Source of the DNA: TPA_inf: Saccharomyces
Taxonomy: Eukaryota
DNA: 64,000 bases
Direction of reading: 5' to 3'
NCBI GenBank assembly: GCA_000146045.2
Contig: BK006944.2
Coordinates: 448,001 to 512,000, forward strand
A program made the position numbers and the translations under genes. Below, in pieces: positions 1-64,000 of the stretch (within the stretch, counting starts at the first letter, position 1; every line of letters starts with the position of its first letter). Below the pieces are notes generated by a model. It had not been told where the DNA came from, ran no database searches, and worked only from the letters and a program-made list of their open reading frames with translations.

Positions 1-520
1 AAAAAATTCTCTGCAAAGGGGAAGAGAAGATTGCATAACTTCAACAATTGTTTTGAGCGTTTCCTTTTAGCATTTTTTTGTTTGGCTTTTGTTTGTTCTT
101 TTGTGTACTTTTCATGTATTTGATCTTCCATGTGCAAAAATAAGTGAAAAAGAGCTGAACTAAATGTAGTATTAAAATCAAGAACAAAACATAAAAAGGA
201 AAGGAGAAAATGGAACAATTGCTTAGTCAAATAATGTGAAGTTATAAAACTGCCGGAAGCCTATAAAAAATATTTTCTTTACTGAGACCGTGATCAGGAG
301 AACGAATGTGTATTAATAGCTGTATATATCTTATAAAGACGAAGCCTATTTACTATCAACGCTATGTAAGTTTGTACTATTATCCTTGTGAAACAAATAA
401 TTGGAGGACAGTCAATAGCATCATCTAACATCGTGAAACGAATCAGTGATTGAAAGGAATTAAATGAGCAACGTGCATAAATAATATCGGTAAAGAAAAA
501 AGAGCGCAATGGTTTCATGA

Positions 521-1963
521 CTATTCTACACCAAGTTGTTGCGCCATTTTATCTAAGCTGATCCCCTTTTCTGGTATGCTTACAGGAAGAGAATAGAAAT
601 ACTCTTCGTCAAATTCAACTTCGTCATCTGACCAATCGTTATCATCATCTGAGTCATCGATACTATGATCTCTAAAAGATACCCGCGACCGGTAAGAAAA
701 CCCCAACATCATCAATGTAGTAATTGATACTGTGATGGCAGTGAATATGAAAATCCTTTTGTCTAATTGAGATGCCGCCGATATGAATTCACCAGAATCT
801 AGTTCTGGTAAGTGCGGCACTTGCGAAAAGGTTGTAGAGAACAGTGTGGCCTGCTCATTAGCAGCGCCTGGATCAGAAATCTTATCTCTTCTTACTACTG
901 TTGGTGTACCTCCTTCATCTGGTGAAGCGAGCTCACCATTAGCGCTAAAGAGACCAAAATTTATTCCCGCTTTTTTATTCAATCCATCCGGATTAAGTAC
1001 TGCTACTAACGACTTCGTTGCGATAGCATTTGTTGTCGTAGTAGTCGTGATACTCAAAAACGTCGAAGTTGCGGTACTTGTTACGATTTTAGTTCTTGGA
1101 AACCATCTTCTTTTGGCTTTTGTCGACGTGATTAAAGTCGTCCCTGTTTCAGTATCAGTCTTGGTCCTGTAAAACCTGTTCACTGTGGTTATTATTTTAG
1201 GACTTTGGTATTCATTCACTAAGTAACGAGTAAAAATTTTCTTTGGCCTCCAAGAACTCCACCTTGTCATATGAATTTCGGTGGCAGTGTGAAATAATGG
1301 GGCCTTCGTATTTCGTTCTTTTTTACTGCCACTTTTATCATCGGTATCCTTACTACAGTTTTCAGAACTAACTTTCTTGTTCTCATGGTATTCGATTTTA
1401 CCTTCCCACTTCTTATCTTTCACACTACAGTCACCGTCGTTTTCTTCTTCATAACCAGTAGCTGGAGACAGAGTTTTACCACTTATCGTTCTTTCGCGCA
1501 AATATTGAACTTCATTATTAGCGTCAACCACTTCGAACATGTCAACTGATGATATAGTCTTTTGATTATTGGTTAAAGAGGTTAATAGTGCAGAAATTAA
1601 TTGGTTTTTTTCGAACTGCAAAGGGTTCCTAAAAAGAGTATTGTTTTGACCAACGAAATAAGACAATTTTCTACTAGAAAATTTGTTGCCTCTAGGTTTC
1701 AAAATCTCTCCGTCATCTAAAACTCCATTTGTCAATTGAAATTGTTCAACAACGATCTGCAACTTGTCATACTCATCTTTGGAGGTACAGTAATCGTGAA
1801 AGCAGCTATTATTAAGGGAACTCAAGGCACACTGTAAACATTTGCAGTTATCCAAGTCCTCCATTGTTTCATTATTCACAGTAACGCATGACCGACAAAA
1901 TGCATATTGTTCATCAAAATAACGGGACACGCATTCACTTAAATTTCGTTTCTTCACATGGAT
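521..1963 (-). CDS. YKR005C exon 2. Type-I membrane-protein-like: Cys-rich, NxS/T-rich luminal part, single C-terminal TM segment, acidic tail.
   Basis: The 478-aa ORF 521..1957 has no ATG at its 5' end (first codon GTG). The frame stays open upstream to a TAA inside a TACTAAT box. The TM helix [19 protein letters not shown] lies near the C-terminus. Position to the left of MRPL13 matches YKR005C, which I recall is intron-containing. Confidence 0.6.
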
Positions 1964-2020
1964 CTTGTCAGTAATAAAATCTAGAGAATATTAGTACCTC
2001 GGTAAATTTGTTGTACATAC

Positions 2021-2167
2021 GCAACTGGAGAGGAAGGGGGAAATCAGTTGTGAATTGTAACCTGGACATAAGTTAGGATCTGCCACAGTTTTGCTTTGAA
2101 CCGCTGCGAGAACGCTCCCACCACCACCGGCAAAGAGAACCAGCAGAGCGCTTAGACATTCCAACAT
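2021..2167 (-). CDS. YKR005C putative exon 1 (49 codons, [25 protein letters not shown]..., signal-peptide-like). It ends at a canonical GTATGT 5' splice site at 2020..2015.
   Basis: ATG at 2167..2165. The frame is open for 49 codons up to GTATGT. Splicing to the AG at 1965..1964 is phase 0 and joins in frame to exon 2. The hydrophobic N-terminus fits the secretory features of exon 2. Confidence 0.45.
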
Positions 2168-2422
2168 TATCAGTATATCTCGTGTGTTCCTGCCTCTTGA
2201 TGATTTTAGCTAGCTGTAATGTGTAACGAATTATTCCCTTACTGCTTCTTGAGTTAGCCGCCAAAGAGGAAATATAGCCACAAAAAGAACTTACAGAAAA
2301 GATAAGGTAAAAAAAAAAAGTGATCTATAATGGGAAAGAAAAATCCAAACTTCTTCAAAGAGTATATATATGTACAGGATATTAAAATGTAATGATAGTA
2401 GTAATAATAGTATTAACATAAG

Positions 2423-3217
2423 CTAAGCGGATCTTGCTGTTTCCAAAGCTTTTCTTGTTGCATCATCCTCTAACTTTTGAATTTCTTTCATAATAGTATC
2501 ATATTTACTTTTTTGCTCTTTAGAAGTAACATCGTTAACAACATATATGTTTGGTGACGCGTAATTATCAGAAAATGGGTGGATAGCATTTGGCTCAGCT
2601 TCTTTATAAGCGAGTTTAGGATCGTTGGCAGATGGCAAAATTTTTTCCTTAATATACCTTTTAAACTGCAAGGGTGTGCTTAAAGTGGTCAGTTCATAAT
2701 CAGGAATTAGATAGCCAGATTTAGATTGCAAAAATTTGGTGAACTGAAATTTAGCTACCAAATCAGAGAATTGGACGTCCTGGTCTACTTTGCCCAATGT
2801 TTTTTCCGTTGCCTGCAATATCATATCATCTAACTGATTATCAGACGTAATCTTATCCCTGGATAACCACTGATTGAATGGCGCAGAGGAGACCGCAAGC
2901 TTCAACTCCTTCTGTCTCTTACACCGTCTAGACCCTTCGCCAATAAAATTTTCTGGTATTAGCTCCAATCTGTTTTTGTTATTGGAAGAGGATTGAGAGG
3001 AAGCCTCGTTAGTGCCTTCTTCAATATCCTTTATCAACTGTTTGGTGTCCTTGACAGGCTCTTGGTGCTCTTCTTGCTTCTTCCTCTTGAACCATGACAT
3101 AAAGTCCCCGTTTGCAGCGGAACTGTGAATACATCTGGCTTTCTGCTTGTAGCCAGAGAGCCAGACCGACCTTTGCGGCAATGGTCTAATACAATGTAAT
3201 TTAAGCAGTGACGACAT
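2423..3217 (-). CDS. MRPL13: Mitochondrial ribosomal protein of the large subunit (264 aa). The ORF extends 11 codons further upstream to 3250.
   Basis: ORF 2423..3250. I recall the protein as 264 aa, which corresponds to the Met at MSSLLKLHC. It is the neighbour of MEH1 and RSC4. Confidence 0.75.
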
Positions 3218-3433
3218 CCTCATACTATGTCCGCCTTTCCGTCTACCCATTATTCACTTCAGGACTGATGATCAGGCATGCAGTTAATTTGACAGAAGTC
3301 GTTGTTTCACTATAAATTTGTCAGCTACCCGCCTCACCAGCAGCGATAAAGAACGAAGAATAAAAGAGAGCATTCACAGAGTACGAATCCAGTATAGCGG
3401 TAGTGGATACAACGACAGATTTAAGTCGTAAAA

Positions 3434-3988
3434 ATGGGAGCCGTACTCAGCTGTTGTAGAAACCATTCCGGCGAAGAGAATGAAGCTTTGCTGAGGGAAC
3501 AGCAGGCAGGCTATGGAAGTCAAGGAAACGCAAATGACGAATACGATGCCGAACAAATGCGGTTGAAGGAACACGAACACGAACAGAAACTGCTGGCCAG
3601 GGAACAAGAGTTAAGAGACATTGTTGCAAACACCAACGATAAACTAATAGACATATCGATGATAAACAATAGTGGCATTGTAATTCAAGGGACAGACCTG
3701 CAAGAAGCTCTTGATAAAAGACAACAGGAAGAAGGTGGAGATTCCCGGGAAGACGAAAGGAGTGCAGGTGATGACAACCTCAGTGGGCACTCAGTGCCTT
3801 CAAGCGGATCCGCACAGGCAACTACTCACCAAACTGCACCAAGGACTAATACGTTTACTCTGCTTACATCACCGGATTCAGCGAAAATATCAAAGGAACA
3901 GTTAAAGAAGTTGCACTCTAATATACTAAATGAAATTTTCAGCCAGTCCCAGGTAAACAAACCAGGCCCCTTGACGGTTCCCTTTTAA
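3434..3988 (+). CDS. MEH1: EGO/Ragulator-like vacuolar membrane anchor, 184 aa, with N-terminal MGAVLSCC myristoylation/palmitoylation motif
   Basis: 184-aa ORF. The MGxxxSCC lipidation motif is present. Position is between MRPL13 and RSC4. Confidence 0.85.
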   Translation: MGAVLSCCRNHSGEENEALLREQQAGYGSQGNANDEYDAEQMRLKEHEHEQKLLAREQELRDIVANTNDKLIDISMINNSGIVIQGTDLQEALDKRQQEEGGDSREDERSAGDDNLSGHSVPSSGSAQATTHQTAPRTNTFTLLTSPDSAKISKEQLKKLHSNILNEIFSQSQVNKPGPLTVPF

Positions 3989-4200
3989 TGAACTTTTTGT
4001 ATAACATCATTGGTATACAAGCTTTATAAATAAATGTTAAATAGTTAATGAAATAAAAAATCACATTTGACGAATTCGGAAGACAAGTAGCCCAAGAAAA
4101 AAAACAACAAAAGCATGCTAGAGGATGATGTTTAAAACGACCCTCAGCCTGTTATTACAATAGAGAGCAAACCAAAGAATAATAGATAAAGTACACAGAT

Positions 4201-6078
4201 ATGGTAGTTAAGAAGCGTAAGTTGGCAACTGAGGCCGGTGGCAGTGATGAAAGGCCTAAATACTTGCCGGGAAAACATCCTAAAAACCAAGAGAAAACTC
4301 CGCATGTGGATTATAACGCCCCATTAAACCCTAAATCTGAACTTTTTCTAGATGACTGGCATATACCTAAATTTAATCGATTTATTAGTTTCACTTTGGA
4401 TGTTCTTATCGACAAATACAAAGATATTTTCAAAGATTTCATCAAACTACCAAGTAGGAAGTTTCATCCACAGTATTATTACAAGATCCAGCAGCCAATG
4501 TCTATTAATGAAATCAAGTCAAGAGATTATGAATACGAAGATGGTCCAAGTAATTTTCTTTTGGATGTTGAGCTACTGACAAAGAATTGTCAAGCTTACA
4601 ATGAATATGACAGTTTGATTGTAAAAAACTCCATGCAAGTAGTAATGTTGATTGAATTTGAAGTATTGAAGGCAAAAAATTTGAAAAGAAATTACTTAAT
4701 TAACAGCGAGGTCAAAGCCAAATTACTGCACTATCTTAATAAGCTAGTTGACGCCACGGAAAAGAAAATCAACCAGGCTCTGCTGGGTGCGTCATCTCCT
4801 AAAAACTTAGACGACAAAGTCAAGCTAAGTGAACCGTTTATGGAATTAGTCGATAAAGATGAACTTCCTGAATATTATGAAATAGTGCATAGCCCCATGG
4901 CTTTATCGATCGTAAAGCAGAACCTCGAAATTGGTCAGTATTCCAAGATATATGATTTCATCATTGATATGCTTTTAGTTTTTCAGAATGCTCATATATT
5001 CAATGATCCAAGCGCTTTGATTTACAAAGACGCAACAACTTTAACAAATTATTTTAACTACTTAATACAAAAGGAATTCTTCCCAGAGTTACAGGATTTA
5101 AATGAACGTGGCGAAATTAATTTAGAATTTGACAAATTCGAATTCGAAAACTACTTAGCTATTGGTGGTGGTGGTCCAGCCGCAGCAGGTGCGTTAGCTA
5201 TATCTGCTCTTGATAATGATATTGAGCCAGAATCTAACCGTGAAGATCTTATTGATCAAGCAGATTATGATTTCAATCATTTCGAAGGTCTCGGCAATGG
5301 TTATAATCGTTCTCTCCTAACTGAAGATTATTTACTGAACCCAAACAACTTCAAAAAGTTAATAGCCAAACCGGAAACAGTGCAATCCGAAGTCAAAAAT
5401 GAAAGATCAACGACATCTGATATTGAGAAGACAAACTCCTTAGAGAGCGAACATTTAAAAATCCCCAAATACAATGTTATAAAATCCATGCAAAAAGAAA
5501 TGCAATCACTCTCAGAGCAACACACCATGGAGTATAAGCCCTATAAATTAATACAACAAATTTACATTTTTTCTTCTAAAAATTTGTATTCGCAGGCAAC
5601 TAAGCCTTTACTGGGTTCAAGGCCATCATGCAATCAAAATTGGGTAGAGTATATTTTCAATGGTAATGAATTGAGTCAAAATGAAAACGCTTTCTCCTTC
5701 ATGTTACAACCCATGCAAACTTTTTTAACATTACAGTCTCATTTGACCTCATCATTAAAGGATACAGAGACTTTATTAACCATTAATAAAGAGCCAGTGA
5801 AGTCTAGAACTTCAAATGTAAACAGTAACCTTTCCCAACCTCAGCAACAAGAAAATGATGTTATTGGAAACGATACGAAGCAAGATATAGAAAATTTGAC
5901 AATCGGCGGCGGCAACAATAACGATATTGTTGGTAACGATAATGATAAACGTAATAATATAACCGAAATCTTTGATATTCGCTTATCAGAAGGTTTAAAT
6001 CATTTGATGTTTAGGTGTGAGGACAAAATATCTCATGAAACGGAATTCATGAATTTCTGGATAAATGTCTTACCATGA
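4201..6078 (+). CDS. RSC4: RSC chromatin-remodeller subunit with tandem bromodomains, 625 aa
   Basis: 625-aa ORF. Bromodomain-like blocks (FxxPV...YY...I..PM, second copy ...YYEIVHSPMAL...). Adjacent to FOX2. Confidence 0.85.
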   Translation: MVVKKRKLATEAGGSDERPKYLPGKHPKNQEKTPHVDYNAPLNPKSELFLDDWHIPKFNRFISFTLDVLIDKYKDIFKDFIKLPSRKFHPQYYYKIQQPMSINEIKSRDYEYEDGPSNFLLDVELLTKNCQAYNEYDSLIVKNSMQVVMLIEFEVLKAKNLKRNYLINSEVKAKLLHYLNKLVDATEKKINQALLGASSPKNLDDKVKLSEPFMELVDKDELPEYYEIVHSPMALSIVKQNLEIGQYSKIYDFIIDMLLVFQNAHIFNDPSALIYKDATTLTNYFNYLIQKEFFPELQDLNERGEINLEFDKFEFENYLAIGGGGPAAAGALAISALDNDIEPESNREDLIDQADYDFNHFEGLGNGYNRSLLTEDYLLNPNNFKKLIAKPETVQSEVKNERSTTSDIEKTNSLESEHLKIPKYNVIKSMQKEMQSLSEQHTMEYKPYKLIQQIYIFSSKNLYSQATKPLLGSRPSCNQNWVEYIFNGNELSQNENAFSFMLQPMQTFLTLQSHLTSSLKDTETLLTINKEPVKSRTSNVNSNLSQPQQQENDVIGNDTKQDIENLTIGGGNNNDIVGNDNDKRNNITEIFDIRLSEGLNHLMFRCEDKISHETEFMNFWINVLP

Positions 6079-6351
6079 TGACTATCTCTCTCTTCATAGT
6101 CTTCCCATCATATGCATGTATCTATATACAACCTATATACACTTTGTAATATTATCCATCCTCTTCCTCTATATAGATTAAAACTGTTAATATTACACAT
6201 GACAAAAAAGTTGCGTCCGTAAAGAAAAAGTACTTAAAATGGGTAGGTTAGTTATGTAGGGAAAGATGTATGTAAGGATATGGCTTAACAAAGCTGTTAA
6301 ATGAAAAGAATATAATCGCTATTTTTTATATTATTCAAATCTTTTTTTGTA

Positions 6352-9054
6352 TTATAGTTTAGATTTTGCCTGCGATAGTTTTACAGCGGCGTTATCCAAT
6401 ACAATGACGTTTCTGGTCGTATCAATTGTTTGAAAAACGACAACCGAGCCTTGCTTCCAAGCTTTAACCTTTAGAGTATCACCTGGGAAAACAACATTGG
6501 TAAATCTCACTTTCAACTCCTCATATGGACCATAATGTTCAAACAATGCTTTCGCACTAATACCTAATGTACAAAGCCCATGCAGAATTGGCGTAGGAAA
6601 TTTAACTGCTTTGGCTAGCGTGGGATCGATATGTAAAGGATTGAAATCGCCAGATAACCTGTACAATGCGGCTTGATCTTTATTCGTAGAAATCTCCGCC
6701 TCAAAATCTGGTACCTTTCCATGTGGCACTTCAAAATTTTGGACAGCAAACTTGGCTCTTTTCCCATCCCTCACTTCCTTTTCTGGAGGTACATGTGCGC
6801 CCCTGATGAAGAACGATCCTTCGTTATAAGCTATGAGTTTCTTAGTTTTAATGTCATAAGTTTCGAAGCCACCAACAACTAAAGCGGCTTTACCATTCTT
6901 GTCAAGTACTTGTAAAGGTTTAGCAAGTGTCTTTAGAGTTCCATTACTTGGCATTGTCGGCGTGCAGAGCTTAAAATATTGTTCTCCATGCAGTAACATT
7001 GCATAATTGAAGTTATCGACTAAATTGTCCATAGCTAGTGTGGCAGTAGCTTGCATAAATGGAATGACGGCGAACGTGGGCAAAACTTGGAAGTCTGGAT
7101 CATTCTCGTAGGTGTACTTAAGCTCTTTGCTTGTGCATCCAAGTCCTAAATTGTACAAGATACAATCCTTGGTAGTGTACTTGAATAATCCATCATCCAA
7201 CTCCTTTGAAGAGTGCGCTTTTTGCACGGCTTGCAAGGTTGCCATAGAAGACTCCTCTGTGGAGCTCGGGTTGATAGTGTTGCGACTGAAATCAGTGATG
7301 TGGTTCCAATTTTCTTTAATTTCTTCCGGTTCAATAGTCTCTTTAATAGAAACATAACCGGAACTTCTTTGCCATCTGGTTTGCCCACACCAACCACCGC
7401 CAACTTCGAATAATTGGCCAATAACCCTTCTTCCAGAATACTTTTGTAGTTCTTCAGATGCCAACAAAACAACAAGTGGGGAGACTTGAGATGCATCAAA
7501 GTGGTTTGATAATTCCTTCTCCGAGAATATAGTCTTTGTCATAGCCGTTTCTGCATGAGGAGCGATAACATTAACAATAATTCCTCTCTTGGCACCTTCC
7601 AGTGCAATAGTTTTACTGAATCCTAAAATGGCGGCTTTTGCAGCGGCATAATTGGCCTGTCCAAAATTACCATAAATTCCTGAGGTAGAAGTAGTATTGA
7701 TAATAAATCCAGACTTTTGTTTGGTAAATATTGGCCATACTGCTTTTGACAATGAAAATGTGGAAAAAAGGTGGACTTTCAGGACAGCAAACCATTCCTC
7801 ATCTTTCATTTTTAAAAAAGATTTGTCACGCAAAATACCAGCGTTATTGACCAAGATGTCTACTCTCTGAAACTTACTTATTGCAGTTTGGATAATGAGA
7901 GGAGCTTCGGTGACCACATCATGGGAATCTGGAATGGCTGTGCCTTCACCATATAGTTTATTTATTTCTTCAACAACTGAAAAAGGATCCTTGATGTCAT
8001 TTACAACTACCTTCGCACCGTACCGTGCAAACCAGATTGCATGAGACTTCCCAAGACCACCTCCTGCACCCGTAACTACTACGACTTTGTTGCAAAGCGA
8101 CTTGATTTTCACTGAGCCTTGTTCATTGGGAGGTAATTTTTTTGCTTTGGTGATTAAATCATTATAATCCGAGAGTTGATATGGATGCTGAGTTTTGTTA
8201 AATGGCTTGTCCCTATAGTCTGTGATTTCCTTCCACTTATTTAAAATTGCTTCAGGAGTATATGTCTTGGGGTCTGGATTGAAAATTTGTCCAGAAGACC
8301 TCTCCCATCTGAGCTGTCCAAAGAATCCAGCAGCGAGTTCAAAAATGGAGTTTGACACTTTCGTACTTTCGTGTGTCAAATAGAGTACTAAGGGAACAAT
8401 TTTTTCCGGTCCTAACTGTTTCAAGATATGTGGTGGTAACACGTTTTCTGTCATACGTGATCTAGCCAATGGCGCAATTGAATTAACATTAATGTTGTAT
8501 TTGGCACCCTCCTTCGCGAGGGTTTCCGCCAAACCAACTAAGCCCATTTTAGCTGCTGAATAATTAGCTTGACCAAAATTTCCAAATAGACCGGCAGGGG
8601 AAGCGGTGTTAATGATTCTACCAAATTTCTGAGAGCGCATATAAGGCCAAGCAGCACGCGATAGCTTATAGCCACCTGTCAAATGAACATCTACCACAGA
8701 TGCAAACTCACGTTCTGTCATCTTTGCAAATGAAACATCCCTTAATATTCCAGCGTTGTTAATTAGTACATCAACCCTGCCGAATTCTTTTATAGCCGTT
8801 TCAATTATTTTCTCTCCATTTTCATTAACAGAGTCGTAATTTGCCACAGCTATACCTCCGGCTTTTTTTATCTCATCCACCACTAAGTCTGCAGCTTTGG
8901 AGTTATGTCCTGAACCACCCAAAGTGCCACCTAGATCATTGACGACCACTTTTGCACCTCTGCTTGCGTAAGCTAGTGCATACACCTTACCTAAGCCCCC
9001 TCCAGCGCCCGTGATTACAACAACTCTATCTTTGAAGGATAAATTTCCAGGCAT
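6352..9054 (-). CDS. FOX2: Peroxisomal multifunctional beta-oxidation enzyme (two SDR dehydrogenase domains plus hydratase 2), 900 aa, with C-terminal SKL PTS1
   Basis: 900-aa ORF. Two GxGxxG Rossmann motifs (VVVITGAGGGLG and VVVVTGAGGGLG). MaoC-like hydratase C-terminus. Ends in ...AKSKL. An ORE pair lies upstream. Confidence 0.92.
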   Translation of the reverse strand: MPGNLSFKDRVVVITGAGGGLGKVYALAYASRGAKVVVNDLGGTLGGSGHNSKAADLVVDEIKKAGGIAVANYDSVNENGEKIIETAIKEFGRVDVLINNAGILRDVSFAKMTEREFASVVDVHLTGGYKLSRAAWPYMRSQKFGRIINTASPAGLFGNFGQANYSAAKMGLVGLAETLAKEGAKYNINVNSIAPLARSRMTENVLPPHILKQLGPEKIVPLVLYLTHESTKVSNSIFELAAGFFGQLRWERSSGQIFNPDPKTYTPEAILNKWKEITDYRDKPFNKTQHPYQLSDYNDLITKAKKLPPNEQGSVKIKSLCNKVVVVTGAGGGLGKSHAIWFARYGAKVVVNDIKDPFSVVEEINKLYGEGTAIPDSHDVVTEAPLIIQTAISKFQRVDILVNNAGILRDKSFLKMKDEEWFAVLKVHLFSTFSLSKAVWPIFTKQKSGFIINTTSTSGIYGNFGQANYAAAKAAILGFSKTIALEGAKRGIIVNVIAPHAETAMTKTIFSEKELSNHFDASQVSPLVVLLASEELQKYSGRRVIGQLFEVGGGWCGQTRWQRSSGYVSIKETIEPEEIKENWNHITDFSRNTINPSSTEESSMATLQAVQKAHSSKELDDGLFKYTTKDCILYNLGLGCTSKELKYTYENDPDFQVLPTFAVIPFMQATATLAMDNLVDNFNYAMLLHGEQYFKLCTPTMPSNGTLKTLAKPLQVLDKNGKAALVVGGFETYDIKTKKLIAYNEGSFFIRGAHVPPEKEVRDGKRAKFAVQNFEVPHGKVPDFEAEISTNKDQAALYRLSGDFNPLHIDPTLAKAVKFPTPILHGLCTLGISAKALFEHYGPYEELKVRFTNVVFPGDTLKVKAWKQGSVVVFQTIDTTRNVIVLDNAAVKLSQAKSKL

Positions 9055-9304
9055 GGCTTACTCAAATAAGAAATAAATCGAATGTTTGTTTAGCTTCGTA
9101 TATGTGTACCTTGCTTAATAAATTAGCTGATAAGTCCTTCTACCTTTCAACACTGGGAGTAAAGCAGCCAGAAACGACTTCTTATATAATTTCTTTACTT
9201 GTCTTCCTTGTTTTTTTACCCCATCCTCCTTTGCTTTCTTGCTGATGTTGATCCCCGTTGGAGTAAAAATTGGCAAATAACCGCCGAGAGTTCTAGTACG
9301 GATA

Positions 9305-9325
9305 CGGCGTTAACAAATTTCCCCG
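9305..9325. promoter_or_regulatory. Oleate response element (ORE) CGGN3TNA-N9-CCG (CGGCGTTAACAAATTTCCCCG), Oaf1/Pip2 site, about 250 bp upstream of the FOX2 ATG
   Basis: Exact match to the ORE consensus CGGNNNTNA(N9-12)CCG, read directly from the sequence. Confidence 0.7.
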
Positions 9326-9336
9326 TCGATCACTTT

Positions 9337-9358
9337 CGGACTTAAAACTAGGCTTCCG
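9337..9358. promoter_or_regulatory. Second ORE (CGGACTTAAAACTAGGCTTCCG), 11 bp from the first
   Basis: CGG-N3-TNA-N10-CCG consensus match, read directly from the sequence. Confidence 0.65.
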
Positions 9359-9817
9359 GAACCACACAAGATTAAGAAATTAAGGCTTACAACAAGACTT
9401 GAGAGAAGTGATCGAATATTAGGATACTCTTTTTGTTTATGTAAACAATTACCGTAACAGACTCGGGAGAATCAGAAGGGAAGCTGCCTCTAGATATCAA
9501 AATGAACGAAGTAAAAATATCGAAGCATAAACAAAACGATAAAAACTTTAGAAACTATTGATTCTCTTCCAGCCTTGCCTTAGCTCAAGTTCCTGAATAT
9601 TCTTGTTTTTTATCGCTACGTACTCAATTTTTAATGCACCATAACTACTCAACATAACGGGTTAGTGAAATCTACTGTGCTGCTAGAATAGTATCACGTA
9701 CAGTAGTTTAATTGATAGCGTAAATTGAAAAATCAGCTAAATAAATTGTCATCAATTTTACAATAGCAGAAATGTAGCGATTAATAATTCAATAGGAAAT
9801 GAAAGGGACTTTAAATT

Positions 9818-9906
9818 CAGAAATAGGTGAATTTATGATGATTGTTGGGATTTCTTACTAGTAATTTGAATAGTAGTCACATGATCGTTGATTATTATTC
9901 CAATAC
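9818..9906 (-). mobile_element. Internally deleted Ty1/Ty2 delta LTR remnant, minus orientation
   Basis: 9821-9858 (aaataggtgaatttatgatgattgttgggatttc) resembles the reverse complement of the delta 3' end (gaaatgggtgaatgttgagataattgttgggattcc). 9891-9906 (attattattccaata) resembles the reverse complement of the delta 5' end (ggatttttattccaaca). Confidence 0.4.
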
Positions 9907-10100
9907 AAATTTTGTGTAAAGTCACTCTTTCCCCTTCTGAATGGTGCATTCGTGAAAGAATTTTCGATATTGTTGTATTGTAAACTAGGAATCAAAGGTA
10001 TCGTTCTATAATGAGAGAAGTATTAAAGGCACGCACTGATCGATTGTATCAGATATGACTATAGCTTTAGTGTTTAGAGTCATCTCTTCATACATATAAA

Positions 10101-10139
10101 TGTTGCAATAAAAATCAACTAATATCTATGTTGTCATAT
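10101..10139 (+). mobile_element. 5' fragment of an older delta LTR in plus orientation. It is interrupted by the next element and resumes at 10472 to about 10505.
   Basis: tgttgcaataaaaatcaactaatatctatg matches the delta start tgttggaatagaaatcaactatcatctact. After the inserted LTR the sequence catataaagtttagaaagatgac matches delta catatacggtgttagaagatgac. Confidence 0.55.
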
Positions 10140-10471
10140 TGAGAAATGGGTGAATGTTGAGATAATTGTTGGGATTCCATTGTTGATAAAGGCTATAATA
10201 TTAGGTATACAGAATATACTAGAAGTTCTCCTCTCCGGTCTAGGAATCCCCAAAATGGAATCTATATTTCTACATACTAATATTACGATTATTCCTCATT
10301 CCGTTTTATATGTTTCATTATCCTATTACATTATCAATCCTTGCACTTCAGCTTCCTCTAACTTCGATGACAGCTTCTCATAACTTATGTCATCATCTTA
10401 ACACCGTATATGATAATATATTGATAATATAACTATTAGTTGATAGACGATAGTGGATTTTTATTCCAACA
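10140..10471 (-). mobile_element. Intact solo delta LTR (Ty1/Ty2 class, 332 bp) in minus orientation, flanked by a 5-bp CATAT target-site duplication (10135-10139 and 10472-10476)
   Basis: Near-identical over its whole length to the reverse complement of the delta LTR consensus as I recall it (TGAGAAATGGGTGAATGTTGAGATAATTGTTGGGATTCC ... GATAGTGGATTTTTATTCCAACA). Has TG..CA termini and a direct CATAT repeat on both flanks. Confidence 0.85.
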
Positions 10472-10556
10472 CATATAAAGTTTAGAAAGATGACATAAAG
10501 ATTAACTTAATACATGACTGGGTATACTTGAATTCTAAAATTTTCAACAAATAAGT

Positions 10557-10670
10557 GGTTGTTTGGCCGAGCGGTCTAAGGCGCCTGATTCAAGAAATAT
10601 CTTGACCGCAGTTAACTGTGGGAATACTCAGGTATCGTAAGATGCAAGAGTTCGAATCTCTTAGCAACCA
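10557..10670 (+). tRNA. tL(CAA)K: tRNA-Leu (anticodon CAA) with a 32-nt intron (10595..10626)
   Basis: GGTTGTTTGGCCGAGCGGTCTAAGGCGCCTGATTCAAG[intron]CTCAGGTATCGTAAGATGCAAGAGTTCGAATCTCTTAGCAACCA. The acceptor stem pairs GGTTGTT with AGCAACC, followed by discriminator A. A- and B-box features are present. LTR debris lies 85 bp upstream. Confidence 0.92.
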
Positions 10671-10673
10671 TAT

Positions 10674-10686
10674 TTTATATTTTTTT
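10674..10686 (+). terminator. Pol III terminator T-tract downstream of tRNA-Leu
   Basis: ttttatatttttt, with a T6 run 11 nt after the tRNA 3' end. Confidence 0.7.
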
Positions 10687-10923
10687 ATATTGTGTTCAAC
10701 AATGAACAATAATGACGAATAATCCAGAATGATATAAACGTCCATGAATAAAAGTCCGTTATAATCATATATAATTGATGCATACCGTACGCTATTAGTT
10801 CTCTTTTGTTGGTTGCTTTTGAAGATTTAATTATGATATCATTAACCAGTCTAAAAAATTACTACAATTCGCCAAGAATATTTAAGATATGGTTGAGAGA
10901 TCCCAACATAATTACTGACAGAC

Positions 10924-13239
10924 TTACTGGTCGTCTTCATCACTTTCAACATATTTAGGTGTTTGGTACTTCTTTGTATTTATTTCATTGTCATCCACAT
11001 CCAGCATTGGTTTTCCATTAGAATTTCCAGCTGGTCCATGACTTGTTTTGAAATTAATTTTTTTAACTTGCACGTTCCTCGAATCAGAATCATCATCCGA
11101 ATCATCTGAGGAAGAGCTATCCAATGAAGATTCAAGTGACATGGAAGAAGAAGAAGAAGGTGAAGAATGCGACCTGGTAACCTTGACTTTCTTGAGCTGC
11201 GGTGTTCTTTCTAAACTGGACGGTATCGCTTGGCCATTTTTTCTTTTTCCAGGAGTTGAATTCATAACTGGCAACTTGGGTGAGACTTGTTCTTGTTCCT
11301 GAGCCGTACTATTAGAAGTTGCCTCCACTTTGTCTTTACTATTATCAACAGGATCTCTCATTAATTTGACTACTTTTATGGTCGAAGCTGCATTTGGCGG
11401 TTTCCCAGCATTGGCAAAAATATCTTTTAGGGATCTATTCCCCATATTTCTTTTTCTTTTAAACTCTATAACTTTCGATCCAACATCATCAGTTTTTCGT
11501 TTCACTTTTATTTTACCAAATTTTGCGAATTTCTCACCGGAAATAATGGTATTGGGATCATCAAAGTGCTTTGTTTCCAGACTTACCCCTTTTGAAGTTA
11601 TGGATTTGGGTTTATCTTTCTTCATTATTCCAAATTTTCCGTAATATGGTTCCGTAATACTATTCCTTTTTTGGACCTTAGTTTCCCCAGTTGGCTTGAA
11701 CCTATTTAGTTTCCGAATAGTTTCTTGTATTTTTACGTCTTTTGCATGCGAAGTAGATGACGCAGCACCCAATGATTTATCAGGAAACTCCTTCTCAACA
11801 AGTCGAAATAGGGCTTCCTTACCTTGACTTTGATGTAACCGATTATTCAATTCTTTTTCAGGAAAAAAGGGAGGAGAAACAACATTTTTGGTACTTTGAG
11901 TACTTTGTACTGCATTTTCAATATCACTGTTGAATGAAACGCTATCCAAGTCGGAATTGATATCCCGAAATCCCATCGATGCCTTCTTAGAATTGTTGAT
12001 AAACGAATCCGCACGATCATTATCGGTTTCATTAAAATCCTCTTCATCTGAAAATGCTTCTATCCTTCTACAATTCTCACCTATATCTTTGTCGTTCAAT
12101 GGCAGATCATCACCTTTTTTGTTTTGAACTTTAATTTCTAAGGAACTCTTCCTGGGACTATGAGCACCACTAGAGGGGTTAGAATATTGTATATGCATAT
12201 CAGAATTAGTATGAGAAGTAGTGCTCAATTGGAAGTCGGTATCAATCGAATCAAACGAAATTTGAGGGGAGTTTTCATCTGCGGGTTCATAATCAGCATC
12301 TTCTGACGAATTGCGTAAAAGATCTAAATCCTTTGATTCGGCCCTTTTAGCGCCATCATTTTTCTGTTGTTGAGTGGATGAAGGTATATTTTCTTTATTG
12401 TTATCACTCCCTTGCGTTACAACTCCCTCTTTAGCACGAGCGTGATCTTTTACGTCTTTGTGTACATTTGATGCCACTACTGTGGAAGTAAGTGGCATGG
12501 GACACTTTTCTTTATTCAGTGCATCATACTTGCTTGCAAGCGGTAGAATTTCGTTCATTAGCGGCGTTGATACTCTTGATTTATTAATGAAGTTATTCTT
12601 GAGCGAGCTTTTAGCTATTAGATGCATTGTATCTTTATTTGATATAGAAGATAAGTCTTCCTTAGAGATCTTTTTTCTCTTTTCAGTAACGATGGATTTT
12701 GTGGATGGCTTGTTGTCCTGCCGTCTCCGCTGTCTTGCCAATTGTAAAAGTGAAATATGTTGATTTCTACTCCAGTCTAATTCATCTTTTAAAATTACCA
12801 AAACCACACCATCATTTTCAAATACGTCTTTTATTATAAATTCAGAGTCCAAATCACAACCATGCCTATCTTGTAGAGATACGATTTCAATGGATTCTTT
12901 GAAATTTGGATAAAGTCTATCAAATTTAGTTAAAATTTCATTAGATAGTTGTAAAAGGGTATTGTCACCGTCCGTAAAATGTAAAAACTTTTTACAATTC
13001 GGGAGGTAGTTAATGAAATCACTACTACGATTCGACTGAATAGAATTTTGCGAAGACGGGCTCGTAGGAGAGGGGTCGCTACAGTTATTGATACTGTTGT
13101 TGTGCGTAATTATATCTTCATTATACTGGACCATAGGAGACACTGATTGTGGAGTATTCAAGCGTGCTTCGAGAAATGTGATAATATCTTGAGCACTTGG
13201 CGGCACCAGTACAATCTGTAACCTCCACATTTTTATCAT
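10924..13239 (-). CDS. TOF2: Nucleolar rDNA-silencing / Cdc14-release protein (Net1 paralog), 771 aa, with Ser/Asp-rich acidic C-terminus
   Basis: 771-aa ORF. Low-complexity S/D-rich tail. Position is between tL(CAA)K and YKR011C. Confidence 0.85.
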   Translation of the reverse strand: MIKMWRLQIVLVPPSAQDIITFLEARLNTPQSVSPMVQYNEDIITHNNSINNCSDPSPTSPSSQNSIQSNRSSDFINYLPNCKKFLHFTDGDNTLLQLSNEILTKFDRLYPNFKESIEIVSLQDRHGCDLDSEFIIKDVFENDGVVLVILKDELDWSRNQHISLLQLARQRRRQDNKPSTKSIVTEKRKKISKEDLSSISNKDTMHLIAKSSLKNNFINKSRVSTPLMNEILPLASKYDALNKEKCPMPLTSTVVASNVHKDVKDHARAKEGVVTQGSDNNKENIPSSTQQQKNDGAKRAESKDLDLLRNSSEDADYEPADENSPQISFDSIDTDFQLSTTSHTNSDMHIQYSNPSSGAHSPRKSSLEIKVQNKKGDDLPLNDKDIGENCRRIEAFSDEEDFNETDNDRADSFINNSKKASMGFRDINSDLDSVSFNSDIENAVQSTQSTKNVVSPPFFPEKELNNRLHQSQGKEALFRLVEKEFPDKSLGAASSTSHAKDVKIQETIRKLNRFKPTGETKVQKRNSITEPYYGKFGIMKKDKPKSITSKGVSLETKHFDDPNTIISGEKFAKFGKIKVKRKTDDVGSKVIEFKRKRNMGNRSLKDIFANAGKPPNAASTIKVVKLMRDPVDNSKDKVEATSNSTAQEQEQVSPKLPVMNSTPGKRKNGQAIPSSLERTPQLKKVKVTRSHSSPSSSSSMSLESSLDSSSSDDSDDDSDSRNVQVKKINFKTSHGPAGNSNGKPMLDVDDNEINTKKYQTPKYVESDEDDQ

Positions 13240-13634
13240 TTACTTATTTGAACCAAACACCAAGGAGGGCAAAGGATATTATAAGAAATGTGGCAAAAGA
13301 TTGGCGTATTTATTGAATGCTTGTATAATTGGGTAGCTAACCAAAAATGACTTGTTTTCCTTCTTCAGCGAAACTAATAAATAAACAAACAAACAAATTA
13401 GGACCATCTTGCATTTGAGATCTGAAGAATATGAAAAAAATTATATAACAGTATCGTATAATGCGACTTTTTTTCGTGATGCCTATGTAACAATAGTAGA
13501 GAAAAAACAGGTCACATTTCTATAAATGATTGAATAATTGGTTCTATATACGTACATACTTTTGGAGTTTTACTTTTATTCTCTTGATTTAATGGATGTA
13601 GATGCTATAAAAAGACATGTTTTCCCGGAAATAG

Positions 13635-14696
13635 TTAAAATGATATTTTGCCATTTTTATGCGGATGATGGCTATTAGGAGGGTTTTTAGTGATTTTTTT
13701 TTTTTCCACAAGCTGAAATTTTCGAGGTCTTTGTCTCGACCAGGCTCTCAAGTCAAAAGTTTCATAGTCTTCGGCCATCAATTTAAAATAGCTTTCAAAA
13801 TTTGACTTGATCAGATCGTTTGTAGCACTTGAATGCATGAAATTCACGTTTGGTTTAGACTCAGGACCTTTATAGATGTAGTCTGTCGAGACAGCCTCAT
13901 CATCGGTACTCAAAGATGAAGGAGACAGCGAATTTACCGGAGAAAAATGTCTTGATTCGCTTTCCAGAGATGCGGAAGGCTCATTGTTTGAGCACGATGC
14001 CAAACTATTTTCCTTAAGATTTTGTTCCTGGATGTTATACTTTTTCTTCATCGAGTTATGATAATTTTTTAAAGTTGTTGTCAAAAGTCGCTTATTCGAT
14101 AAAACTTTGGTCTTTATGATAGCAATAGAAACAATATTTTTGAAGTTATCGAAAACCTCCATGTTGAACTGTTCCTGTTTTTTCTTTTGTTTGGCAATGC
14201 TTTGACATATTTTATCATATTGAGACCAAAATTGTTCAACGTTTAGTTTTGAGAGATCTCTATTCATTTTTTCTAGACAATTTTGTAACCAGGCCCGTTT
14301 ATCATAATTTTTAAATCGTTGATCATTCTGGAAAACCTCCTTCCAGGAAGTGTTCTTAACCACGTTAGCGTCGTTATCCACGTACAACAAGGCAGACAAC
14401 TTATTTAATTGCCAACGACCATCAGATTTCCAAATGAAAAAGGTGTCACTTATTTCTTCATATTCGAGAATGTAGAAATGGGGAATACAATTCGGCTTCA
14501 AATATGCGGGTGCACAATCTATCTTCAAATTTTCTGTTATGGTCTCAGAAGTTTGCAACTCAATCCCGTACAATTCTTGAATAGAATGCACGAACTTGAT
14601 AACCTGAGTTAAAGTGAGACCTTCCTTAATACAGGTCAATTTAACACGTGGTTGTTCTTCACCAGCGTATAAGTAAACGGTTTCTAACTTGGACAT
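13635..14696 (-). CDS. Uncharacterised protein YKR011C, 353 aa
   Basis: 353-aa ORF at the expected position and of the expected length. Confidence 0.8.
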   Translation of the reverse strand: MSKLETVYLYAGEEQPRVKLTCIKEGLTLTQVIKFVHSIQELYGIELQTSETITENLKIDCAPAYLKPNCIPHFYILEYEEISDTFFIWKSDGRWQLNKLSALLYVDNDANVVKNTSWKEVFQNDQRFKNYDKRAWLQNCLEKMNRDLSKLNVEQFWSQYDKICQSIAKQKKKQEQFNMEVFDNFKNIVSIAIIKTKVLSNKRLLTTTLKNYHNSMKKKYNIQEQNLKENSLASCSNNEPSASLESESRHFSPVNSLSPSSLSTDDEAVSTDYIYKGPESKPNVNFMHSSATNDLIKSNFESYFKLMAEDYETFDLRAWSRQRPRKFQLVEKKKITKNPPNSHHPHKNGKISF

Positions 14697-15260
14697 GGTT
14701 TCCTTTCTTTGTACTTGGTATTTCTTCTTCTTTTTCTAGCTGTCTGTATGAGTACTTAACTGTAACAGAATAGTAATGGGTTCAGGCTAAATCTCTTTAA
14801 TTATGGCACCTTTATGCTGATATAAATCCCTATACATTTCTTAGGGGTGTGTTTTGGTTTTTGGTCTCATAGTTTTGACAGCACGTTGGAACGCCACTCA
14901 TGCCTTAAAAGGCCGGGTAATGATTTATAGTCCAATTATATCACAGCACTACAAGACGTCAAAAATTCACGGCGGCAAAAGGTCTGTAACTACCTAAACA
15001 TTAAAAGCCTTTGAGCTATAAATCATTATGTACACTGAGAATGCCACATGCTAAAACAAGGAAGTTTTCAGCGAAGTAGCACATTAACTGACCACTCAAT
15101 AGAAAGAAAACAGAAAGTGGAATGGATGGCCACTTTCATGTTATCAGTGGTGATTACTTGATGACAAAATAACGCTATTCGAGAGCGAGCTATAATTCTT
15201 GACCAACTGGCTCGACCTTCTTCGTCATACTGTAGATCAAAATTCTACCATTACTGGATT

Positions 15261-15283
15261 CTTTTTTTTTTTTTTTTTTTTTT
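15261..15283. repeat. poly(dT)23 homopolymer tract in the YKR011C/PRY2 divergent promoter
   Basis: A run of 23 T read directly. poly(dA:dT) tracts exclude nucleosomes. Confidence 0.9.
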
Positions 15284-15581
15284 GGGCTAGCTATGAACGT
15301 TTCCTAGTCCCGCTCACGCATTCTAGTTCTGCATTGGGTAAAAGAAAGCATATCATTAAGCGGCAGTTTCGGGTCGTTCTAGCCTCGAGCAAAACGAAGC
15401 TCAGCTCGCCTCTTTCACTATCATCCTGTGCTCACGTCCATGCGCATTCTTGGCAATTCTGCAGAGATCTCTCATCTGGGTCTTAGCGGTTCTCCGCACC
15501 CTGGCGATGTGCTTCGAGAACGTCTTTGTTCATCACATAGACTGCACTGCACTGCGCCATCATCTCGATCGATCGCGAGAC

Positions 15582-15603
15582 TTTCGCGGCGACATTCGCG
15601 AAA
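15582..15603. promoter_or_regulatory. Inverted pair of CGCGAAA (SCB/MCB-type, SBF/MBF) motifs: TTTCGCG-gcgacatt-CGCGAAA, about 360 bp upstream of PRY2
   Basis: Both heptamers match CRCGAAA and are read directly from the sequence. Confidence 0.45.
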
Positions 15604-15738
15604 TGCCAAATGAAATCGAGCCGGCCTCGTGAAAAGGTGTAAAAAAAGAAAACGCATCACTGAAATGGACCCCGTTATGAAACGAATGAGAGATCTGCCC
15701 ATAGATCATCTTTCCTATAGCGGGAATAAACATGTGTG

Positions 15739-16128
15739 CTATTTACAGTACATTTCGTGTATCTCACGCACTTCTCTATATGTAATGTTTTTGAAACATA
15801 GACGTCGTTCAAAGGCAATGCTTTTGATCTTTGTATATATATATGCTTGTCGCAGAGTGTTACATATTGCTGTGATGGATCTGTTGGCTCTTGGTATCAT
15901 CGTTCCTCGAAACAGCCCATCATAAAACAATACCATTCCTTTAATAAAACTTACAAAGATGAAATTTTCTAAAGTCTCACTACTGGCCGCATCTGCATCT
16001 GTCGCTTTATCTGCCCCAGTTGCTGTGACTGTCACGCAACATGTCCACCAAGCTGCCACTGTAGTGGTACAAGGTATAGTTCGTGTAGAAAATGGCCAGA
16101 CTCTAACGACGTTCATTACCAAGGGCAC
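15739..16128 (-). other. Dubious ORF antisense to and overlapping the PRY2 5' region (corresponds to YKR012C). Probably non-coding.
   Basis: 129-aa ORF of Cys/Thr-rich low-complexity composition that overlaps the PRY2 start on the opposite strand. Confidence 0.3.
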
Positions 16129-16948
16129 TCAAACGGCTTCTGCTAGTCCCGTTGCCACAACATCAGCTCCTATTGTGGTTGCTAATGCTCAAGTGGACAG
16201 CATAGCTACTTCCGTTATCCAAGAAAGCGCTGTCGTGGCTGAATCTGCAACATTTGAAGAATCCTCTACAGAAACATCTGAAGCATTTTCTACAGCAACT
16301 GCAACCATACAAGCGGTGCAAACCTCCGCAAGTGCCACACAGGATGATGTAACCACAACTTTAACATCTTCAACACAACCTACCAGCACAACTACTCCAA
16401 CAACCACTACCACTAGCCCAACCACTACCACTAGCCCAACTACTACCGCTAGTCCAACTACTACTGCTAGCCCAACCACCGCTACCACCACTCAATCTAC
16501 CGCCTCAAGCACTCAATCCTCAAGCTCCGATTTCTCAACGTCAATGGTTAACGAACACAACACTAAAAGGGCGTTGCACAAGGATACCGGTTCTTTGACA
16601 TGGTCTGACACACTAGCAACATATGCACAAAACTACGCTGACTCCTACGATTGTTCAGGCAACCTAGTCCACTCCGGCGGTCCATACGGTGAAAACTTGG
16701 CACTTGGTTACGGTACGACCGGCTCTGTTGATGCCTGGTATAACGAAATTACCAGCTACGACTATTCCAACCCTGGTTTTAGTGAAAGCGCAGGTCACTT
16801 CACCCAAGTCGTATGGAAGGGAACTTCTGAAGTTGGTTGCGGTTTGAAATCTTGCGGTGGCGAATGGGGCGATTACATCATTTGTTCCTACAAAGCCGCT
16901 GGTAATGTCATTGGTGAGTTTGCTGACAACGTTATGCCATTAGCTTAA
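15959..16948 (+). CDS. PRY2: Secreted CAP/PR-1 family sterol-binding protein, 329 aa: signal peptide, Ser/Thr-rich linker, C-terminal CAP domain
   Basis: 329-aa ORF. N-terminal MKFSKVSLLAASASVALSAP is signal-like. CAP motifs present: HYTQVVW-like (GHFTQVVWKGT) and CGENL (YGENLA). Confidence 0.9.
   Translation: MKFSKVSLLAASASVALSAPVAVTVTQHVHQAATVVVQGIVRVENGQTLTTFITKGTQTASASPVATTSAPIVVANAQVDSIATSVIQESAVVAESATFEESSTETSEAFSTATATIQAVQTSASATQDDVTTTLTSSTQPTSTTTPTTTTTSPTTTTSPTTTASPTTTASPTTATTTQSTASSTQSSSSDFSTSMVNEHNTKRALHKDTGSLTWSDTLATYAQNYADSYDCSGNLVHSGGPYGENLALGYGTTGSVDAWYNEITSYDYSNPGFSESAGHFTQVVWKGTSEVGCGLKSCGGEWGDYIICSYKAAGNVIGEFADNVMPLA
16406..16477. repeat. In-frame 18-bp minisatellite (4 copies of ACTACCACTAGCCCAACC, encoding TTTSPT) within the PRY2 Ser/Thr-rich linker. 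Degenerate copies extend over about 16393-16495.
   Basis: Direct tandem repeats read from the sequence. They create the spurious antisense ORF 16189..16491. Confidence 0.85.
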
Positions 16949-17174
16949 TCACTGAATTTAGCGAATACATGGGTATGGACATGAACAGCAATGGGCACTG
17001 TTCCTTCTCTTACATTTCTCTTTTATAGTTTCAATTTTTATTATACACTAAGGATTCTTCTTTTCTAGGGTACGCAAATTAAATGCAAGCAAGATCATAT
17101 AACATTGTCATAGTCTCATGCATGGTAAATAGGGTGAACGAAAAAAATTGGGAGATCTTGCCGACGGCTACGTA

Positions 17175-17210
17175 TATATATATATATATATAAATATATA
17201 TATATATATT
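17175..17210. repeat. (TA)n microsatellite in the PRY2/YPT52 3' intergenic region
   Basis: tatatatatatatatataaatatatatatatatat. Confidence 0.9.
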
Positions 17211-17366
17211 CATGTATACTGTATATGTACAATCATATATAAAGTTACTCTTCCCTTTTCTTTTTTTTTTTACATTATTACGTATATACTGCTTTATTAT
17301 CGGAAAGTAGCAGTTTAATTAAAGCAACTTCTGTTGTTTTTCCTCTAAAACACAAATCATAGGATA

Positions 17367-18071
17367 TCAACTGCAACAAGATGTTGGATCATTTGTGGAT
17401 GGCCTTTGCAAATTAATGTCTACTTGTCCGTTATTGCCTCCACCGATTTGTCTATTTTGCTTAGAGAGAATTTCGTCTTTCTTTAAATCGTATAATTTTT
17501 CACCAATATCTTGAAAAATTTCCTTAACCCCTTCACCTGTCTTAGCACTAACTTCTCGGAACAGCAACCCTTGTTCTTGTGCGTACTGTTTCGCTTCTTC
17601 AGTGCTAATTGCTCTTACTTTTTGTTCTTCATCTCCACCTTCGTTTGAATCTGGGCTTGTCTCAGTGCTAGGCGTTTCTTGACATAAATCCACTTTGTTT
17701 CCCAGTAAATAAATAACCAAGTCGTCGTCGCCTACCTTATTTTTCAGCTCATCAACCCAGTTCCTTGCCTTTTGTAGTGAATCTTCCTGCGTAATGTCAT
17801 AAACAACTAATGCTGCATTAGCGTTTCTATAATACATTGGTGCCAATGACTTGTATCTTTCTTGACCAGCAGTATCCCAGATTTCAAATTTTATAACGAC
17901 ATCCTTTGTTTCATTACCATCGTTTGGGTGAATAGTGATTGATTGAGATAAAAAAGCAGCACCAATCGTACTTTCACGTAGTTCATCGAATGTATCCTTA
18001 ACAAAACGATGAACAATGGAAGATTTACCCACGGATGAGTCACCCAATAAAACTAGTTTAAATTGCAACAT
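17367..18071 (-). CDS. YPT52: Rab5-family endosomal GTPase, 234 aa, C-terminal CCS prenylation motif
   Basis: P-loop [14 protein letters not shown] and NKVD motifs present. Ends ...CCS. 234 aa. Confidence 0.9.
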
Positions 18072-18960
18072 CTGTTAATAATATATACGTTTACTCCAAA
18101 TAAGTTAAACCTTCTTCCTACCCTCGCACTATAAAAAAAAATTTAGATATGTCCAGAGCTCGATATCGAAGCGACTTAACAAATAATTAATACTGACAGT
18201 TGGTAAACGGGCCTGTTCCCTTCACTCCCGTATGTTAACATTGTAACTTCATATCGCAGGGGCAGAGCTTTATAAACCTGAATTGTCCGGCCAGAATAGT
18301 AGTCGCTGTCCACGAAAGCAAGACACTATGAAGTTGCCGTTTGGTCTCAATGATACACATAGTGTTAAGAACATTGAGTAATTTGGAGTCAGATTGATTT
18401 CATTCCTTTACAATCGTGATGTGCCTATTTAATTCAAGGTCATGTGGATTTCAAAATTTAACATAATGATTTTACCTACCTTTCACACATTTGAACATGG
18501 GAACGCTTAAATATTAATTACTGTGCTTCACTACAATTACAAGAGAGTACGTATTGACGTTATTACCAGTTTACTTTCCATCATACTTATCGCAGAAAAC
18601 AAAATATCTAAAAAAAGTATAGTAAACGGTTGATGTCATCAAGAAGCATACCTTACTCCTTATATAGAAAGCTAAGAGACACCTAGAAACATTGATTTGC
18701 CAAAAATCCACATTCCTCGAAATGGGGCCTAAAATGTGCGCTAATGCGCTAATAAAGGTGATATAAAGTTCAAATCTTGAGTATACATATGACATACAAC
18801 CATAAGGCCTGATTATTGTCTATTTACTGCAATTTTCATCTTCAGTTCCAATCCACGGTATAATGAAATGTAATGCATCCTATCTTATTTTTGAATGTAT
18901 TATGTTAATCGTCACGTTTTGGTAATGATTTCTAGATGCGACTATAGCATTTTTGGCAAA

Positions 18961-20667
18961 TCAAGCGTTTATTTTGACTTTTCTAAATTTGGCTTTAAAA
19001 TCCCTAAATTTCACAGTTACGACATCCTTAAAGTGGATATCTGTTAAAATAGTTGACCCAAGTACTTCACTCTCCCCAGGCATTTTGTTGATGTTGTTAC
19101 TGCTCGCATTGTATTTCATTATACATTTTCTCTTGTCCTTTGTTCGCTGATTCCTTTCTCCATGAGGTGATATGTTGAGTTTAATCTTAAGGTATTCTCT
19201 CACTAGACCGTGCGCTTCCTCTTTATGGCAATTTTTGCATGATTTACTATTTTTATTATTACTATTATCATTTTTACTGGCGGAAGATGCTATTTTGGTC
19301 CTAGGTCTAACTACCTGATTTTTTGTATGTCTCTCCGAGTGCTTACCAGGTTCTTCGACCTGATTTTCGTCCATAACCATCTGATCTTTACAATATTTTT
19401 TCTCAAATGTCTGAGCCTTCTCCAATCCTAGCATTTGTTGCTCCTTTCTCCAAACTCTAGCACATCTTTCACTCATGTAAATTGGATCAATATCTTTCAT
19501 AGTGGTATTCCAAGATATGTTGTTTTGGTCATTATCTTGGGGTTCAGGTTGAAAGTACGCGTTTTCCATCGGTGTTCCTGCATTATCTTCACTTTCGCTT
19601 CTAGACTTTTGAGCTATTCCGTCGTTCGCAATTTTAGGTCTGTCGTTATTTTTCTCTTCATTGTCATCCTTTACTTTATCCACTTCTGTTACATAGCCTA
19701 TTACCACAGCAGCGCAGTTATTAAAAGTATTGACAACCCTATTAGCGAGAGGTGTTTTTATGATATTTTTCAATCCTGATGACGCTTCAACTTCAATACT
19801 ATCCATTTTTTTTCTCTCTATCATAATGTTCTCCTGTTCCTCACCTTGCATCCTCACCTTGGCTTCTTCTTCTCTCCGTTTTTTCCTTTCCTCGTGTTCC
19901 TTGTAAGGTCTCATGTCAACATAGAATTTTTCTGGTTCTAAAGTCCAAATAAGATTAGGAAGGTCTTTATCTTTAAGCTCTTTGATACTCAAGTTTTTTT
20001 TGTTCAAGTTCTGCGGATCACACGCTGCTGTAGCGTTGAATCTGTAAACTCTGACGTTGGAAATTTTGGTAAGTTGGGAAAAATTTGAGATAGTAGTGAT
20101 TTTATTGCTTTTCATTAATGGTTGTGGAATGTAAATATCACCGAGGTATTTCTTCTTTTTATATCGTCTTTCGACAAAACCTTCTGAATAAACAACCTTG
20201 TGAAGGATGCTCCAATCATCTTCCTTTACCGGGGCCATATCAAGAATCACCTTTTTTACCTTTTCAACTATATAATATTGATGATAATAGGTCCATTGTT
20301 TATGAATAAATATAAAGGCCCTGTTCAATGGATGCAACGGATCCAGTTCATCTAGGCAATCCTCTACCGGACAATCGAATTCCACAACTAAAACAGCAGG
20401 GCTACGCCTGACTAAGGGCCCAATTTCCATAATCTGTCTTAAAGAAATAACCATAGTATAAAATCTGTGAATCATATTTTTAGATTCTCTGAAATCTTCC
20501 ACATTCAAGTTCTCGAATATCATAAATTCCCTCCCCAGATCCTTAAGCATTTGAAGCCGATCTTTCAAACTTCGACAGCCTTCAAATTGTTGCAATAGAA
20601 GAACATACTTTCCAAAGGAAGAGTTGATTTCAGTAAGAGCCTCATATCCAGAATAGTCCAGAAACAT
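18961..20667 (-). CDS. Uncharacterised protein YKR015C, 568 aa
   Basis: 568-aa ORF of the expected length and position. Confidence 0.8.
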   Translation of the reverse strand: MFLDYSGYEALTEINSSFGKYVLLLQQFEGCRSLKDRLQMLKDLGREFMIFENLNVEDFRESKNMIHRFYTMVISLRQIMEIGPLVRRSPAVLVVEFDCPVEDCLDELDPLHPLNRAFIFIHKQWTYYHQYYIVEKVKKVILDMAPVKEDDWSILHKVVYSEGFVERRYKKKKYLGDIYIPQPLMKSNKITTISNFSQLTKISNVRVYRFNATAACDPQNLNKKNLSIKELKDKDLPNLIWTLEPEKFYVDMRPYKEHEERKKRREEEAKVRMQGEEQENIMIERKKMDSIEVEASSGLKNIIKTPLANRVVNTFNNCAAVVIGYVTEVDKVKDDNEEKNNDRPKIANDGIAQKSRSESEDNAGTPMENAYFQPEPQDNDQNNISWNTTMKDIDPIYMSERCARVWRKEQQMLGLEKAQTFEKKYCKDQMVMDENQVEEPGKHSERHTKNQVVRPRTKIASSASKNDNSNNKNSKSCKNCHKEEAHGLVREYLKIKLNISPHGERNQRTKDKRKCIMKYNASSNNINKMPGESEVLGSTILTDIHFKDVVTVKFRDFKAKFRKVKINA

Positions 20668-21716
20668 AGCTAAAAAAAAATCTCGTCAATTTTTTTTTTA
20701 ACTATTCGAGACCTTACCGAGTAATCACTTTAAAACAAAAAATAAATAAATTTATGGACTATTTTCAGTGACTGATATGCCAAATTCCTTTGCCCTGTAT
20801 GGCCATATTTTCTTACCATTTCTGTGGTGACAAAGGTGATGCAATTACTGACACAACAAGGTAAAAAAGAGAGGCGGGTAACAAATTACACACGTCCATC
20901 ATCCGCTAAGCGCTTTAAGCTTATAGAGAGGCAAGTAACGTCATTGATCCTGGATGACAAACGTCTTTTACTCTTTTTTTGGGTCCTTCTCATGGTTTCA
21001 GTGTCTGACGAAAACAAAGAAATATCATACATTTCAATAGAGATCGAAATACATATCCGCACAGCATCCAATATAACCAATACATTTCTTTTTATCAACT
21101 ACTTGATATGATTCCGTTTACTATAAGGCCAGGCAAATCAAAATACGCTCAAGATCTCTTATCAGTTTCCGGAGGTAATTTTCTTGCATTTCCATCTTCA
21201 CGCAATCGTCCGGGCACATAATACAATATATGCTATACATCAAACACGGAGCGTGGAACATGTTCCAGCTCAAAAACAGTTAGCAAGTCTATTTTCGTAC
21301 GTTCCGTAACCATTCTTATGACAATAGCATACAACAAAGTTTTCATAATATTTTGTAAGATTCATATACTTCTTACAGAAAAAAGAGAAATAAATATTGC
21401 AAAAAACTAACAACAGAAGAAACTACTTGCAAAATAGTGATTCATCAAATGGCTTCTTATAGTACGTAGTCGGCAAAGAACCAATGCATCATAGCAGTGG
21501 ACAAGCAGAATTGAATCACTTTAGACGTGTAGCAGACTCATTGAACCAATAAAATTCTAAGACGGATTTCTGTGCGGAATCGGAATTAAGGGTTGTCAAA
21601 AAAGTGAAAAATAATCTGAAATTAAAAACTGTTCTTATTCTCGAGGAAGCTATTCACAGTAAAGGAACACAAAAGGCATAAGAACGCATTGAAAAGTCTA
21701 AAAAACTAATATTCGT

Positions 21717-23339
21717 ATGATGCTAAGAACTACTGCCTCACGAAAAATTGTGCTAAGGAGGGGTCTAGCCAGCATAAACACAGGGACTACCGTTGCATCA
21801 AAAAAGGCTTCGCACAAATTTCGCAATACCCTTTGGACTATTGCTTTGTCAGCGACAGCTTTCTACGCTGGAGGTATCATATATTCGCAAAAAAATGACA
21901 AATTTGGTGACTTTTTCTCTAATAACGTTCCTTTTGCCGAGGATTTACTAGAAACATATGAACACTATCACGATAGGCCAACATTGTTTTTAGAAGATTC
22001 TTGGGACGGCTTGAAGGCAAAGAGCAATGATTTATTATCTGGATTAACTGGTAGTTCACAAACGCGCAGATCTAATAGGGAAAATATTGAAGTAAAAAAA
22101 ATCTTATCATTAGAACCACTAAATATTGAAACAGAAAATTCTGATCCGCAACTGAAAGAAATCATTGGCTCTTTGAATGATCTCATCAACAGTCTAAATG
22201 ACTCAAACCTCTCCATCCCCGAATCAGAATTCAATTCAATCAAAAAATCTAACCAGAATATGCTTACGAATCTATCCCAATTAAATGAAACGTTAAAAGA
22301 GGCTTTATCCAATTACATGATACAAAGAACATCAGAAGTAATCACGGAATTGAACACACAATATGAAAACTCGAAAAGGGAGTTTGAAAAGAATCTTCAA
22401 AAAAACCTATTACAAGAAGTAGACGAATTCAAAGAAAACTTGACCAAGCAAAAGGACAAAGAACTAGAAGAAAAATTAAAGGCGAACGAAGAATTGTTAC
22501 AAGCCAAACATGCAAATGAAGTGGGCTTACTATCCATCACTCAAGTCAAAGAATTTAATAAAATTATCAAAGACAAAATTGAGAAGGAAAGAAATGGCAG
22601 ATTAGCCCATTTAGAGGAAATAAATTCTGAAGTTAACGACCTCAGCAAATCCATCGACAGATCGAGCAAAATCTTAAGTAAAAACGAGGCTCTAGTGCAA
22701 TTAACTTTCCAAGTAGATGAGATCAAATCTAGGATTAACAACAATAACTTACCCGATGTGAATATCGACAAGGAACTATCCAGATTGAAACTTCTTTCCA
22801 ATCTTCTCTCTACCTTCAACAAAAAATCTTGTTGCGACGATGGCGACTGCTGCTCCTGCAAAAAGGGTAATAAGAATGAAGGCAAGGAAGGGAAGATATC
22901 ATGCAAATGCAAACCAAAGACAAACCCTCCATCGCTATTAAGCGTAGCTTTAGATGAATTAGAATCCACATGTAGCGGTAAAAAAATCTTATCGAATGAG
23001 CAGATCTATAACAGGTGGAACTTACTGGCAGATGACTTTAAGACAGCCTCTTTATTGCCACCAAATTCCGGTATTTTGGGGCAATTAACCGCCAAAGTTT
23101 TTTCCCTTTTCTTATTCACAAAGACAGGTAATCCTTCAAATGCCACGGATTTCGATTCTGTTTATGCAAGAGTCGGCGATAACTTGAGGGTATCCAACCT
23201 CAACGATGCTGTAGAAGAGGTTGTCTCCCTAAAGGGTTGGCCTCATAAAGTTTGCGAAAGCTGGATCGAAGATGCTAGAAGAAAATTAGAAGTCCAGCGC
23301 CTGGTAGAGATTCTTGACTGTGAAATAAGGACGTTGTGA
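21717..23339 (+). CDS. MIC60: Mitofilin / MICOS core subunit, 540 aa: N-terminal presequence, TM segment, coiled coil, C-terminal mitofilin domain
   Basis: 540-aa [22 protein letters not shown] looks like a mitochondrial targeting sequence. TM stretch [17 protein letters not shown]. Long coiled-coil region. Confidence 0.88.
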
Positions 23340-23693
23340 AAGAATAATACAAAGAGAAAAGAGATGTACGTCATTACACCTCAATTTCCACTTTGTTTAG
23401 GAGGCTTTAATAAAGAAGAACTAAATACCTAAAATGTAAGTTAGCTGTTACTCGTCATTTCCGATTCAAAGAATTTTGAAATCTTTTTAAAACAATATAA
23501 CTTTGTAGGAATTGGAACAACAATGTGTATATAAATAGTATTTCAACGACAAATACAGGTTCAAATAAATAAAAAAATACGAAAATATACAAAAATGCAA
23601 CAACGTTTAAACTCCAAAATAACCAAACATCCCGCAGTACAAAAAACATGAATAAAACAACAGAATAACCAAAACAATACTAAAACAAAACAT

Positions 23694-25349
23694 TCATTCT
23701 GCAGCTTTGCAAATTCCCTTACATAGCAGTTCTCTACCGCATTCCATTAATGCAGTGGTTCTATTTTCCACATATCCGGCCTTATTATAAAACTCTGGTC
23801 TTCGTTTCATGATCACTTCGGGGGTTTTTATTTGCAATAGCTCCGATAGCGATTCCACTGCGTTGGCTAAGAGCATTTGGTTATCAACGAAAATCTTCGT
23901 CAAATTATGAGATGCATCCGAGTAATATGCCACGGCAAATGACCATTTTAATACGGTTCGTCCCTCATTCAACACTTTTAAACTTTCTGATAGGAACTGT
24001 CCATCAATCCATGAGATACCTATTCTTTCTTGTAGTGCATGAACTTTCGTGCCCAAAGTTTGCCCCAGGTTCCAATCAAGCTTGGCTGAAACTTCATGTT
24101 CGTTAAACAATCTATAGTAGAAAGTGTATTTCTTCAAGGTTTTATTAGCGTCTTGAGGGTTCTTACTTTTATTATCCTCATTATTCTTATACATTGTACA
24201 TTGAAAAAAGTTCTTACCGTGGGGCGCCCAGGGGCCCTCACAAATCCAACAGAATTCGTATTTACAACTTGAGCAAACCATGTGGTTGCAGCCACCATTT
24301 TTTTCAATATTAACAGAACATTTTGGACATTCTTTAGTGTGGGACAAGACCCAATTCAAAATTTCTGATTCTTTTCTGGCTTTTTTAACCCAAGCAGTGG
24401 TTATTTTACAATCTGCTGGGGAATGAACTTCGAATCCGCAATTGAAACAGAATCTATGAAATGAATTACACTTAACGAAAGGTGAATAATGCAAACGGGT
24501 ATATTCTGGTAATGATGACGTATCTCGCAAGTGCACGATGGATTTACAGTCAGCAAACGGGCACCATTTATAGTTACGATTATGTTTTTGAACAAAACTT
24601 TTGATTGAAGAATCCATCAACTTACTACTCGAAGGATGTCCCATCACTTTATCTATATCTTCATTTTTCAATGCCAGGGAACAGTCCATGCATGTAATGA
24701 TGTTCCCCTCATGCAACTTATCCTTGATGTAATGACGGTAGCAATTGATACAATATTCATGGCCACATTCCAACGCAAATGTTTCCGTATCCTTTTTATC
24801 ACAACAAATAATACATGTAAAGTCATTTTTGAATTCAACTTCTCTGAAATGTGAATTATAATCATTATCTTTCTTGATATTTGCTGTGGTACTTAAGCCA
24901 AGCTCCACAAGCAATTCGTCCATTTTTTCGGTCCAAACTTCTAGCAAACGTTCCTCGTTCCAATCATAATGCTGTAGTAATATCAATATATCCGCAGATG
25001 GAATTGCAAAAATAGGTTGTAAATGGTCAACCCTTTGAAGCATTCTTTCAAATATACCCTTGGTGGTTAAGCATTCATAACTGAGATTCGGTACACTCCC
25101 TTCACACAGTATTCTTTTGTTGTTTTTCGTAAGAGGAGCATCTAGCATCCCCTCATATATGGTATCGACTCCATCTTCATCTTCATTGATGTCAAATTCT
25201 GAATCTTGGCTTGTTACACTAATTAACTTCGGGAAAACTAGTCCATGTATAGTAAATTCAGATGTATTGTGAGATTCATAAAGTTCAATAGAGCTGGAAT
25301 CACTTTCATCAAAACTATAAAATTGATCATTTTCGGTACCACTACTCAT
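23694..25349 (-). CDS. HEL1: RBR (RING1-IBR-RING2) E3 ubiquitin ligase, 551 aa
   Basis: 551-aa ORF. Three Cys/His clusters (CIICCDKK...CGHEYCINC; CPFADCKS...; CPKCSVNIEKNGGCNHMVC) typical of RBR ligases. Confidence 0.85.
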   Translation of the reverse strand: MSSGTENDQFYSFDESDSSSIELYESHNTSEFTIHGLVFPKLISVTSQDSEFDINEDEDGVDTIYEGMLDAPLTKNNKRILCEGSVPNLSYECLTTKGIFERMLQRVDHLQPIFAIPSADILILLQHYDWNEERLLEVWTEKMDELLVELGLSTTANIKKDNDYNSHFREVEFKNDFTCIICCDKKDTETFALECGHEYCINCYRHYIKDKLHEGNIITCMDCSLALKNEDIDKVMGHPSSSKLMDSSIKSFVQKHNRNYKWCPFADCKSIVHLRDTSSLPEYTRLHYSPFVKCNSFHRFCFNCGFEVHSPADCKITTAWVKKARKESEILNWVLSHTKECPKCSVNIEKNGGCNHMVCSSCKYEFCWICEGPWAPHGKNFFQCTMYKNNEDNKSKNPQDANKTLKKYTFYYRLFNEHEVSAKLDWNLGQTLGTKVHALQERIGISWIDGQFLSESLKVLNEGRTVLKWSFAVAYYSDASHNLTKIFVDNQMLLANAVESLSELLQIKTPEVIMKRRPEFYNKAGYVENRTTALMECGRELLCKGICKAAE

Positions 25350-25722
25350 TGTTAAAAGCCTCTAACAAGTACACCCAAATTCGCTAAAGACAAATTAAAT
25401 ATACTTAAAGAATGGCTATAATTCCTGTATAGTAGCTGGGATAGTAACAAATCAATACAAATGTAGCTACCTTAAAACTAAGGCAGTACTCACAGCATTC
25501 TTCACCTTCCTCTCCTCTTTTCTAAAGCGGGTTCCTATTTTTTGCGCAAGGAGGAAGGACGATGGCACTGAGAAAGCATCAAATCGTATGTAATTAAACT
25601 ACGCAAGGTATGTACGGTCAATAAGTATAGCTTAGCGCTTTAAAATTAGGTGGGACATTAGGAAAACTAATAGGGGAAAATATTTCTTAAAAAAAAGGGC
25701 ATGAGGGCTGATCAAAACTTGA

Positions 25723-27900
25723 TTACAATGAATGGTCAACGCGGTCAATGGCAGCCTTAATTTTCATACCTACTCTCGTACTCAATTCATAATCATCTGC
25801 GTAGCCCTGAGCCCTCAGTAACCATTCTTTACTCTCTGGAAGGCCATCCATGCCCTCCAACTTCCATGTAAATAGAGCACGTTCATAAAGTGCAGTCGGA
25901 TAGGCCCATGGATCTTCAGTTTTCTTTATATATTTGACCTTGCCATTTTGAATGGAGAAAAACTTAGGTAGAACCTTTTCATCCAATATATCACAACCTT
26001 CTTGGATATGACCTAATCTTCTTAATGTCAAAGAGACCAAGAGATCTTTGATTAACTCCTGATCTGAGTCTAAAGCTTCAATGGCGGGATTTCTATACTC
26101 AGTTAGCATTTTCTTTGTTAGCTCCAAATGCTCTTCAGACATTCTATTATAACCATTGTAGAAGTACGCAATTTCGTGTACTGGTGAAGTAGCGATACCA
26201 TCCAGAGGATTTTCCACCCCAAGTTCCTCCTTTTTCGCTTTAAATTGCTCAACTTTTCTCAGAATAAACCTATCTAATGGCAGGTTCTTCGATTTGAAGG
26301 TTTTCTTACCTAGCAAATTCACAGAGGTGAAGATAAGTTCTTCGGCCTTCTTTTGGTATTCATCCTTTTTGTCTGACTTCATTAATCCCATTTCGCACAT
26401 TCTCCAATTTTCTAAATAACAGCAGCCAGCAAAATATGTGTAAAAAGCGTGTGACCAATCACTGATGTCTAATAGCGATAAAATATCTTCTGCAGCTCTA
26501 TCGTATTGATGCAAATGGATCAATGTTATAGCACGGTCAAAAATCATCAAGGATTTGACCTGTCTCATCCGTATCTTGCTAACATCAATCGAATCCATCA
26601 ATGCGACTGCTTCCTCTAAACGCCCTTTACCAGATAGCATCCTTGCCTCATTCAATAACCATAGCGCACTATTGGGAAATAGCGCTCTTGATTGCAGCAA
26701 CGCATCTTCCAGTATTTTCCCAGGATGCAACAACGTAGGGCCATCCATCTCTTCATCTTCAGAATCTTCACTGTTACTGGAATCCTTAACTGCTGCAGGA
26801 ATATCAAAATCATCGTCAGTGAATTGGAAAGGTCCATCATAGTAAAACATCAGGGCTAACAAACCAATACAACCATGCACGTTTCTTTGCTTTGTGGCTT
26901 TCCAAACAAGTCTCAAACCTTCTTCTCTGGAACCCCTGAATCCAACCACAGATAGGACCGCGCCAATAGCGGGTGGTAATAGTGATATCACAACCTGTAA
27001 AATACCAAAGCATAAATTGACACCAGAATGGACAAACTCATCAATTGTTGCTTGACTTAAATCTATATCATCCGAAAGAACTTTATGATCTGTTATTTCC
27101 TCTTCTGGCAAGTCTTCCATTGCTTGTAGTCCTAGCTCACCTCTCAACCTGTTAATTGCAGGAGAGTTGCCAATGTGGGCGCCAGATAATCTTTCAGTCC
27201 TCATGCTATGAATTTGTTCAGCAAATTGTAAAAGATCCTTATCCTTTTGTTCTTCAGGAGTCAGTTCATAAGGTATATCAACGGAATTGAACGCATCGCC
27301 ACCAGTTATGAAAGTCGCTGGGGTGGACTCCTTATCTTCACTGCCTGACGTAATTTTCAATTTCTTGGCTTTGTTAGCAGCTTTAATAGTTTCCAAGATT
27401 TCTTGTAACATATAGTACGACTTTCTGAGCTTTAAAATGGCCTTGGCCGCCTCCATCATACTTTCACTGAAAATCATCAATAGGGCATGTAGAAGGCATG
27501 ATTCTGTATAAGTCACGGCATAAACTGTTCCTGGAGGATATAAAGAACTGCTCTTCAATCCAATTTTTTGAGCCCTCTCTCTACTTTTCAAAGATAAAGC
27601 TTCTGCCTTGGCCAAAGTCGCAGAAGCTTTTTTCATCTCTTCAGCTTCAAAACCTAAAGTGGCCTCCAAAAATTCAATGACACCACGAGCTAACGCATTT
27701 ATAGTTTGGTCGGAAGCTTCTTTAGCATCACTCTCATCCAGCAAAGCCAAACCCTCGTCAGCATTATCATCTAAGACATAGTCCATCGCACGCAGTGCCT
27801 GTTCGAAATCATGAGCTTGTTTTAGAATGGCTTTAGTTTTTTCTTCCTGTGAAAGCTCAGGAATCTCTTCCTTCGCACCAAAACCAAACACTTTAAACAT
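25723..27900 (-). CDS. YKR018C, paralog of IML2, 725 aa. The ORF is open 7 codons further upstream to 27921.
   Basis: 732-aa ORF. I recall the protein as 725 aa, which corresponds to the Met at MFKVFGFG. Confidence 0.75.
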
Positions 27901-28215
27901 TTTGGTTGTTCTGTGATCCACTAGTCACAATTAGCCTGTGGATCGTCTCAGTGGTGGCATCCGAATAAACGATGCCTCTTTTTTAGTTGATCGAATTTGC
28001 CCCCTTCCTTGGAAAAAAGGAAAGAAAGCAAAAAGCCGGGAATAATAATAACAGAGAAGACTAATAGACATTTTTTTAGTAAGATTGGCCTTATCTCGAA
28101 CAAGATTTCTGAGATGACAATTCGATTAGCTTAACAGTAACAAGTGGGGGAATTACGCATTATATATATATACTTCTGTATATGTCTACCTACGAAGTGG
28201 TGCGAGTCACACTCG

Positions 28216-30063
28216 TCACGACGAGCTATTGTGGTCTACAAGAACTACACGGTTTTCCTTCTTGATATTCTTGATTTCTTCTTTCATCTGTTTTCTCTTT
28301 TGTTTGGCCATCGCCTTTAGCGTACTCACTGGCACAACCGTGGTGGAAGCATATCTATCTACGCTATCCCAAACGCATTGCTCGACAACATTGGGAAGTT
28401 TTCTGCCATACAGGCACTGATCGACCAGCCACATACCCACAATAAAAGATTTCCTATCTAAAGTACCATCTTTTCTTGTGTCTACCTTCGTGTAAATTTC
28501 TGCCAATAGACTATTGGGCAAGTTAGACCGCTTCCAGATATCACGGACTATGATACCCAATATCAATCCATCTTCGGGTAAAGTATTAATTGCTCCGGAA
28601 TCACCCGTTATAGAGGGCCACCAGCTCAACAGGTTCAAATGACGGTGTCTGTTGCTTACCCACATGCTTTCGTAACGCTTCCTTTCGTTGTCTGTTACGA
28701 AAGTTATATCTGTATGTGATTTCCAGGGTTTATCCTCATTGAATTTCCGATCTCTCGTGCGGTGGATAGGCCTATGATGTGCAGTTTTATTGGCAGAATT
28801 CCTGATCTTTCTCTTAATTCTATCTCTTTTGCGTGGCTTGGTCAAGGCGTCCTGGTTCTGATCAGATTCAGAATCAGAATCAGTATCGTCATACACATCA
28901 TACGTGTCGTTGGACGGATTGTACTTATACCTCAGATTTCCCTCATGTAGAGAGGATGCATGATCATTTTCTGCGTTTGTACTTACAGAGGTTTTACGTA
29001 ATGTTGTTTTAAATCTCATACTCGGTTGTTGTTCATGTTGTCCCAGTTCTTCGCTGCTTGCATCCATTTCATATTGTGAAGATAAGTGCTTGGGCTTACT
29101 ACCAAATACTTTCCTTTTGAACTTGTTAACAAGCTTCTTCTTCCTCATATCGGATGAATAGTTCGGAACCAAGTTGGGCAAACCACTTCCCTGGTTGCTC
29201 GTTGTAGTAGTAGTGTTTGAGCTTGCAATAGATGGCTCTGATTCACATAACGAGAGTTGATTAATTGTTTGAGATAGACTTGTTTGTGACCTATTAGAAA
29301 TAACGTCTGAAGTGTCCGGATTGAGACTATGTCTGGAATCGATGCTAATTGATGATAGGTTTTCATTTTCATGAAGCTGACCACTGCCGACAAGTGATGA
29401 TTGCAAGGGAGGAGACGGCCTGCGTTTGGGCAGAGCTTTGTTGCTGTCTTTATTAGTTGCAGGCTCCATAGAGCTCGAGGATAGCCTTCTACCGCTACTA
29501 AAGGAAGTAAGTAAATTCTCTTGAGATCTATTGTCGGGAGTTCTTTGGCCAGGCGTCAGTGATTCATTGGAGCCGTTTCTTGAGCTTGAGCGTGAATGAA
29601 TGCCCAGCAAGCCATTCAAGTTCGGAGTTTCTAGAACTTTTAGTGTATCCAATGCCGAAGAATGGGAGGAGTTATTGTCAGAACTAAGTTTCGATTGTGA
29701 ATGCGCTAAAGCAGCTGCCATTTGAGCAGTACTACTAACATTATCTTTACCTGCAGGGCTTGACCTGTGTTTCTTAGACAACTCAACATCATTAGGCGCC
29801 GTTGTTTTAATCTTAGGTACCTGTTTTGTTCGTATGCGTGCCTTCTTTTGTTCTTGTTTCCGCCCTGACTTTTGTAGCGATGGCTCTGATAACCTAGTTT
29901 GAGGATTCCTGCTCACCGTTACTGGAGGGCATGGACTGCTGACCTCATTGGAATGGTTCTGGAAGATAGCTTGCGCAGCGCGAAGGGAATCTGAAGCTCC
30001 TTGTTCAGTCAAAGTTACTGTTGTACCGCCATGATAACGCTGTTTACCAAACGAAAGTCTCAT
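28216..30063 (-). CDS. IRS4: EH-domain protein regulating PI(4,5)P2 levels and autophagy, 615 aa
   Basis: 615-aa ORF. Ser-rich N-terminal region. C-terminal EH-like domain (W...ISGD..). Confidence 0.82.
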   Translation of the reverse strand: MRLSFGKQRYHGGTTVTLTEQGASDSLRAAQAIFQNHSNEVSSPCPPVTVSRNPQTRLSEPSLQKSGRKQEQKKARIRTKQVPKIKTTAPNDVELSKKHRSSPAGKDNVSSTAQMAAALAHSQSKLSSDNNSSHSSALDTLKVLETPNLNGLLGIHSRSSSRNGSNESLTPGQRTPDNRSQENLLTSFSSGRRLSSSSMEPATNKDSNKALPKRRPSPPLQSSLVGSGQLHENENLSSISIDSRHSLNPDTSDVISNRSQTSLSQTINQLSLCESEPSIASSNTTTTTSNQGSGLPNLVPNYSSDMRKKKLVNKFKRKVFGSKPKHLSSQYEMDASSEELGQHEQQPSMRFKTTLRKTSVSTNAENDHASSLHEGNLRYKYNPSNDTYDVYDDTDSDSESDQNQDALTKPRKRDRIKRKIRNSANKTAHHRPIHRTRDRKFNEDKPWKSHTDITFVTDNERKRYESMWVSNRHRHLNLLSWWPSITGDSGAINTLPEDGLILGIIVRDIWKRSNLPNSLLAEIYTKVDTRKDGTLDRKSFIVGMWLVDQCLYGRKLPNVVEQCVWDSVDRYASTTVVPVSTLKAMAKQKRKQMKEEIKNIKKENRVVLVDHNSSS

Positions 30064-30337
30064 ACTCCTCTGCTAATCTTTTCCTATGTCAAAAAAATGA
30101 ATCTACCCAGGCCTTAAAAGTATGTTCTACCTGTGCAACGAGAGTGTTGTTGTGGCAAGGGTCCATTACACAATGGGCCTTTTTGTGATGATTCAACTTC
30201 GATATGCTTTATACGAGAAATCATCGAATTTTCGCTGCGTGGAAACAAGAGGCAGTAAGTTGTACGTATAGGTGAGGCTCTGCATAGAAGAGGCGTATTT
30301 GCGGTGAGACGGAATCTGACGAGGATATTAAGTACAG

Positions 30338-30832
30338 ATGGCAGAACAAATTAGTCACAAAAAGTCCCTGAGGGTGAGCAGTCTGAACAAAGATAGAAGA
30401 TTGCTCTTAAGAGAATTCTACAACTTGGAAAATGAACCGAATAAAGGTCGTCAAGAAGCACGTATAGGGGAAAAAGCCAGCGAGGCTCATTCTGGGGAGG
30501 AGCAAGTCACAGATGTGAATATAGATACCGAAGCAAACACTGAGAAACCAGTGAAAGATGACGAATTGAGTGCAACTGAAGAGGATCTCAAGGAGGGGTC
30601 AGAAGATGCAGAAGAAGAGATAAAGAACCTGCCCTTTAAGAGGCTAGTACAAATTCACAATAAGCTCTTGGGCAAAGAAACCGAGACTAACAATTCTATC
30701 AAGAATACCATTTACGAAAACTATTATGACCTAATAAAAGTCAACGACCTTCTCAAAGAAATTACAAACGCCAATGAAGACCAAATTAACAAGTTGAAGC
30801 AAACAGTAGAATCTTTAATCAAGGAACTGTAA
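30338..30832 (+). CDS. VPS51: GARP complex subunit, 164 aa
   Basis: 164-aa ORF of the expected length and position. Confidence 0.85.
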
Positions 30833-31233
30833 TTTCCAGCGGCATATCGTGGCTTTCACCGAACACTTCCTTCGAGAGAGTGCATTTTACTATGTGAACC
30901 AATTTTTCCTCTTTTTCGGTTTGCAAGTTCACCTGAAAAACTGCTTAACACTACTAGCAATTGCCCTATTGTCGTACGAGGACTTTGCCAAATGTATTCC
31001 CGGCTGTTTGTAGTATATATACGCAGATATATAATAGCGCCGTCTTTTTACCTCTTTGAGCGAATTGCCAAATATTGACTCTTTTGTCTTATTTCGCTAT
31101 CCCCATCTTATCAAAAATGGGAACAACTCGTTGAAATAAGAGACAAGCAACAAGAAAGACAACCAACAGAAAGTTCCATTCCGCACAAATACGCTGGAAT
31201 CCCATAGAATATTGCTTGTTCCTCTATGACTAC

Positions 31234-33981
31234 ATGCTCCAATTCAATACAGAAAATGATACTGTAGCTCCAGTGTTTCCCATGGAGCAAGATATAAATG
31301 CAGCACCTGATGCCGTCCCACTGGTGCAGACAACAACACTACAAGTCTTTGTAAAGCTTGCCGAACCCATAGTGTTTTTAAAAGGATTTGAAACTAACGG
31401 ACTGTCTGAAATAGCCCCCAGTATCTTACGAGGATCTCTTATCGTCAGGGTGTTGAAACCGAATAAATTAAAAAGTATATCGATAACCTTCAAAGGAATA
31501 TCCAGAACAGAGTGGCCGGAAGGTATACCACCGAAGAGAGAAGAATTTTCAGATGTTGAAACTGTTGTCAATCACACATGGCCATTTTATCAGGCGGATG
31601 ACGGCATGAATTCTTTCACCTTAGAACATCACAGCTCAAATAATTCGTCCAATCGCCCATCTATGAGCGATGAAGATTATCTACTTGAAAAAAGCGGTGC
31701 TTCAGTATATATCCCACCAACCGCTGAACCCCCTAAAGATAATAGCAATCTAAGTCTGGATGCCTATGAGCGCAACTCATTGTCATCCGATAATTTGAGT
31801 AACAAGCCAGTATCAAGTGATGTTTCCCATGACGACAGTAAACTGTTGGCTATTCAAAAGACACCATTACCATCATCTAGTCGAAGAGGATCGGTACCGG
31901 CAAATTTTCACGGTAACTCTTTGTCACCTCATACCTTCATATCTGATTTGTTTACAAAAACATTCAGTAATAGTGGCGCTACTCCAAGTCCTGAGCAAGA
32001 GGATAACTATCTTACACCATCCAAAGATTCTAAAGAAGTTTTTATTTTTCGACCGGGCGATTATATTTACACTTTTGAACAGCCAATATCGCAATCTTAT
32101 CCAGAAAGTATAAAAGCCAATTTTGGTTCCGTGGAGTATAAACTGTCAATAGACATAGAGAGGTTTGGCGCATTCAAATCAACTATACATACTCAATTAC
32201 CCATCAAAGTCGTAAGGCTTCCTTCTGATGGATCCGTAGAAGAGACTGAAGCTATTGCAATTTCCAAGGACTGGAAAGATCTTCTTCATTATGACGTGGT
32301 AATTTTCTCGAAAGAGATCGTTTTGAATGCATTTTTACCCATCGATTTCCATTTCGCTCCTCTAGATAAAGTTACTCTGCATCGTATTAGAATTTATCTA
32401 ACAGAGTCTATGGAATACACTTGTAATAGTAATGGAAATCACGAGAAGGCTCGTAGATTAGAGCCAACTAAAAAGTTTCTGTTGGCTGAACATAACGGTC
32501 CTAAACTGCCTCATATACCAGCTGGTTCGAATCCTTTGAAGGCTAAAAATAGAGGGAACATCCTCTTGGATGAAAAATCCGGCGATCTAGTTAACAAAGA
32601 TTTTCAGTTCGAGGTGTTTGTCCCAAGCAAGTTTACAAACAGTATACGGTTACACCCTGATACAAATTATGATAAAATCAAAGCCCACCATTGGATAAAA
32701 ATTTGCCTTCGTCTTTCCAAGAAGTACGGGGACAATAGAAAACATTTCGAAATAAGTATTGATTCTCCAATCCATATTTTAAATCAACTATGCTCACACG
32801 CGAATACTTTGCTACCGAGCTACGAGAGTCATTTCCAGTATTGTGATGAAGATGGTAATTTCGCACCAGCAGCAGATCAACAAAATTACGCAAGTCATCA
32901 TGATTCCAATATTTTCTTCCCAAAAGAAGTTCTTTCGTCTCCCGTTCTTTCACCTAACGTGCAGAAGATGAACATTAGAATACCGTCTGATCTTCCAGTA
33001 GTGCGTAATAGAGCTGAAAGCGTAAAGAAAAGCAAGTCAGATAATACCTCCAAGAAGAATGATCAAAGTAGCAATGTCTTCGCATCCAAACAGCTGGTCG
33101 CAAACATTTATAAGCCCAATCAGATTCCAAGAGAATTAACTTCTCCTCAGGCGTTACCATTATCGCCCATCACCTCACCAATTCTCAATTACCAACCATT
33201 ATCAAACTCCCCGCCTCCAGATTTTGATTTTGATCTAGCTAAGCGCGGCGCAGCCGATTCTCATGCTATTCCTGTGGATCCTCCATCATATTTTGATGTA
33301 TTAAAGGCCGATGGGATTGAATTGCCATACTACGATACAAGTTCATCTAAAATTCCTGAACTAAAACTAAACAAATCTAGAGAGACATTGGCCAGCATTG
33401 AGGAGGACTCATTCAATGGTTGGTCTCAAATTGATGACTTATCCGACGAAGATGACAATGATGGCGATATAGCATCTGGTTTCAACTTCAAGCTGTCAAC
33501 CAGTGCTCCGAGTGAGAACGTTAATTCACACACTCCTATTTTGCAGTCTTTAAACATGAGTCTTGATGGGAGAAAAAAAAATCGTGCCAGTCTACACGCA
33601 ACATCAGTGTTACCTAGTACAATAAGACAGAACAATCAGCATTTCAATGACATAAACCAGATGCTAGGCAGTAGTGACGAAGATGCCTTTCCCAAAAGCC
33701 AATCATTAAATTTCAATAAGAAACTACCAATACTTAAAATTAATGATAACGTCATACAATCAAACAGCAATAGTAATAACAGAGTTGATAATCCAGAAGA
33801 TACAGTGGATTCTTCAGTCGATATTACAGCATTTTATGATCCAAGAATGTCATCAGATTCCAAATTTGATTGGGAGGTAAGCAAGAACCATGTTGACCCA
33901 GCAGCCTACTCGGTTAACGTTGCTAGTGAAAACCGTGTACTGGACGACTTTAAGAAAGCATTTCGCGAAAAGAGAAAATAA
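31234..33981 (+). CDS. ALY1: Alpha-arrestin family Rsp5 adaptor, 915 aa. An in-frame ATG lies 6 codons further upstream at 31216.
   Basis: 921-aa ORF. Arrestin-like N-terminal region. PPxY motif (VDPPSYFD). Confidence 0.8.
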
Positions 33982-34170
33982 GTACATTATTTTCATTCTC
34001 CGACAGAATTGCTACCATTTTACTTTGTGTCCTGTGATTCAATAGTGTACAATATATTGGACATTTTATAGTATACAAATATACACCATCAATCTATACA
34101 TCCATATCACTTGTCGTAAAGATATCCCTTTTTAATAGTACAGCGATTAAAAAAATAACATGATTAACGT

Positions 34171-35139
34171 TCAGTTACCAATGAGCTTATTTATTAGGCT
34201 TGCTTTAGATTTTTCCAAGTCAATTTTTGTTTTTTCTAACGCTTGCAACCTCATCTCAACCTTCTTCCTTTGCAAGCAGATCTTCGAAACCATCTCGTTT
34301 ATTCTCTCAATGCTGTTCCCACTTTCATCATCGTCTGGGAAAAGTACCGGTAAGGGCGTGATGATTTTCTCATTCGATTTGTTTATATTTCCTTTGCTTA
34401 AAAGCTGGGTTTCCCATTCTTCATTAGTTCTGTAGGGCACTTCATTTATGGCCTTCTCTATAATCTTTCTTTTAGAATCCTTTTGAATAGCAATTTGATT
34501 ATCCGTGAGGGCTAGCATTTCGTCTTGAAAGCCTTGCATTTCATCGTCACTGAAGTTCGTAATCTCCTTTTCATTGTTACGTTTCAGACCACCATTTAAT
34601 CTTATTGTCTCCATAATTTCGCGTTTATCCTCACTGTCCAACAATTTTACATAATCTCTTTCTGTTGTAACATCACTCTCACTAATTTTCCTTCTAGATA
34701 ATGACTTCTGTGCTTTCAGTTTTGCAATTTCTCCTCGGGTTGGTATACTACTAATGTGCTCACCTTCGGAGCTACTGCCAGCCTCTGAAGAATCACTTAA
34801 TAGATGATGATTCCCCTCCATCAAGTCCTCCATATTGAGAATTAGCAAATCATCTTTGTTTCGCGTCGATGCATTGGTATTTTTCTTTGAATGGTAAAGA
34901 TCTTCATAATGCGAATTATCCTCCTTTATTGCTTGTTCGCCATCAAAGGTAATGTCGCGCTTAGGAACTTTTTTAAACTTTATTGGTTGTAATACACAAA
35001 TGTCGTTGTCATCATCTTCAGAATCGTTCGACACTAGGGGCTTAATTTGCTGCATTGGCTTATGCGCAGAACCATCAATTCCAACCTCCTCAGGAGAACC
35101 ACTTGGTAACCTAATTTTATTTCTTTTCTTGATCGCCAT
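34171..35139 (-). CDS. NTR2: NTR (spliceosome disassembly) complex component, 322 aa
   Basis: 322-aa ORF of the expected position and length. Confidence 0.85.
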   Translation of the reverse strand: MAIKKRNKIRLPSGSPEEVGIDGSAHKPMQQIKPLVSNDSEDDDNDICVLQPIKFKKVPKRDITFDGEQAIKEDNSHYEDLYHSKKNTNASTRNKDDLLILNMEDLMEGNHHLLSDSSEAGSSSEGEHISSIPTRGEIAKLKAQKSLSRRKISESDVTTERDYVKLLDSEDKREIMETIRLNGGLKRNNEKEITNFSDDEMQGFQDEMLALTDNQIAIQKDSKRKIIEKAINEVPYRTNEEWETQLLSKGNINKSNEKIITPLPVLFPDDDESGNSIERINEMVSKICLQRKKVEMRLQALEKTKIDLEKSKASLINKLIGN

Positions 35140-35418
35140 AATGTGTTCAAATGCTATAACATTGCTAGGCAGAACTTGACGTAACTCGACCAGTTATATT
35201 GCTTCTTCAAAGCACAAATTTATGATGATTGCTTTCAGTTATGAGGTTCATTTCGATATTCTTTATGATCTTCGCTTGCCGGGTATCGGACAAATATTGA
35301 AATATTATACAGCAAGAAAGAGGCATAAAGAGCCTGGCAGCAGCAAATAATGGCAAAGTGAACGTAGTCCGAGAAACAGTGGCTTAATTATTTAACCTTG
35401 GGTTTGCAGTAATTAATA

Positions 35419-37011
35419 ATGACAAGAAAGCAGGCTATTGACTATGCAATCAAACAAGTTCCGCAAATATTGCCTTTGGAAGAGTCTGATGTAAAAGCGC
35501 TGTGCGAACAAGTACTGAGTACATCATCTGATGATCCAGAACAAATTGCTTCAAAATTTTTGGAGTTCCTAGGTCATGAAGATCTATCGTTTGAATTTGT
35601 AATGAAGTTCAATGAATTATTGAATCAGAATGATAAAAAAGAGGAAAAAAAAACGAAAAATGTGCATCTTGAACATACTGCCCCCACTTCATGGAAAAAT
35701 GAATCAAAACAGCCCACTAATAACTATATCAATAAGAAGGGAGATGAAAAACCAAAAAAATTAAAGGATGAGAAGAAAAGCTCGACAACGAGGCCTACCG
35801 TTCAACCATCAAATCAATCTACGCAATCAAACCCCATAAAGGAGAAAAAAGAGCACAGATCAAAGGGGAAATTACAATCGTTACAAGAAATAGACGAAGC
35901 AATCAAGATGCTAGAGCTTCGAGATAGCGGTTCTTCTAAAAATTGTAATTGTCAAGGTACAAGGCATCCAGTTTTCGACATCGCGCCAAACTGTCTTCAC
36001 TGTGGTAAAGTGGTTTGTGTTATAGAGGGATTGAATAAAGGTAAATGCGGTCATTGCCATGAACAGTTGATTTCTGATAACGAAAGAACCCAAATGGTAG
36101 AAATTTTAAATCAGGAAAAAAACGAACTAAACGGTTCATCATCGTCCTTATCCAATGCGTCAAATGGAGCTAATGTCCCAAAGAAGAAGACTAAAACCTA
36201 CAAAATAACTTCCGGTATGGGTAAAAATTTATTTGCTGAACAGGACAAATTATTTGATTTCATCGAAAGGAAAAGAGAAAGAGAAAGAAAGCGTAATGAA
36301 GTGTTGAAATTGCAGGAGGAAAAAGAAGAGAGCGAAGCAAAGGAAAGACAAGCGAGCGAGCATGACCATAAAGCTGAGGAAAACCCGGAGTTGTTAGCAG
36401 CACAAGAACGATTAGATAGACTTTTATATTTCCAAGACACTTCGGCAGAAAGAACAAAAATTATTGATAATGCCAGCGATTTTGACATGAATCAGGAGGT
36501 GGGTTTATGGGGCAGCGCAAGAGAAAGAGCTCTTGCGTTGAAGAAGCAACAACGTAATTTGAGAAAGTGGGAAAAAGTAGAAAAGGAACGGAATGGCAGG
36601 CGCGAGAAGTACGTTGTTAGCATGAATATAGGTTCAAACGGTAAAGTTACTATGACAGAAGTCCCTAAGGATACAGAGAACGTAATTGCAGGTTCAGATG
36701 ATGACATCAGTGATATAAGTGACGAAGAAGATATCAGCGACCTTAAACATATACACGCTCTGAAAAGTGAAATAAATACAACGAAATCCTTGGAGAATTT
36801 GCATTTACAGTCCAAAGCATGGGATTACGAACGTGATAAAAAACAATTCGATAGGCCTACGTATGTGAAAAAAAATTCAGATACTGCACAACAGAATAGA
36901 AAAACGGAAGAAAAGGCTCACGACATGCAAGCTTATGATTTAAAGTCAAGAGTACAAGTGGACCAAAATGCAGACGCATCAGTAGAACAGAATATTCTTG
37001 CTGTACTTTGA
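35419..37011 (+). CDS. RQT4: YKR023W (RQT4), 530 aa, with zf-C2HC5-type zinc finger
   Basis: 530-aa ORF. Cys/His cluster [25 protein letters not shown]...CGHCHEQL. Lys/Glu-rich. Confidence 0.8.
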
Positions 37012-37143
37012 TGAATGGTAAAAGTTTATATTATATATGATAGAGGATATAACCGTTATTCATTTTCTGTAGATTTTATCATTTTCTTTGTCTTCATAGT
37101 ATACAATTTTTTTTTATATGAATTAATGCTTGTTCTTGTCTAT

Positions 37144-39372
37144 TTAGTAGTTAAACTCACTTGCTATTTGCTTCTCTGCCATACGAGCCATACGAAACAT
37201 TTTATTTTTAGAGTTTTCCTTAGTTGGCTTCTTTTCACTATTACCATCCTTACTACTTTGCAATCCCATAGCCTTTGGCCTTTCACGTAACCCAAAACTT
37301 TTAGCTAAATGGCCTAGATGTAAGAACTTCACGTTGAAAAACTTCTTTTCTTGAGAGATATGCGTTGCGTAAGCCCTCACATGACTAATGAAACCTTTAA
37401 CGGCCAAATTTTTGAATGCGGAATCTCCCACTACTCGTCTTTCTATATTCAAATGCCATGTCGTAGCATTGGTATCCCACTCATATTCTTTATCGCCCAC
37501 GTCTTTATTTTTGGACGATTTCTCATCTTTTCTAATGAATTTATCATTTCTGTTGACATTCACATCTTTGAAAGCCGGCATTAGTATTTCTTTATCGAAT
37601 TTCAGTAATTCCCAACCCATCGGATGATACGGCTGGATATAGTCCATATATTTTTCTTCTTCGCCAGGAAGTAAAAATAACAAACTTTCACCCTTCTCAC
37701 CGGCCCTTGCTGTACGACCAACTCTATGTAAATGGTCTTCAACAGCAAATGGTGGATCCAACTCAATAACAGATCCAACGTGGGGAAGGTCTAGGCCTCT
37801 ACTTGCGACATCTGTACAGAACATAATAAGATGTTTTCCCTTGGTGGCTTCATTATCACGAGCAAAATGCTGCAATGTAGAGGTTCTCATTTGTTGGGAT
37901 AAAGAACCGTGCAATTTATAAATCACTACATCTGGGTCCCTAGAATCTGAAAAACAAGGAAACATAGTGTTTCCTTTTGTCAATAGTCTTACAGAATCAC
38001 CCGTTAGATTTTTATGGTGCCCGTCACTTCCTGAAAATGCGTCATAATGAAACTCCACGCTGTCTGAACATGATACGAATACGATTGTACGCAGCGTTTT
38101 GGACTGTTGACCGGAAGCGATGAAATCTTTGGTAATGTTGTTCAAAGTAGCAGCTAATGTTACAAGACGCAACTTTGGTGGGACAATAGTAATCCTCTGC
38201 AATAGTTGATCGGGCGCAACCGTTACTATATCAGAATCTTTCTTGGTACCGTTGCTAATCAATTTGTAATCTTTCAACGCCACGTTTCTTAACCTATTAA
38301 CACCATCAGTAAGTGTAGCACTACATAACATGTGCACTAACTTATGCGGTAGCTTGGGAAATTTTTCGGAGTTGATGGGAATATCGTGAACAATTTTAAT
38401 AATTTCACTGATCGTCTCATCAAAACCCAATTCCATTAACTTATCTCCTTCATCCAATACGATATACCTTAGAGATTGACTCAATTGCTCCTTGATAACT
38501 TTTGTATTTTGTAAATGATCCAAAACACGACCTGGTGTACCGATTATGAAATTGCAACCCTTACGCAATCTAGCTTTTTCTGATTTCTTACGTTCTCCAC
38601 CAATCAATAAACATGGGACCAAGTAGTGACAACATGACACAAGCGTGGAACAAACATGATATATTTGTGATGCTAGTTCTCGTGTAGGAGCAATAACCAA
38701 TGCAAATGCACCAGAAGTACGATCAACATGAGTATCCATGTTCAAAATAGTAGATATTATAGGTAAAAGATACGATAAAGTCTTACCTGAGCCTGTTTGG
38801 GCGTGAATGAAAAAATCGTTCTTCCCCGCGTTACCTATTATTTGAGGTATGGCCTGCTTCTGGATGCTCGTAGGCTTTTTAATACGCATTTTTTGCTCCA
38901 GATGAGAAACAAGAAGACTAGAGACACCTAAAGACGCAAACTGATCACCTTTCAAGGGCGCGTTAGACGGATTGATGGCAACGTTTTCATCATGAATATT
39001 AGTGTTTACCGCAGTTGTAATCTCTCTGTTAGATGTAAACAGGGATGAAACAAACTGAGAATCGGCTGGTAGAGTTCTCCCTTGAGTGTTATGAGCATTT
39101 CTACCCTTATATTTTTCCTGCTCTTCAGAACTATAGGAACTCTCCTTATGCAATTTTTTAATAGAATTCTCGCCTCTACCCGGAATTATCCCTTCGTCCC
39201 CTGTAGTGTTCGCCTTTCTTTTCCTCGAGACTGTCTTGCCCTCAAGCTTCATTTTCATTCTTCTTCTATCCTTCCATCTACCGCCTGTCACCTTGGCAGC
39301 TTGCTTATAGGAACTTCCTGCAGTGTCCTCATTGGTAGTGAAGTTTAACAGCATAGAATCTTCATCGCTCAT
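37144..39372 (-). CDS. DBP7: Nucleolar DEAD-box RNA helicase for 60S ribosome biogenesis, 742 aa. The ORF is open 18 codons further upstream to 39426.
   Basis: Helicase motifs present: Q motif, AQTGSGKT (motif I), LDEGD (motif II, a DEGD variant), SAT, HRVGRTAR. Confidence 0.85.
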   Translation of the reverse strand: MSDEDSMLLNFTTNEDTAGSSYKQAAKVTGGRWKDRRRMKMKLEGKTVSRKRKANTTGDEGIIPGRGENSIKKLHKESSYSSEEQEKYKGRNAHNTQGRTLPADSQFVSSLFTSNREITTAVNTNIHDENVAINPSNAPLKGDQFASLGVSSLLVSHLEQKMRIKKPTSIQKQAIPQIIGNAGKNDFFIHAQTGSGKTLSYLLPIISTILNMDTHVDRTSGAFALVIAPTRELASQIYHVCSTLVSCCHYLVPCLLIGGERKKSEKARLRKGCNFIIGTPGRVLDHLQNTKVIKEQLSQSLRYIVLDEGDKLMELGFDETISEIIKIVHDIPINSEKFPKLPHKLVHMLCSATLTDGVNRLRNVALKDYKLISNGTKKDSDIVTVAPDQLLQRITIVPPKLRLVTLAATLNNITKDFIASGQQSKTLRTIVFVSCSDSVEFHYDAFSGSDGHHKNLTGDSVRLLTKGNTMFPCFSDSRDPDVVIYKLHGSLSQQMRTSTLQHFARDNEATKGKHLIMFCTDVASRGLDLPHVGSVIELDPPFAVEDHLHRVGRTARAGEKGESLLFLLPGEEEKYMDYIQPYHPMGWELLKFDKEILMPAFKDVNVNRNDKFIRKDEKSSKNKDVGDKEYEWDTNATTWHLNIERRVVGDSAFKNLAVKGFISHVRAYATHISQEKKFFNVKFLHLGHLAKSFGLRERPKAMGLQSSKDGNSEKKPTKENSKNKMFRMARMAEKQIASEFNY

Positions 39373-39769
39373 CTTGGTGTTAAATTGCTGAATAAGTATG
39401 CTTATTTGGAATATGAATAATCCCAAAGGAAAAAGAATATAAACAATCGTACTTTCTTAAATTAGAAATATCACATACAAGTACTCAATCTTTTATTTTC
39501 CTAAGCTCATCGCAAATTTTTCAAGTAAAATGGAAACCTAATATGTCAGGGTTTTTAATCCATATTGTTAGGGCAACATTCAATTTTAAACTGAAATTTT
39601 ATAAAAACTCTGTTCATTTTTCAGGCCTTAGGGTTAGTATTCTGACAAAATTATTCAAGAAAAAAAGAAATGTTACAATGAATGCAAAAGATGGATAAAA
39701 GCGAGAGATGAGCTTAAATGATCTGGCTCAAGCAGTGCAAGGTGAAAGTGGAATAGGCTAGTGTTATAG

Positions 39770-40618
39770 ATGAGTATTGACAACAAGTTGTTTGTTACTG
39801 AAGAGGATGAGGAAGACAGGACGCAGGACCGTGCTGATGTTGAGGATGAATCTAACGACATTGATATGATAGCGGATGAGAACGGAACAAACAGCGCTAT
39901 AGCTAATGAGCAAGAGGAAAAATCCGAAGAAGTAAAAGCTGAAGATGATACTGGTGAAGAAGAAGAGGATGACCCAGTGATCGAAGAGTTTCCATTGAAG
40001 ATCTCCGGAGAAGAGGAGTCACTGCACGTGTTTCAGTATGCTAATAGACCAAGGCTAGTAGGACGCAAACCTGCTGAGCATCCGTTTATCTCTGCAGCAA
40101 GATATAAACCCAAGTCGCACCTATGGGAAATAGATATTCCTTTGGATGAGCAGGCCTTCTATAACAAGGATAAGGCTGAGAGCGAATGGAATGGGGTTAA
40201 TGTCCAAACATTAAAAGGCGTGGGTGTGGAAAACAATGGCCAATATGCAGCATTTGTCAAAGATATGCAGGTTTATTTGGTACCTATTGAGAGGGTAGCA
40301 CAATTGAAGCCATTTTTCAAATATATCGACGACGCAAATGTAACAAGAAAGCAAGAGGACGCCAGAAGGAACCCTAATCCTTCATCACAACGCGCTCAAG
40401 TGGTTACCATGTCTGTAAAGAGCGTCAACGACCCTTCGCAAAACAGACTCACTGGCTCCCTGCTGGCACATAAAGTCGCCGATGAAGAGGCTAATATTGA
40501 ATTGACCTGGGCAGAAGGCACGTTTGAACAGTTCAAAGATACTATCGTGAAAGAAGCTGAAGATAAAACTTTAGTAGCCTTAGAGAAACAAGAAGACTAT
40601 ATAGATAATCTAGTTTGA
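39770..40618 (+). CDS. RPC37: RNA polymerase III subunit C37, 282 aa
   Basis: 282-aa ORF with an acidic N-terminus, at the expected position. Confidence 0.85.
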   Translation: MSIDNKLFVTEEDEEDRTQDRADVEDESNDIDMIADENGTNSAIANEQEEKSEEVKAEDDTGEEEEDDPVIEEFPLKISGEEESLHVFQYANRPRLVGRKPAEHPFISAARYKPKSHLWEIDIPLDEQAFYNKDKAESEWNGVNVQTLKGVGVENNGQYAAFVKDMQVYLVPIERVAQLKPFFKYIDDANVTRKQEDARRNPNPSSQRAQVVTMSVKSVNDPSQNRLTGSLLAHKVADEEANIELTWAEGTFEQFKDTIVKEAEDKTLVALEKQEDYIDNLV

Positions 40619-40737
40619 AGTACATAATGCATCATGAAGAAAGAACAGCATCAGACATCAGTTTCACATAAAGGATGCTCTTGCGCTTTTTCTCCTTTTC
40701 TATTAAGTCATTGCGTGCATATATTATGTGATTTTTT

Positions 40738-41655
40738 TTAATCATACCACATCTTGATTAACTCTTCTGAAACGGCACTTGGAGTGAGGACCCCTAAATC
40801 TGTAATCAATGCAGTAATGTATTCTTGGGCGGTATAGTCGATCGTGGGCCCACGCAATGCATCTTCTAGATCGTCCGTACGACGTGTGAAATCCAAAGGA
40901 GGGCCGGCCATAGGTAGATCATCTGAAGACAATGGAAACATACGAACAAATTTGTGACTTTCAGTGACCACATAGAATGGTTTTCTTGCATTATGTGCTA
41001 AAACACCCACTGAATAGGTACCCACGAGATTTATAATACCACCTGATTCAGCAACACCCTCAGCACCAACGAACACTTTGTCAACCTTATCGATTACCGC
41101 TCCAACCGCGCTATCGACAATAAGAGTCACGGGTATGCCCTTTTGTTCAAGTAAAGTATATAGCTGGTTCCCTTGTTTGCTAGGTCTTGATTCTGTCACC
41201 ACACATCTGAACCTAATAAACTTATTTGCTGCATGATTTAATAAAGAAAATACTGCTCTCGAATAACCATGTACCAAGATGATATCATCATCAGCTATGA
41301 AATCCACCCCTATTTCTGCAATCTTGTTACGCGATTTTTTGGCTCTCGATACAAAAAGCTGGCCATTTTCAATCAAATGTTGTTTACAGTTTTCCCAATC
41401 ACCGTATAAATGAAGATTTCTTAAGACAAATCTCATGAAAATATCACAACCGGCTCTCAGGGAAACTGAGTTCGGAATGGATTTAATAAGTTCTTCCGTG
41501 GAGCTTTTTATTGTATTAATCATTTCTGCCGCTGTTTCTGGTGTTTTTATTCTTAATAGCGTGACCAATGCTTCAATGGCAGCAATCGGCATTGTCATCT
41601 CAGTATCTTCTTCTAAAAACCTTAGATAAGTTTCTGTAATATTAAACTCCGACAT
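40738..41655 (-). CDS. GCN3: eIF2B alpha subunit, 305 aa
   Basis: 305-aa ORF. eIF2B alpha/beta/delta family fold (Rossmann-like, ...VFVGAEGV...). Confidence 0.88.
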   Translation of the reverse strand: MSEFNITETYLRFLEEDTEMTMPIAAIEALVTLLRIKTPETAAEMINTIKSSTEELIKSIPNSVSLRAGCDIFMRFVLRNLHLYGDWENCKQHLIENGQLFVSRAKKSRNKIAEIGVDFIADDDIILVHGYSRAVFSLLNHAANKFIRFRCVVTESRPSKQGNQLYTLLEQKGIPVTLIVDSAVGAVIDKVDKVFVGAEGVAESGGIINLVGTYSVGVLAHNARKPFYVVTESHKFVRMFPLSSDDLPMAGPPLDFTRRTDDLEDALRGPTIDYTAQEYITALITDLGVLTPSAVSEELIKMWYD

Positions 41656-41837
41656 CCTTCCTCTCGATTTCTGGTATACGTAGGACTTTTAAAATTCTTT
41701 CTATCAATTACTATGAAGAAATCTATGATTAATGATGGCTTTGTCACTATTTGAGCAGTATGATTCTCATTTTACACCATAAACTTCACCAATTTTTTCA
41801 TTTTTTTTTCATTTTTCTTCCGGATGAAATTTATCTA

Positions 41838-41850
41838 TTGTAAAAAAAAA
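41838..41850. repeat. poly(dA)13 tract in the GCN3 promoter
   Basis: 13 consecutive A, read directly. Confidence 0.9.
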
Positions 41851-42183
41851 AAAACATTATGCTATGTAGAAAGCTTTAAATATGGCGACAATGTTGCTGT
41901 GTTGTATCAAATTCCCTGGATAGAGTCGTGCACTCTTAATGTGGCGAAAATGATGGCATTGCCTCCTTATTCTTTCTCATAAAAGGTATTACTAATCGTT
42001 ATCTATTACCAACATAAGATATAGCTAGCAATTCTTGTAAGCACAATTACATATGTTTAGTTTTATTTTGAAAAGCAATACAAGCGCAAATTGTTTGGTC
42101 TGTTTTGGAGAGATCACCATGTAGCTGGCACTGCTGCAGATTGTCATGTAGTAAACATACTAGTAAAATATTCTTAAAATAAT

Positions 42184-42412
42184 TTGATCAGATCAGTTTT
42201 GTTCTTCTATCTCCTATGTCATAACATACCGCTCATTTTTACTATCGTTATGTTTTTCATTCAGAAATTTTATTTTTCTTTAGGTCTTGAGTATCGACTT
42301 CCACAACATTGGATGACTGTACCTCACGATTTGTGTATTCTATTTATGCAGTATGTAATAACATATTAGTGTCACGACCGCTAGCCAATATACGATAGTG
42401 GATCTTTATTCC
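42184..42412 (-). mobile_element. Degenerate Ty LTR fragment, minus orientation
   Basis: The 3' portion ...atattagtgtcacgaccgctagccaatatacgatagtggatctttattccaaaa resembles the reverse complement of the delta 5' end (ctattagttgatagacgatagtggatttttattccaaca). The upstream part is only weakly similar. Confidence 0.4.
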
Positions 42413-42453
42413 AAAAAATACTTATCTAACATGTTTAACAACAGATCAGATAC

Positions 42454-42826
42454 TAAAACTTTTTGTCTGAATAAGAATTAACTACCATCTATGCACTAGC
42501 ACACAAATTAGCAGTATGTTCTCATACACAGTGTAAGAAGATGACATTAAGAATGAGAAACGGTTATTAAATATAATAGAAGCTGAAATGCAAGCATTGA
42601 TAACGTAACAAGATAAAGAATAAGCATATAAAGTAAAAAAACGAGACAATAACATTACTATTCATGAATACCGATTCCTTCTTCCGCATTTCTAATATCC
42701 TCGAAGAGAACTTTTAGTATATTGTGTATCATAGCCTTCAACAATAATGGAACACCAGTAATTATCATATTATTCAAACATTTCTCAATGATAGCTTTTA
42801 TTCACAATGGAACCCAACAATTATTT
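42454..42826 (+). mobile_element. Diverged delta-like (Ty1/Ty2/Ty4 group) solo LTR, plus orientation, about 140 bp upstream of tRNA-Arg
   Basis: The delta architecture is preserved. It starts tgtctgaataagaattaactaccatct.. (compare tgttggaatagaaatcaactatcatct). The middle block is ..gaagatgacattaagaatgagaaacgg..gaagctgaaatgcaagcattgataacgtaa... The end is ..ccaacaattatttcaaaattcacacatttcttac. Confidence 0.55.
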
Positions 42827-42966
42827 CAAAATTCACACATTTCTTACTTCTTAGAGCAGGATTAGTTGGGTCTGGTAATTTGAACTACTATATTAGGTAA
42901 AAAATCATGCAATAAATAGTGCTGATACTTAGGGTTCTCAATTTTTAATGTCTCTTAATAATTCTT

Positions 42967-43039
42967 GTTCCTCGTGGCCCAATGGTCACGGCGTCTGGCT
43001 ACGAACCAGAAGATTCCAGGTTCAAGTCCTGGCGGGGAA
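42967..43039 (+). tRNA. tR(ACG)K: tRNA-Arg (anticodon ACG), 73 nt, no intron
   Basis: TTCCTCGTGGCCCAATGGTCACGGCGTCTGGCTACGAACCAGAAGATTCCAGGTTCAAGTCCTGGCGGGGAAG. Anticodon loop CTACGAA. B box GGTTCAAGTCC. The acceptor stem pairs. Confidence 0.92.
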
Positions 43040-43041
43040 GA

Positions 43042-43048
43042 ATTTTTT
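43042..43048 (+). terminator. Pol III terminator T7 tract immediately after tRNA-Arg
   Basis: attttttta read directly. Confidence 0.75.
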
Positions 43049-43363
43049 TACTTTTATAATTTTCTTATTATCTTTTCAGTTATTGAGTAAAAATATTATA
43101 ATATTGGAAATGCTACGTTGCCAGTCCTGGTGCCGTACAATGCCGTATTATTTTAGCAATTCGTCATCAGGTTTCCGAGGCATTGTTACACCGTTTGGGA
43201 AAAATAAGATGTATGCACAATGGTGTATCTAAATTCAACATAAAAATAAAAAAAACAAAATGACAAACGGCAATAAAGAGACATTGTGTGCAAAGAAAGG
43301 GCATATATATCAAGTAGTATAAGTAGTAAAGTACAGTTAACAGATCAATTGGCCTCGAGGAAT

Positions 43364-45661
43364 ATGAGTTTTTTATGGGGGTCTACAAAGTCCAAGAAAG
43401 GCAAGAATAAAAAGGCTGCAGGTTCTCTTCCGTCAGGTGTTGTTCCACAGCAACGTGTGAAACCAACACGTAAAAACGTTCCTATAGATTATCCAAGAAC
43501 TTTGGAAAAAGTACATGGTGAAAGTTTAATCTTTAGGACGTCCCTTTTAAGTGAATTGGTGAGCACTGGTAAATCTGGTATTGGTCCTCCAGACTTGATT
43601 CATTGTACAGAGTTAGATAAATTTCACGATGAGAAAATAGGTGAATTCTTTTACATCACGGGGATCGACGCCTCGAGCGTCTCTATGCCAATTGCATTTT
43701 TGAAGCTGATAAAATGGAATGATGGTAAGAAACTAAAATCAGCATCTTTGAAGAACGACGACATCACAACCTACTGCACTTTCAATATCTTTCAAAAATT
43801 GGACATTAGATTAAGATATGAATCTGAAGATGTTTATCAAGTTAATATCGTTGACTGTTTAAATGGCAACAATGAAATACCGTTGAGTGATCTTATTTGG
43901 GAAGAAACTTTCGTTAGCTGTTGCATAAGAAGCGTAATTATTAATTCAGATTTTGAAAGAAAAATACCTGGGCTAGTGGAATTACCATTTGTTTTTGAGA
44001 ACAGATGCGCGAGTGATTATAAAAGGGTGATAGATTCGTTATGCAAATTTTTGCCAAGATTTTTAGAATGTGGTTGGGATTCTACAAAGAGCGTCTATGC
44101 AACGATACTGAATAACTACCTAACTGAATCATTATTAGTATTTCTGTCTATAACTCCAGAATTCATAACAGACTATGCGATCCAGGTTTTAGACAACTTG
44201 ATGACGAATGACCCGTCAAATTCTAGATATTACGCTATTGTAATTATTTCTATCATGGAGCGAAGTAATGACCGCGATGTAGAAATGATCAAACGGATAC
44301 ACGAGATATTAGACCTATTACTACCCGTACTGTATGGATTGCCATCCGATGAACCTTACATTTCTGATTTGATCAATTGCATCACCGATGTATTAAGCAT
44401 CCAAGCAAGGTTTCTATTGAACAATAACGACTATGAACTTTCTTTATCCATTTCCACATTGGCCACGAATTTATCTTCTGATAATTTTGAATCTTGGTAT
44501 CTGTTATCTAAAGGCTATATTTTTTCACAACAGTATGATAAGGCACTGCTCTCAATCAATTCGATGCCCTGTTTAGCGGAATATGATATCGTTAAACAAG
44601 CCCAGATTAACGCTTTTAAGTTTTATATGAACTACTACAAGGCACCACTATGTCATAGCAGAGAACACTGTACCATGACATCACACGAGTTAAATCACCT
44701 CATGAATATTATGCATTATGAAAATGAGTTGGAGTTGAAGACAATAATATTTGGACGCACTGTAATGCCCAATGAATCTAAGTATGGATGTATTGAAGAG
44801 ATATGGAATAAATCCTGTCTTGAATTAGGACCTATTTGTGGACCACAGAGTGACAATCTCATAAACTTTGTATCTCAGCAGGAGGTAAATACAGTAGGAG
44901 ATATGCTGTTACTAAAACGAAGCAAAGAAACCAGACAAGAGAGTTGGTTTATAAAGCAAGTACGTCTTCTGTTGATGGAATTAGTCGCTAGAATCGGCTG
45001 GAACGCCTTACTTCAGCTAAGATCTGACGTTTTCGTTATGGAGAGTAAATTCAAAATGATAGAATCTTCGGACAAGCTGTCCACAGAATTACGCCAGAAG
45101 AGGCTCTGTCAGAGATGGTTTGATGCTATGTTTCTGGACGTTTACGAAGATTTAAGTATTAGCACTTCATCTCAAGAAAATAAGGCTACGGCGAAATACA
45201 GCGGGTTGGAATGGGAACTACTTGGCTTAACTCTGCTTCGAGTGAGTGACTTACCCGATGCAGTAGCGTGTCTACGAACTAGTATTTTGGCAAGGTTTGA
45301 CCCTATTAGTTGTCACCATCTGTTGAACTTTTATTTAACCATGGATTTTAATGATGAGTTTATGAGAAGGTTTGACGTCGATATCATTTTAGATCTATTA
45401 GTGAAATTGATCTCCTTTCGGATACGATTCTATGATAGATTTCAGATATTTTCCCTTCAAGTACTAAGGAAACTAGAGGGACAGCTGGGCTCCGAAATTA
45501 TTAAGAATAAAATAATTAATTCTCCTTACGGGCAAGCTGGCATCACTTCGGTGATAGATTATATGCTTGAATGCCTCTCTAAAAATAGGAATGAAGCCTG
45601 CCTAGCCTATGAACGCCCTCTTCCAGATCTTCCTTCCACTATCAAACCTCTGGCAGACTAA
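43364..45661 (+). CDS. BCH2: ChAPs family exomer cargo adaptor (Chs5-Arf1 binding protein), 765 aa. The ORF is open 26 codons further upstream to 43286.
   Basis: 791-aa ORF. I recall the protein as 765 aa, starting at MSFLWGSTKSKKG. Confidence 0.75.
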   Translation: MSFLWGSTKSKKGKNKKAAGSLPSGVVPQQRVKPTRKNVPIDYPRTLEKVHGESLIFRTSLLSELVSTGKSGIGPPDLIHCTELDKFHDEKIGEFFYITGIDASSVSMPIAFLKLIKWNDGKKLKSASLKNDDITTYCTFNIFQKLDIRLRYESEDVYQVNIVDCLNGNNEIPLSDLIWEETFVSCCIRSVIINSDFERKIPGLVELPFVFENRCASDYKRVIDSLCKFLPRFLECGWDSTKSVYATILNNYLTESLLVFLSITPEFITDYAIQVLDNLMTNDPSNSRYYAIVIISIMERSNDRDVEMIKRIHEILDLLLPVLYGLPSDEPYISDLINCITDVLSIQARFLLNNNDYELSLSISTLATNLSSDNFESWYLLSKGYIFSQQYDKALLSINSMPCLAEYDIVKQAQINAFKFYMNYYKAPLCHSREHCTMTSHELNHLMNIMHYENELELKTIIFGRTVMPNESKYGCIEEIWNKSCLELGPICGPQSDNLINFVSQQEVNTVGDMLLLKRSKETRQESWFIKQVRLLLMELVARIGWNALLQLRSDVFVMESKFKMIESSDKLSTELRQKRLCQRWFDAMFLDVYEDLSISTSSQENKATAKYSGLEWELLGLTLLRVSDLPDAVACLRTSILARFDPISCHHLLNFYLTMDFNDEFMRRFDVDIILDLLVKLISFRIRFYDRFQIFSLQVLRKLEGQLGSEIIKNKIINSPYGQAGITSVIDYMLECLSKNRNEACLAYERPLPDLPSTIKPLAD

Positions 45662-45687
45662 CTGATCAAATTGATTTAATGAATCTA

Positions 45688-45716
45688 TATATATATACTG
45701 TGTGTGTGTGTCTGTA
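45688..45716. repeat. Compound (TA)6(TG)6 microsatellite in the BCH2 3' / SAP190 5' intergenic region
   Basis: tatatatatatactgtgtgtgtgtgtctg. Confidence 0.9.
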
Positions 45717-46256
45717 TTCTTAATGGACAAATTTACGGCGATAATGCTAATACTTTAGCGCGGGTAATATCCTAATAGTAATTTTTCAACGATTTGACAG
45801 AGTAAAAAATGACCAGCGTAAAAATAACATCAATACGTCAAGGGTATACTAGACCCTTTTCAGCTCTTTCCTTGTCCATTCGAAGACATATCAAAGATAA
45901 GAAAGGTGTTGGATATTTACTATTGTAATTTCACCTTTTATTTCTTTTTTTTTGACGGGCAATTGTTTGTTCGTAATAGATTTTCTATCAAGTCAAGAAT
46001 TTTTTATTCTTGCAAAGGCCGGCTCACGAATAAAGAGTTGCATTTGCCTTGCAATTCGTACGGTTAATTGTCATTTTTTCTATTTGTATTATAAGATACG
46101 AAGGGTACCTCATTGAAGTATTTTCACCTTTAGCATTTTCTTTATCATCTTTTGTTTTGTTTGTTCATTTACTTTAGCGTTTAGTTGATAAGTCCTGTTA
46201 TCCTCTTCTTTTATTTCATTTCTTCATTTACTTAACTGCGAGAAGATTATAATAGC

Positions 46257-49200
46257 ATGTCAGGTTCTTTCTGGAAGTTTGGTCAGGATTACTCGATAGA
46301 GTCACCGGTTTCTAAGATTCTAAATAGTGCCTTTATTAAAATCAATAAGGACCAAGATGACGACGTACCTACCGGCACATGTGAAGAAAATATTGCTGAT
46401 GACGAAGATAACTCTTCACATGACTACGCTGCTTCTGAAGATAATGTAGTTAACGAGAACGAAGAGAAGGAAGAAGAAAATACTCTGCCCACTACAGAAT
46501 CGGAATATGAAAATTATAGACCTAATTTGGACGTCTTAGACGATTTGCTGGATGATGACGAACTGTATACGGAATTAATGTGTTCAAATTTCAAGCTACT
46601 AATATTCTTGAAGTATCCTGATGTTTTATCAAAATTGATAGAATATGTTACCAACGAGAAGATTCTCGACGAAGAAACAGATAGCGCTAAAAAGCCAGAG
46701 ATTATTGAAGGTGTAAACGATCATCCTATTTTGATAGAAAGAGACAGAAAGGATAAAAAGGAGGACGCTGAAGAAGGAGGCGACTCAGAAGAAACTACAA
46801 ATGATAGCGATCATGACTCTGGGGACGAAAGAAGTGTTGATTCTGAAGAGACAAGCATTACTTTGCCACCGGAATCTGAGGAACAAGTGGAGACTAGAAG
46901 GGCAAGGATAGCTGCTGAAATTTTATCGGCTGATGTATGGCCTATATCCGCAGCAATAATGCAAAATAAGGATCTTCTTGGTAGATTGTGGTCGATACTA
47001 GATCACCCAGCTCCCTTACCGATACCAGCTTCCACCTACTTCATGAAAATAAATGAAAGACTTCTCGATATGGATATAACGGGGATGTTAGAGTTTATAT
47101 TAAGCCGAGACAGCTTGGTTGCAAGGTTCTTGACACATGTTGACAATCCGTCTTTGATGGACTTCCTTTTGAAAGTTATCTCGACGGATAAACCTGACTC
47201 TCCCACGGGTGTCATAAAGATACTAAAATCACAGGAATTAATACCTAAACTTTTAGATCATCTTAATCCAGAATACGGTATTTCCACTCAGTCTGCGGCA
47301 GGCGATTTTATTAAGGCATTCGTCACGTTAAGCACTAACTCAAGCAATGAACTTGCTTCGGGAATAGGTCCTAATGAATTGACAAGGCAATTAGTATCAG
47401 AAGAAATGATAGAAAAGTTGATTAAGATAATGCTAAAGGGCGGTACATCCTTAAGTAATGGTGTTGGAATTATCATAGAGTTGATCAGGAAGAATAACTC
47501 AGATTATGATTTCATCCAACTAGTCTACACTACCCTAGAAAGTCACCCTCCCACTGATCGAGATCCAATTCACTTGATACATTTAGTCAAACTTTTTGCT
47601 AAGCATATGCCTGATTTTGCTGATATGCTGGATAAAACCAAGTTGCCACTAATGGAAATGCCATTCGGTAATATTGAACCTCTGGGATTTGAGAGGTTTA
47701 AAATCTGTGAACTTATTGCAGAACTATTGCACTGTTCTAATATGACGCTGCTAAATGAGCCCAATGGTGAGATGATTGCCCAAGAACGTGATATAGAAAG
47801 GGCCAAAGAATTAGAAACTTCAACCGAAAAGGAAAATATAACAGCTATTGTGGACAATAAATCATCATATTATGATAAGGATTGCGTAGAGAAGGATATC
47901 ACAGAAAATTTAGGCGCTCTTCAAATAAATAATCAAGGAAGTGAAGAAGATGAATTAAATGATACTGGGGTATCAAGTGTAAAACTAGATGTGAAATCAG
48001 ACGCAAAGGTAGTTGAGGGGCTAGAAAATGATGCTTCTGGAGTAGAGTTGTATGATGAAACCTTGTCTGACACAGAATCCGTGAGAGAATGCCTAAGGGA
48101 AAAACCGCTAGTTGGAGACAGGCTGAAGATTGCTCTAGAAGACACTAAGATACTGATTAGTATCCTTGATATGTTCACTGAGTTCCCTTGGAATAATTTT
48201 TTGCATAATGTAATTTTTGATATTGCCCAGCAAATATTCAATGGTCCCCTCAAAACTGGTTATAATAGGTTCCTCTTGAAAGATTATTTGGTTGATGCAT
48301 ACCTAACTAAAAAGATAGTAGATGCGGATAAGGCATGTCAAGACTATGAAAAAAAGACCGGTTTACGTTATGGTTATATGGGTCATTTGACATTAGTTGC
48401 CGAAGAAATATCGAAGTTCAAAGAGTATATTGATGAAATGAAGCTAACTTTTTGCAATACCGCTGTTTCAGATCGACTTGAGGAACCATTTTGGAAAGAA
48501 TATAGTGAAACGATCTTGGCTGATACAAGAGAGAAGTATAACACCGTTTTGGGAGATTTTGGCAATGACCAAGAAAGCGATGACGATGTTATTAGGAATT
48601 CTGATTCTGAGGATATAATTGGTGATACAGAGGGCAACGAAAACTACGGAAATGGAGAAAACGATGAACTTCTTAGTAACGGGCATGATTCTGGGAACAT
48701 GGATTTATATTATAACTTCAATAATAACGAGAATGAAGAAAATGAAGAAGATTACGCAGAGTATAGTGATGTGGATAATAAAAATTACTATAATAACGTC
48801 GAGACTAACGACGATGATTATGATAGTGATGATGGTAAATCCAAAAGTGCCGAATCAGAGTTTACCGATAAAATATCTGAACATAGGGATGGCAATAGTC
48901 TCTATAATGAGGACAATGATGAAAACGGGAGTGACAAATGGACATCGGGTACTTCATTGTTCCCTCCAGACCATTTTCCTAGTAGGTCACAACCTTCAGA
49001 TCCTAAACTGCAAGACCAGAATATTTTTCACCATCAGTTTGACTTTGAAGGTGTTGGCGATGACGATGACTATATGGATCCTAATGATGATGGCCAGTCA
49101 TATGCCAGACCTGGTAATCCATTGTATACTACCCCGAAAACACCACCAAGACCGAAGACTATTCTTTTCAATTCTTTATCCGCATTGGATAATAATGGCG

Positions 49201-49358
49201 AAGACGAAGAAGTGGCACTAGGCACCAGTGTTGATGATCGAATGGATAACGAGATATCAAGCGATGAAGAAGACTCCGAAGATGAAGATGAAGAGAATGA
49301 TATGGGCAATGAGGAGGGCTACTCATTATATAGGTCAAGAAGTAAAGAAGCTTTCTGA
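46257..49358 (+). CDS. SAP190: SIT4 phosphatase-associated protein, 1033 aa, with acidic Asn/Asp/Glu-rich C-terminal low-complexity tail
   Basis: 1033-aa ORF with a SAPS-family central region, at the expected position. Confidence 0.82.
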   Translation: MSGSFWKFGQDYSIESPVSKILNSAFIKINKDQDDDVPTGTCEENIADDEDNSSHDYAASEDNVVNENEEKEEENTLPTTESEYENYRPNLDVLDDLLDDDELYTELMCSNFKLLIFLKYPDVLSKLIEYVTNEKILDEETDSAKKPEIIEGVNDHPILIERDRKDKKEDAEEGGDSEETTNDSDHDSGDERSVDSEETSITLPPESEEQVETRRARIAAEILSADVWPISAAIMQNKDLLGRLWSILDHPAPLPIPASTYFMKINERLLDMDITGMLEFILSRDSLVARFLTHVDNPSLMDFLLKVISTDKPDSPTGVIKILKSQELIPKLLDHLNPEYGISTQSAAGDFIKAFVTLSTNSSNELASGIGPNELTRQLVSEEMIEKLIKIMLKGGTSLSNGVGIIIELIRKNNSDYDFIQLVYTTLESHPPTDRDPIHLIHLVKLFAKHMPDFADMLDKTKLPLMEMPFGNIEPLGFERFKICELIAELLHCSNMTLLNEPNGEMIAQERDIERAKELETSTEKENITAIVDNKSSYYDKDCVEKDITENLGALQINNQGSEEDELNDTGVSSVKLDVKSDAKVVEGLENDASGVELYDETLSDTESVRECLREKPLVGDRLKIALEDTKILISILDMFTEFPWNNFLHNVIFDIAQQIFNGPLKTGYNRFLLKDYLVDAYLTKKIVDADKACQDYEKKTGLRYGYMGHLTLVAEEISKFKEYIDEMKLTFCNTAVSDRLEEPFWKEYSETILADTREKYNTVLGDFGNDQESDDDVIRNSDSEDIIGDTEGNENYGNGENDELLSNGHDSGNMDLYYNFNNNENEENEEDYAEYSDVDNKNYYNNVETNDDDYDSDDGKSKSAESEFTDKISEHRDGNSLYNEDNDENGSDKWTSGTSLFPPDHFPSRSQPSDPKLQDQNIFHHQFDFEGVGDDDDYMDPNDDGQSYARPGNPLYTTPKTPPRPKTILFNSLSALDNNGEDEEVALGTSVDDRMDNEISSDEEDSEDEDEENDMGNEEGYSLYRSRSKEAF

Positions 49359-49577
49359 ACTAAAACATTCACATTGTCACATTTTCACCCTTTATTCATC
49401 AATTTTTTATTGCTCCACTTTTTTCGCATATAGGTCATTTATAATTCATCAAATATATACTTTTTTAATTGAGGCTTGTAATTTAATATTAACCGAATAT
49501 AATCTTATAAAGAATAATGAATATTCACTTTTGAATATACTTAAGTTTATATAGGTGTAAGAAGGAAATGTCCATGT

Positions 49578-51833
49578 TTATTTCAGTAGTTTTTTTCTGT
49601 AATCCGCAAAGCTTAATTTCTTTTTCGAATGCAGTTGTGAGGACGAAAAATCTGATAAGTGCATTATACTTTCTGGAGTGGATTCTCGCCTTGAATTAAC
49701 CGAAGCTTCTGTCATGATTTCTTTTGTTTTTGCTTGACTGTGTTGTGCTTCCTTTGACAGTTCTTTATTGAAATTTGAAAGAGAAGGGGTTCTACTTAAT
49801 TTATGTTCATTCTTTGATTGACTCTCTTCGACATCGTTTGCAGTTTGCCTTGACGTCTTGTTTATTGGTAAAAGAACTGGAATTGGTAATTCTTCAATAT
49901 TGGTAATGTGTGATTCGTCATAATCTGTGCTCTTCGTAATTATTAAAGGTTTTTCTGAAGTTTCATTTTTTTTGGGAACAGAAATATTAGAAGAATGTTG
50001 TGCAAATAAGGCGAATTTGAAGGGTTTTGCAATATCATCAGGATTATTTGTACTATCAATAGTATTCTTTTGAGGAATTTTTGGACCATTATTTCGATTA
50101 AGGAATTTTTGTCGATAAAAATTATTCAAAAGTATTGGAGCTCTTTCTATAGTATTTTGAGCCTTTTCTTCTAGCCTATGCAAAATTGGTGGCTCACGTC
50201 TCTTTTTGCAATTATATTGGTTGAGAATTTCATTTAATTTATATCTGTTGTTCATTTTTCCTCTGGATTTCACAGATTTATAAAGACTTTGCGCGTATCT
50301 CTTCACTTTCAATAAATAACAATCTTTAGAATTATTTCCACAGCCGCATTCGCCGTTACTCAAAATTGTTTCTACCGAATTTATCAGCCCATACCTTTCA
50401 AGGTCATCTAAAGAGTCTATTGTCATGCCCTTTATTAATTTTAATATAGGATGTTTTGAATCCCACTGCCATTTGATGTATAACTCCTCATCCTCTGAAA
50501 TATCTCTCAAAGCTCTTAAAACAAATTTTATTCTACTTGATTTTCTTCCACTGCTTTTGTCATTCCTATTGTCTGTATCTTGCAGTTTTATAGTTACTAA
50601 TTCAACATTCGGCTGGCAACTTCTTCTCAAATACCTAGTTGAATTGCCTGATAAGCGTGCATCTATATATATCGGCCAATGGGAATGGAAAATGACCCTT
50701 CTTTTAGCTGTACCCCATATCCTGTAATGGTTTCGTGGGTCAGTGAGATAATTTTTATAGAAGTCCAATTCGCCTAAAATTTCTTGAATGAAATCACCTT
50801 TTATGCAGTCCTTTTTGAGATAAACTCCTAATTTCGTGAAGCCTGGGTAAGTCCTGGAATATGCAATGTCAGCATACGGTTTGACTTCAATTGACACAGA
50901 TTTAAAGGTCTTATGAGGATATTGTATGACCCAATTATCATCCATATGTTTATTTAAGAACGGTTCGATCAGATCACTTTTAAACACATTGTCTTTCAAG
51001 GGCAAGTATATTGCACCATATGCGTCTTTTGCACTCAGGAAATGCTCTTTTTTCTTGGGCATAGAAGTCAATCCATCGGAAGAATTGACAGAAGCGCTTT
51101 CGTTTTTGGAGTCTATACTATTATTTGATGGGTTTCTTTTCCTTCTTTTGTCCCTGTGGTTAGTATTGTCCTGATCCGTTGAAAAGCTATCGCCAACGTC
51201 ACTAATAGTTGTACTCGATGCTCTGTCCCGACCGTTATTCTTATTACTAGCACTATTGTTTGATGAAGAAGGTTCTACTGTTTTTACGTTTATGCGTTCC
51301 TGCTGTATTTTCCTAGCCAAGTTAATGTCTACCTCTCTTGGATCACATGAGTTGCAAAGGTAATCATCAGGTGCCATCCCAATATCTTTGATGCCATAGC
51401 AAATAGCATGCTGCCATCTGTTGCAGTGGTCACATTGGATAGTGAATCCATCATCATCATTTAAATCACATATACATGTAATTATACCCGCGTCAGGATC
51501 GACTATATACGAATCAGGTACCGGCCATTGAGGTTGCTTTTGAGGTTGATTTTCGGTCTCTTCTTTTGCTGCCGTGGATGTTGCTGCTTCTGCCGCCGAT
51601 TGCTCAGTAGCTTTCTTTAAAGGTAAAGAAACTGTGGATGCTGTAGCCAGTGCTGCTGCTGCCATTTCTATTGCTCCTTTTTTTTCTCTCTCATGAGACT
51701 CATCATGCTCAATAGTATCTGTTTTAGAGCCTATTTTTGAAGCTTCTTCAGCTCTTTTTTTCCCTTTTGAAAACAATAACAATGTGGATGCATCATCTAG
51801 GAGCGACTGCTCTTTGGAATTAGGTACTGACAT
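49578..51833 (-). CDS. SET3: SET3C histone-deacetylase-complex subunit with PHD finger and SET domain, 751 aa
   Basis: PHD finger [31 protein letters not shown]-domain blocks (...[10 protein letters not shown]...). Confidence 0.88.
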
Positions 51834-52281
51834 GATTCAGTTCTCGTATTTTGTGAAGTACGATCTAAAACTGTTGTATATACGCTTTAAATCATGTTTA
51901 CTAGAAAGGTCCTTTATTACTACTTTCTGTATATAGCATGTCGTTGATAATGATATGCATCTATCATGACATAGTAAGATGAATGAGTTGGTTGAACAAT
52001 TTCCAGGGAAACAAAGGACTAGTTTCATGTCTTTAATGTTTTTTTACGAATAATATACCATGCTATAAAAGTATTATAATAAAAGGTATCGACTACCTGT
52101 AATCTAGAATGATAATTTCATACAACGATCACTTCCAACGGTTAAATAATTACCAATAGACCTTACTAGAATATTAAACTTAACAGGTTTAAATTTTGTT
52201 GAAATAACTGCAAAAAGCCAGAAAGAAACAGATTTGCACTATAATTTTTCGATTGCCACTACTTAGTCAACGGATTTATCA

Positions 52282-53103
52282 ATGTCATATTTGCCGACTT
52301 ATTCCAACGACTTGCCAGCAGGCCCGCAAGGCCAGAGGAGGCGTAATAATGGTAATGAAAACGATGCAAGACAAGGCTACGGTCAGCAATCTGTGCCGAT
52401 GGTAATCAGGAGGCTTTTCAAAACGCCAAAGAATTTAGATCTCGAGACAGCCAGCTGGGAAATGTTCCATTTGATTTTCCATCCAAGAAAAGCTTATAGA
52501 TCAATATATTATCAGCGACAGACGAAAAATCAGTGGGCGAGAGATGATCCTTCCTTTTTCATCTTCCAAATAGCCTTAATTTCACTCAGTTCTATTATTT
52601 GGTCGATTTATAATTCAGGTTTCAACAACGACAGTGATATGGGGGCCTTGAGCATTATAGGTCATTTTTTCAAAAGTTTGGTAATGATGGTGATTTTAGA
52701 TTTTTTCATATTTGGATTTATTATGGCAACTATTTTTTACCTTTTGTTGAATAGGTCACATTTTAAATTCAAATCGAGCCAAAATAGTGTGGTAGAGTGG
52801 GCTTATTGTTTCGACGTTCATTGTAATTCATTTTTAATCATCCTACTGTGCCTATACTTCATTCAGTTTTTACTACTGCCCATAATTAATTTACAAAACT
52901 GGATTTCCTTACTCATTGGTAATTCGTTATATTGTTTTGCTATTGGCCATTACTTTATTTTAACCTTTTATGGATACAACCAGTTGCCATTCTTGAAAAA
53001 TTTGAACTTTATACTTTTACCAACATTAGGATTATCGATAATCTATTTAATCAGTTTATTTGGCATCGACTTATCCAAGAAATTAAGCTTTTACAATTAT
53101 TAA
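52282..53103 (+). CDS. GMH1: Golgi membrane protein (Gea1/2 interactor), 273 aa, multipass
   Basis: 273-aa ORF with several hydrophobic TM segments. Confidence 0.85.
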   Translation: MSYLPTYSNDLPAGPQGQRRRNNGNENDARQGYGQQSVPMVIRRLFKTPKNLDLETASWEMFHLIFHPRKAYRSIYYQRQTKNQWARDDPSFFIFQIALISLSSIIWSIYNSGFNNDSDMGALSIIGHFFKSLVMMVILDFFIFGFIMATIFYLLLNRSHFKFKSSQNSVVEWAYCFDVHCNSFLIILLCLYFIQFLLLPIINLQNWISLLIGNSLYCFAIGHYFILTFYGYNQLPFLKNLNFILLPTLGLSIIYLISLFGIDLSKKLSFYNY

Positions 53104-53343
53104 GCAATTGAACACGGAAATAGAAAAAATTTGGTTCTTTAAGATAAAGCACATAAATTACATAATGATATTATTATTATATATATTTGAAGTATAAAAA
53201 TGCAATGAGTAATAAGAGCAATAATGACACTATGGACCAAAAGAATGCATAATGAAAACTGTTTATGTATCAGCGTCGAATGCTTATAACAGATAAAAGG
53301 AAAATACAGGTAATGGTGTGTTCCTGGTCGTTTTTATATTCCC

Positions 53344-56300
53344 TTAATTGTAGATTTCCATTGGAGAAAGTCTATCCGAGTTAAAAATCCAATTTCTACT
53401 CTCAACTTCTTTAGCTAACCATTCGGTTGGGAAAATGACCAAATGACCGTGGATCCTTTCCAAGATTCTCTGCGCCGTATGTTTGTCAAAAACCTTTTGA
53501 TTGAATCCATAAAGCAAACTACCGGATAACTTCATTCTCAATTCAGCGGCTTTTCTCATTTTTTCCTTTTCCCTATCCTTATCTACAACATTTGTAGTAG
53601 TAGAATTAATATTTTCAGCCTCTAAGTCAATCAACTTTTCCTGGTTTATTTGAAATTCTTGTTCTAATTCAGTAAATTCTCCATATTCTTTCCAATTTTG
53701 TACAGCATTATCGGGTTGACAATGAAACACTAATTTATAGAGTAATGTATTTCTCAAGGCTATAGTGAACCATAGCCCTTCAGAAAACGAAGAAATAAGA
53801 GGATCCTCGAAGGAATACGGGTCAATGAAGTTGAGTTTCAATAACTCTTCTTTTTTTGCGTCATCAATTTCACCACTGTTAAAGTTAGTGATCTTAGGAA
53901 TTATCTGAGAAAGTAGATCGTCCAGTGAACCATCATCTAGTTCTTGATTTTTCAAAATATCTTCGTGCAATCTATGATATTCATCGCCTTCGATATCTTG
54001 GTCGACATTAGTGCTTTCTCCTTCATTGCTCTTTTCGTTTAATGGCAGACTATTAGACCCATTTCTGGTACTTTCTGTGCTTGAACTTAAATGTCTTCTC
54101 ATATCTTTGATTTTCTTCAATCTCTGTGTTTTTCTTTCGTCGAGTTTATGAGATAAATATTGCAAGTAGCATATCCTTTTGAGCATACTCCATTTGTTTC
54201 TATTGGTAACAGTTTTATCCGTGAGATACATTTCTAGATCTTTCTCATTGGGCAAATAATTTGAAAATCCTTCTGGAATTTCTGATTTTATCATTTCTTT
54301 ATCGTCAAGAACTTTCGAGGCCAATGAGTTCAATGCCCACTCCTTTAGCTGTTCAGTTGCATCGGCCTTGAATTTTTTGTTGGATTCCTTTTTCCAACAA
54401 TCGGGACCGTAGCCATCAACCTCTTTTTTATGTTCATCATTCTTTCTTAATCTTGGATCAGTACTTAAGACTTTGTGGTCTCGTATACCGACATTTTCAA
54501 TTCCTGCCCTGTGGTTGAATGTTAGCCCTAAAGATGCAAAATTATGTTTGGGCAGAGGCGTTCTCTTACGTGATGATTTACCGTAGTCCACAGAATTGAA
54601 GAATTTTTCATAAACGTTTTCATCTTCTCTTCCCACTTCTTTTTCATTTATGCCACACTGAGTGCTTCCATCATCAACACTGTTTCCATGACCACTCTTC
54701 CATTGAGGGCTAAATTTACAACCAAATATTTCACGATAACCTAGCTCAATCATAGCGGAATCGATCATTTCTCGATCGCTCCAATTGTTACCACTATCTC
54801 CCTCCTTACTTAGGGTATGAAGTTTTTCATAATTCTTTGCAGCAAACTTTTCAAACCTTTCAAATTTCTTTTCAACAAACTCAACAAGATCTACATCACA
54901 ACCTAAATGTTCCCTCATTAATCGCTGCCTTAATTCCCAAGGAAATTTTCCCGCGTAGTAATCGTCACCATTCATTTTGGTCTTTATCAAGTCGGTGTCT
55001 CTAATAAGAATTGCCACCTCACTATCTCTATTACCCAGTTGTGATCTTTCGTTAATATTAGCAGACCCTATAATACATCTTCTGTCATCAGCAATCAGAA
55101 TTTTAGCATGAACGTAGAGCTGCTCGGTGATTAATCTTTCATTAGGCGCAAAAGTCGACCATTTTCTTAGTGAAAAGAACTGAATATATTGAGCTGGGTC
55201 AATATTTAGTTTCTTCAGTTTACTAAATGTAGAATGTTCACCTCTTGAAATTGATTGATATTGGAATTGCATAATTAAACGAAGACTTGAGGCTTCTGCA
55301 GTATCTACTGGAGAATCGAATCCTGGCATTAGTGGGATAAGAATAAAGGCTTTCCAAGGTTTTTTCTCCTGATTAGCTTTGACTATCCTATCAACGAGAG
55401 CATCACCAATTTTATTCAAAACGCAAGTCCCGTTCCAGACAGTTGATGTAATGAAGAATTGATTCTCAATATAAATAAAGTGTTCACTTTGTTCAATTAA
55501 CTTCAGGTAAGCATTTTGAATTGAGCATTCCGTTTCCTTTAGCCCAAGAGACCAGTTCCCAGCACTTCTAAGTATTTGAGTTTCACAAGTCGATTTTTCG
55601 CGTAGAATTTCGAACATCGGCAAACTCTTCAATTCTTCAGCAGTTAAATCTGAAGGCGGGGTTAGTAATGGAGTTAACCTACTAGGTCTCTTAGCTCTCA
55701 ATAAGTAATTCCATCTTTGAACAAAATGTCGGGCTAAGTCTCTTGCTGGCTCACCCAAAGTCATCATTTGCACATCATGCCATGGCATCCTCGGAATGAC
55801 TTTTCTATCATACATTGATTCGAATGGTTTATCTAAATCATGAAAATCAGCAATTCTGGCATTTGAATAATCCTTACCAGGAAAATTTTGATCTAATAAA
55901 GATTCTGCATCATCTCGTAGAACGTGTTCAAAAGTATCATATCTACCATAACATAAATCTGTACCACCAATAAATGCAAATGTTTCATCAATAACGACAA
56001 ACTTCTCGTGGTGTGCCCAAAAATATGTATTTTGTAGCCATTGATTGGGAGACCTTATGATATGTATATTTGGATGTAAATTTAGCATAGAATGCTTGGT
56101 CCAAAGACTATCTGTCCCAACAATATTCCCCACATTCCTATAAATCACAATAAAAATTTTGATACCTTTTTCTGCACAACTTTTCAGCATACGATCAATT
56201 CTAAATCCCTGGTTGCCTTTCACCGGACGTCGCAAGTATAATTCAGGGGATAGCCACCAATCATGGATATATATGACATCCTTTGCCATTAAGAGGGCCT

Positions 56301-58395
56301 CGCTTAACGACCAAAAATAATCACGCCCATCTACCAAAAATTTGCAAAACGAATTTGTTCTTACAGGTGCGAAACTACCAAATCTATTTGGTTTCGACCA
56401 AGGTGTTGAGGTAGACATTTTGATAATTGAACTCATCCATTGCTTTAACGAACTCTCTGATTTGCAAATAATTTTCAGTTTCCTTTCACTGTTTTCTAGG
56501 GTCAATAATAATAGTTTTGAAGATATATTGGACTTCTTTTGGTGTGTTTTCGATTTTCCATTCTTGTCTAGGATATTATTGGCATCATTTTCAATACCGA
56601 ACTCTTCTAGTTCGTCATTTATTTCTAAATTGGGATCATGAATGATCCAGTTGATCTCGTTTTCGTTATCAAGTATGTTATTCTTGTTCCCAGAAAATCT
56701 AACCTTAAATTTCCAATCTATTAAGAATACGTCTAAAGGAGTTGTCGAAGAAAGATCCGACACGTAAGTTAGGTAAGAATTTCTTACCAGGAACCATTTG
56801 GTAGTATGTCTGTCGATCATGTCTTTAAACGCATGTTTACCAAAATGAGAAACTCTCCAACCTTGGGCCTTGGCAGTAGATCTAATTACTAAATACCCCT
56901 GTTTGCCCTGGAACCCACTTTCACGACTTAATAAATTGCCTAAGGGAGATAATTCGTAAAATTCAAACAATCTATTTGCATGAGGTCTCAAACATAATGC
57001 AATGTTCAGTAGTCTCAAATACCTTTCTAGCCTCAAATGTATCGGTTGGGAGAAATCGTCAGGTTCGTCAATTAAGTCTTGTAAATGTTTCATTTTGACG
57101 TTATCTATATTAAACTCAGATATTTCAGAAGATGATAAAGTTTCTAACGATGTAATGTTGCTGCCATTATCGTTATTGTTATTTTCCGATGTATGAGGAG
57201 CTGAGGCTGCAGAGGATGGTTTATTTTCTGCTTTTTTCTCCATTACATTTCTTTCTTTAACCATTTCTTTATAATGGGGGAAATGCGGAAGTTGTAACGA
57301 ATGATATCTGTTGTTATCACTATAAAGCTTGCTTATAGTGAGTTGTTGGAACGCGACGATTTTCAATTTGTGATGTAGTGATTTGATATCTTTATAACTT
57401 CTTATAATAGACCATTTGAGCCTGTCTTCATCAATCCCATATTCCAAGTGTATTCTAAATAAAGAGTTTTCGTTCCTGCTATACATAAATTCCGCCACAT
57501 TCGAAGAAATGCTTATAATGCTGGAGCTCCTTGGAATAGAGGGTCTCCTATCAGAATTCTCGCCAGTATTGTTGTTGTTGTTACCACGATGGTTATGGTT
57601 GCTATTGGTAATATCCAAAATGTTGTTGTCATTTTTCAAGGGAGACACTCTTACATCTAGTTTAGCTAATAGCAGAGGAGCCCTTCTCTTCCCATGTTCG
57701 TCTCTCAGAAATTGCGTGCTTGCGAACAATGAGGCCGGGCATCCTGCCAATAACGAATCTAATAAATCAGAGGCTAGTCTTTGTGTGTACAAATCTTCTT
57801 CGTTTACTTGTTGATGCTGGTGCTGGTTATGACGATGGCCGCTTCCAGCCGGTGTAGGAGAATTTACGCTGGATTTCAGTCTACCAATAGCAGAGATTTT
57901 CTTAAAAGCGTGGCCAAACTCTTTCTTCCAGCCATTGAACTGCTGTTGGGTGTAAGCTACAGAAGAAGAACGCCTTTGAGGGGCTCTTTCTTCCTCTCTT
58001 TTAGAATTCCGCTTAGAATGAACATTATTGTTACTGCTATGGAGATTGTTGTAGAGCCGGTGCATATTTTCCTCATCAGAACCTCGACGAGGATCATGTT
58101 CATTAGAGTGCATAATATGGTCTAATGAGTGGTTCGGTGACACATCACTCAGGTTTCTATCTACAAAGGATTTGGGCAATGCATGCTTCCTCTCCGCCTC
58201 CTTGCCGTTGGGAGTTCTTCGTTTTTCTCTTTGTAAACTGCTAGTCAGATTGCCATTCTCAGGTAATTGCCGCAATACTTCTTGGTTTTCTAACTCATCT
58301 GGTCTCGAATTTACTCTATCTACTTCTTCAGTCACCGATCTATCTGCCTGAGGTGGAGCGAAGTGAGTTCCAGACGCTGTTGACACGTTAGACAT
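53344..58395 (-). CDS. SPO14: Phospholipase D, 1683 aa, with PX and PH regions and two HKD catalytic motifs. The ORF has one extra Met codon at 58398.
   Basis: Two HxKxxxxD motifs: HHEKFVVIDETFAFIGGTDL and HAKILIADDRRCIIGSANINERS. 1684-aa ORF. Confidence 0.9.
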   Translation of the reverse strand: MSNVSTASGTHFAPPQADRSVTEEVDRVNSRPDELENQEVLRQLPENGNLTSSLQREKRRTPNGKEAERKHALPKSFVDRNLSDVSPNHSLDHIMHSNEHDPRRGSDEENMHRLYNNLHSSNNNVHSKRNSKREEERAPQRRSSSVAYTQQQFNGWKKEFGHAFKKISAIGRLKSSVNSPTPAGSGHRHNQHQHQQVNEEDLYTQRLASDLLDSLLAGCPASLFASTQFLRDEHGKRRAPLLLAKLDVRVSPLKNDNNILDITNSNHNHRGNNNNNTGENSDRRPSIPRSSSIISISSNVAEFMYSRNENSLFRIHLEYGIDEDRLKWSIIRSYKDIKSLHHKLKIVAFQQLTISKLYSDNNRYHSLQLPHFPHYKEMVKERNVMEKKAENKPSSAASAPHTSENNNNDNGSNITSLETLSSSEISEFNIDNVKMKHLQDLIDEPDDFSQPIHLRLERYLRLLNIALCLRPHANRLFEFYELSPLGNLLSRESGFQGKQGYLVIRSTAKAQGWRVSHFGKHAFKDMIDRHTTKWFLVRNSYLTYVSDLSSTTPLDVFLIDWKFKVRFSGNKNNILDNENEINWIIHDPNLEINDELEEFGIENDANNILDKNGKSKTHQKKSNISSKLLLLTLENSERKLKIICKSESSLKQWMSSIIKMSTSTPWSKPNRFGSFAPVRTNSFCKFLVDGRDYFWSLSEALLMAKDVIYIHDWWLSPELYLRRPVKGNQGFRIDRMLKSCAEKGIKIFIVIYRNVGNIVGTDSLWTKHSMLNLHPNIHIIRSPNQWLQNTYFWAHHEKFVVIDETFAFIGGTDLCYGRYDTFEHVLRDDAESLLDQNFPGKDYSNARIADFHDLDKPFESMYDRKVIPRMPWHDVQMMTLGEPARDLARHFVQRWNYLLRAKRPSRLTPLLTPPSDLTAEELKSLPMFEILREKSTCETQILRSAGNWSLGLKETECSIQNAYLKLIEQSEHFIYIENQFFITSTVWNGTCVLNKIGDALVDRIVKANQEKKPWKAFILIPLMPGFDSPVDTAEASSLRLIMQFQYQSISRGEHSTFSKLKKLNIDPAQYIQFFSLRKWSTFAPNERLITEQLYVHAKILIADDRRCIIGSANINERSQLGNRDSEVAILIRDTDLIKTKMNGDDYYAGKFPWELRQRLMREHLGCDVDLVEFVEKKFERFEKFAAKNYEKLHTLSKEGDSGNNWSDREMIDSAMIELGYREIFGCKFSPQWKSGHGNSVDDGSTQCGINEKEVGREDENVYEKFFNSVDYGKSSRKRTPLPKHNFASLGLTFNHRAGIENVGIRDHKVLSTDPRLRKNDEHKKEVDGYGPDCWKKESNKKFKADATEQLKEWALNSLASKVLDDKEMIKSEIPEGFSNYLPNEKDLEMYLTDKTVTNRNKWSMLKRICYLQYLSHKLDERKTQRLKKIKDMRRHLSSSTESTRNGSNSLPLNEKSNEGESTNVDQDIEGDEYHRLHEDILKNQELDDGSLDDLLSQIIPKITNFNSGEIDDAKKEELLKLNFIDPYSFEDPLISSFSEGLWFTIALRNTLLYKLVFHCQPDNAVQNWKEYGEFTELEQEFQINQEKLIDLEAENINSTTTNVVDKDREKEKMRKAAELRMKLSGSLLYGFNQKVFDKHTAQRILERIHGHLVIFPTEWLAKEVESRNWIFNSDRLSPMEIYN

Positions 58396-58591
58396 CACCC
58401 TTGTTTATCTATCCTACCTTTTCTTCTTGCGTACGTGCCTCTCAATGCGTCGTGTGAATTATCAGTGACCGGTCGTGCCTATAATGTCCTGCTAATTTCC
58501 CACTAAATCTTTCCCCATGGCGTATTCATCGTTATGTTTGTGTCTTTTGTTCAACCCAAAGGGCTGTAGCAATCTTCACCCGTTTGTCGTT

Positions 58592-58676
58592 GATAACGAG
58601 TTTCCACCTTATCACTTATCACTAGTGCTAATCAAACAGCAAAGAATGCTTGATAGAAACCGATCCTGGGCTTATC
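58592..58676. promoter_or_regulatory. Cluster of five GATA core motifs (GATAA, TTATC x3, GATAG), a UAS-NTR element, 220-300 bp upstream of DAL80
   Basis: gttGATAAcgag...ccTTATCacTTATCac...ctTGATAGaa...gcTTATCtcg, read directly. Confidence 0.7.
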
Positions 58677-58897
58677 TCGCTGCATTGTGGCGGCATCCCT
58701 GGACTGTAATCAGCAAGTGTTGCTTAGTATATATATACATCCAGCGTCAGCTTGAATTTGGATACAGTTACTGTTTTTTCGATTTTCTCTTGGTTATTCT
58801 TTCTGAGACAGTAGTAATTTTGTATTACTGAGCGGGATATTGTTTATCTGCCGTCATACTATATTACATTATATTATATCATATTATATATAAGAGA

Positions 58898-59707
58898 ATG
58901 GTGCTTAGTGATTCGTTGAAGCTGCCCTCGCCTACACTTTCAGCTGCTGCTGGAGTGGATGATTGTGACGGAGAGGACCACCCCACGTGCCAGAATTGTT
59001 TCACTGTCAAAACGCCCCTATGGAGAAGAGATGAACACGGTACTGTTCTCTGTAATGCATGTGGCCTCTTCCTGAAGTTGCACGGGGAACCAAGGCCTAT
59101 CAGCTTGAAGACGGACACCATTAAGTCAAGAAATAGGAAAAAGCTGAATAACAACAATGTGAACACTAATGCCAATACCCATTCTAACGACCCAAATAAA
59201 ATATTCAAGAGAAAGAAGAGACTGCTTACAACTGGTGGTGGTTCATTACCTACGAATAATCCGAAGGTTTCTATTCTGGAAAAGTTTATGGTGAGCGGGT
59301 CCATTAAGCCACTGTTAAAACCAAAGGAAACCGTTCCCAACACAAAGGAGTGCTCCACGCAGCGGGGAAAATTTTCTTTGGACCCCTGCGAACCTAGTGG
59401 GAAAAACTACCTCTATCAGATCAACGGTTCAGATATATACACGTCAAATATAGAGCTGACAAGGCTGCCTAATTTGTCAACATTATTAGAACCCTCACCT
59501 TTTTCAGATTCCGCTGTACCAGAAATAGAACTAACTTGGAAGCTACATAATGAGGAGGAGGTAATCAAATTGAAGACCAAGATAAGCGAATTGGAGTTGG
59601 TGACAGACCTATACAAAAAGCACATATTCCAACTGAACGAAAAATGCAAGCAACTGGAAGTGGAACTACACTCCAGAGCTTCAGTACAATCTCACCCACA
59701 ACATTAA
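58898..59707 (+). CDS. DAL80: GATA-family zinc-finger repressor of nitrogen catabolite genes, 269 aa, with C-terminal leucine zipper
   Basis: GATA zinc finger [34 protein letters not shown]-terminal heptad Leu repeats. Confidence 0.9.
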
Positions 59708-59938
59708 GAAAGGATGTAGCGTTCATGACAGTATAAATATAACAGGATATAGTATATAAAATTTAATATGATTTAGTGACACTTATTTTTACGCGAACGG
59801 GTAACACACTGCCATTTATCTGGTGCTGGAAAATTGCCCCTAAAGAAATGATAAGAATGAAAACGAATCAATGTGAAAGCAGTTTGATGAGATGTGAGCT
59901 ACTTTGAAAGTATAGGAAGTCAGACATCGCACTGAGAA

Positions 59939-60553
59939 ATGTCACGTAATTCTGCAGCAGGTTTGGAAAACACTCTTTTCCAACTAAAGTTTACATCAAA
60001 ACAATTACAAAAGCAAGCCAATAAAGCCTCAAAGGAAGAAAAACAGGAAACTAATAAGCTCAAACGTGCTCTTAATGAAAATGAAGATATATCTCGTATA
60101 TATGCATCCAATGCTATAAGAAAGAAAAATGAAAGATTACAACTGTTGAAGTTGGCATCACGGGTGGATTCGGTCGCATCAAGGGTACAAACCGCCGTCA
60201 CGATGAGGCAGGTGTCAGCATCAATGGGGCAAGTTTGCAAAGGCATGGATAAGGCGTTACAGAATATGAACCTCCAACAGATAACCATGATAATGGACAA
60301 GTTCGAACAGCAATTCGAAGATTTGGACACCAGTGTTAACGTATATGAAGATATGGGTGTGAATTCGGATGCCATGCTGGTGGACAACGATAAGGTGGAT
60401 GAACTAATGAGCAAAGTTGCTGACGAAAATGGCATGGAATTGAAGCAAAGTGCAAAACTGGACAATGTTCCGGAGATAAAGGCGAAAGAGGTTAATGTTG
60501 ACGACGAAAAGGAAGACAAACTTGCACAAAGACTAAGAGCATTGAGGGGCTGA
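59939..60553 (+). CDS. DID2: ESCRT-III-related protein (CHMP1 family), 204 aa
   Basis: 204-aa Snf7-family coiled-coil protein with a charged MIM-like C-terminus (...DKLAQRLRALRG). Confidence 0.88.
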   Translation: MSRNSAAGLENTLFQLKFTSKQLQKQANKASKEEKQETNKLKRALNENEDISRIYASNAIRKKNERLQLLKLASRVDSVASRVQTAVTMRQVSASMGQVCKGMDKALQNMNLQQITMIMDKFEQQFEDLDTSVNVYEDMGVNSDAMLVDNDKVDELMSKVADENGMELKQSAKLDNVPEIKAKEVNVDDEKEDKLAQRLRALRG

Positions 60554-60701
60554 AAAAACATGCTAACAGGTCATGCATTTTTAGTTCATCATTACGTTTC
60601 CAGCTATGTTATGTATGTATGACCACATATGCTGTACATAAATTGTATACTAAAATCAATAAAAAAAGTATAACTCTTTTTATATATAATCTTTTTCCTT
60701 C

Positions 60702-62633
60702 CTAAAGTGTCCATACATTGATGTCTCCATCGTTGTGCCCATTGATCAGAAATCCGTCTTTATACTTGACAATAGCAATTCTTCTGCTCAGCTCATCCCC
60801 ATCTAGTGAATGCGGTGGTTCAGGAGTCATCCAATGCTCATCGCGCTCCATGTTAAAGACATTAACCCCTCCCTCGTTTGCGCCAACAGTGATTAATTTA
60901 CCATCGAAATCTAAGGACGATACTGGTAAATCGTAAGCAATCACGTCAAGAATTGAGCTTGTCCTCAAATCCCAAATCCTTACGCTATTGTCCATCGAGC
61001 CTGTTACCAATTTTTCGGAATCAAACTTCAAACTTGTAATTCCATCGGTATGGCCTTCTAGTAATCTCACCGGTTTGCCAACTCTTAGATCCCATAGTCG
61101 CACAATGCCATCTTTTGTTCCTGTTGCTAATGCAGAGTTGTAACATTGGAGGGCTCCTATCATTGGTGCTTCTGTGCCAAGTAAACATGCACCATTGTTT
61201 AATGAACGTGCAGGCATTTTAATGTCGCTATGTGTAGGTGTGAAGATAAGGTCAAGTTGCTGAATACATTTGCCCGTCGTTAAATCCCAGTGGAATATTT
61301 TTTTGTCCCTAGATCCGCTAACCAAAGCTTCAGAATCAAAAGACAGGGCTGTGATTTCGTCTTTATGTAACTCAAAATTATGGATACATGGTGTAACAAT
61401 TTCTTCTGTCTTCTCCTTCAATGGACTATGGTCCAAATATATTTCTCTACTCAGATTTAAGTCCCATAACTTCAGAGTGGCATCCTTACTTCCAGTAATC
61501 AACATATTGTAATTTTTCTTATCTATTTGCATGCAATTAACAGTAGCAAGGTGACCAGGCAGCTCTCCAACTTGTATCCCATGGTTCAAATCCCACACTT
61601 TTACTATACGATCTTGGTAGCTTGATGAGCACAAGGTTCCCCATGGTGTATCAAAGTCTAATGCGGTTATGCTGTTTCCATGTTCGCCATGGGGTATTGT
61701 CATTCTGAAAGCCGTGGTATTTCGGCTATATGTTTCTGAGATAATTTGCCTGTTTTTATCGTGGCTTTTTTCATGGGGCATCTTGTAAAAATCTTTTAAT
61801 CTCGTATCCTTACTTTCAACATCACATAACGACGATATGGCTTCTTCATTTTGCGTGAAGGACGACGCTTCAGATGATCTTTCTTCTTCCATTTGCTTCC
61901 GTAAGCTCTGTTCACGATCAGCTTCCAAATTGTATTCCTCGATAAAATTTATTCTATCCTTTATCAGTGTTACATCATTCTCAAGATTGGTAGACTTACT
62001 ATCAATGTGCTTAACCCTTTCCAGGATTTTTAATTTCCTGGATTCTAGTTCGTTGATCATGGAATCTAATCTGGTCAACTCATCCATCTCTAACGTTTTA
62101 TTGATTGACAGATTTTCCACGTTAGTTTCTACATCCTCAAGTAAATGTGTTAGGTCAATTCTAGAGTACGTTTTATTCACAAAACCAGTATTAATATCCG
62201 GCAATTGAACGTATTTTTCCTTATCACTATTCGTGGCCCCGTCTACATTGTCTAACAACAGTCTCTGTTGAATGATGGAAACGGTAGCTTTGAATCCTTC
62301 AAATAAAGAAGGTAAATTCTTTTCAGCGGCACCGTTGGGTAGCGGGTATCGCTGCTCATCTAAATGAGCAAGTATTCTGAAAGTTGTTGCAGAGTCTGCA
62401 TAATTGTTTTGAAAGGAAAATATCCCTACTTGTCCTTTCTGGGTATCTTTTGTACTTTCGGGCCAAGCCACCTCTCTGAACAGTAGAAGTTTGGAAAGAT
62501 ATCTGTAGATGGGGCTCGTTATATATTTTTGAAATTGTTGTTGCGCTAGTATGGCATGTGGTAGCTTATTAAGTATAATTTCGATTGGTTTAGCTACCAG
62601 AGAGCTTTCTCCTCTAGTATCGCCCGAACCCAT
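60702..62633 (-). CDS. CAF4: WD40-repeat mitochondrial fission adaptor (Mdv1 paralog), 643 aa. The ORF is open 16 codons further upstream to 62681.
   Basis: N-terminal extension region, coiled coil, and C-terminal WD40 repeats (...WDL..., multiple GH/WD dipeptides). I recall the protein as 643 aa, so the start is uncertain. Confidence 0.7.
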   Translation of the reverse strand: MGSGDTRGESSLVAKPIEIILNKLPHAILAQQQFQKYITSPIYRYLSKLLLFREVAWPESTKDTQKGQVGIFSFQNNYADSATTFRILAHLDEQRYPLPNGAAEKNLPSLFEGFKATVSIIQQRLLLDNVDGATNSDKEKYVQLPDINTGFVNKTYSRIDLTHLLEDVETNVENLSINKTLEMDELTRLDSMINELESRKLKILERVKHIDSKSTNLENDVTLIKDRINFIEEYNLEADREQSLRKQMEEERSSEASSFTQNEEAISSLCDVESKDTRLKDFYKMPHEKSHDKNRQIISETYSRNTTAFRMTIPHGEHGNSITALDFDTPWGTLCSSSYQDRIVKVWDLNHGIQVGELPGHLATVNCMQIDKKNYNMLITGSKDATLKLWDLNLSREIYLDHSPLKEKTEEIVTPCIHNFELHKDEITALSFDSEALVSGSRDKKIFHWDLTTGKCIQQLDLIFTPTHSDIKMPARSLNNGACLLGTEAPMIGALQCYNSALATGTKDGIVRLWDLRVGKPVRLLEGHTDGITSLKFDSEKLVTGSMDNSVRIWDLRTSSILDVIAYDLPVSSLDFDGKLITVGANEGGVNVFNMERDEHWMTPEPPHSLDGDELSRRIAIVKYKDGFLINGHNDGDINVWTL

Positions 62634-62909
62634 ATAGAGATACTCTTTTTTACTCTCGCTCGTGGTAATCTTATATGTCATTCATGGTTAGTTTTTTTTT
62701 TATGACTATTTTTTTTTTCCATTACGATGAGGAAAGTTTATGTGAGAAACATGAAGCTACATGCTTTAACAGGAGACAGACCCATGGTGGATCCGCTCAG
62801 TTGGTTTTATACATTTAGATGTAAGGTAATACATAATTATATGATTTGCAGTGGCCTATGTATGCAATTAGGACAAAGGAAATATCTATTCTTGAGGAGA
62901 AGTGCTCCC

Positions 62910-63797
62910 CTACTCTTGCAAGTTGGCTATCTCCATTTCTAGCCGCCTAATTTCATCTTTTTCTTTTCGAATAATCTTAGCAACGTCGTGAGAAGAAGAA
63001 GGATGGTACTGTGACATAGTCTTTAAGCGATCATCTTGAAGCAAAACTTCTTTCTTGATGAAGCGCAATTTGGAAGAAAGTTGTTCATAATTATGGTACA
63101 ATTGGTCGTAATCCTGCTTGAACTCTGTTAGTGGCCATAAATCTGTTACTTCGGCCATAACTTTAAGAATTAAATCAGTAGGGAAATCCTCGACAAAGAT
63201 GGTTTTTCTTCTTTGGTTATTGGATTCTTCTTCCATGAGCACGCTTCCATTTTCCAAGGCATATAGGAGCCTTTGAATTTGCGGATCATCCTTGAACACG
63301 GCTGATAATGCTTTGAATGTACCTGAACTTGAATTTGAAATGACAGAGGATCCTATAAGATCGGTATCAAAAATAAAACCGTTCAAGCCACCGCCACTTG
63401 TAGTGGCGGTTCTTCTCCTTTTATTGTTCAAATCAAGACGATCTTTGTTCAAATATACTTCCTTGGGCACATGGATGATCGGTTTTTCCCCTGGTCTGCC
63501 CAGCCTTCTATTTCTTTTCATGTCCGTATCTCGTTTAATAACATAGTCGAATACTCCCTCCTTGCCGTCTCTACGTGAAACGGATTGTTTCTCAGGGTTG
63601 ACTTTGAACAGAAGATACGCCTCGTCGTGGTTACAGTCCTTTATTAGTCTAGTAATGTCTTTTCTAATGCTTGCCTTGTTGCTTGCTCCCTGTAGGATGG
63701 CATTATGAAAAATTCCTGGTGGCTTGAAATAGAGTGTGGACATAGAGTCCACCGCCCTATTAATATCATCTATACATCTATCCAAGCTTTCCCCCAT
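62910..63797 (-). CDS. SPC34: DASH/Dam1 kinetochore complex subunit, 295 aa
   Basis: 295-aa ORF of the expected position and length. Confidence 0.85.
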   Translation of the reverse strand: MGESLDRCIDDINRAVDSMSTLYFKPPGIFHNAILQGASNKASIRKDITRLIKDCNHDEAYLLFKVNPEKQSVSRRDGKEGVFDYVIKRDTDMKRNRRLGRPGEKPIIHVPKEVYLNKDRLDLNNKRRRTATTSGGGLNGFIFDTDLIGSSVISNSSSGTFKALSAVFKDDPQIQRLLYALENGSVLMEEESNNQRRKTIFVEDFPTDLILKVMAEVTDLWPLTEFKQDYDQLYHNYEQLSSKLRFIKKEVLLQDDRLKTMSQYHPSSSHDVAKIIRKEKDEIRRLEMEIANLQE

Positions 63798-64000
63798 TCT
63801 GTAATTGCCACGTCTTATTTTGTTAGGTGATGATCTAATTTTTTTGAGCTTTGTTTATTGATTATTTTCAAATGTCTCTTGCTTATTTTCGCGCTTCCAC
63901 AAGGTTATACACTGAGCTGTAAATGTAAGGTGTATGGCATATATAAATATATATATATATTCGTAGTGTGAACATTAGGCTAACTGTAACAAAAATCGTT

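What the first reader, a model, noticed from the sequence alone, without database searches (positions are those of the whole stretch)
1964..2167. YKR005C is probably a two-exon gene with a 57-nt intron and a signal-peptide first exon
The large ORF 521..1957 has no ATG at its 5' end. It stays open upstream only as far as a TAA inside a TACTAAT box. At 2020..2015 (minus strand) lies a canonical GTATGT. A 49-codon frame starting at the ATG at 2167 runs exactly up to that GTATGT. This frame encodes [25 protein letters not shown]..., which looks like a secretory signal peptide. Splicing GTATGT(2020)...AG(1964) is phase 0 and in frame with exon 2. Exon 2 has many Cys and NxS/T sites and one C-terminal TM helix, which is type-I membrane-protein topology and is consistent with a signal peptide. 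The intron would be only 57 nt, with a non-canonical branch box (TACTAAT, or TACTGAC close to the 3' splice site). That is at the lower limit for yeast introns. An alternative acceptor (TAG at 1983..1981, 40-nt intron, phase 1, start at the ATG at 2069) is possible but gives no signal peptide.
Basis: partly seen in the sequence, partly recalled or inferred. Interest (0 to 1): 0.5.

Follow-up and report, generated by a model that had tools for sequence, protein, structure and literature searches.

The report
Known YKR005C intron, 69 nt long

Summary
The window is S. cerevisiae chrXI (window coordinate + 448000) and the finding is YKR005C on the minus strand. The two-exon idea, the ATG at 2167, the GTATGT donor at 2020 and the signal peptide are all correct, but all are already known. 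The 525-aa RefSeq/UniProt protein is exactly exon 1 (2167..2021) joined to 1951..521. Published RNA-seq lists one junction, chrXI 449952-450020 (69 nt, GTATGT/TACTGAC/AAG). No alternative junction is reported. In seven Saccharomyces species, only the acceptor homologous to AAG 1954..1952 keeps the frame; it lies 16-17 nt after a conserved TACT(A/G)AC. Intron lengths are 69-75 nt. Exon 1 is exactly 147 nt with no indel in all seven. It encodes the signal peptide and two conserved cysteines of a Cys-rich ectodomain. One residual point is of minor interest: databases disagree on the branch site (UACUAAU versus UACUGAC), and the comparative data favour UACUGAC. Verdict: real feature, already known, with the acceptor mis-assigned. 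Low interest.

The parts
2021..2167 (-). Exon 1 coding part: ATG 2167 plus 49 codons. It encodes the signal peptide and the first ~24 residues of the mature ectodomain, including conserved Cys34 and Cys49.
   Evidence: translation. (exact match to the reference 525-aa protein). (exactly 147 nt, no indel or stop, in 7 species). (C49 invariant and C34 nearly invariant across Saccharomycetaceae homologues).
2093..2167 (-). Signal-peptide coding segment, about aa 1-25. Cleavage after VQS25 is inferred, not shown.
   Evidence: a Kyte-Doolittle 19-residue peak of 2.02 at aa 5-23, one of only two hydrophobic peaks; published SignalP-6.0 likelihood 0.9993. UniProt 'Precursor' flag on the same-length YJM789 entry YKY5_YEAS7.
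1952..2020 (-). The spliceosomal intron, 69 nt (chrXI 449952..450020).
   Evidence: Talkish et al. 2019, S1 Table, gives a 69-nt 'Ares intron' with junction reads 6/10/20/14; exact protein match; the only frame-preserving intron in all 7 species (69-75 nt).
2015..2020 (-). 5' splice site GTATGT.
   Evidence: Conserved in 6 of 7 species, with GTACGT in S. uvarum.
1967..1973 (-). Most likely branch site TACTGAC, with the branch A at 1968. It is 53 nt from the 5' splice site and 16 nt from the 3' splice site.
   Evidence: this position is conserved in all 7 species, as canonical TACTAAC in 5 and TACTGAC in S. cerevisiae and its closest relative. Talkish 2019 assigns TACTGACA. UACUGAC is a natural branch site in SUS1 intron 1. 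The branch site has not been mapped experimentally.
1990..1996 (-). Upstream branch-like box TACTAAT, which contains the in-frame TAA. The Ares database v4.1 annotates it as the branch site.
   Evidence: literature annotation UACUAAU; present only in S. cerevisiae and L002, and degenerate in the other 5 species.
1952..1954 (-). The real 3' splice site, AAG.
   Evidence: RNA-seq. (GTATGT/AAG). (AAG in 6 species and TAG in S. mikatae, always in frame).
1964..1966 (-). It is not used and lies 4 nt after branch A 1968.
   Evidence: out of frame or stop in 6 of 6 other species. (no such junction in the held tables). (the product is absent from databases).
1981..1983 (-). Cryptic TAG (40-nt intron). 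Its use from the ATG 2167 frame would shift the frame into a stop.
   Evidence: (no junction listed).
521..1951 (-). Exon 2 coding part (476 codons plus the stop at 521..523). It encodes a Cys-rich region, a Ser/Thr-rich stalk, a TM helix and an acidic tail.
698..754 (-). Coding segment for the single transmembrane helix, aa 449-467 ([19 protein letters not shown]).
   Evidence: Kyte-Doolittle 19-residue score 2.09. (nearly invariant among orthologues).
2254..2268 (-). URS1-like (Ume6-site-like) block CTCTTTGGCGGCTAA in the promoter.
   Evidence: 15 nt invariant in 7 species. (YKR005C reported as a Ume6 target induced late in meiosis).
2277..2285 (+). MSE-like (Ndt80-site-like) GCCACAAAA.
   Evidence: the core CACAAAA is conserved in 7 species. 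The match to the consensus gNCRCAAAW is from my own knowledge.

Best explanation
YKR005C is a standard two-exon yeast gene.

Gene structure and splicing. Exon 1 runs from ATG 2167 to 2021. A 69-nt spliceosomal intron (2020..1952) is removed using GTATGT as the 5' splice site. The branch site is most probably the conserved TACTGAC (branch A at 1968). The 3' splice site is AAG 1954..1952, the first AG far enough from that branch point (16 nt). The AAG at 1966..1964, only 4 nt away, is too close to be reached. Splicing removes the in-frame TAA and yields a 525-aa protein.

Protein. It has a cleavable signal peptide, a Cys-rich N-glycosylatable ectodomain that starts within exon 1, a Thr-rich stalk, one TM helix and a highly conserved acidic cytoplasmic tail. 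This is the layout of a type I membrane glycoprotein.

Regulation. A conserved URS1 and MSE upstream, together with published reports, point to meiosis- or sporulation-specific transcription. That would explain the low vegetative read counts.

Shown: the junction, the frame, the conservation and the hydrophobic segments. Inferred: which branch adenosine is used, the signal-peptide cleavage site, the membrane topology, the meiotic timing and the biological role.
For: -: the 525-aa product (69-nt intron) is an exact match to 'uncharacterized protein YKR005C [S288C]' in RefSeq/UniProt. The 529-aa product (57-nt) and the 502-aa product (40-nt) are absent.
- Talkish et al. 2019 (PMC6726248), S1 Table, lists chrXI 449951-450020, minus strand, 69 nt, 53 nt from 5' splice site to branch point, 16 nt from branch point to 3' splice site, GTATGT / TACTGACA / AAG, 'Ares intron', with junction reads 6/10/20/14. 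Their S6 Table has the homologous 71-nt S. mikatae intron with one junction read.
- Kawashima et al. 2014, Table S4, lists YKR005C among intron-containing genes with no alternative junction in wild-type or NMD-deficient strains.
- in 7 Saccharomyces species only this acceptor is in frame (introns of 69, 71, 71, 71, 75, 73 and 73 nt). TACT(A/G)AC is conserved 16-17 nt upstream of it.
- exon 1 is 147 nt without indels in all seven. The start of exon 2 shows a third-position substitution bias (7/6/20).
- Cys49 (the last codon of exon 1) and Cys56 are invariant in homologues from Kazachstania, Naumovozyma and Kluyveromyces. The C-x6-C spacing matches the 69-nt junction in 8 of 10 sequences.
- hydrophobic peaks occur only at aa 1-25 and 449-467, and the published SignalP-6.0 likelihood is 0.9993.
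- conserved URS1 and MSE motifs, and a published report of Ume6 targeting.
Against: - Read support is low (6-20 junction reads, FPKM 4-8) and comes from vegetative cells. The meiotic transcript, probably the relevant one, was not examined here.
- The held supplement files are truncated, so a rare alternative junction could have been missed.
- The branch point has never been mapped as far as I could find, and the Ares database annotates UACUAAU instead.
- Two distant homologues (P0032, P0036) have C-x10-C spacing, so the cysteine-spacing argument is not absolute.
- AAG is a weaker 3' splice site than YAG.
- Topology and localisation are predictions only, and the AlphaFold model was unusable (pLDDT 29).
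Confidence: 0.93

Rival explanations
1. One reading: a 57-nt intron (2020..1964) using AAG 1966..1964, giving a 529-aa protein with four extra residues (IHVK) after Cys49.
For: It is in frame in S. cerevisiae. If the upstream TACTAAT were the branch site, this AAG would lie 27 nt downstream, a normal distance. Two distant homologues have a C-x10-C spacing equal to that of this product.
Against: - The exact 529-aa sequence is absent from the protein collection, while the 525-aa sequence is present.
- No junction with that coordinate appears in the Talkish tables, and Kawashima found no alternative junctions.
- The homologous AG gives a frameshift or stop in all 6 other Saccharomyces species. 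One-nucleotide indels occur in 4 of the 6 other species between the two AAGs, so that stretch is not coding.
- The site lies only 3-4 nt after the conserved branch adenosine.
Confidence: 0.03
2. The same 69-nt intron, but the branch point used in S. cerevisiae is the upstream UACUAAU (A1991), as annotated in the Ares intron database, rather than UACUGAC (A1968).
For:: YKR005c is listed among four yeast introns annotated with U at branch-site position 7. Msl5 binds C7U RNA in vitro. TACTAAT keeps the ACUAA core that TACTGAC lacks. The box is shared by S. cerevisiae and its closest relative L002, the two species in which the downstream site carries A5G.
Against: - The box is not conserved in the other 5 species, whereas the downstream site is conserved in all 7.
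- Its use would put the branch about 30 nt from the 5' splice site. It would also require skipping TAG (+10) and AAG (+27) to reach AAG (+39), with no predicted structure to mask them (z = 0.68).
- Yeast normally uses the first accessible AG after the branch.
- A later paper from the Ares laboratory assigns TACTGACA, and UACUGAC is a functional branch site in SUS1.
Confidence: 0.2
3. A 40-nt intron (2020..1981, TAG acceptor) with translation starting at ATG 2069, giving a 502-aa protein without a signal peptide.
For: The arithmetic works. TAG is a better acceptor triplet than AAG.
Against: - At 40 nt it would be shorter than the shortest known yeast intron, 52 nt.
- The product is absent from databases and no junction is listed.
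- The TAG is missing in L002 and S. arboricola.
- The model ignores the conserved ATG-2167 frame.
Confidence: 0.01
4. No functional intron: the gene is the unspliced 447-aa ORF starting at ATG 1864 (the original 1990s annotation), and the upstream frame is fortuitous.
For: The 447-aa version is still deposited for several strains (CAA46247, EDZ70892).
Against: - Junction reads exist.
- Exon 1 and all splice signals are conserved in 7 species, with intron lengths that are not multiples of 3 in 5 of the 7 (69 and 75 nt are multiples of 3).
- The conserved coding sequence between 1951 and 1864 ([12 protein letters not shown]) would be lost.
Confidence: 0.01

Closest known systems
The annotated YKR005C intron (SGD / Ares yeast intron database 'standard intron', chrXI 449952..450020)
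   Same: It is the same locus. ATG, donor, acceptor and product are identical to the reference once the acceptor is placed at 1952.
   Different: Nothing else differs.
SUS1 intron 1 (non-consensus branch site UACUGAC)
   Same: The same A5G branch-site variant.
   Different: [quoted passage not shown] YKR005C has a consensus GUAUGU. No dependence was tested here.
Yeast introns annotated with a UACUAAU branch site (SCS22, HRB1, GMC2)
   Same: YKR005C is listed with them in the literature.
   Different: In YKR005C the UACUAAU box is not conserved beyond the closest relative, and a conserved downstream site explains the 3' splice site better.
Short yeast introns such as MATa1 (52 nt, the shortest known)
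   Same: A small intron with a tight branch point to 3' splice site spacing.
   Different: At 69 nt it is not at the lower limit.

Membership tests
S. cerevisiae spliceosomal intron (standard annotated intron) | Consensus 5' splice site GUAUGU | tested here: met
   GTATGT at 2020..2015. Conserved in 6 of 7 species, with GTACGT in S. uvarum.
S. cerevisiae spliceosomal intron (standard annotated intron) | UACUAAC-type branch site upstream of the 3' splice site | tested here: met
   TACTGAC at 1973..1967. The homologous site is TACTAAC in 5 species. The variant is known to function in SUS1. The branch adenosine itself has not been mapped.
S. cerevisiae spliceosomal intron (standard annotated intron) | An AG 3' splice site at a workable distance (about 10 nt or more) after the branch point | tested here: met
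AAG 1954..1952 lies 16 nt after A1968.
S. cerevisiae spliceosomal intron (standard annotated intron) | Spliced junction observed in RNA | tested here: met
   Taken from the literature, not from my own data. Talkish 2019, S1 Table, has junction reads 6/10/20/14 for the 69-nt intron. Kawashima 2014, Table S4, gives GTATGT/AAG.
S. cerevisiae spliceosomal intron (standard annotated intron) | Removal restores a conserved open reading frame | tested here: met
   In frame in 7 of 7 species only for this acceptor. Exact match to the reference protein.
Type I membrane protein with a cleavable signal peptide | N-terminal hydrophobic signal sequence | tested here: met
   Kyte-Doolittle peak at aa 5-23. 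Published SignalP-6.0 likelihood 0.9993. UniProt 'Precursor' flag on the same-length YJM789 entry YKY5_YEAS7. SignalP was not run here.
Type I membrane protein with a cleavable signal peptide | A single TM helix near the C-terminus, with the Cys- and N-glycosylation-rich part on the lumenal side | tested here: met
   The only other hydrophobic peak is at aa 449-467. 12 of 13 Cys (all but Cys4, in the signal peptide) and all 5 sequons lie between the signal peptide and the TM helix, and a 58-aa acidic tail follows it.
Type I membrane protein with a cleavable signal peptide | Experimentally shown secretory-pathway localisation and topology | not testable with these tools
   No localisation data were found in the searched literature.
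CFEM domain proteins (the name UniRef gives the K. africana homologue) | A match to Pfam CFEM (PF05730), an 8-Cys domain | tested here: not met
   No CFEM hit at E <= 1 for the S. cerevisiae protein, and none at E <= 0.1 for 7 homologues including K. africana P0024.
Ume6/URS1- and Ndt80/MSE-controlled meiotic genes | Conserved URS1 (GGCGGCTA) and MSE (CRCAAAW) motifs in the promoter | tested here: met
   An invariant 15-nt block containing GGCGGCTA, and a conserved CACAAAA, in 7 species. YKR005C is reported as a Ume6 target.
Ume6/URS1- and Ndt80/MSE-controlled meiotic genes | Meiosis-specific induction of the mRNA | not testable with these tools
   [quoted passage not shown] No expression data were analysed here.

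The most novel reading that the evidence does not exclude
Branch-site turnover in a very short intron. In the lineage of S. cerevisiae and its closest relative, the ancestral canonical UACUAAC has decayed to UACUGAC, and a new UACUAAU box has arisen 23 nt upstream. The two may compete. Meiotic or stress conditions could then produce non-productive or +4-aa isoforms that vegetative RNA-seq has not seen. This would also settle the conflicting database annotations of the branch site.
Probability: 0.12. Interest if true: 0.3.

Novelty: already known. Interest (0 to 1): 0.08.

Why it matters
It matters little beyond quality control. The gene structure, including the signal-peptide exon, is already in SGD, RefSeq and UniProt and in intron databases.

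The useful outcomes are these:
This shows that an in-frame AG in one species is not sufficient evidence for a splice site.
- The comparative data indicate that UACUGAC, not the database-listed UACUAAU, is the ancestral and probably the used branch site.
- Exon 1 is missing from the public gene models of the S. eubayanus, S. uvarum and S. arboricola orthologues, although it is intact in their DNA.
- The protein remains an uncharacterised Saccharomycetaceae-specific membrane glycoprotein, probably meiosis-regulated, with a strikingly conserved cytoplasmic tail.

Tried and rejected
- Davis et al. 2000 (NAR 28:1700). I recall this paper as an early experimental test of yeast intron predictions, but it is not held, so I make no claim from it.
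- Branch-seq (PMC5029451) and LIT-seq (PMC4712674). Their supplements, which might hold a mapped branch point, are not held. The supplement of Douglass et al. (bioRxiv 515163) has no YKR005C entry.
- Structure prediction. AlphaFold2 on a 7-sequence alignment gave pLDDT 29.4 and pTM 0.17. That is unusable, so I ran no fold search.
- Pfam. Only a sub-threshold UBA_4 hit (E = 0.066) for the S. cerevisiae protein, and no family at E <= 0.1 beyond a sub-threshold Trypan_PARP hit (E = 0.065) on the K. africana homologue.
- Second word-indexed protein search, with a 10-sequence profile. It returned only the same 7 Saccharomyces proteins, so I could not fetch the loci of distant homologues (Kazachstania, Naumovozyma, Kluyveromyces, Zygosaccharomyces). 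Whether the intron predates the genus remains untested. A. gossypii AEL289W-A is annotated as a single-exon homologue.
- RNA structure and families. The intron fold is not better than shuffles (z = 0.68), so there is no evidence for structure masking the cryptic AGs. No Rfam family matches in 1..4000.
- Motif statistics. GTATGT and the composite splice pattern are not enriched over shuffles, so I rejected them as evidence.

Full report
**Observation.** Reading the minus strand of 400..2700 and listing ORFs confirms every sequence statement in the finding.
- The 478-codon ORF 521..1957 begins with GTG. Its frame is open upstream only to TAA 1993..1991, inside TACTAAT (1996..1990). Its first in-frame ATG is far downstream, at 1864.
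- GTATGT lies at 2020..2015.
- The ATG at 2167 opens a 49-codon frame ([49 protein letters not shown]) that ends exactly at that GTATGT.
- Exon 1 and the large ORF are in the same frame, separated by the single TAA.
- The motifs alone carry no statistical weight. GTATGT occurs 26 times in the window against 25.1 expected. A composite GTATGT...TACTRAY...AG pattern occurs once in the window against about 8 in shuffles.

**What is already on record.** I looked up the alternative products by exact sequence among about 15 billion public proteins.
- The 69-nt-intron product (525 aa) is present. It is 'uncharacterized protein YKR005C [Saccharomyces cerevisiae S288C]' in RefSeq and UniProt. The same-length UniProt entry for strain YJM789 (YKY5_YEAS7) is flagged 'Precursor'.
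- The old unspliced 447-aa version is also present.
- YKR005C is treated as an intron-containing gene by the Sc2.0 synXI paper and by Jacewicz et al. 2015.
- Talkish et al. 2019 (PMC6726248), S1 Table 'standard introns', lists chrXI 449951-450020, minus strand, length 69, 53 nt from 5' splice site to branch point, 16 nt from branch point to 3' splice site, GTATGT, TACTGACA, AAG, 'YKR005C', 'Ares intron', with 6, 10, 20 and 14 junction reads in four libraries. This fixes the offset (window coordinate + 448000) and places the intron at window 2020..1952.
- No row with the coordinates expected for a 57-nt or 40-nt intron exists in the held parts of their tables. Those files are truncated.
- Kawashima et al. 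[quoted passage not shown]

**Comparative test.** A protein search found orthologues only in Saccharomyces. I fetched six loci:
- S. kudriavzevii (L001), S. eubayanus (L005), S. arboricola (L006) and S. uvarum (L007).
- An unnamed assembly closest to S. cerevisiae (L002), probably S. paradoxus by inference.
- L003, whose intron is identical to the S. mikatae intron printed in Talkish S6 Table.

The alignment and a frame analysis of every AG show the following.
- Exon 1 is exactly 147 nt from the homologous ATG to GTA(T/C)GT in all seven species, with no indel and no stop.
- The intron varies in length (69, 71, 71, 71, 75, 73 and 73 nt). In five of the seven species the length is not a multiple of three, so there the intron must be removed.
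- The only acceptor that restores the frame in all seven species is the homologue of AAG 1954..1952 (TAG in S. mikatae). It lies 16-17 nt after the branch adenosine of a conserved TACT(A/G)AC.
One-nucleotide indels occur between the two AAGs in four of them, which shows that this stretch is non-coding.
- The 57-nt model therefore works in S. cerevisiae only because the two AAGs happen to be 12 nt apart.
- The first 96 nt of exon 2 show the substitution pattern of coding sequence, with 7/6/20 variable columns at codon positions 1/2/3.

**Distant homologues.** A profile search of 1.8 billion representatives found relatives in Kazachstania, Naumovozyma, Kluyveromyces, Monosporozyma and Zygosaccharomyces.
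- Full-length models carry a hydrophobic N-terminus followed by ...LCP...FL(S/T)SC, then six residues and the next Cys.
- In the alignment, Cys49 (the last codon of exon 1) and Cys56 are invariant, and Cys34 is nearly so.
- Eight of ten sequences have the C-x6-C spacing produced by the 69-nt junction. Two (P0032, P0036) have x10, so this argument is supportive rather than decisive.
- Exon 1 therefore encodes more than a signal peptide. It also carries the first two conserved cysteines of the ectodomain.

**Branch site.** Jacewicz et al. cite the Ares database as annotating UACUAAU for YKR005c. Talkish et al., from the same laboratory, assign TACTGACA. I found no experimental mapping.
- The comparative data favour TACTGAC (1973..1967). 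That position is conserved in all seven species and is canonical TACTAAC in five of them. TACTAAT exists only in S. cerevisiae and L002.
- A branch at A1968 explains the 3' splice site simply. The AAG 4 nt away is too close, and AAG 1952 is the first accessible AG.
- A branch at A1991 would lie about 30 nt from the 5' splice site and would require skipping two AGs. The intron has no predicted structure to mask them, and yeast normally splices to the first unmasked AG after the branch (Gahura et al. 2011).
- UACUGAC is a functional natural branch site in SUS1 intron 1.
- I put about 0.75 on TACTGAC and 0.2 on TACTAAT.

**Product and regulation.**
- The 525-aa protein has only two hydrophobic segments, at aa 1-25 and 449-467. 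Twelve of its 13 Cys (all but Cys4 in the signal peptide) and all five N-x-S/T sequons lie between them. A 58-residue acidic tail follows.
- A published SignalP-6.0 run gave a likelihood of 0.9993.
- The TM helix and the tail ([28 protein letters not shown]) are the most conserved parts.
- No Pfam family matches. The 'CFEM' name that UniRef attaches to one homologue is not supported. AlphaFold gave an unusable model.
- Upstream of the ATG, a 15-nt block containing GGCGGCTA (URS1-like) and a CACAAAA (MSE-like) are conserved in all seven species. This agrees with a report that YKR005C is a Ume6 target induced late in meiosis, and it would explain the low vegetative read counts. The consensus assignments are from my own knowledge.

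**Verdict.** The feature is real, but it is the standard, already annotated YKR005C intron.
The intron is 69 nt (2020..1952), not 57 nt, so it is not at the lower size limit for yeast, which is 52 nt in MATa1.
- The only residual open point is which branch adenosine is used, together with the small possibility of condition-specific alternative 3' splice sites.

Noticed in passing
window 2254..2268 (minus strand) and 2277..2285 (plus strand): The promoter of YKR005C carries an invariant 15-nt block CTCTTTGGCGGCTAA (URS1/Ume6-like) and a conserved GCCACAAAA (MSE/Ndt80-like) in all 7 Saccharomyces loci, about 95-120 nt upstream of the ATG. This fits a published statement that the gene is a Ume6 target induced late in meiosis.
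   Followed up: partly
L005 2289..2510, L006 2176..2420, L007 2193..2420, and the regions upstream of the called genes in L002 and L003: Public gene models of the orthologues in S. eubayanus (P0019, whose start codon lies inside the intron's 3' end), S. uvarum (P0021) and S. arboricola (P0020), and in two unnamed assemblies, lack exon 1 and therefore the signal peptide. The DNA nevertheless has an intact 147-nt exon 1, donor, TACTAAC and in-frame acceptor. These models are mis-annotated.
   Followed up: yes
window 1967..1996: Published sources disagree on the branch site of this intron. It is UACUAAU in the Ares database v4.1, as cited by Jacewicz et al. 2015, and TACTGACA in Talkish et al. 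2019. The downstream site is the conserved one. In the two species where it carries A5G, an upstream TACTAAT box is present, which may indicate branch-site turnover.
   Followed up: partly
whole window, both strands: The composite intron-like pattern GTATGT..(20-500)..TACTRAY..(6-45)..AG occurs once in the real 64-kb window (the YKR005C intron) but about 8 times (sd 3.3) in block-shuffled versions. This suggests depletion of spurious splice-signal combinations.
   Followed up: no
window 524..697 (minus strand; aa 468-525): The cytoplasmic tail is almost invariant among Saccharomyces orthologues (…[28 protein letters not shown]). The C-terminal L-x-V-(D/E) is retained in the Kazachstania and Naumovozyma homologues but not in the Kluyveromyces ones, while the ectodomain stalk evolves fast with variable Thr-rich TxTxT repeats. 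The tail looks like a conserved interaction or sorting motif.
   Followed up: no
window 2363..2381 (minus strand): An invariant TGTACATATATATA block lies about 45 nt downstream of the stop codon of the upstream gene (ORF 2423..3250, whose orthologues hit Pfam Ribosomal_L50). It is probably that gene's 3'-end formation signal, in a 255-nt intergenic region it shares with the YKR005C promoter.
   Followed up: no
P0022 (217 aa, S. kudriavzevii-like): A database protein starts inside the intron and reads through it (MYDELIELVQPLDFVLLTSSIFKNQDLNKC...). It is another mis-annotation caused by the intron being open in one frame in that species.
   Followed up: no

Follow-up and report, generated by a model that had tools for sequence, protein, structure and literature searches.

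The GC- and CpG-rich island upstream of PRY2 in Saccharomyces cerevisiae is very probably the upstream activating region of that gene, dependent on SBF, together with GC-rich distal promoter DNA, with no separate gene detectable in it. The SBF part of the island has already been published and the explanation is an ordinary one, though the composition is statistically exceptional. The experimentally defined SCB elements of PRY2 can now be placed at exact coordinates, with their conservation across the genus and one decayed site, and both the 'CpG island' and the spurious open reading frames (ORFs) perceived from the sequence alone find an explanation. Beyond this clean annotation the significance is small, the leftover question of the GC content of the distal 170-270 bp being of modest interest, with the caution that in yeast a cluster of CGCG-core sites on a GC-rich distal promoter can mimic a gene relic or a non-coding RNA (ncRNA).

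The window, by which we mean the whole 64-kb stretch of DNA analysed, comes from S. cerevisiae chromosome XI, and the island (15290-15660) lies inside the 1262-bp intergenic region between the divergent genes FPT1 and PRY2. The minus-strand ORF at 13635-14696 shows 100% identity to S. cerevisiae YKR011C, now named FPT1, and the qPCR primers published for PRY2 find their matches at 16161-16183 and 16284-16306, both within the plus-strand ORF at 15959-16948. The genes around the island are:

10924-13239, minus strand: TOF2, flanking gene
13635-14696, minus strand: FPT1
15959-16948, plus strand: PRY2 coding sequence, 329 aa, recognised by the CAP domain in its orthologues and by the qPCR primer matches
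17367-18071, minus strand: YPT52, flanking gene

An earlier note, made from the letters of this DNA, had drawn attention to the island as atypically rich in G+C and CpG, and the numbers bear this out. Its GC fraction is 0.501, where 371-bp windows across the 64 kb average 0.376 (sd 0.040), and its 30 CpG compare with an average of 10.4 in such windows; none of them, those in coding DNA among them, exceeds the island in either measure. Measured against the other intergenic windows the excess amounts to z = 4.95 for GC and z = 6.9 for CpG (roughly 5 and 7), with the next largest values elsewhere being 0.434 and 18 respectively. A GC fraction like that of other promoters, which the note had named as an outcome that would speak against its claim, is thus not seen in comparison with the intergenic DNA of the window. 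The CpG abundance described there over some 370 bp stands as a total, but the excess over base composition does not extend so far. The observed/expected ratio (o/e) is 1.30 for the whole island and 0.80 for the whole window; within the island, 15560-15660 contains 13 CpG with an o/e of 2.19, as against 1.00 for 15290-15559. CpG beyond that expected from composition is limited to the 3' 100 bp, where CGCG-core binding sites are dense and produce the local excess, and the rest of the island is simply GC-rich.

With 371 bp, GC 0.501 and o/e 1.30, the island falls within the definition of a CpG island given by Gardiner-Garden and Frommer (length >200 bp, GC >=0.5, CpG o/e >0.6). It resembles the vertebrate type in these numbers and in its promoter location, and differs in that escape from methylation-driven CpG loss is inapplicable to it. 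To our knowledge S. cerevisiae has no cytosine DNA methylation, and the numerical status is for this reason biologically meaningless here.

A seven-species alignment of 4.8 kb, built from the S. cerevisiae locus and its counterparts in S. paradoxus, S. mikatae, S. kudriavzevii, S. arboricola, S. uvarum and S. eubayanus, served for comparison, with the fraction of invariant columns as the measure. The segment is orthologous in all seven, which agrees with the rejection of a foreign insertion in the earlier note, and the conservation check proposed there separates the CpG-dense end of the island (0.42) from the neutral intergenic middle (0.12). The invariant fractions are:

13635-14696: FPT1 coding, 0.59
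14951-15289: intergenic middle, 0.12
15290-15429: 5' part of the island, 0.11
15430-15559: middle part of the island, 0.26
15560-15660: SCB cluster of the island, 0.42
15661-15958: PRY2 proximal promoter, 0.46
15959-16948: PRY2 coding, 0.50
17367-18071: YPT52 coding, 0.69

Constraint starts near 15460 and extends to the TATA element at 15834-15844, with 15460-15860 about as conserved as coding DNA, whereas 15290-15429 evolves almost neutrally yet remains GC-rich. The island can accordingly be described, upstream of its SCB cluster, as two stretches, and it is accompanied by two simple repeats:

15262-15283: (dT)22 tract at the 5' edge of the island, an S. cerevisiae-specific expansion
15290-15459: distal GC-rich part, GC about 0.48-0.5, CpG o/e about 1, weakly conserved
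15460-15559: conserved GC-rich block, including TTCGAGAA at 15513-15520, with 30-40% invariant columns in 40-bp windows
15541-15555, plus strand: ACTGC x3 microsatellite, present as x2 in S. paradoxus and x1 in the other species

The T tract adjoins the 5' edge of the island, as had been noted, but consists of 22 T and not 23, and at the same position the other six Saccharomyces species have at most about 5-7 T. Likewise the pentamer repeat described as CTGCA x3 is real, but reads as ACTGC x3, which is equal to CTGCA x2 followed by CTGCG; its copy numbers in the other species identify it as a recent slippage expansion. A GCG insertion, in CTTTCGCG-GCG-AC, is specific to S. cerevisiae in the same way as the T22 tract and the ACTGC expansion, and these three changes sharpen the visual contrast which the earlier note had picked up. 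The sequence strings that it quoted are all present in the sequence.

The CpG-dense core of the island is the already characterised Swi4/SBF site cluster of PRY2, and of the readings offered in the earlier note it is the regulatory module which is supported, and was in fact already known. The SCB elements of this promoter are:

15572-15578: ATCGCGA, SCB variant found by motif search, single copy in the PRY2 promoter
15582-15588, minus strand: SCB CGCGAAA (TTTCGCG on the plus strand), motif match
15597-15603, plus strand: SCB CGCGAAA within the invariant block TTCGCGAAATGCCAA, 7/7 species
15628-15634, plus strand: decayed SCB, CGTGAAA in S. cerevisiae, CRCGAAA in 6/7 species
15753-15759, minus strand: SCB CACGAAA (TTTCGTG on the plus strand), in the proximal promoter outside the island, invariant in 7/7 species

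The positions, clustering and conservation of these sites are direct observations. The matches to CRCGAAA at 15582(-), 15597(+) and 15753(-) place three in 178 bp, compared with 18 in the 64 kb, a density about 60 times the background of the window. Two properties by which SBF targets are recognised are found here, namely clustered SCB elements upstream of the gene and sites kept by selection, the latter seen in the retention of 15597 and 15753 in all seven species and of 15628 in six. The site at 15582(-) is less stable, being found at the same position and strand only in S. cerevisiae, S. paradoxus and S. mikatae; CRCGAAA occurs on the plus strand at 15585 in S. mikatae and S. kudriavzevii, and S. 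arboricola, S. uvarum and S. eubayanus have no SCB near 15582-15588. At 15628 the SCB is intact in all six relatives; a derived C>T change at 15630 has inactivated it in the S. cerevisiae lineage alone, an instance of binding-site turnover inside a functional cluster. Outside the genus, in Torulaspora globosa, a single SCB lies 256 bp upstream of the PRY gene, and a GC island is lacking.

This assignment matches a substantial literature. Ferrezuelo et al. (2010) place PRY2 third in their ranking of SBF targets, crediting it with 4 CRCGAA motifs and with support from ChIP (PMC2911115; the ChIP-chip support is given in Table 2 of that paper), and the four CRCGAA matches that we count in the PRY2 promoter equal their number. 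PRY2 is also classified as an SBF gene in PMC4894574. Both of these sources note its G1 peak, as does PMC6765203, where the peak is accompanied by a rearrangement of nucleosomes at the promoter. Hendler et al. treat PRY2 as a model SCB promoter and have shown, in anti-Swi4 ChIP, enrichment of the PRY2 promoter, and the dependence of binding and periodicity on the ATCGCGA and CGCG sites (PMC5448814). Changing ATCGCGA to AACGCGT in the endogenous promoter lowers Swi4 binding and expression, the change of CGCG to CAAG eliminates both the binding of Swi4 and periodicity through the cell cycle, and PRY2, among the top 10 SBF-activated genes, loses its periodicity in the swi4 deletion as well as in the SCB core mutant (PMC5448814). 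That source gives no coordinates for its mutations; the mutated sites probably correspond to 15572-15578 (and 15596-15601), an equation that depends on motif uniqueness, since ATCGCGA occurs once in the PRY2 promoter.

When set beside other SBF target promoters (CLN2, PCL1, TOS6, SVS1), PRY2 shares several CRCGAAA/TCGCGA elements within about 60 bp, SCBs located 200-390 bp upstream of the ATG and conserved across Saccharomyces, and published Swi4 ChIP, swi4-deletion dependence, a G1 peak and loss of periodicity in a site mutant. Nothing essential is different, PRY2 itself being a textbook member of the group; what distinguishes the S. cerevisiae promoter is that one ancestral SCB (15628) has decayed and that the GCG insertion and ACTGC slippage have added G+C.

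Further elements can be predicted in the PRY2 promoter, the first of them within the island:

15445-15450, plus strand: CATTCT, putative match to the Tec1 TCS consensus, kept in 5/7 species
15678-15684, plus strand: TGAAACG, putative PRE-like (Ste12) motif in the invariant block GGACCCCGT..TGAAACGAATG, 7/7 species
15714-15723, minus strand: CCTATAGCGG, putative Mcm1-type CC-N6-GG, within TTTCCTATAGCGGGAAT, 6/7 species
15792-15798, plus strand: TGAAACA, putative consensus Ste12 PRE, with TGAAACR in 7/7 species
15834-15844, plus strand: TATATATATAT, conserved PRY2 TATA element, about 115-125 bp upstream of the ATG

From these motifs Ste12 may bind at 15678 and 15792, Tec1 at 15445 and Mcm1 at 15714, and the TGAAACR and CATTCT sites probably supply pheromone and filamentation-MAPK input. 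PRY2 is known as an fMAPK/Ste12-dependent gene, with expression at 0.28 of wild type in a ste12 deletion (PMC6162559), and its mRNA responds to alpha-factor (PMC5448814), with both of which the predicted Ste12 and Tec1 motifs agree. PRY2 shares with Ste12/Tec1-responsive promoters the conserved TGAAACR at 15678 and 15792, the CATTCT at 15445 and STE12-dependent mRNA, and differs in that the sites here are predicted from short motifs.

The binding of SBF in G1 and the inactivation of Whi5 by Cln-CDK are established SBF biology, backed for this promoter by PMC5448814 and PMC2911115. In the mechanism that we propose for PRY2, SBF (Swi4-Swi6) binds the SCB cluster at 15572-15603 and the site at 15753 in G1, relief of Whi5 repression by Cln-CDK then lets SBF activate transcription, and this proceeds from the TATA element at 15834-15844, some 230-270 bp downstream of the SCB cluster, to give the G1 peak of PRY2. 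The Ste12 and Tec1 sites probably add MAPK inputs, and the 5' two-thirds of the island (15290-15560) would be GC-rich distal promoter DNA without a product of its own.

A different origin for the island, as a decayed gene relic or an unannotated small protein gene, was suggested by its several overlapping stop-free frames, and the frames reported at 15428..15613, 15450..15632 and 15472..15702 do exist as listed ORFs. Automatic gene callers moreover find ORFs of 137 aa in S. uvarum and 143 aa in S. mikatae in the orthologous intergenic DNA. When ORF co-linearity is followed across the seven species, however, the open frames prove to differ from each species to the next in reading frame, in strand and in how far they reach, and the indels within the island have lengths that are not multiples of 3 (13, 2, 1, 11, 7, 14 bp and more between S. 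uvarum and S. eubayanus). Frames are open on both strands simultaneously, as is predicted at 50-58% GC because stop codons, which are A/T-rich, become depleted. None of six S. cerevisiae ORFs nor the S. uvarum 137-aa ORF gave a Pfam match above the cut-off, the best having E 0.041 and 14 bits against a cut-off of 25; a blastn comparison of the island with the 64-kb window, a narrower form of the paralogue check across the yeast genome that the earlier note had proposed, returned no second copy; and in T. globosa, whose lineage split off before the whole-genome duplication, the PRY and FPT1 homologues lie next to each other in divergent orientation, no gene intervening. The S. uvarum and S. mikatae ORFs are composition artefacts, coding signals are absent, and the reading as a relic or small gene fails on the shifting frames, the indels, the Pfam search and the T. 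globosa synteny; we consider it extremely improbable. As an observation on these species, both strands of the intergenic region in S. uvarum and S. eubayanus carry stop-free frames that reach 227 codons, and the 137-aa ORF of S. uvarum, which was called by a metagenome gene caller, is not conserved even in the sister species S. eubayanus.

The proposal that the island encodes a structured ncRNA has a single point in its favour, which is that over 15530-15689 the consensus energies fall below those of column-shuffled controls. In sliding RNAalifold comparisons these were the only windows with low z-scores (-4.2 and -3.5 on the plus strand, -2.2 on the minus strand). The consensus helix responsible pairs TTCGCGA with TCGCGAA and GCCA with TGGC, with no compensatory pairs (0/23) and a covariation term that is a penalty, and we regard the signal as a DNA-site artefact because it is the repeated palindromic SCB cores that pair, without covariation. 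Elsewhere the structure conservation index in the seven-species alignment is about 0 over most of the island, including all of 15250-15450. The fold comparison with shuffled controls that had been suggested gave non-significant RNAfold z-scores of +0.50 and -0.39 for the two strands, a search of 14000-17000 with Rfam 15 found zero matches in the island at E<=10, and a search of the whole 64-kb window at Rfam gathering thresholds likewise found zero there. With Rfam, RNAfold, RNAalifold and covariation all negative, a structured RNA gene has almost no probability in our judgement.

An unstructured transcript that starts in or crosses the island, whether a promoter CUT, SUT or XUT or an upstream isoform of PRY2, is less easily dismissed, as long divergent yeast promoters often produce non-coding transcripts. 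It is nonetheless unlikely. Neither an Rfam family match nor a thermodynamic or comparative structure signal accompanies it, the conservation is block-wise, as for factor binding sites, and literature searches on the FPT1-PRY2 interval brought up no report of a transcript, CUT or SUT between the two genes, and nothing relevant for YKR012C.

Returning to the reading of the island as PRY2 promoter DNA, what the SCB cluster does not account for is the GC-richness of the distal part, which is found in seven species despite turnover. The orthologues of the island are GC-rich in 7/7 species, at 0.44-0.58 compared with 0.39-0.45 for the surrounding 4.8 kb, and across the ~270 bp of 15290-15559 the sole assigned site is the TCS-like hexamer. 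The sharply bounded island is a feature of S. cerevisiae, since the middle region beside the island orthologue reaches a similar GC content in S. arboricola, S. uvarum and S. eubayanus. In S. uvarum and S. eubayanus the entire PRY2-FPT1 intergenic region has 50-52% GC and the island orthologue 58%.

High GC favours nucleosome occupancy and a poly(dT) neighbour is expected to be depleted, both being intrinsic nucleosome preferences, and it is likely from its composition that the distal GC-rich DNA favours occupancy beside the T tract and the factor sites. The strong nucleosome positioning put forward in the earlier note did not hold up in its rotational sense, as the ~10-bp periodicity of WW (AA/TT/TA/AT) dinucleotides is absent from the island, with a spectral power of 2.44 against a window mean of 4.15; this places the island in the lower quarter, 79% of window segments scoring at least as high.

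One explanation for the distal part is that 15290-15560 and the T tract form a selected chromatin element in which composition, not sequence, is under constraint, acting as a nucleosome-favouring block that would separate the FPT1 and PRY2 promoters and gate access to the SCBs. This would be compatible with the SBF explanation of the 3' part, and we hold it as a tentative possibility. It draws on the orthologues being GC-rich in all seven species while only 11% of columns in 15290-15429 are invariant, on the cell-cycle-dependent nucleosome changes reported at the PRY2 promoter (PMC6765203), and on the polarised substitutions, which on the S. cerevisiae and S. paradoxus lineages together are equal in number, 14 W>S and 14 S>W. 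Mutation in yeast is AT-biased, and because of this an excess of S>W would be expected at 50% GC. The absent WW periodicity, the restriction of the T tract to S. cerevisiae and the lack of a sharp block in S. arboricola, S. uvarum and S. eubayanus all count against it, and the substitution counts are too small for a test that could tell selection on composition from gene conversion or drift. In its fuller form, selection on composition would have kept 15290-15560 GC-rich in all Saccharomyces, so insulating FPT1 from PRY2 and making access to the SCBs dependent on remodelling recruited by SBF, a proposal that we find doubtful; if true, the distal part would be a compositional cis-element without a conserved motif.

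The same GC-richness could instead have arisen neutrally, through GC-biased gene conversion, if the wide divergent promoter holds a hotspot of meiotic recombination. Yeast meiotic recombination hotspots are found in promoters, and GC is raised over a broad and poorly conserved stretch, reaching 0.50-0.52 across the intergenic region of S. uvarum and S. eubayanus. The excess of W>S substitutions that would be expected is, however, absent, with 9 W>S vs 6 S>W in S. cerevisiae and 5 vs 8 in S. paradoxus, and we judge this explanation very unlikely.

Several minor observations concern the surroundings of the island. In the FPT1 promoter a block at 14820-14920 is strongly conserved (45-57% invariant columns) and includes TTCTTAGGGGTGTG (AGGGG, STRE-like, 14843), AACGCCACTCAT and, at 14913-14920, an invariant Reb1-type CCGGGTAA with its TTACCCG core at 14914-14920. 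A second, isolated block with 35-40% invariant columns lies at 15180-15240, just upstream of the T tract and amid the fast-evolving intergenic middle; it reads GCGAGC..AATTCTTGRCCA..GGCTCGAC..CGTCAT and gives a weak, non-significant alifold signal (z -1.9). No exact match to the 11-bp ACS of an ARS (WTTTAYRTTTW) occurs in 14697-15958. Downstream, the convergent intergenic region between PRY2 and YPT52 has a TA-rich, self-complementary, low-complexity stretch at 17156-17244 which gives many weak matches to miRNA families of Rfam, all far under their gathering scores, and an snR76-like match at 16970-17033, just downstream of PRY2, is noise (16.9 bits against a gathering score of 55, in a search without truncation).

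Further away in the window, four more CGCGAAA matches fall within 900 bp at 33958-34865, among them a palindromic TTTCGCGAAA (33961-33970). Their positions, in the 3' end of a long ORF and within the following one, make a promoter cluster improbable. An intron-containing tRNA gene at 10557-10670 on the plus strand scores 46.1 bits with Rfam and is unreported by ARAGORN; by inspection it looks like a tRNA-Leu with anticodon CAA and an intron of about 32 nt. In T. globosa the order over 3592-14878 is YPT52-like, SCP160-like, PRY and FPT1-like, followed by a 1203-aa ORF without a Pfam match, which corresponds to TOF2 of Saccharomyces by position alone. This pre-duplication order shows that SCP160 was lost between YPT52 and PRY2 from the copy on S. 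cerevisiae chromosome XI.
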